Assembly: GCA_037128175.1 (NCBI GenBank)
Contig: JBAXWY010000054.1
Location: forward strand, 1 to 16,252
Direction of reading: 5' to 3'
Origin: Methanothrix sp.
GTDB taxonomy: Archaea; Halobacteriota; Methanosarcinia; Methanotrichales; Methanotrichaceae
DNA: 16,252 nucleotides
The translations under genes were made by a program, and so were the position numbers. Of this stretch, positions 1 to 16,252 are shown one piece after another (positions within the stretch are counted from its first letter, which is position 1; every line of letters starts with the position of its first letter). The notes beneath the pieces were generated by a model. The model did no database searches. It saw only the letters and a program-made list of their open reading frames with translations, and was not told the origin of the DNA.

Positions 1-51
1 TCATCCCCGGCCTAAAGACCGGGGCGTTCTCTACCCCTACACCCCACGCCT
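1..51 (-). mobile_element. Left end of an IS200/IS605-family element (or derived non-autonomous element); the body lies beyond the window start
   Basis: Minus strand reads TTAC|AGGCGTGGGGTGTAGGGGTAGAG-AACG-CCCCGGTC-TTTA-GGCCGGGG-ATGA. This is a TTAC target (52-55), a 4-nt guide, a subterminal hairpin with one G.T pair (5-24), then GGGG-AT, the same layout as the IS608 left end (TTAC target, AAAG guide, CCCC..GGGG-AT hairpin, recalled from the literature). Confidence 0.7.
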
Positions 52-67
52 GTAAGCATTGGCTTGA

Positions 68-1276
68 TCATGGTGTGTCATTTTGGAGAAGGAGATGGTG
101 CATTTTGTCCCTCTTCGTTTCCAGATATCTTCTATTAATATTATTGGGCTCGGTTTCCAGGGGAACGCGCTCTCCGATCTTCAGACCGTAGCCCTCCAGG
201 CCAATCACTTTGCGGGGATTGTTGGTCAGGAGACGAATCTCCTTGATGCCCAGATCGACTAAAATCTGGGCTCCAATGCCGTAATCTCGAAGGTCGGCCG
301 GGTAGCCCAGTTCGTTATTCGCCTCAACCGTATCCGAGCCCTCGTCCTGCAAGGCATAGGCGCGTAGCTTATTGGCCAGACCAATGCCTCTGCCTTCCTG
401 GCGCATGTAAAGCAGGACTCCATTTCCGTTCTCGCTGATGAGGCCGAGGGCTTTGCGAAGCTGCTCGCCGCAATCGCAACGTTGGGAGGAGAAGACATCG
501 CCGGTGAGGCACTCCGAGTGCACCCGGACCAGGGCATCGGGGGCTTTGGGGTCGCCGGAAACGAAGGCTACGTGACACTGTCCGTCCAAAATGGACTCAT
601 AGCCAATGGCCCTAAAGTATCCGTAAACGGTAGGCATGCTCACATCCGAGACCTTGCGGATGAGCTTTTCGCGCTGCATGCGGTAGCTGATGAGGCTCTC
701 GATGGTCACCATTCTAAGGCCGTTTTGCTCTGCGAAGACCTCCAGCTCGGGCAGCCTGGCCATGCTGCCGTCATCATTCATGATCTCACAGATGACGCCC
801 GCTGGATTTAGGCCCGCCAGCCGGGCCAGGTCCACGCAGGCCTCGGTGTGACCGGTGCGCCGCAATACGCCTCCCTCTTTGGCCTGCAAGGGAAAGAGAT
901 GGCCGGGAATGACAATATCGCTTCGCTTCATTTTGGGGTCGATGAGGGTCTGCACCGTCGTGGCTCGATCAAAAGCGGAGATGCCGGTGGTGGTATTGGC
1001 CCGGGCATCCACGGATACTGTAAATGCCGTGCCCATGGACTCCGTATTCTGGGCAGTCATGAGCGGAAGGTCCAGCTCCCGCAGCCGTTCCGCCGTCATG
1101 GGCATGCAAATCAGGCCGCGGGCAAAGCGAGCCATGAAATTGATAGCATCAGGCGTCACCTTTTCCGCGGCCATCATCAGGTCGCCTTCGTTCTCTCGGT
1201 TCTCATCGTCCAATACTATGATGAAGCGGCCTGATTGGATATCTAAAATCGCATCTTCTACAGAGCAAAATGGCAT
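68..1276 (-). CDS. ribBA: Bifunctional 3,4-dihydroxy-2-butanone 4-phosphate synthase / GTP cyclohydrolase II (402 aa)
   Basis: RibB motifs [43 protein letters not shown]. RibA motifs [50 protein letters not shown]. Start moved from the ORF-track 1486 to ATG 1276 ([10 protein letters not shown]), where homology begins and a TATA-like box sits about 26 nt upstream. Confidence 0.95.
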
Positions 1277-1299
1277 ATAAGACGAAGGCACTACTGCCG

Positions 1300-1320
1300 G
1301 ATACTTAAGAGTTTTGTAAC
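1300..1320 (-). promoter_or_regulatory. Putative BRE/TATA promoter of ribBA (likely leaderless mRNA)
   Basis: Minus strand ACAAAACT-CTTAAGTA, with the box at 1302-1309, about 26 nt before ATG 1276. No SD present. Confidence 0.55.
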
Positions 1321-1370
1321 GAGTACAAATTAGCGTTATCCACATCGCTGATCTTAAGTTATGGCCGTTT

Positions 1371-1488
1371 CTTTGTGCGTCCTTTGTGGCTTTGTGCCTT
1401 TGTGCCTTTGTGGTTTGGTTTTTTTTAGGTAGGAATGTGAGATTAGTGCTTACTACAACGCTTACCACAAAGACACAAAGGCACAAAG
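1371..1488. repeat. 8-bp tandem repeat (CTTTGTGN) forming a 25-bp inverted repeat; REP-like element
   Basis: CTTTGTGS four times in tandem at 1382-1413 plus one copy at 1371. 1390-1414 matches the reverse complement of 1464-1488 at 24/25, with a 49-nt spacer. Confidence 0.85.
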
Positions 1489-1510
1489 ACGATCATTGAC
1501 CCAGGTAAAA

Positions 1511-2527
1511 TTACTTCCAAACCCCGGCAAGCTTTGCGTTGCATTGGCTGCAATGCCCATCGATCACGGAATTTCTCAGGATCTGATATCCCAGCCGCTC
1601 GATGAGGACCTCTTTGCAAACCGGGCAGAGGGTATTCTCGCTCTCGCCGGGAATATTGCCGGCGTAGACGTACTTCAAGCCCGCCTTGCGGCCTGCTTCC
1701 TGGCCCAGGCGTTGCGACTCCATCCCTGCTCTTGGAACCTCTTTCATCTTATACATGGGATAGAAGGCGGAGATATGCCAGGGCATATCCGGGCTCACAC
1801 CGGCCAAAAACGTGGCAATATCTGCCAGCACTTCCTCTGAGTCGTTGTAGCCGGGAATGAGGAGGGTTGTAACCTCAACAAAGACGCCTCTCTTCCAGAA
1901 CAGCTCGATGTTGTGCTCGACAGGTGCAAGCTTTGCTCCACAGACCTTGCGGTAGAATTGATCATCACCCTTTAGATCGATGTTTATGCCATCCATTAGG
2001 GGAATGATCTTTTGCGCGGCTTCTTCGCCCATGTAGCCGTTGCTGACGAAGACATTCTTCAGGCCTGCCTCGTGGGCCAATGCCGCCACATCAAAGGCAT
2101 ATTCGAAGAAGATGGTGGGCTCGGAATAAGTGTAGGCTATGGACTGACAGTCGAGAGCACAGGCCTTGGCAACAACGCTCTTTGGGGCAACGAATTCTCC
2201 CGGTATCCGACCGGTTTCTCGAGGCAGTTGAGATATGTCTGCATTCTGGCAGTGCAGGCAATGGAAGTTGCAGCCTACCGTGGCTATGGAATAGGTGAGG
2301 CTGCCCGGCAGAAAATGAAAGAAGGGCTTCTTCTCAATGGGGTCGGCATTGGCCGCTACCAGGTTTCCATATACCAGGGTCATAAGCTTTCCTTCCTGGT
2401 TTTCCCGCACCCCGCAGATACCCCTCTTTCCAGGCCGGATACGGCATTGCTGGTGGCAGAGACTGCACTCTACGTCGCCGTCCAGCTTTTCCCAGAAGAG
2501 GGCCTCTTTAACCGTCTCTGAAGCCAT
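1511..2527 (-). CDS. amrS: AmmeMemoRadiSam-system radical SAM enzyme (PFL-activase-like)
   Basis: N-terminal CxxCxxxC..CGVR, DPIEKKPFFHFLPG, radical SAM motif CNFHCLHCQN, AYTYSEPTIF, YVYAGNIPG, and C-terminal CPVC..CSQC. SD-like GGTGA upstream of ATG 2527 (TTG 2530 is an alternative start). Confidence 0.9.
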   Translation of the reverse strand: MASETVKEALFWEKLDGDVECSLCHQQCRIRPGKRGICGVRENQEGKLMTLVYGNLVAANADPIEKKPFFHFLPGSLTYSIATVGCNFHCLHCQNADISQLPRETGRIPGEFVAPKSVVAKACALDCQSIAYTYSEPTIFFEYAFDVAALAHEAGLKNVFVSNGYMGEEAAQKIIPLMDGINIDLKGDDQFYRKVCGAKLAPVEHNIELFWKRGVFVEVTTLLIPGYNDSEEVLADIATFLAGVSPDMPWHISAFYPMYKMKEVPRAGMESQRLGQEAGRKAGLKYVYAGNIPGESENTLCPVCKEVLIERLGYQILRNSVIDGHCSQCNAKLAGVWK

Positions 2528-2606
2528 CAATATTCACCAGTGTATCCATGGCGCTCATAATATGTATAACAATGGTGTACGAAAGCCTAACTATTAATTT
2601 CTAATT

Positions 2607-2635
2607 AAAAAAATGGCTTTGGGGCAAAATGCCCT
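2607..2635 (-). terminator. Putative terminator of the small PGF-CTERM gene
   Basis: Minus strand GGGCA-TTT-TGCCC hairpin right after the stop, followed by a T7 tract. Confidence 0.55.
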
Positions 2636-3046
2636 TTACTCTCTTCTGCTCAGCACCAGGCTTGCGACTGCTAAGAGACCGGCGATGGCAAAGACGCCCT
2701 CAAATCCGGGCTGCTCCTTGGCAGTTTCTTTAGCATCCTTGGCGGTCTCGGTCGCATTTCCTGCAACAGCTTTGGCCTTGGATTCTACATTCTCGGCAGT
2801 AGCTTTGGCCTTGGATTCTACATTCTCAGCAGTAGCTTTGGCCTTAGATTCTACATTCTCAGCAGTAGCTTTGGCTTCAGATGTTACATTCTCAGCAGTA
2901 GCTTTGGCTTCAGATGTTACATTCTCGGCAGTAGCTTTGGCCTCAGATGCTACATTATCTTTGGCAGCGGTCTCTTCCGCATTTACAACTATAGCAGCTG
3001 TGAGCAACATCATCAGCGCTACAAGCATAATCGACACTATCTTCAT
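2636..3046 (-). CDS. Small cell-surface protein: signal peptide, about 6 copies of an 11-aa repeat, PGF-CTERM archaeosortase (ArtA) signal (136 aa)
   Basis: N-terminus MKIVSIMLVALMMLLTAAIVVNA-EE; repeats TAENV(T/E)S(E/K)AKA; C-terminus QPGFEGVFAIAGLLAVASLVLSRRE; SD GGAGGT 10 nt upstream. Confidence 0.9.
   Translation of the reverse strand: MKIVSIMLVALMMLLTAAIVVNAEETAAKDNVASEAKATAENVTSEAKATAENVTSEAKATAENVESKAKATAENVESKAKATAENVESKAKAVAGNATETAKDAKETAKEQPGFEGVFAIAGLLAVASLVLSRRE
2768..2965. repeat. 33-bp coding tandem repeat, about 6 units
   Basis: Units begin at 2768, 2801, 2834, 2867, 2900 and 2933 (agctttggcYtYRgat..tacattctcRgcagt); the last is degenerate. Confidence 0.95.
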
Positions 3047-3197
3047 TAATGTAAGACCTCCTACCTATTTCGGGATCATCAGTGAAAATACCTCTGATGC
3101 TACTATCATGACTTGGCAAAGCATTGCTTTTGATTTGAATGCAGCCTCAAAGTCCTCCATTCCACCTGGATGATCGAGTAGTCTCGATTCGCAAAAG

Positions 3198-3216
3198 CCT
3201 ATATATCGTTTTTGGT
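3198..3216 (-). promoter_or_regulatory. Putative BRE/TATA promoter of the small PGF-CTERM gene (about 130-nt leader)
   Basis: Minus strand ACCAAAAACGATATATAGG, nearly identical to the S-layer gene promoter candidate. Confidence 0.65.
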
Positions 3217-3279
3217 GGAAATTTGGTCTGAAACCAGGGATAAAATACGGAGAAACGCTAAGAAGAATGAATAAGACAA

Positions 3280-3340
3280 ATGGGAAAAGACTGACTGAAA
3301 AAGGGATAGTTCTGGAGAGCCTAGGCCCTCCAGCTATTTA
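3280..3340 (-). terminator. Terminator hairpin downstream of the S-layer gene
   Basis: Minus strand CTGGAGGGC-CTAG-GCTCTCCAG (3312-3333, one G.U) followed by CCCTTTT and CTTTT pyrimidine tracts. Confidence 0.7.
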
Positions 3341-3347
3341 TTTGATC

Positions 3348-5468
3348 TTACTCTTTTCTGCCAAGTACCAGGAAGGCAACTGCCAGGAGTCCGGTGATTG
3401 CGAAGATGCTCTCGAATCCGGGTGCTGGCTTGGTTGCGGTCTCAGTAGTCTTGTTCTCTGTTGCTGCGGGAGCTGGTTTGGTTTCCTCCTTGGCAACAAC
3501 TGCCTCAGCCTTGGTGGTGTTTGCCTCGGCAACGGCTACTGCCTCGGTGGCTGCGGTCAAGTTCTCCTTGGCGACAGACTCAGCGACAGTGGCGGAAGCA
3601 ACGTTCTCAGTTGCTGTTGGTGTAGTGCCCTCGATGGTTACTGCCTTGTATATGTAGTACCTGAGGGTGTCGTTGTCGGCGGTCTTGATGCCTATGCCGC
3701 TCATCAAGGCGGTATCCTTGTTCTTGCTGAGAGTTATGGCGTTGTCCTTGTTCTCCATGGTGATGGTTCCAGCGTTTGCATCCACGGAGGTGATGGTCAT
3801 TTTATCGTACTGGGTGTCGGCCTTGACATCAGTTGCCTCGCCGGAGATCTGCCAGAGACCATCGACGGTAGCCAGGTTCTGGTCAGCGCCACGGAAGGCG
3901 TTCTTGAAGTGAGCTGCGATTGTTACCAGCTTCTTCTGATCGCCTACAGCGGGATTCTTGTAGTAGTAAGTCTTGTCGGCCATGTTGGCGTCGGTCTTGG
4001 ACGGGGATATGACCTTGCTGTCTACTACGGAGCCATCCTTGGAGAGCTCGAGATAGACCTTGTTGCCGTCGATATCAATGGACTTGATAGCCAGCTCGTA
4101 GCCTTCTTCCATCTTCATGGGTGTGCCGGAGGTGACTGTCTTCTCGCTATCGTCGTCAATAAGGATCTTCTGGAGCTGCTCGCTGGACAGGGAATTCTCG
4201 TCGGTGGACTCTTTGAACAGCAGGTTCTTCTCGGCGTTCTCGTTAGAGACATAGCCTGCGAAGTACCTGTCTGCCAGGAAGCCCATGACATTGAATGCGC
4301 CCCAATCCGCGAACTTGAAAGCCTTGGACTGAGCCGTGGTCATATACTTGACACCATAGGGCGAGTCACCGCTCAGCTTCTTGTCGGTTAAAGTGGTGCT
4401 GAGTGTCTCGGTTCCGATGTCATTCTTAATATCGTAGTAGAATCCGGCAAAGTTCTGTGGATTCCAGGTGTTGTCTGCGGTAGCGACTGCGCCACGAAGC
4501 TCATAAGTTCCGGGCTCAGTTATTTCCTTGTAAATGTAGTATCTCAGTGTATCGTTGTCGGCGGTCTTGATCTTTATGCCGCTCATCAAGGCGGTATCCT
4601 TGTTCTTGCTGAGAGTTATGGCGTTGTCCTTGTTCTCCATGGTGATGGTTCCAGCGTTTGCATCCACGGAGGTGATGGTCATTTTATCGTACTGGGTGTC
4701 GGCCTTGACATCAGTTGCCTCGCCGGAGATCTGCCAGAGACCATCGACGGTAGCCAGGTTCTGGTCAGCGCCACGGAAGGCGTTCTTGAAGTGAGCTGCG
4801 ATTGTTACCAGCTTCTTCTGATCGCCTACAGCGGGATTCTTGTAGTAGTAAGTCTTGTCGGCCATGTTGGCGTCGGTCTTGGACGGGGATATGACCTTGC
4901 TGTCTACAACGGAGCCATCCTTGGAGAGCTCGAGATAGACCTTGTTGCCGTCGATATCAATAGATTTGATAGCCAGCTCGTAGCCTTCTTCCATCTTCAT
5001 GGGTGTGCCGGAGGTGACAGTCTTCTCGCTATCGTCATCAATAAGGATCTTCTGGAGCTGCTCGCTGGAGAGGGAATTCTCATCAGTGGACTCTTTGAAG
5101 AGCAGGTTCTTCTCGGCGTTCTCGTTAGAGACATAGCCTGCGAAGTACCTGTCAGCCAGGAAGCCCATGACATTGAATGCGCCCCAATCCTCGAACTTGA
5201 ACTCCTTGGACTGAGCAGTGGTCTCATACTTGACACCATAGGGCGAGTCGCCGCTCAGCTTCTTATCGGTTAAAGTGGTGCTGAGTGTCTCGGTTCCGAT
5301 GTCATCCTTAATATCGTAATAGAATCCGGCGAAGTTCTGAGAATTCCAGGTGGAATCTGCGGTAGCGACTTGACCGCGTACCTCCACATTCTCGACCGCG
5401 CCGACTACCATCGCTGTTGCTAGTAACAGCATCATCGATGTAAGCGTAATTGCAGCCAATTTCTTCAT
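3348..5468 (-). CDS. Major S-layer protein, Methanosarcinales type (two tandem DUF1608 / S-layer duplication domains, Ala/Thr/Glu-rich stalk, PGF-CTERM; 706 aa)
   Basis: Signal peptide; two copies of WNxQNFAGFYYDI..LIDDDSEKT..EGYELAIKSIDIDGNKVYLEL..IKTADNDTLRYY; stalk with NxT sequons; APGFESIFAITGLLAVAFLVLGRKE; strong SD GGAGGT; strongly biased codon usage. Confidence 0.93.
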   Translation of the reverse strand: MKKLAAITLTSMMLLLATAMVVGAVENVEVRGQVATADSTWNSQNFAGFYYDIKDDIGTETLSTTLTDKKLSGDSPYGVKYETTAQSKEFKFEDWGAFNVMGFLADRYFAGYVSNENAEKNLLFKESTDENSLSSEQLQKILIDDDSEKTVTSGTPMKMEEGYELAIKSIDIDGNKVYLELSKDGSVVDSKVISPSKTDANMADKTYYYKNPAVGDQKKLVTIAAHFKNAFRGADQNLATVDGLWQISGEATDVKADTQYDKMTITSVDANAGTITMENKDNAITLSKNKDTALMSGIKIKTADNDTLRYYIYKEITEPGTYELRGAVATADNTWNPQNFAGFYYDIKNDIGTETLSTTLTDKKLSGDSPYGVKYMTTAQSKAFKFADWGAFNVMGFLADRYFAGYVSNENAEKNLLFKESTDENSLSSEQLQKILIDDDSEKTVTSGTPMKMEEGYELAIKSIDIDGNKVYLELSKDGSVVDSKVISPSKTDANMADKTYYYKNPAVGDQKKLVTIAAHFKNAFRGADQNLATVDGLWQISGEATDVKADTQYDKMTITSVDANAGTITMENKDNAITLSKNKDTALMSGIGIKTADNDTLRYYIYKAVTIEGTTPTATENVASATVAESVAKENLTAATEAVAVAEANTTKAEAVVAKEETKPAPAATENKTTETATKPAPGFESIFAITGLLAVAFLVLGRKE
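3650..5380. repeat. Internal direct duplication with 882-bp (294-aa) period
   Basis: Offset of 882 confirmed at 3697/4579 and 3970/4852. 3693-4025 and 4575-4907 look identical by eye. Confidence 0.95.
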
Positions 5469-5670
5469 TTTTTAACCTCCTATTCACTCTTCACGATCAC
5501 TTTCAGCAGCATACAGTCTGATTATTCTTAAAACTATTGCCTGAATAAAGTCTTCGATCGCCCTGCTACATACCGTGGCACGAGATTTCCTGCGATGCCA
5601 CTGCCGCCTGGCGTCTCTCAGACATGTATATAGCTACGTCACCCTCCTCAAAATCCCATAAGGGATATAG
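5469..5670 (-). ncRNA. Long structured 5' leader of the S-layer mRNA (candidate cis-regulatory RNA)
   Basis: ATCCC-TTAT-GGGAT hairpin. A 9-bp stem GCTATATAC(5634-5626)/GTATGTAGC(5573-5565) encloses GTCT-GAG-AGAC and GTGGCA..TGCCAC hairpins. TCAG..CTGA hairpin before the SD. Confidence 0.5.
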
Positions 5671-5689
5671 GGTAGTGATAGAGTATTTC

Positions 5690-5709
5690 CCTATTATATC
5701 TTTTTTGGT
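5690..5709 (-). promoter_or_regulatory. Putative BRE/TATA promoter of the S-layer gene
   Basis: Minus strand ACCAAAAAAGATATAATAGG, about 220 nt upstream of the ATG. Confidence 0.6.
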
Positions 5710-6095
5710 CCTCTACTAGCAGCTTGGTGCTGTTCTTCCTCTATCTAGAGTTGCAATCGACCAAAGAGCTTTACAAGGCCCTAAGCTGCATTTGTCACTA
5801 CCTATTTAAAGACTATTCTTAGCCGAGACGGCAAGAAGCCTGAAGGAACTAAACAATCGAACCGGCGTCATCCTGGAGAATAGCCCCTCCTTATATCCTG
5901 GCCTGAAAAAATGCCTTTGGCATTATAATCTATATCCAATCAGGCGTCCTAGGACTGGAATTCATTGATTAAATATATTTTATCAAATAATTTTTAACAA
6001 GATTTAGTAGGCGCTAATCTGGTTAATCAAATCAAATTACGATAAAAATAACCAGGGAAAACCGTTTTTGCGAATGGCGTCACAATCCATTAAGC

Positions 6096-7118
6096 ATGAC
6101 AAGAACCTGCCTGATTTATCATCCCATGTGTCTCCAGCACGGGGCGAGTGACCATCCGGAGAGAAGAGAACGCCTCACCGCAATCCTGGACAAAATTCAT
6201 TCGGAAAAGCTTGATGTAGACTTCATCACCCCCAAGCTCGCGACCAAACCCCAGGTTGCAGCCATACACGGACAGAGGTACATCGATCAGGTAAAAGCCA
6301 TCAGCGAGCACGGTGGCGGCCGCCTGGACGTCGATACTATCCTTTCCAAAAACTCCTATGATGCCGCCCTTATGGCCGCAGGCGGCGCATTAACCGCGGT
6401 CGATGCCGTTCTCGGGGAATACGACAATGCATTTGCCCTGGTCCGTCCGCCCGGGCACCACGCATTGCCCAATCGCGGCATGGGATTTTGCATTTTCAAC
6501 AACATAGCCCTCGCCGCGAAGCATGCCCAGGCGCGAGGAAGGGAAAAAGTGCTTATCGTGGATTGGGATGTGCATCACGGCAACGGCACCAATGACGTAT
6601 TCTATTCCGATCCGTCTGTACTATATTTCTCCACCCACCAGTATCCCCACTATCCGGGCACCGGAAGAGCAGATGAGGTAGGAGAGGACGGCGCACAGGG
6701 TTTCACAGTAAATGTGCCTCTGCCGTCAGGAACGGGCGACGCAGGTTATCTCATGGCTTACCGGGAGATCCTGAGGCCCATAGCTTTAGAGTTTAAGCCC
6801 GACATAGTTCTGGTCTCGGCCGGCCAGGACCCGCATAAGGACGATCCTCTGGGCGGCATGCGCCTCACCTCGGCCGGCTTTGGGGCAGTCGCCGGAGTAG
6901 TGAAAGAGATCGCCAATACTTGCTGCCGGGGAAGACTGGCTGCCTCTTTGGAAGGCGGATACAACCTTGGGGCGCAGGCAGAAGCGGTTGTAGCCGAGAT
7001 CAAAGCTTTTGGCGGTGAAGTGCCTCAGTTGGGAGGCACGGATCCAGGCGTTGCCAGGAGAATAGGGGAGGTCAAAAAGATTCAAAGCCGCTACTGGAAC
7101 TGTTTTTCCTCAGCATGA
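6096..7118 (+). CDS. Zn-dependent histone deacetylase-family (class II-like / AcuC / acetylpolyamine amidohydrolase) protein
   Basis: HPERRER, RPPGHHA, GFCIFNN, DWDVHHGNGT, YPGTG, NVPLP, SAGQD..DPLG, LEGGY. Confidence 0.93.
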   Translation: MTRTCLIYHPMCLQHGASDHPERRERLTAILDKIHSEKLDVDFITPKLATKPQVAAIHGQRYIDQVKAISEHGGGRLDVDTILSKNSYDAALMAAGGALTAVDAVLGEYDNAFALVRPPGHHALPNRGMGFCIFNNIALAAKHAQARGREKVLIVDWDVHHGNGTNDVFYSDPSVLYFSTHQYPHYPGTGRADEVGEDGAQGFTVNVPLPSGTGDAGYLMAYREILRPIALEFKPDIVLVSAGQDPHKDDPLGGMRLTSAGFGAVAGVVKEIANTCCRGRLAASLEGGYNLGAQAEAVVAEIKAFGGEVPQLGGTDPGVARRIGEVKKIQSRYWNCFSSA

Positions 7119-7136
7119 GACTCGTCTTAGCTCAGT

Positions 7137-7248
7137 CTAGTACAGCGAGGCTGAAATAAACCAATGTTTTGACTTCGCGGCTTCGCGCCTTCGCGTGAAA
7201 CCGGACCCAGTTGAATCTCATGGCTTTAATTAGGCCCGGCTGTACTAG
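7137..7248. mobile_element. 112-bp MITE-like element, CTAG-bounded, with imperfect 24-bp terminal inverted repeats (IS630-like ends)
   Basis: Left end CTAGTACAGCGAGGCTGAAATAAA versus right-end reverse complement CTAGTACAGCCGGGCCTAATTAAA: 19/24, first 10 perfect. It lies between convergent stop codons and contains CTTCGCGN three times at 7173-7196. Family assignment is tentative. Confidence 0.65.
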
Positions 7249-7250
7249 TC

Positions 7251-8564
7251 TCAGCCGATCCGAAATTTGGCCTGGAAAAAATTAGCCAGGAAGATGCGAA
7301 AGCCTTCATCTTTTATGGAGAGAAGCTCCAGGCCCGCATATATATTGTGCCCATCGCGAATGGACGCGGACAGATGCTTGCCCAGGGAGAGGTTTGCGAT
7401 CTCCTCTGCCAGAAGATCACGAGCAGAAGTATACTGGCGCGCCTCCTCCACAATGACTTTGCCGTTGGCGATGTAGGGGCCGGAGAGGGGCCGCTGGTGG
7501 GCTGCCAGGAAGCGAGATAGGTGATCAGCTTCCCAAGCAGGCGGGCCTATGCGCGGGCAGGCTTTAGAGAGCTGCCAGACCTGCATCTCAAAGAGCATCA
7601 GAGCTCTGTCGCGATAGGTCGAAACGTCGCTGCGCAGCAGGGAAAAGCCGTTTCTTTCTATTAGCGCCTTAATGGAGCCTTCCGCTTTGCGAAGTTGGGG
7701 ATAGAGAACATCTTCCACCACATCGGGCGCAGCAAACTCAAGGAGGATGGGCATCGTCCCCCGCGCATTTATCTGGGCAATTAGCTCTTCATCGGATAGG
7801 GGGTCCAACGATGCTGGGAAGAAGAAATCAAGCTTCGGTTCAGCCAGAAAGGAGCGCGCCGCCCCGGCGAACAGGAGCATCTTGTCTAAAGTTAAAGCGG
7901 CCGCCACATTTCTGCCCGGATCAACCGGATCGACCATGATCAAGGGCTCGCTATGCCTCGCTATGCCGTGCCCTTCCAGGTCCAGGTGCTGGCCGGGGCG
8001 CCAGGCGTTTGCTGCCTGGAGCACGCCGGCAAAAGAGCCGTAACAGAGCACGAGCAGCTCTGCCAGGTAGCCGGAAAAGCCGCCTACCCGGAGCTCCGAG
8101 CCGTAGACATTTACGCCCTTCATGAACTGCTTTAGGAGAAGGACATCGTCCTCCCGACCAATGATTCTGCTGCCCACGTATTTGGTATGAAAGGGAGTAC
8201 GATCCACGGCCGACAAAAGACGGGCGGCATCCTCCACCAGATAGCAGGGAACCAGATCGACCTCAAAGCCATCCATCCGGGCGTGGACGTAAGCATGCTC
8301 CGCATATTTCTCCTCATGATCGGGAGCTATGAGCCTGGCGATCTCCAGGGCCGCTCCCAGATCGCACCCCGGAGGCACCCCTAAAAATATGTCCAGATCA
8401 TGATCTTCGGAAAGCCAGGTGCCTCGGGCGGCAGAGCCCACCAGCATGGCCTTGAGAGAGAGGCCGCGCTCTCTTGCCAGATCCTCTATGCGGGCGATAA
8501 TGGAGGCAGAGGTCTCCATAATTCGCTTCCTGCTGGTGGCACTGGGCCTGACCTTGCCAAGCAC
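7251..8564 (-). CDS. cca: CCA-adding enzyme (archaeal class I tRNA nucleotidyltransferase)
   Basis: LVGSAARGTWLSEDHDLDIF, YAEHAYV, VDLVPCY, SAVDRTPFH, GGFSGYLAELL, DPVDPGRNVAAAL. Start uncertain: GTG 8564 chosen; the ORF-track TTG 8708 lies deep inside thpR. Confidence 0.93.
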   Translation of the reverse strand: MLGKVRPSATSRKRIMETSASIIARIEDLARERGLSLKAMLVGSAARGTWLSEDHDLDIFLGVPPGCDLGAALEIARLIAPDHEEKYAEHAYVHARMDGFEVDLVPCYLVEDAARLLSAVDRTPFHTKYVGSRIIGREDDVLLLKQFMKGVNVYGSELRVGGFSGYLAELLVLCYGSFAGVLQAANAWRPGQHLDLEGHGIARHSEPLIMVDPVDPGRNVAAALTLDKMLLFAGAARSFLAEPKLDFFFPASLDPLSDEELIAQINARGTMPILLEFAAPDVVEDVLYPQLRKAEGSIKALIERNGFSLLRSDVSTYRDRALMLFEMQVWQLSKACPRIGPPAWEADHLSRFLAAHQRPLSGPYIANGKVIVEEARQYTSARDLLAEEIANLSLGKHLSASIRDGHNIYAGLELLSIKDEGFRIFLANFFQAKFRIG

Positions 8565-8577
8565 CTCTTCCTGAATT

Positions 8578-9114
8578 TCAGAGAGGGAATCCTGCCAGGT
8601 CTTCGTAGATCGGCCCTCCCGGTGTGAGTGTGCTCTTCTTAAGATAAAATCGGTCCACAGTGAAGCTGCCCAGGTCCAGGGCAGCGAAGCTTGCGATTCT
8701 GTCGCCAAGCCGGCGATTCATCTCTGCATCGGGGCGAGCCACCCGGCCAAGAGTGGCATGGGGGGAGAAGCCCCTTGCATCAGGCGCAAAGCCCAGAGGT
8801 TGCAAGGCTTGCTCCACATTCAGATAAAGCTCCTGGAAATTTCCCGTGAGGCCCAGCCACACCACGCGCACAGCCCGTCCGGGAAAGGCGCCCATGCCCA
8901 AAACCCGGACCGGGAAAGGCGCGAACTTAACCCTGCCCAGCGCCTCAGTCACGGGTCCCACATTTCCCTCCGGCACATCTCCCAGGAACTTTATGGTGAC
9001 ATGCACCAATTCCGGTTTCACGAGCCGCAGGCCATCCGTCGCGATGCGGCTTTGCAGGCGTCCAATCTCCTCGCGCATGGGGCTAGAAAGCTCTACTGCC
9101 ACAAAGCATCTCAT
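8578..9114 (-). CDS. thpR: RNA 2',3'-cyclic phosphodiesterase (2H phosphoesterase, LigT/ThpR)
   Basis: MRCFVAV start, two HxT motifs ([15 protein letters not shown]), [18 protein letters not shown] overlap with the ilvD stop. Confidence 0.93.
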
Positions 9115-10757
9115 CTAAGGACACTGCCTTTGCTGGCGGAGGTGACCGAGTTTCTGTAGCGGGCCAAAATGCCGCTCGTTATCTTGGGCTCGGGCGCCGT
9201 CCATGACTTTCTGCGTATTTCCATTTCACCTGGATCGACGAGCAGATCGATTTTTCGGGCCGGGATGTCTATTGAGATCATGTCCCCATTCTTTACAAGG
9301 GCAATGGGCCCACCCACGGCAGCCTCGGGAGAGACGTGTCCGATGCATGGGCCGCGGGTTCCTCCGCTAAAGCGCCCATCGGTGATGAGCGCCACAGACT
9401 CAGAGAGGCCCGCCCCCGCGATGGCGGACGTAGGCGCGAGCGTCTCCCTCATGCCCGGCCCGCCTTTGGGCCCTTCGTATCTTATTATTACTACATCGCC
9501 GGCCTTTACGCCGCCTTCCATGATGCCTGCCATGGACTCCTCCTCAGAGTCGTAGACCACAGCCGGGCCGGTATGCTTGAGCATGGATGCGGATACCGCC
9601 GTCTGCTTGACCACGGCCCCCTCCGGTGCCAGGTTGCCGAACATTATGGCAATGCCGCCTTGAACGTGCACAGGTGCCTCCAGTGTGGCTATGACGGCGG
9701 CATTGGTCAGGGGATTGACGGGCTTGAATGCATCCAGGTTCTCGCGAAGTATCTTGCCCGTGACAGTTAGAGCGTCGAGCGAGAGCAGTGAGGCAAGCCT
9801 GCTCATGATCGCGGGAATTCCGCCCGCTCTATCCAGGTCGAGAATATGATGAGGCCCGCCTGGGCGCAGGTTGACCAGATGGGGCGTCTCGCGACTTAAT
9901 TGGTCGAAGCGGTCCAAATTCAGATCCAGGCCGAACTCTGCCGCTATGGCCATTATGTGCAAAACGGTATTGGTAGATCCACCTATGGCCATGTCCACGC
10001 GAATGGCGTTGTCGATCGCCGCAGCCGTCACTATTTGTCGGGCCGTAATTCCCCGCTCCACCAATTCCATGATCTTCATGCCCGAAAGCTTGGCCTGGCG
10101 CATCTTTCGCGCATCCACGGCGTGAGTGGTGGCGCAGCCGGGCAGGCTCAAACCCATGGCTTCGGTGAGGCAGGCCATGGTATTGGCCGTAAAAAGGCCG
10201 GCACACGATCCGGCTCCGGGGCAGGCCATCTCCTCCAGAACGTCCAGCGTCTCGCCTCCCGCCTGCCAGCCCTCAAAAACGTTGATCAGATCCAGCTCTT
10301 TGTCGCAGGCAAAGCCGGGCATCATGGGCCCGCCCGTGACCACGATGGTGGGCAGGTTCAGTCTTCCTGCTGCCATGATATGGCCGGGGACGATCTTGTC
10401 GCAGGACGGTATCATAACCAATCCGTCCAGCTGATGGGCCTCTGCCATGATCTCGATGGAGTCTTCGATCAGCTCGCGACTGGGCAGCGAGTATCTCATG
10501 CCTTTATGACCCATGGCTATGCCGTCGCAGACACCAATGGTCTGGAATTCAAAGGGCACGCCTCCTGCGGAGAGTATGCCTGCTTTTACGGCCTCGCCCA
10601 GCTTATCGAGATGGATATGCCCTGGGATAAAATCATTAAAAGAGTTGACAACTCCAATGAAGGGACGACGGATCTCTTCATCACATAGGCCGGTGGCCTT
10701 TAAAAGAGCCCTATGAGGTGCTCTTTCTCTGCCTACTTTGGTGACATCGCTCCTCAT
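9111..10757 (-). CDS. ilvD: Dihydroxy-acid dehydratase
   Basis: [85 protein letters not shown] upstream. Confidence 0.97.
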
Positions 10758-10880
10758 TTAAAAAACCTCAATCGCAGCCTTTGCTGCTTTTCCGTTTAAG
10801 TAGTTGCTTACATCTAAAAAAACCATGCCGTCCTACAAGTTAAATAGCACAAAATACTAGCCGCCAGAGGTGGACAATCC

Positions 10881-12776
10881 TTGGATGCTTATTCGTTATT
10901 CCTGATATTCCTCGCCATCTACATTGCGGTCTTGCTGGGCATCGGTCTATATTTTTCCGGTCGACAAAAGTCTGTAACCGACTTCTGGCTGGCGGGAAGG
11001 GAGCTGGGGCCGATCACCATCGGATTTTCCGCGGCATCATCGTGGATCACGGCTAGTGCACTGCTCCTGGCCACGGGGCTATTTCTGCTCATAGGCGTAG
11101 GCTCGATCTGGATCTGGGTCTTCCCCAATATCGCCGGGCTGATAATAATTGCCGCGATCTCGGGAAGGATCAAGAACATTCCTGCCTTAACCCAGCCCGA
11201 ACTCATGGAGATAAGATACGATCCCATGATCAGAGCCCCGGTGGCCCTGGCCGTCACTATTATGATGATACTCTTCTCAGTTACGGATTTCATCGGATTC
11301 AAGCTGGTGCTGGGCACATTTTTCGGCATCGATCCCTTCTATGCCGTGGTCCTCATGGCCGTATCCGTAGCTCTTTATGTCAGCGTGGGCGGCTTTCGCG
11401 CCGTGGTCTGGACCGATATCTTGCAGTACCTGCTTCTGGCAGGTCTTGCCATTTACGTGGCCGCATTAGCCCTGGATCTTTCTGCCGGCAAGGGCGTCAC
11501 TTTGCTTGTCGCAGCGTCCGCTCTGGGCACAGAATGGTGGGATCCGCTCCTCCTGGGCGGTCTGATGGGGGCCCTGGTCTTTTTAGTCGCCCTCTTGCCC
11601 GGCTGGGTGGCGGAACAGGATCCCTGGCAGAAGATCTGGGCGGCGCGCGATGGGTCCTCCGCGAGGCGCGGCCTGTTGCTGGGCAGCGCCCTGCTGGCCC
11701 TGGTCTACCTCTGCTGCTTTCTCACGGCCATCGGCCTTTCCACGCTCTATCCCCGGCCGACTGGAGAGGTAGAAGCGGAGATGCTCTACCTCAAGCTCAT
11801 CAGCGATAACGTTCCCGGATGGCTCCTGGCCCTTCTCACCATCGGCTTTGCCGCAGCATCCATGTCCTGTACCGACACCTTTGCCACATCGGCAGCTTCC
11901 TGCATCTCTCGCGACCTGATCCAGCGGCACCTGCGGCCCGCCGCCACCATGAAGGAGATGCTGGTTATCAACCGGATATTGGTTATCATCATGATCGCTA
12001 TCGCGGCAGCAATCGCGCTCTATGCGAACAGTATCGTGGACGCCGTGATCATAGCCACGGTGATAGGCACCACATCCTACTTCTTTCCCATCATCGGTGG
12101 ACTGTACTGGAAGCGCGCCACCCGGTGGGGGGCCATGGCGGCGCTAATAGTAGGCGGCGGAACGCAGATCCTTCTCATCTCCTACGAGCAGTTCTGGCTG
12201 AAACAGCCGCTGGAAAGCATCTCACCCTATCTGACTGAGCATGGAGTGCTGGTCGGCCTGACCTTAAGCGCCCTATTCTTTGTCGGCGTCTCATTGGCTA
12301 CAAGGCCAGAGCCGGACATTCGTTTAGCAGTCTTCTTTCCCGACATCGCAGAGAGGGTCTTTTGTCGCGATCTACCCCGAGTTGACAGAAAGAGCGTGCG
12401 CTACATGGAGATTGCTTCACTCATAGAAGAGAAGACTGTGGGTGAACGATCTCACCTCAACTTAGCTATCGGACACTGCGCGGCAGGCGAGGGCGGGCAA
12501 GGGGACCGACAAGAATTGCTGCCCTGGGAGCGTTTTGTGGTGGCGCTCACACAGATGTATCCCCTCTGGTTTACGCCTACGGGAAGCCACATCGTCTACC
12601 GTCTCTCCCAGGCGGATATGCTGGCCTGCGTCAAGATGGTGCCCGGCGACCGGAGCCATATCTGGCTATCTGCCGAGCCCCGGCGCGAGCAGGCGGAGAG
12701 GCTGAAAGATGAGCTCTTTTTGGCGTATGGGGAGATAGAAGAGGCTCTGGCGGGTTTTAGCATGAAGGTAAGATGA
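10881..12776 (+). CDS. Sodium:solute symporter (SSS/SLC5) family transporter with a soluble C-terminal extension
   Basis: DFWLAGRELG, SAASSWITA, GGFRAVVWTDILQ, QKIWAA, AASMSCTD, about 13-14 hydrophobic segments. TTG start after SD GAGGTG. Confidence 0.9.
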   Translation: MDAYSLFLIFLAIYIAVLLGIGLYFSGRQKSVTDFWLAGRELGPITIGFSAASSWITASALLLATGLFLLIGVGSIWIWVFPNIAGLIIIAAISGRIKNIPALTQPELMEIRYDPMIRAPVALAVTIMMILFSVTDFIGFKLVLGTFFGIDPFYAVVLMAVSVALYVSVGGFRAVVWTDILQYLLLAGLAIYVAALALDLSAGKGVTLLVAASALGTEWWDPLLLGGLMGALVFLVALLPGWVAEQDPWQKIWAARDGSSARRGLLLGSALLALVYLCCFLTAIGLSTLYPRPTGEVEAEMLYLKLISDNVPGWLLALLTIGFAAASMSCTDTFATSAASCISRDLIQRHLRPAATMKEMLVINRILVIIMIAIAAAIALYANSIVDAVIIATVIGTTSYFFPIIGGLYWKRATRWGAMAALIVGGGTQILLISYEQFWLKQPLESISPYLTEHGVLVGLTLSALFFVGVSLATRPEPDIRLAVFFPDIAERVFCRDLPRVDRKSVRYMEIASLIEEKTVGERSHLNLAIGHCAAGEGGQGDRQELLPWERFVVALTQMYPLWFTPTGSHIVYRLSQADMLACVKMVPGDRSHIWLSAEPRREQAERLKDELFLAYGEIEEALAGFSMKVR

Positions 12777-13936
12777 AAGAAGATATTATGGTGGTCGTGG
12801 TGGGGGCTGGGCCGGCGGGCAGCTCTGCCGCTGAGGCCGTCGCTGCTTCAGGTGGGGAGGTTTTGCTAATTGACAAGAAGAGCGAGATTGGCAGCCCCGT
12901 GCAATGCGGCGGTTTTCTCCCCGAGGCTGTCGAGCTGGAGAAGCTCATGCCCCGCGCCCACCTGCCGGAGGCGCTAAGGGAGATTCCAGAGCGCATTATT
13001 TTGCATCGCACCCATTTGCAGCGCATCTATTCACCCTCGGGAAACTACAAGCAATTTGCCGTAGCCGGGCGGGTCTTGGACCGACGGGCATACGATCGCT
13101 ACCTCGCTGCCCGGGCGGCAGGCGCCGGAGCAAGAGTTCTTCCTGCGACGCGCGCCCGCCTTGAGGAAGGCATAGTGCAGCTTTCCGGCCACTTCAACGG
13201 GAAAATCAGGCCAGAGATAATAATAGGCGCAGACGGCCCGCACTCGATAGTATCCCTAGCCATGGGAAATCCGATACAAGAGACTGGCATCTGCCTGGAA
13301 TATGAGATGGCAGGTGTGAATATCGATCCGGATGCCGCGGAGATGTATTTCTCTGCTCAATATGCGCCGGGAGGCTATGCCTGGATAATCCCCCTCGGCC
13401 AGGATATGGCCAATGTGGGCGTGGGAGTGCGGGCATCTTACCTGGCCGGCCAAAAGCTTCCCCTTATACTGGATCGGTTCATTCGCGAGCACACAATCGC
13501 GGCAGAAAAACTGGCGGGCGGAGAGGTCCTGGCCGTCATGAGGGGTTTGGTGCCCGCGGGCGGGACCCTTGGTGCTATCCAAAAAGGCAACATGCTTTTG
13601 GCGGGAGACGCAGCCGGACATGTCATGGCTACCAGCGGGGGTGGCATACCTTTGGCTGTGGTGGCGGGAAGGATTGCAGGGGAAGCGGCAATAGGACAGT
13701 TGCAGGGCAAAATGGCTCTCACCAACTATGCGTCGCGCATTCGCGAAGATTTCGGAATTGAGCTCTCGCGATCGGTTCAGATCAGAAAGATGGTGGATAT
13801 GGCCATGAAGAGCGACCGGCTCATGAATGCCCTCTTTGCTGCTCTCAGTCCGGCACAGATGAAATCTGTAATGCGTGCTCAGATCCCGGTGCCGCTCGCA
13901 TCTCGCGCCTGGGGTCCGGGAAGGATAAAACAATAA
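12773..13936 (+). CDS. Geranylgeranyl reductase-family flavoprotein (DGGR-like)
   Basis: VVVGAGPAGS, PVQCGG, LDRRAYD, IGADG, APGGYAWIIP, GDAAG..SGGGI. ATGA overlap with the SSS gene. Confidence 0.88.
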   Translation: MKEDIMVVVVGAGPAGSSAAEAVAASGGEVLLIDKKSEIGSPVQCGGFLPEAVELEKLMPRAHLPEALREIPERIILHRTHLQRIYSPSGNYKQFAVAGRVLDRRAYDRYLAARAAGAGARVLPATRARLEEGIVQLSGHFNGKIRPEIIIGADGPHSIVSLAMGNPIQETGICLEYEMAGVNIDPDAAEMYFSAQYAPGGYAWIIPLGQDMANVGVGVRASYLAGQKLPLILDRFIREHTIAAEKLAGGEVLAVMRGLVPAGGTLGAIQKGNMLLAGDAAGHVMATSGGGIPLAVVAGRIAGEAAIGQLQGKMALTNYASRIREDFGIELSRSVQIRKMVDMAMKSDRLMNALFAALSPAQMKSVMRAQIPVPLASRAWGPGRIKQ

Positions 13937-13985
13937 CAAAAGAGATTATAGCGGAAGGATGGACCGCCCATCCGACCGAATGCTA
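13937..13985 (-). terminator. Hairpin between the convergent GGR and rps6e genes; probable rps6e terminator
   Basis: GGATGG-ACCGC-CCATCC (13957-13973). On the minus strand it is followed by CTCTTTTGTTATTGTTTT. Confidence 0.5.
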
Positions 13986-13989
13986 CGAA

Positions 13990-14388
13990 TTATGCTTTTT
14001 CTTCTTTGGGCGCCTTGCCCAGCAGTTCTTCTATGGACTTGGTGCCTGCCTCCACGACTTTGACATTTATCTGGCCAATATCGGGAGAAATATCCCTTCC
14101 ATGAATGCTCATTCTCTTCTTCTTTCCATCGGCTACGGGATGATATCCGGTTCCCTTGGAGAGCAGGATTTTTCTGCGCTTTGTGCCGGGCAGATCTGCC
14201 CGCATGGGAAATCCCTCGCGATCGCTGCCGCCCGTGACCTGTACCGAGTAGCCGGGCATGCCGAGAACATCTCCTTCAACCTTGTCGCCGATATGTTTTC
14301 CCAGAAGCTTGCCGGCTCCTGGATCCTTAAGCTCTACCTGATAGGCCTTACCGCTCTTCGGATCTGAGACTACGACTCTAAAATCCAT
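13990..14388 (-). CDS. rps6e: 30S ribosomal protein S6e
   Basis: FRVVVSDPKSGKAYQ, ITGG-like VTGGSDREGFPMRADLPG, RMSIHG, QINVKV; 132 aa. TATA-like TTTTATAG at 14441-14448. Confidence 0.96.
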   Translation of the reverse strand: MDFRVVVSDPKSGKAYQVELKDPGAGKLLGKHIGDKVEGDVLGMPGYSVQVTGGSDREGFPMRADLPGTKRRKILLSKGTGYHPVADGKKKRMSIHGRDISPDIGQINVKVVEAGTKSIEELLGKAPKEEKA

Positions 14389-14473
14389 CTTTCTTCCTCA
14401 TCAAATGTAAACGTAACTATGGTGTCTTGAGATCTATGCTCTATAAAACCTTATCTTGCCGAAGGTGGCCCAA

Positions 14474-15466
14474 TCATTTCAGCTCATGGGTCTTCGAGTA
14501 GTCCACCAGAATGGATATGGGCGCCGTCTTGATCTTTACTCCCAGCTCCTCGGCGGCCACCACCCCATTGACTCCGGCATAAAAGGCTATGCCGATCTTG
14601 CCCGCGCCCACCGGGCAGCCAAGTATCGGCTCGGAAGGCTCTCCAATTTTTATGAGCCCGCCCAGGCCCGCGTTTTGCGCCTCATCTAAAAGTGCGCGCA
14701 CCAGCGTTGCCGCCGCGACGGGCACCTCTCTCACATTGGCCAGCACGGTTCCAAAACCGTTGAAGACGGCATCAGCAACACTTGTCACCCTGCGGCCCAT
14801 AAAAACCTTAATGGGATCAAGGGACGAGCCGGCATAGGCAATGAGGTCCGTGAAGTTGAAGGTCTGCCTTTCCCTGACTTCTGCCAGCCCCGCGAAGCTG
14901 GTGAGAACAGGAATTCCCCTTTTCATGAGCATGCCGTCCAGGGTGATGCTGCACAGCGTTGCTATTCCCAAAGCTCCTTTTGGAATCTCAAGATTTGAGA
15001 AGCTTTCTCCTTCATCCAGGATGAGCACGCGACGGCTTATGGTGTAGCCCGCCTCGAATGCTTGTCCCAGTATCTCGAAGACCTCTTCCGCATTTGCTTT
15101 GTCGATGATGCTGGTATTGGCGATTACATCTCCGTTACCGGTCTTTGGATCGAAACTGGTCTTGAACATGTACTCTTCAATCCTGGTATTGACAAAGCCG
15201 ATCCGGTCGTCGACCAGGGCATCGACCAGCTCCCTTGATCCCAGTGGTGTGAGCACCCGGCCGCTGTAGCCTTTCTTCTTGGTGAATCCCAGCTCGTCCA
15301 GGATCTTGAGGTTGTAGCGCACAGCCCTCTCTCCCAGGTCATAGCCGCGACTGCTAAGGCAATCAGAGATCGCTCTGGCACCAATCGGAGTACCTGTGTT
15401 TTCGATTACGCGCAGGATCTCAATTAGCCTTCTCTGGCTCATATGCGCCTTGGTGAGAAGCTTCAT
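14474..15466 (-). CDS. nrpR: NrpR-family nitrogen regulator, NrpRI type (wHTH plus one NRD/DUF128 domain; 330 aa)
   Basis: IEILRVI..PIGARAIS..GYDLGERAVRYNLKILDELGFT..GR.LT.LG..EL, TLCSITLDG, F.DLIAYAGSSLDP, ANVREVP, GVNGVVAAEE. Start moved to ATG 15466, which follows SD GGAGGTG. Confidence 0.9.
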   Translation of the reverse strand: MKLLTKAHMSQRRLIEILRVIENTGTPIGARAISDCLSSRGYDLGERAVRYNLKILDELGFTKKKGYSGRVLTPLGSRELVDALVDDRIGFVNTRIEEYMFKTSFDPKTGNGDVIANTSIIDKANAEEVFEILGQAFEAGYTISRRVLILDEGESFSNLEIPKGALGIATLCSITLDGMLMKRGIPVLTSFAGLAEVRERQTFNFTDLIAYAGSSLDPIKVFMGRRVTSVADAVFNGFGTVLANVREVPVAAATLVRALLDEAQNAGLGGLIKIGEPSEPILGCPVGAGKIGIAFYAGVNGVVAAEELGVKIKTAPISILVDYSKTHELK

Positions 15467-15483
15467 CTTCCTTGCACCTCCGG

Positions 15484-15505
15484 GAAAGGCCATATATATC
15501 TTATG
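15484..15505. promoter_or_regulatory. Symmetric ATATATAT box, candidate promoter for nrpR (-) and possibly tRNA-Gln (+)
   Basis: GAAAGGCC-ATATATAT-CTTATG (box at 15492-15499) in the 84-bp divergent gap. Confidence 0.5.
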
Positions 15506-15550
15506 CGGATAACACTTGCCCGGCATAAGAGCCGGAAAAGATCAAATCAT

Positions 15551-15623
15551 AGTCCCGTGGGGTAGCGGTCAATCCTGAGGGCCTTTGGAGCCCGCGACGG
15601 CGGTTCGAATCCGCCCGGGACTA
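15551..15623 (+). tRNA. tRNA-Gln(TTG), no intron, CCA not encoded
   Basis: Acceptor stem AGTCCCG/CGGGACT with discriminator A (A1-U72 is typical of archaeal tRNA-Gln); anticodon loop CT-TTG-GA; T arm GGCGG-TTCGAAT-CCGCC. Confidence 0.95.
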
Positions 15624-15721
15624 CTTCCAACCTTAAACCATTGGAAACGTAGATATATCCGTTCATATCTATGTGGTGAAGGCCAGTCCATGTTTAGGCC
15701 TGGTATCAAGACGGCAAAACT

Positions 15722-15796
15722 GCTCCGGTAGTGTAGCCCGGCCAATCATTTCGGCCTTTCAAGCCGAAGACTCGGGTTCAAATCCCGGCCGGAGCA
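15722..15796 (+). tRNA. tRNA-Glu(TTC), no intron, CCA not encoded
   Basis: Acceptor stem GCTCCGG/CCGGAGC with discriminator A; anticodon arm TCGGC-CTTTCAA-GCCGA; T arm TCGGG-TTCAAAT-CCCGG; T-tracts downstream. Confidence 0.96.
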
Positions 15797-15942
15797 TTTT
15801 ATAGCTAACATTTTTGGTTGATTTTTGCCCCTTGTGAAGATAAGAGTATTTCCGCGCGAAAACCATTCTTGACTAGTTTATGCCGCCGTTTTTGCATTCA
15901 TTAATGAAATAGGTCTTTAGGTATTGATTTTCCCCAAAACTC

Positions 15943-15958
15943 CCGACATATTTATATT
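15943..15958 (+). promoter_or_regulatory. Putative BRE/TATA promoter of the downstream secreted-protein gene
   Basis: CCGACATA-TTTATATT, box at 15951-15958; predicted TSS near 15980. Confidence 0.65.
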
Positions 15959-15975
15959 CCATAAGCCGGAAGGTT

Positions 15976-16185
15976 GGGGTTGTGCCTGAGCAAAATACTC
16001 AAATATGAGCGGAGAAGCATGTGAGTCAGGTACTCCACACGACAAAGCGCCAACGTGGCGGCTTTTGCAGGTTTGTTCCAGGCAAGGGCTGAATAATCTT
16101 TGTCGGCGTGGTGCCAGGGATTTGGGCCACTATTGATGGCTTAGATCCTGAAGCTTTGATGGTAATCTAAGGAGGTGGGAAAGAA
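15976..16185 (+). ncRNA. About 205-nt highly structured 5' leader (candidate cis-regulatory RNA)
   Basis: Three consecutive domains with G.U pairs: 15982-16033, a three-way junction at 16035-16111, and a 12-bp hairpin at 16118-16148. SD GGAGGTG follows at 16171. Confidence 0.6.
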
Positions 16186-16252
16186 ATGAGGAAACTAATA
16201 GCTGTTTTGGTTATTATCGCCATGGCCGTAGTAGCCACTGCCGGTGCAGCAA
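16186..16252 (+). CDS. 5' end of a secreted or surface protein (signal peptide only; truncated by the window edge)
   Basis: SD GGAGGTG 8 nt upstream; MRKLIAVLVIIAMAVVATAGAA is a Sec-type signal peptide with an AxA site. Not in the ORF track. Confidence 0.8.
   Translation, partial: MRKLIAVLVIIAMAVVATAGAA

Follow-up and report, generated by a model that had tools for sequence, protein, structure and literature searches.

An important question raised by the end of this contig is whether the DNA between a promoter and the start of a secreted-protein gene encodes a structured RNA and, if so, whether this RNA is a riboswitch. The window, meaning the whole stretch of DNA that was analysed (16,252 nt), is an entire contig of a 2.96-Mb, 98-contig genome of Methanothrix sp., and the original prediction, which covered positions 15976-16185, was of a riboswitch-like leader made up of three domains. 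A conserved, folded 5' untranslated leader does lie here, upstream of a gene for a secreted cell-surface protein, in Methanothrix and in its relatives. It is about 204 nt long and runs on the + strand from about 15982 to 16185, up to the ATG at 16186-88. Its features are as follows:

15951-15957, + strand: TATA box TTTATAT, the promoter of the leader, present in all aligned orthologues
15982, + strand: predicted transcription start (a G after a pyrimidine), from the TATA spacing; first base of P1
15982-15989, + strand: 5' strand of P1, GUGCCUGA (GTGCCTGA), pairing with 16026-33
15988-16005, + strand: family-wide motif GAGCAAAA-N-aCu-N-AaAUA, which takes in the two final bases of this P1 strand and the loop's 5' side
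16026-16033, + strand: 3' strand of P1, UCAGGUAC (TCAGGTAC), pairing with 15982-89
16034-16047, + strand: C-rich linker together with the 5' strands of both stems that close domain 2, pairing with 16098-16111
16048-16097, + strand: variable interior of domain 2, a three-way junction in the window
16098-16111, + strand: 3' strands of the domain 2 closing stems, CUUUGUCG (16098-105) and GUGG (16108-11)
16117-16149, + strand: P3 hairpin of 12-13 bp with three G.U pairs and the loop CUAUUGA, from comparative and minimum free energy (MFE) folds
16157-16165, + strand: pre-SD motif UGAUGGUAA (UGAGGGUAA in other genera), its GUA present in at least 90% of 54 leaders
16171-16181, + strand: Shine-Dalgarno (SD) region GGAGGUGGGAA, invariant in 54/54 leaders and common to the paralogues
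16186-16252, + strand: start codon and first 22 codons, with the signal peptide MRKLIAVLVIIAMAVVATAGAA; the ORF runs off the contig

Promoter, Transcription, and the 5' End

The distance between the promoter and the structure is almost constant: the first T of the TATA box precedes the first base of P1 by 31 nt in 48 of 54 leaders and by 30-32 nt in 52, and the sequence of the spacer varies freely among the aligned orthologues. This spacing places the predicted transcription start at 15982. At the other end, P3 stops 21 nt before the SD sequence (GGAGGTG, 16171-77). The structure was expected to span from the predicted start to about 20 nt upstream of the SD, with a secreted-protein gene following, and both the TATA spacing and the gap after P3 agree with this. 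Upstream of the leader lie a minus-strand NrpR homologue, tRNA-Gln, and tRNA-Glu, with oligo-T runs downstream of tRNA-Glu.

The evidence for transcription comes from Logan contigs of four metatranscriptome runs belonging to four studies. These show that the leader is co-transcribed with the ORF, since single RNA contigs join it to the start of the ORF (X1, 15993-16227; X7, 15998-16252; X5, from 15982; X6, from 16012). As to whether transcription begins downstream of the structure, which would speak against a structured leader, the contigs give a divided answer: X5 diverges from the genome exactly before 15982, which fits a start at the first base of P1, and an Illumina adapter directly precedes 15993 in X1 and X6, from two studies. 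The adapter-joined ends give a weak hint of a 5' end at or slightly upstream of 15993, which is compatible with a start at 15982. Given these ends, the abundant 5' end could also lie inside the P1 loop, in which case P1 would be absent from the mature RNA. Processing at 15993 was considered and rejected, the site showing, in a by-eye comparison, a mismatch to the motif UNMND/NUNAY given in the available part of PMC5499594. Contig depths sum relatives and paralogues and were not used to rank expression. The interval 15786-15967 has no RNA contig cover and was not counted as evidence. An upstream ORF (ATG at 16005, 43 aa) was also rejected: that codon is ATA, ATT, or ACA in most orthologues.

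Distribution and Novelty

With 15900-16190 as the query, BLASTN detected the leader in 31 of the 36 further genomes that represent the genus, with identities of 95-71%. Two other families of the class, covered by 24 genomes, essentially lack it: the sole BLASTN match there was of 31 nt (E = 0.005). A covariance model built from 25 orthologues matched 68 of the 105 genomes of the family (45 of the 64 high-quality ones) in 12 of 16 genera, and gave no match in one genus represented by 16 genomes. There is one full copy per genome. The same ORF directly follows the leader in 20/20 further loci (19 from other genera and 1 from the genus of the window), where the matches end at the ATG of a protein starting M[RK][RK]E..V..(G)AANYMYEK; one of these loci is cut by a contig end after AANY.

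Could the leader be a dispersed repeat or part of a mobile element? When 15800-16252 was compared with its own genome by BLASTN, only the part containing the SD and the signal peptide (16169-16252) recurred, at five places, all on the contig C46; these correspond to the starts of four paralogues and to a 55-nt overlap between contigs. The covariance model gave two matches in the same genome, both at this gene array. The idea of a repeat was dismissed since the matches are confined to a tandem array.

The structure could not at first be matched to a known class of RNA. A cmscan search of the whole window against Rfam 15 at the gathering threshold returned two tRNAs only, and none on the leader; relaxing the search of 15800-16252 to E <= 10 added only mir-244 (14.3 bits, E = 6.2, minus strand 15932-15978), a chance match. 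Literature searches on Methanothrix riboswitches and on the sheath found no description of the leader, and the words "promoter" and "operon" are absent from the available part of the paper on the SH proteins (PMC11576556). What is new is the RNA family; the kind of element, a structured mRNA leader, is a familiar one.

Folding Energy and Covariation

RNAfold gives 15976-16185 an energy of -70.3 kcal/mol (z = -1.99; 6 of 200 shuffles were as good). The minus strand of the same span has an energy of -53.6 kcal/mol and a similar z of -2.33, so the z-score alone is marginal and picks no strand. The z-score is -3.27 for the trimmed span 15982-16168, and it averages -2.79 in 30 orthologues from the genus, 26 of which fall below -2 (100 shuffles each). 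The prediction that the fold is better than that of shuffled sequences is therefore borne out marginally over the span originally proposed, and more clearly when the span is trimmed and across orthologues.

Stronger evidence was sought in alignments of the homologues. With 25 orthologues aligned by MAFFT only, 84.2% of the cells are paired, compared with 34-47% for slid partners. Both-side changes, seen at 15 of 50 pairs, are modestly more frequent than the 11.0 +/- 1.6 obtained after shuffling (8/500), and the covariation score is 0.172, compared with 0.136 (0/500 shuffles). The number of further pair types in this alignment, 41, is not above that in the shuffles (43.0; 436/500 reach the observed count). 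In the alignment of 30 orthologues of the genus fitted to the covariance model, 86.1% of the cells are paired (28.6-48.0% when slid), both-side changes are found at 27 of 50 pairs (16.9 +/- 2.0 when shuffled, 0/500), and the covariation score is 0.247 versus 0.152. Family-wide, 55 distinct fitted rows from 12 genera, two of which are second-gene leaders, give 86.7% paired cells, both-side changes at 33 of 50 pairs, and a score of 0.244 versus 0.123, these fitted alignments leaning towards the structure in the model.

The covariation is in the closing stems of domain 2 and in P3, which supports the proposal of a multi-domain RNA structured on the + strand; domain 1 is invariant. The comparative data support three helix systems, namely P1, the stems that close domain 2, and P3. 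Together, the alignments and the recovery of these helices in MFE folds make the robust architecture one of P1, a closed domain 2 with a variable interior, and P3. All of the pairings originally claimed can be read from the sequence at their coordinates; which of them are conserved is another matter, as the individual domains show.

Domain 1

P1 is an 8-bp hairpin, predicted to be 5'-terminal, with one G.U pair, and the sequence itself confirms it at 15982-89/16026-33. In the alignments of 25, 30, and 55 sequences, 98% of its cells pair, and unconstrained MFE folds contain it in 44 of 54 leaders. Pair 3 is a G.U in 52 of 55 rows; of the others, one has A-U and two have G-C. P1 shows no covariation because its sequence is invariant; what suggests the pairing is solely this invariance together with the G.U/A-U/G-C exchanges. 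In the alignments, the G.U pairs of P1, like those of P3, work on the + strand only, as had been argued.

The motif at 15988-16005 is striking for its constancy: across the 54 first-gene leaders from 12 genera, its columns are invariant or at least 90% conserved, and no partner strand for it was found in these leaders. The inner hairpin CTCA-AATA-TGAG, by contrast, has to be given up as a conserved element: it is present in the window, yet 18 of 25 orthologues lack an intact third pair, and an inner helix, P1b, occurs in 11 of 54 unconstrained MFE folds. Three readings of domain 1 were dropped by eye, the K-turn and C/D-box ones because CUGA is Watson-Crick paired in P1, and that of a CsrA-like GGA loop because the GGA of a small GC-GGAGAA-GC hairpin is CGA in many orthologues.

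Domain 2

The domain is closed by two stems, a shorter one (CCAC at 16035-38 with GTGG at 16108-11) and a longer one (CGACAAAG at 16040-47 with CTTTGTCG at 16098-105). In the model-fitted alignment of 30 orthologues, CCAC/GUGG becomes CCAU/AUGG in 7, and the longer stem has both-side changes at 7 of its 8 pairs, its compensations including C-G to U-A and A-U to G-C. In unconstrained MFE folds, P2a is found in 39 of 54 leaders and P2b in 29 of 54.

In the window, the interior is a three-way junction with one arm formed by CGCCA (16048-52) and TGGCG (16056-60), another by GCTTTTGC (GCUUUUGC, 16061-68) and GCAAGGGC (16082-89), and an unpaired strand, UGAAUAAU. The coordinates of the first arm had been only implicit in the earlier description, and those given here are exact. 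The size of the interior differs among orthologues, between about 35 and about 140 nt, but one to three hairpins are formed in every case. The GCUUUUGC/GCAAGGGC arm has both-side changes at 8 of 8 pairs (model-fitted) and is present in 22 of 54 MFE folds. For the CGCCA/TGGCG arm, 57-67% of the cells pair, and it forms in 5 of 54 unconstrained folds; this arm is not conserved, and the three-way junction is specific to close relatives. What survives of domain 2 as first described is therefore its pair of conserved, covarying closing stems and not the junction with its CGCCA arm.

P3 and the Shine-Dalgarno Region

P3 pairs GGATTTGGGCCA (16118-29) with TGGCTTAGATCC (16137-48) over 12 bp with three G.U pairs, exactly as proposed. 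Between 90 and 94% of its cells pair, with many one-sided changes of the G.U/A-U and U.G/U-A kinds, and its closing pair goes from G.U to U-A in 4 of 30 orthologues; it is present in 39 of 54 unconstrained MFE folds. There is no oligo-T terminator between P3 and the SD in the sequence of the window. The leader finishes, throughout the family, in the near-invariant GGAGGUGGGAA-N-GAAAUG. The predicted accessibility of the SD is ordinary, with a median unpaired probability of 0.37 compared with 0.34 for the rest of the leader.

The C-rich linker has an alternative partner in the GUGGG of the SD. UCCAC is paired with the SD both in the RNAfold MFE structure of the full leader and in the RNAalifold consensus. 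In partition-function folds, the SD is the linker's main partner in 6 of 20 sampled leaders, and domain 2 takes this role in most of the others.

The Downstream Gene and Its Paralogues

The end of the window and the start of C46 share the same 55 nt; the contig of the window ends inside the region coding for the signal peptide because this stretch is repeated. C46 carries six tandem copies of the gene, including the partial copy at its start, and two of these are 98.9% identical; a further single copy is on another contig, C15. The downstream proteins, of 240-282 aa, carry a signal peptide and an N-terminal hydrophobic helix (residues 2-17); their Cys residues are conserved, and their loops vary. 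The protein has no match in Pfam or NCBIfam. It has 2221 homologues and, among the 120 listed, the names that carry an organism are all Methanothrix sp. except for one Euryarchaeota MAG; a search of 50% representatives likewise gave a narrow family (199 representatives, many of them fragments). An AF2 model from a 35-sequence alignment is all-beta (pLDDT 75), whereas the single-sequence model reaches a pLDDT of 32 only. A fold search of the PDB with the AF2 model gave nothing at E <= 0.001 (best TM 0.15), a sequence search of the PDB gave no match, and the ESM Atlas yielded nothing usable. The gene behind the leader, proposed to encode a secreted protein, is the first of a tandem array for Methanothrix-specific, all-beta, Cys-rich secreted proteins.

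The available part of a paper on archaeal SH sheath proteins (PMC11576556) describes these as having a signal peptide, 150-350 aa, no Ig domains, and a core of two beta-sheets of six antiparallel strands (cf. the Methanospirillum SH protein). According to the same part, Methanotrichales have a single SH cluster of recently duplicated copies near tRNA and S-layer-domain genes, and the adjacent members Mthe_0668 and Mthe_0667 are the most transcribed (PMC11576556). The downstream family has the signal peptide and, at 240-282 aa, a length within this range; its genes are tandem and near-identical, with tRNA-Gln and tRNA-Glu upstream and an S-layer-domain gene (PF07752) nearby in the window, at 3348-5465. 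The orthologue behind the leader in one locus (L050, genome G123) is identical to ABK14458.1, and that in another (L027) to AEB67868.1, both named "hypothetical". From accession spacing only, counted from MspA (ABK14853.1 = Mthe_1069), we infer that ABK14458.1 is near Mthe_0668. The matching description and this accession arithmetic indicate that the downstream cluster probably encodes SH sheath proteins. Its first gene probably ranks highest in expression among the envelope genes of Methanothrix.

Four array genes on C46 have leaders of their own, with a TATA-like box and a 5' hairpin, GUGCCUGA...YCAGGCGY, at the same spacing; in one of the four, the 3' strand of the hairpin is lost. In the paralogue leaders, which are about 88-240 nt long, it is the neighbouring pair that wobbles (GUGCCUGA/UCAGGCGC), and domain 2 is replaced by a short CUCAC/GUGRG stem. 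The longer ones have a P3-like hairpin, GGAUC.../...GAUCC, before the shared SD. The loops of the paralogue leaders differ. The covariance model detects second-gene leaders in many genomes. These comparisons make the 5' hairpin and the SD-proximal hairpin traits of the family, and the invariant loop and large domain 2 specific to the first gene.

How Might the Leader Act?

The leader may be a constitutive cis-acting module for mRNA stability and translation, a proposal made by analogy that we consider to have about an even chance of being right. It is favoured by the combination of a bulk structural gene, a predicted paired 5' end, a strong invariant SD, and a middle constrained to fold. The base-paired 5' end (P1) would protect the mRNA from decay that depends on the 5' end, and domain 2 and P3, by folding compactly, would prevent mispairing of the leader with the G-rich SD. 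The outcome would be a long-lived, efficiently translated mRNA for a protein needed in very large amounts, with the invariant loop (GAGCAAAA..ACUCAAAUA) probably serving as a site of protein contact or tertiary interaction that tunes expression. Two findings sit less well with a stability and translation module: a plain stabiliser could do without a loop kept invariant across 12 genera, and the predicted accessibility of the SD is not special.

The invariant loop and the two possible partners of the linker make a switch operated by a factor the main rival. Here, a trans-acting factor (a protein or a small RNA) would bind the domain 1 loop and shift the linker CUCCAC (16033-38) between domain 2 and the SD. 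The loop motif, invariant across 12 genera, has no pairing partner, the MFE and consensus folds described above pair UCCAC with the SD, as do 6 of the 20 sampled leaders for the most part, and, where CCAC/GUGG covaries to CCAU/AUGG, the U can still wobble-pair with a G of the SD. The Thermus slpA 5' UTR, which is bound by regulatory proteins, provides a precedent. However, the binding factor is hypothetical, a C-rich segment of any kind pairs in silico with a G-rich SD, and the predicted balance of the linker is inconsistent between species. Moreover, domain 2 forms first in transcription and is far more stable (12 bp versus 5), and the linker-SD pairing has no covariation specific to it, because the SD is invariant, which also counts against the switch. 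We therefore hold it to be possible but doubtful. If it were true, synthesis of the sheath protein would be coupled to growth or to the state of the envelope.

The leader would be a genuine riboswitch if domain 1, alone or together with the domain 2 junction, bound a small molecule (a second messenger, for instance) and thereby controlled translation of the surface protein; this seems improbable. The leader does have a multi-helix architecture with invariant unpaired nucleotides, stems supported by covariation, and a possible alternative pairing that sequesters the SD, and, with no known class matching, it would be a new class; in bacteria, c-di-GMP riboswitches control pili and adhesins. However, riboswitches usually precede several genes, with metabolic or transport functions, whereas this leader exists as one full copy per genome before one family of structural genes only. 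In addition, there is no terminator-like oligo-T after P3, the domain 2 junction is not conserved, the expression platform is ambiguous, and the downstream gene suggests no ligand. The part of the original prediction that stands is the structured, conserved RNA; a riboswitch is unlikely, given the lack of a clear expression platform, the single structural-gene family, and the invariance of domain 1.

Another explanation is that a DNA element lies behind the constancy of the first 52 transcribed bases. This could be an operator for a transcription factor located immediately downstream of the TATA box, or else an initially transcribed sequence, and only domains 2 and 3 would then be RNA structure. 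Domain 1 is indeed conserved as a sequence without both-side changes, GTGCCTGA and TCAGGTAC form an imperfect inverted repeat, and the domain lies at +1 to +52, a common binding region for archaeal repressors. The arms of this repeat are, however, 36 bp apart; at their sole mismatch, 52 of 55 rows have a G.U on the + strand and the exceptions have A-U or G-C; and the paralogues shift the wobble to the neighbouring pair (GUGCCUGA/UCAGGCGC). This pattern of wobbles in orthologues and paralogues points to pairing in RNA rather than to a DNA palindrome. The spacer between the TATA box and +1 is, moreover, free to vary, and we find the DNA reading hard to credit.

It is very improbable that the leader, whole or in its 5' part, is set free as a separate small RNA acting in trans, as might be suggested by the uneven depth along the leader in some runs, by separate short contigs covering parts of it, and by the 5' UTR-derived small RNAs that reportedly exist in Methanosarcina: leader and ORF are found in single contigs (X1, 15993-16227; X7, 15998-16252), no oligo-T terminator separates P3 from the SD, and contig depth, which sums relatives and paralogues, cannot show a separate species. 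The position 15993 is also outside the processing motif UNMND/NUNAY in the available part of PMC5499594.

Comparison with Known Leaders

The stability and translation module has counterparts elsewhere. In the available part of PMC3666127, S-layer mRNAs have half-lives of 14-15 min, which are attributed to a long structured 5' UTR. The slpA genes of Lactobacillus acidophilus and L. crispatus resemble the present case in having a long structured leader before the gene for an abundant, secreted, self-assembling envelope protein, with a transcript half-life reported there to be exceptionally long (PMC3666127); the likeness is an analogy of role only, without homology in sequence or structure and with another domain of life and another decay machinery. 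Nor does that part report for the slpA leaders a loop invariant across genera, as found in Methanothrix.

Closer in phylogeny are the Methanosarcinales, which belong to the same class and in which, according to the available parts of PMC5378194 and PMC5499594, long 5' UTRs are common (24% are >150 nt) and affect stability and translation. Examples given there are the stability of mtaA/mtaC and the processing of the rpsO and rps17e leaders in Methanolobus psychrophilus, and stability and translation efficiency are set by 5'-terminal structure and exposure of the ribosome-binding site (PMC5378194, PMC5499594). Unlike the Methanothrix leader, these leaders are not described in those parts as family-wide motifs supported by covariation. 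Their regulation involves endonucleolytic processing at A/U-rich single-stranded sites, as far as these parts go, and none is evident in the Methanothrix leader.

The riboswitches in Rfam share with the leader a multi-helix cis-acting structure, conserved unpaired nucleotides, and closeness to the SD; they differ from it in that it matches no family, precedes a single family of structural genes, and has no clear expression platform that could be found. Another type is represented by the 5' UTR of E. coli ompA, in which a hairpin lies at the 5' end, or within a few nt of it, on the mRNA of an abundant envelope protein. The likeness here is that the P1 hairpin of Methanothrix is at the predicted 5' end of an envelope-protein mRNA. 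Stabilisation of ompA is, however, a matter of bacterial RNase E/RppH biology, and archaeal decay dependent on the 5' end (of the RNase J/aCPSF type, with protection by aIF2-gamma) is only inferred to act like the ompA system.

Significance

Archaea have, to our knowledge, yielded very few conserved RNA structures that act in cis. This leader is a clear-cut one, being transcribed, supported by covariation, and present in 12 genera, and its alignment could seed an Rfam family. The unit of promoter, leader, and SD is a candidate strong expression cassette for methanogen genetics.

Methanothrix makes a large share of biogenic methane. How the production of sheath hoops is kept in step with growth is given as an open question in the available part of PMC11576556, and the leader offers a concrete handle on this growth-coupled production. 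Its interest would be much greater if a switch reading were true. One tentative idea, which we would not press, is that the leader represents a new class of archaeal regulatory RNA, in which domain 1 senses a second messenger or a dedicated RNA-binding protein that signals growth of the envelope and toggles the linker between domain 2 and the SD; if so, the synthesis of sheath protein would be matched to cell elongation in the main acetate-using methanogens.

The Junction with the Array Contig

The end of the window's contig overlaps the start of another contig of the same genome by 55 nt (window 16198-16252 = G000:C46:1-55), and the latter carries the following:

G000:C46:1-8500 (loci L002-L006), tandem array of secreted-protein genes, six copies, including a partial one at the contig start

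Two neighbouring copies are 98.9% identical, four are each preceded by a separate TATA-like box and a shortened leader homologue of 88-240 nt, and hairpin-plus-T-run terminators lie between the genes. The assembly break falls in the region of the Shine–Dalgarno sequence (SD) and signal peptide, which is near-identical among the tandem paralogues, and the assignment of any one array copy to the leader therefore falls short of strict proof.

Orthologues Elsewhere

In another genome, G006, the first array gene has an orthologue (L021:1083-1505, minus strand) whose reading frame is open for only 141 aa and whose sequence diverges beyond about residue 78; it carries a frameshift, either real or due to an assembly error. 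The 90% cluster of the orthologue in a further genome, G027, includes a 293-aa member whose source, a transcriptome assembly, bears the name of the ciliate Urostomides striatus; the RNA presumably came from a Methanothrix-like methanogen associated with it.

Other Genes in the Window

14474-15526, minus strand, NrpR-type nitrogen repressor homologue (PF01995 and HTH_12)
13990-14388, minus strand, ribosomal protein S6e
3348-5468, minus strand, S-layer-domain protein of 705 aa (PF07752; PGF-CTERM anchor)

The NrpR-type homologue is divergent from a tRNA-Gln/tRNA-Glu pair, and the S-layer-domain gene is located 10 kb away from the putative sheath cluster.

RNA Ends and the Pre-SD Motif

Two metatranscriptome studies, unrelated to each other, both yielded RNA contigs with Illumina adapter sequence immediately 5' of position 15993, which implies that many fragments end there. 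These ends reflect either a library-end effect some 11 nt from the transcription start site or a real processed end.

Further downstream, the leader contains a motif conserved throughout the family:

16157-16165, UGAUGGUAA (other genera have UGAGGGUAA), roughly 6-10 nt 5' of the SD

In some genera the GGGUA of this motif is a potential pairing partner for the UACCC that ends the 3' side of P1, the 5'-terminal hairpin of the leader.
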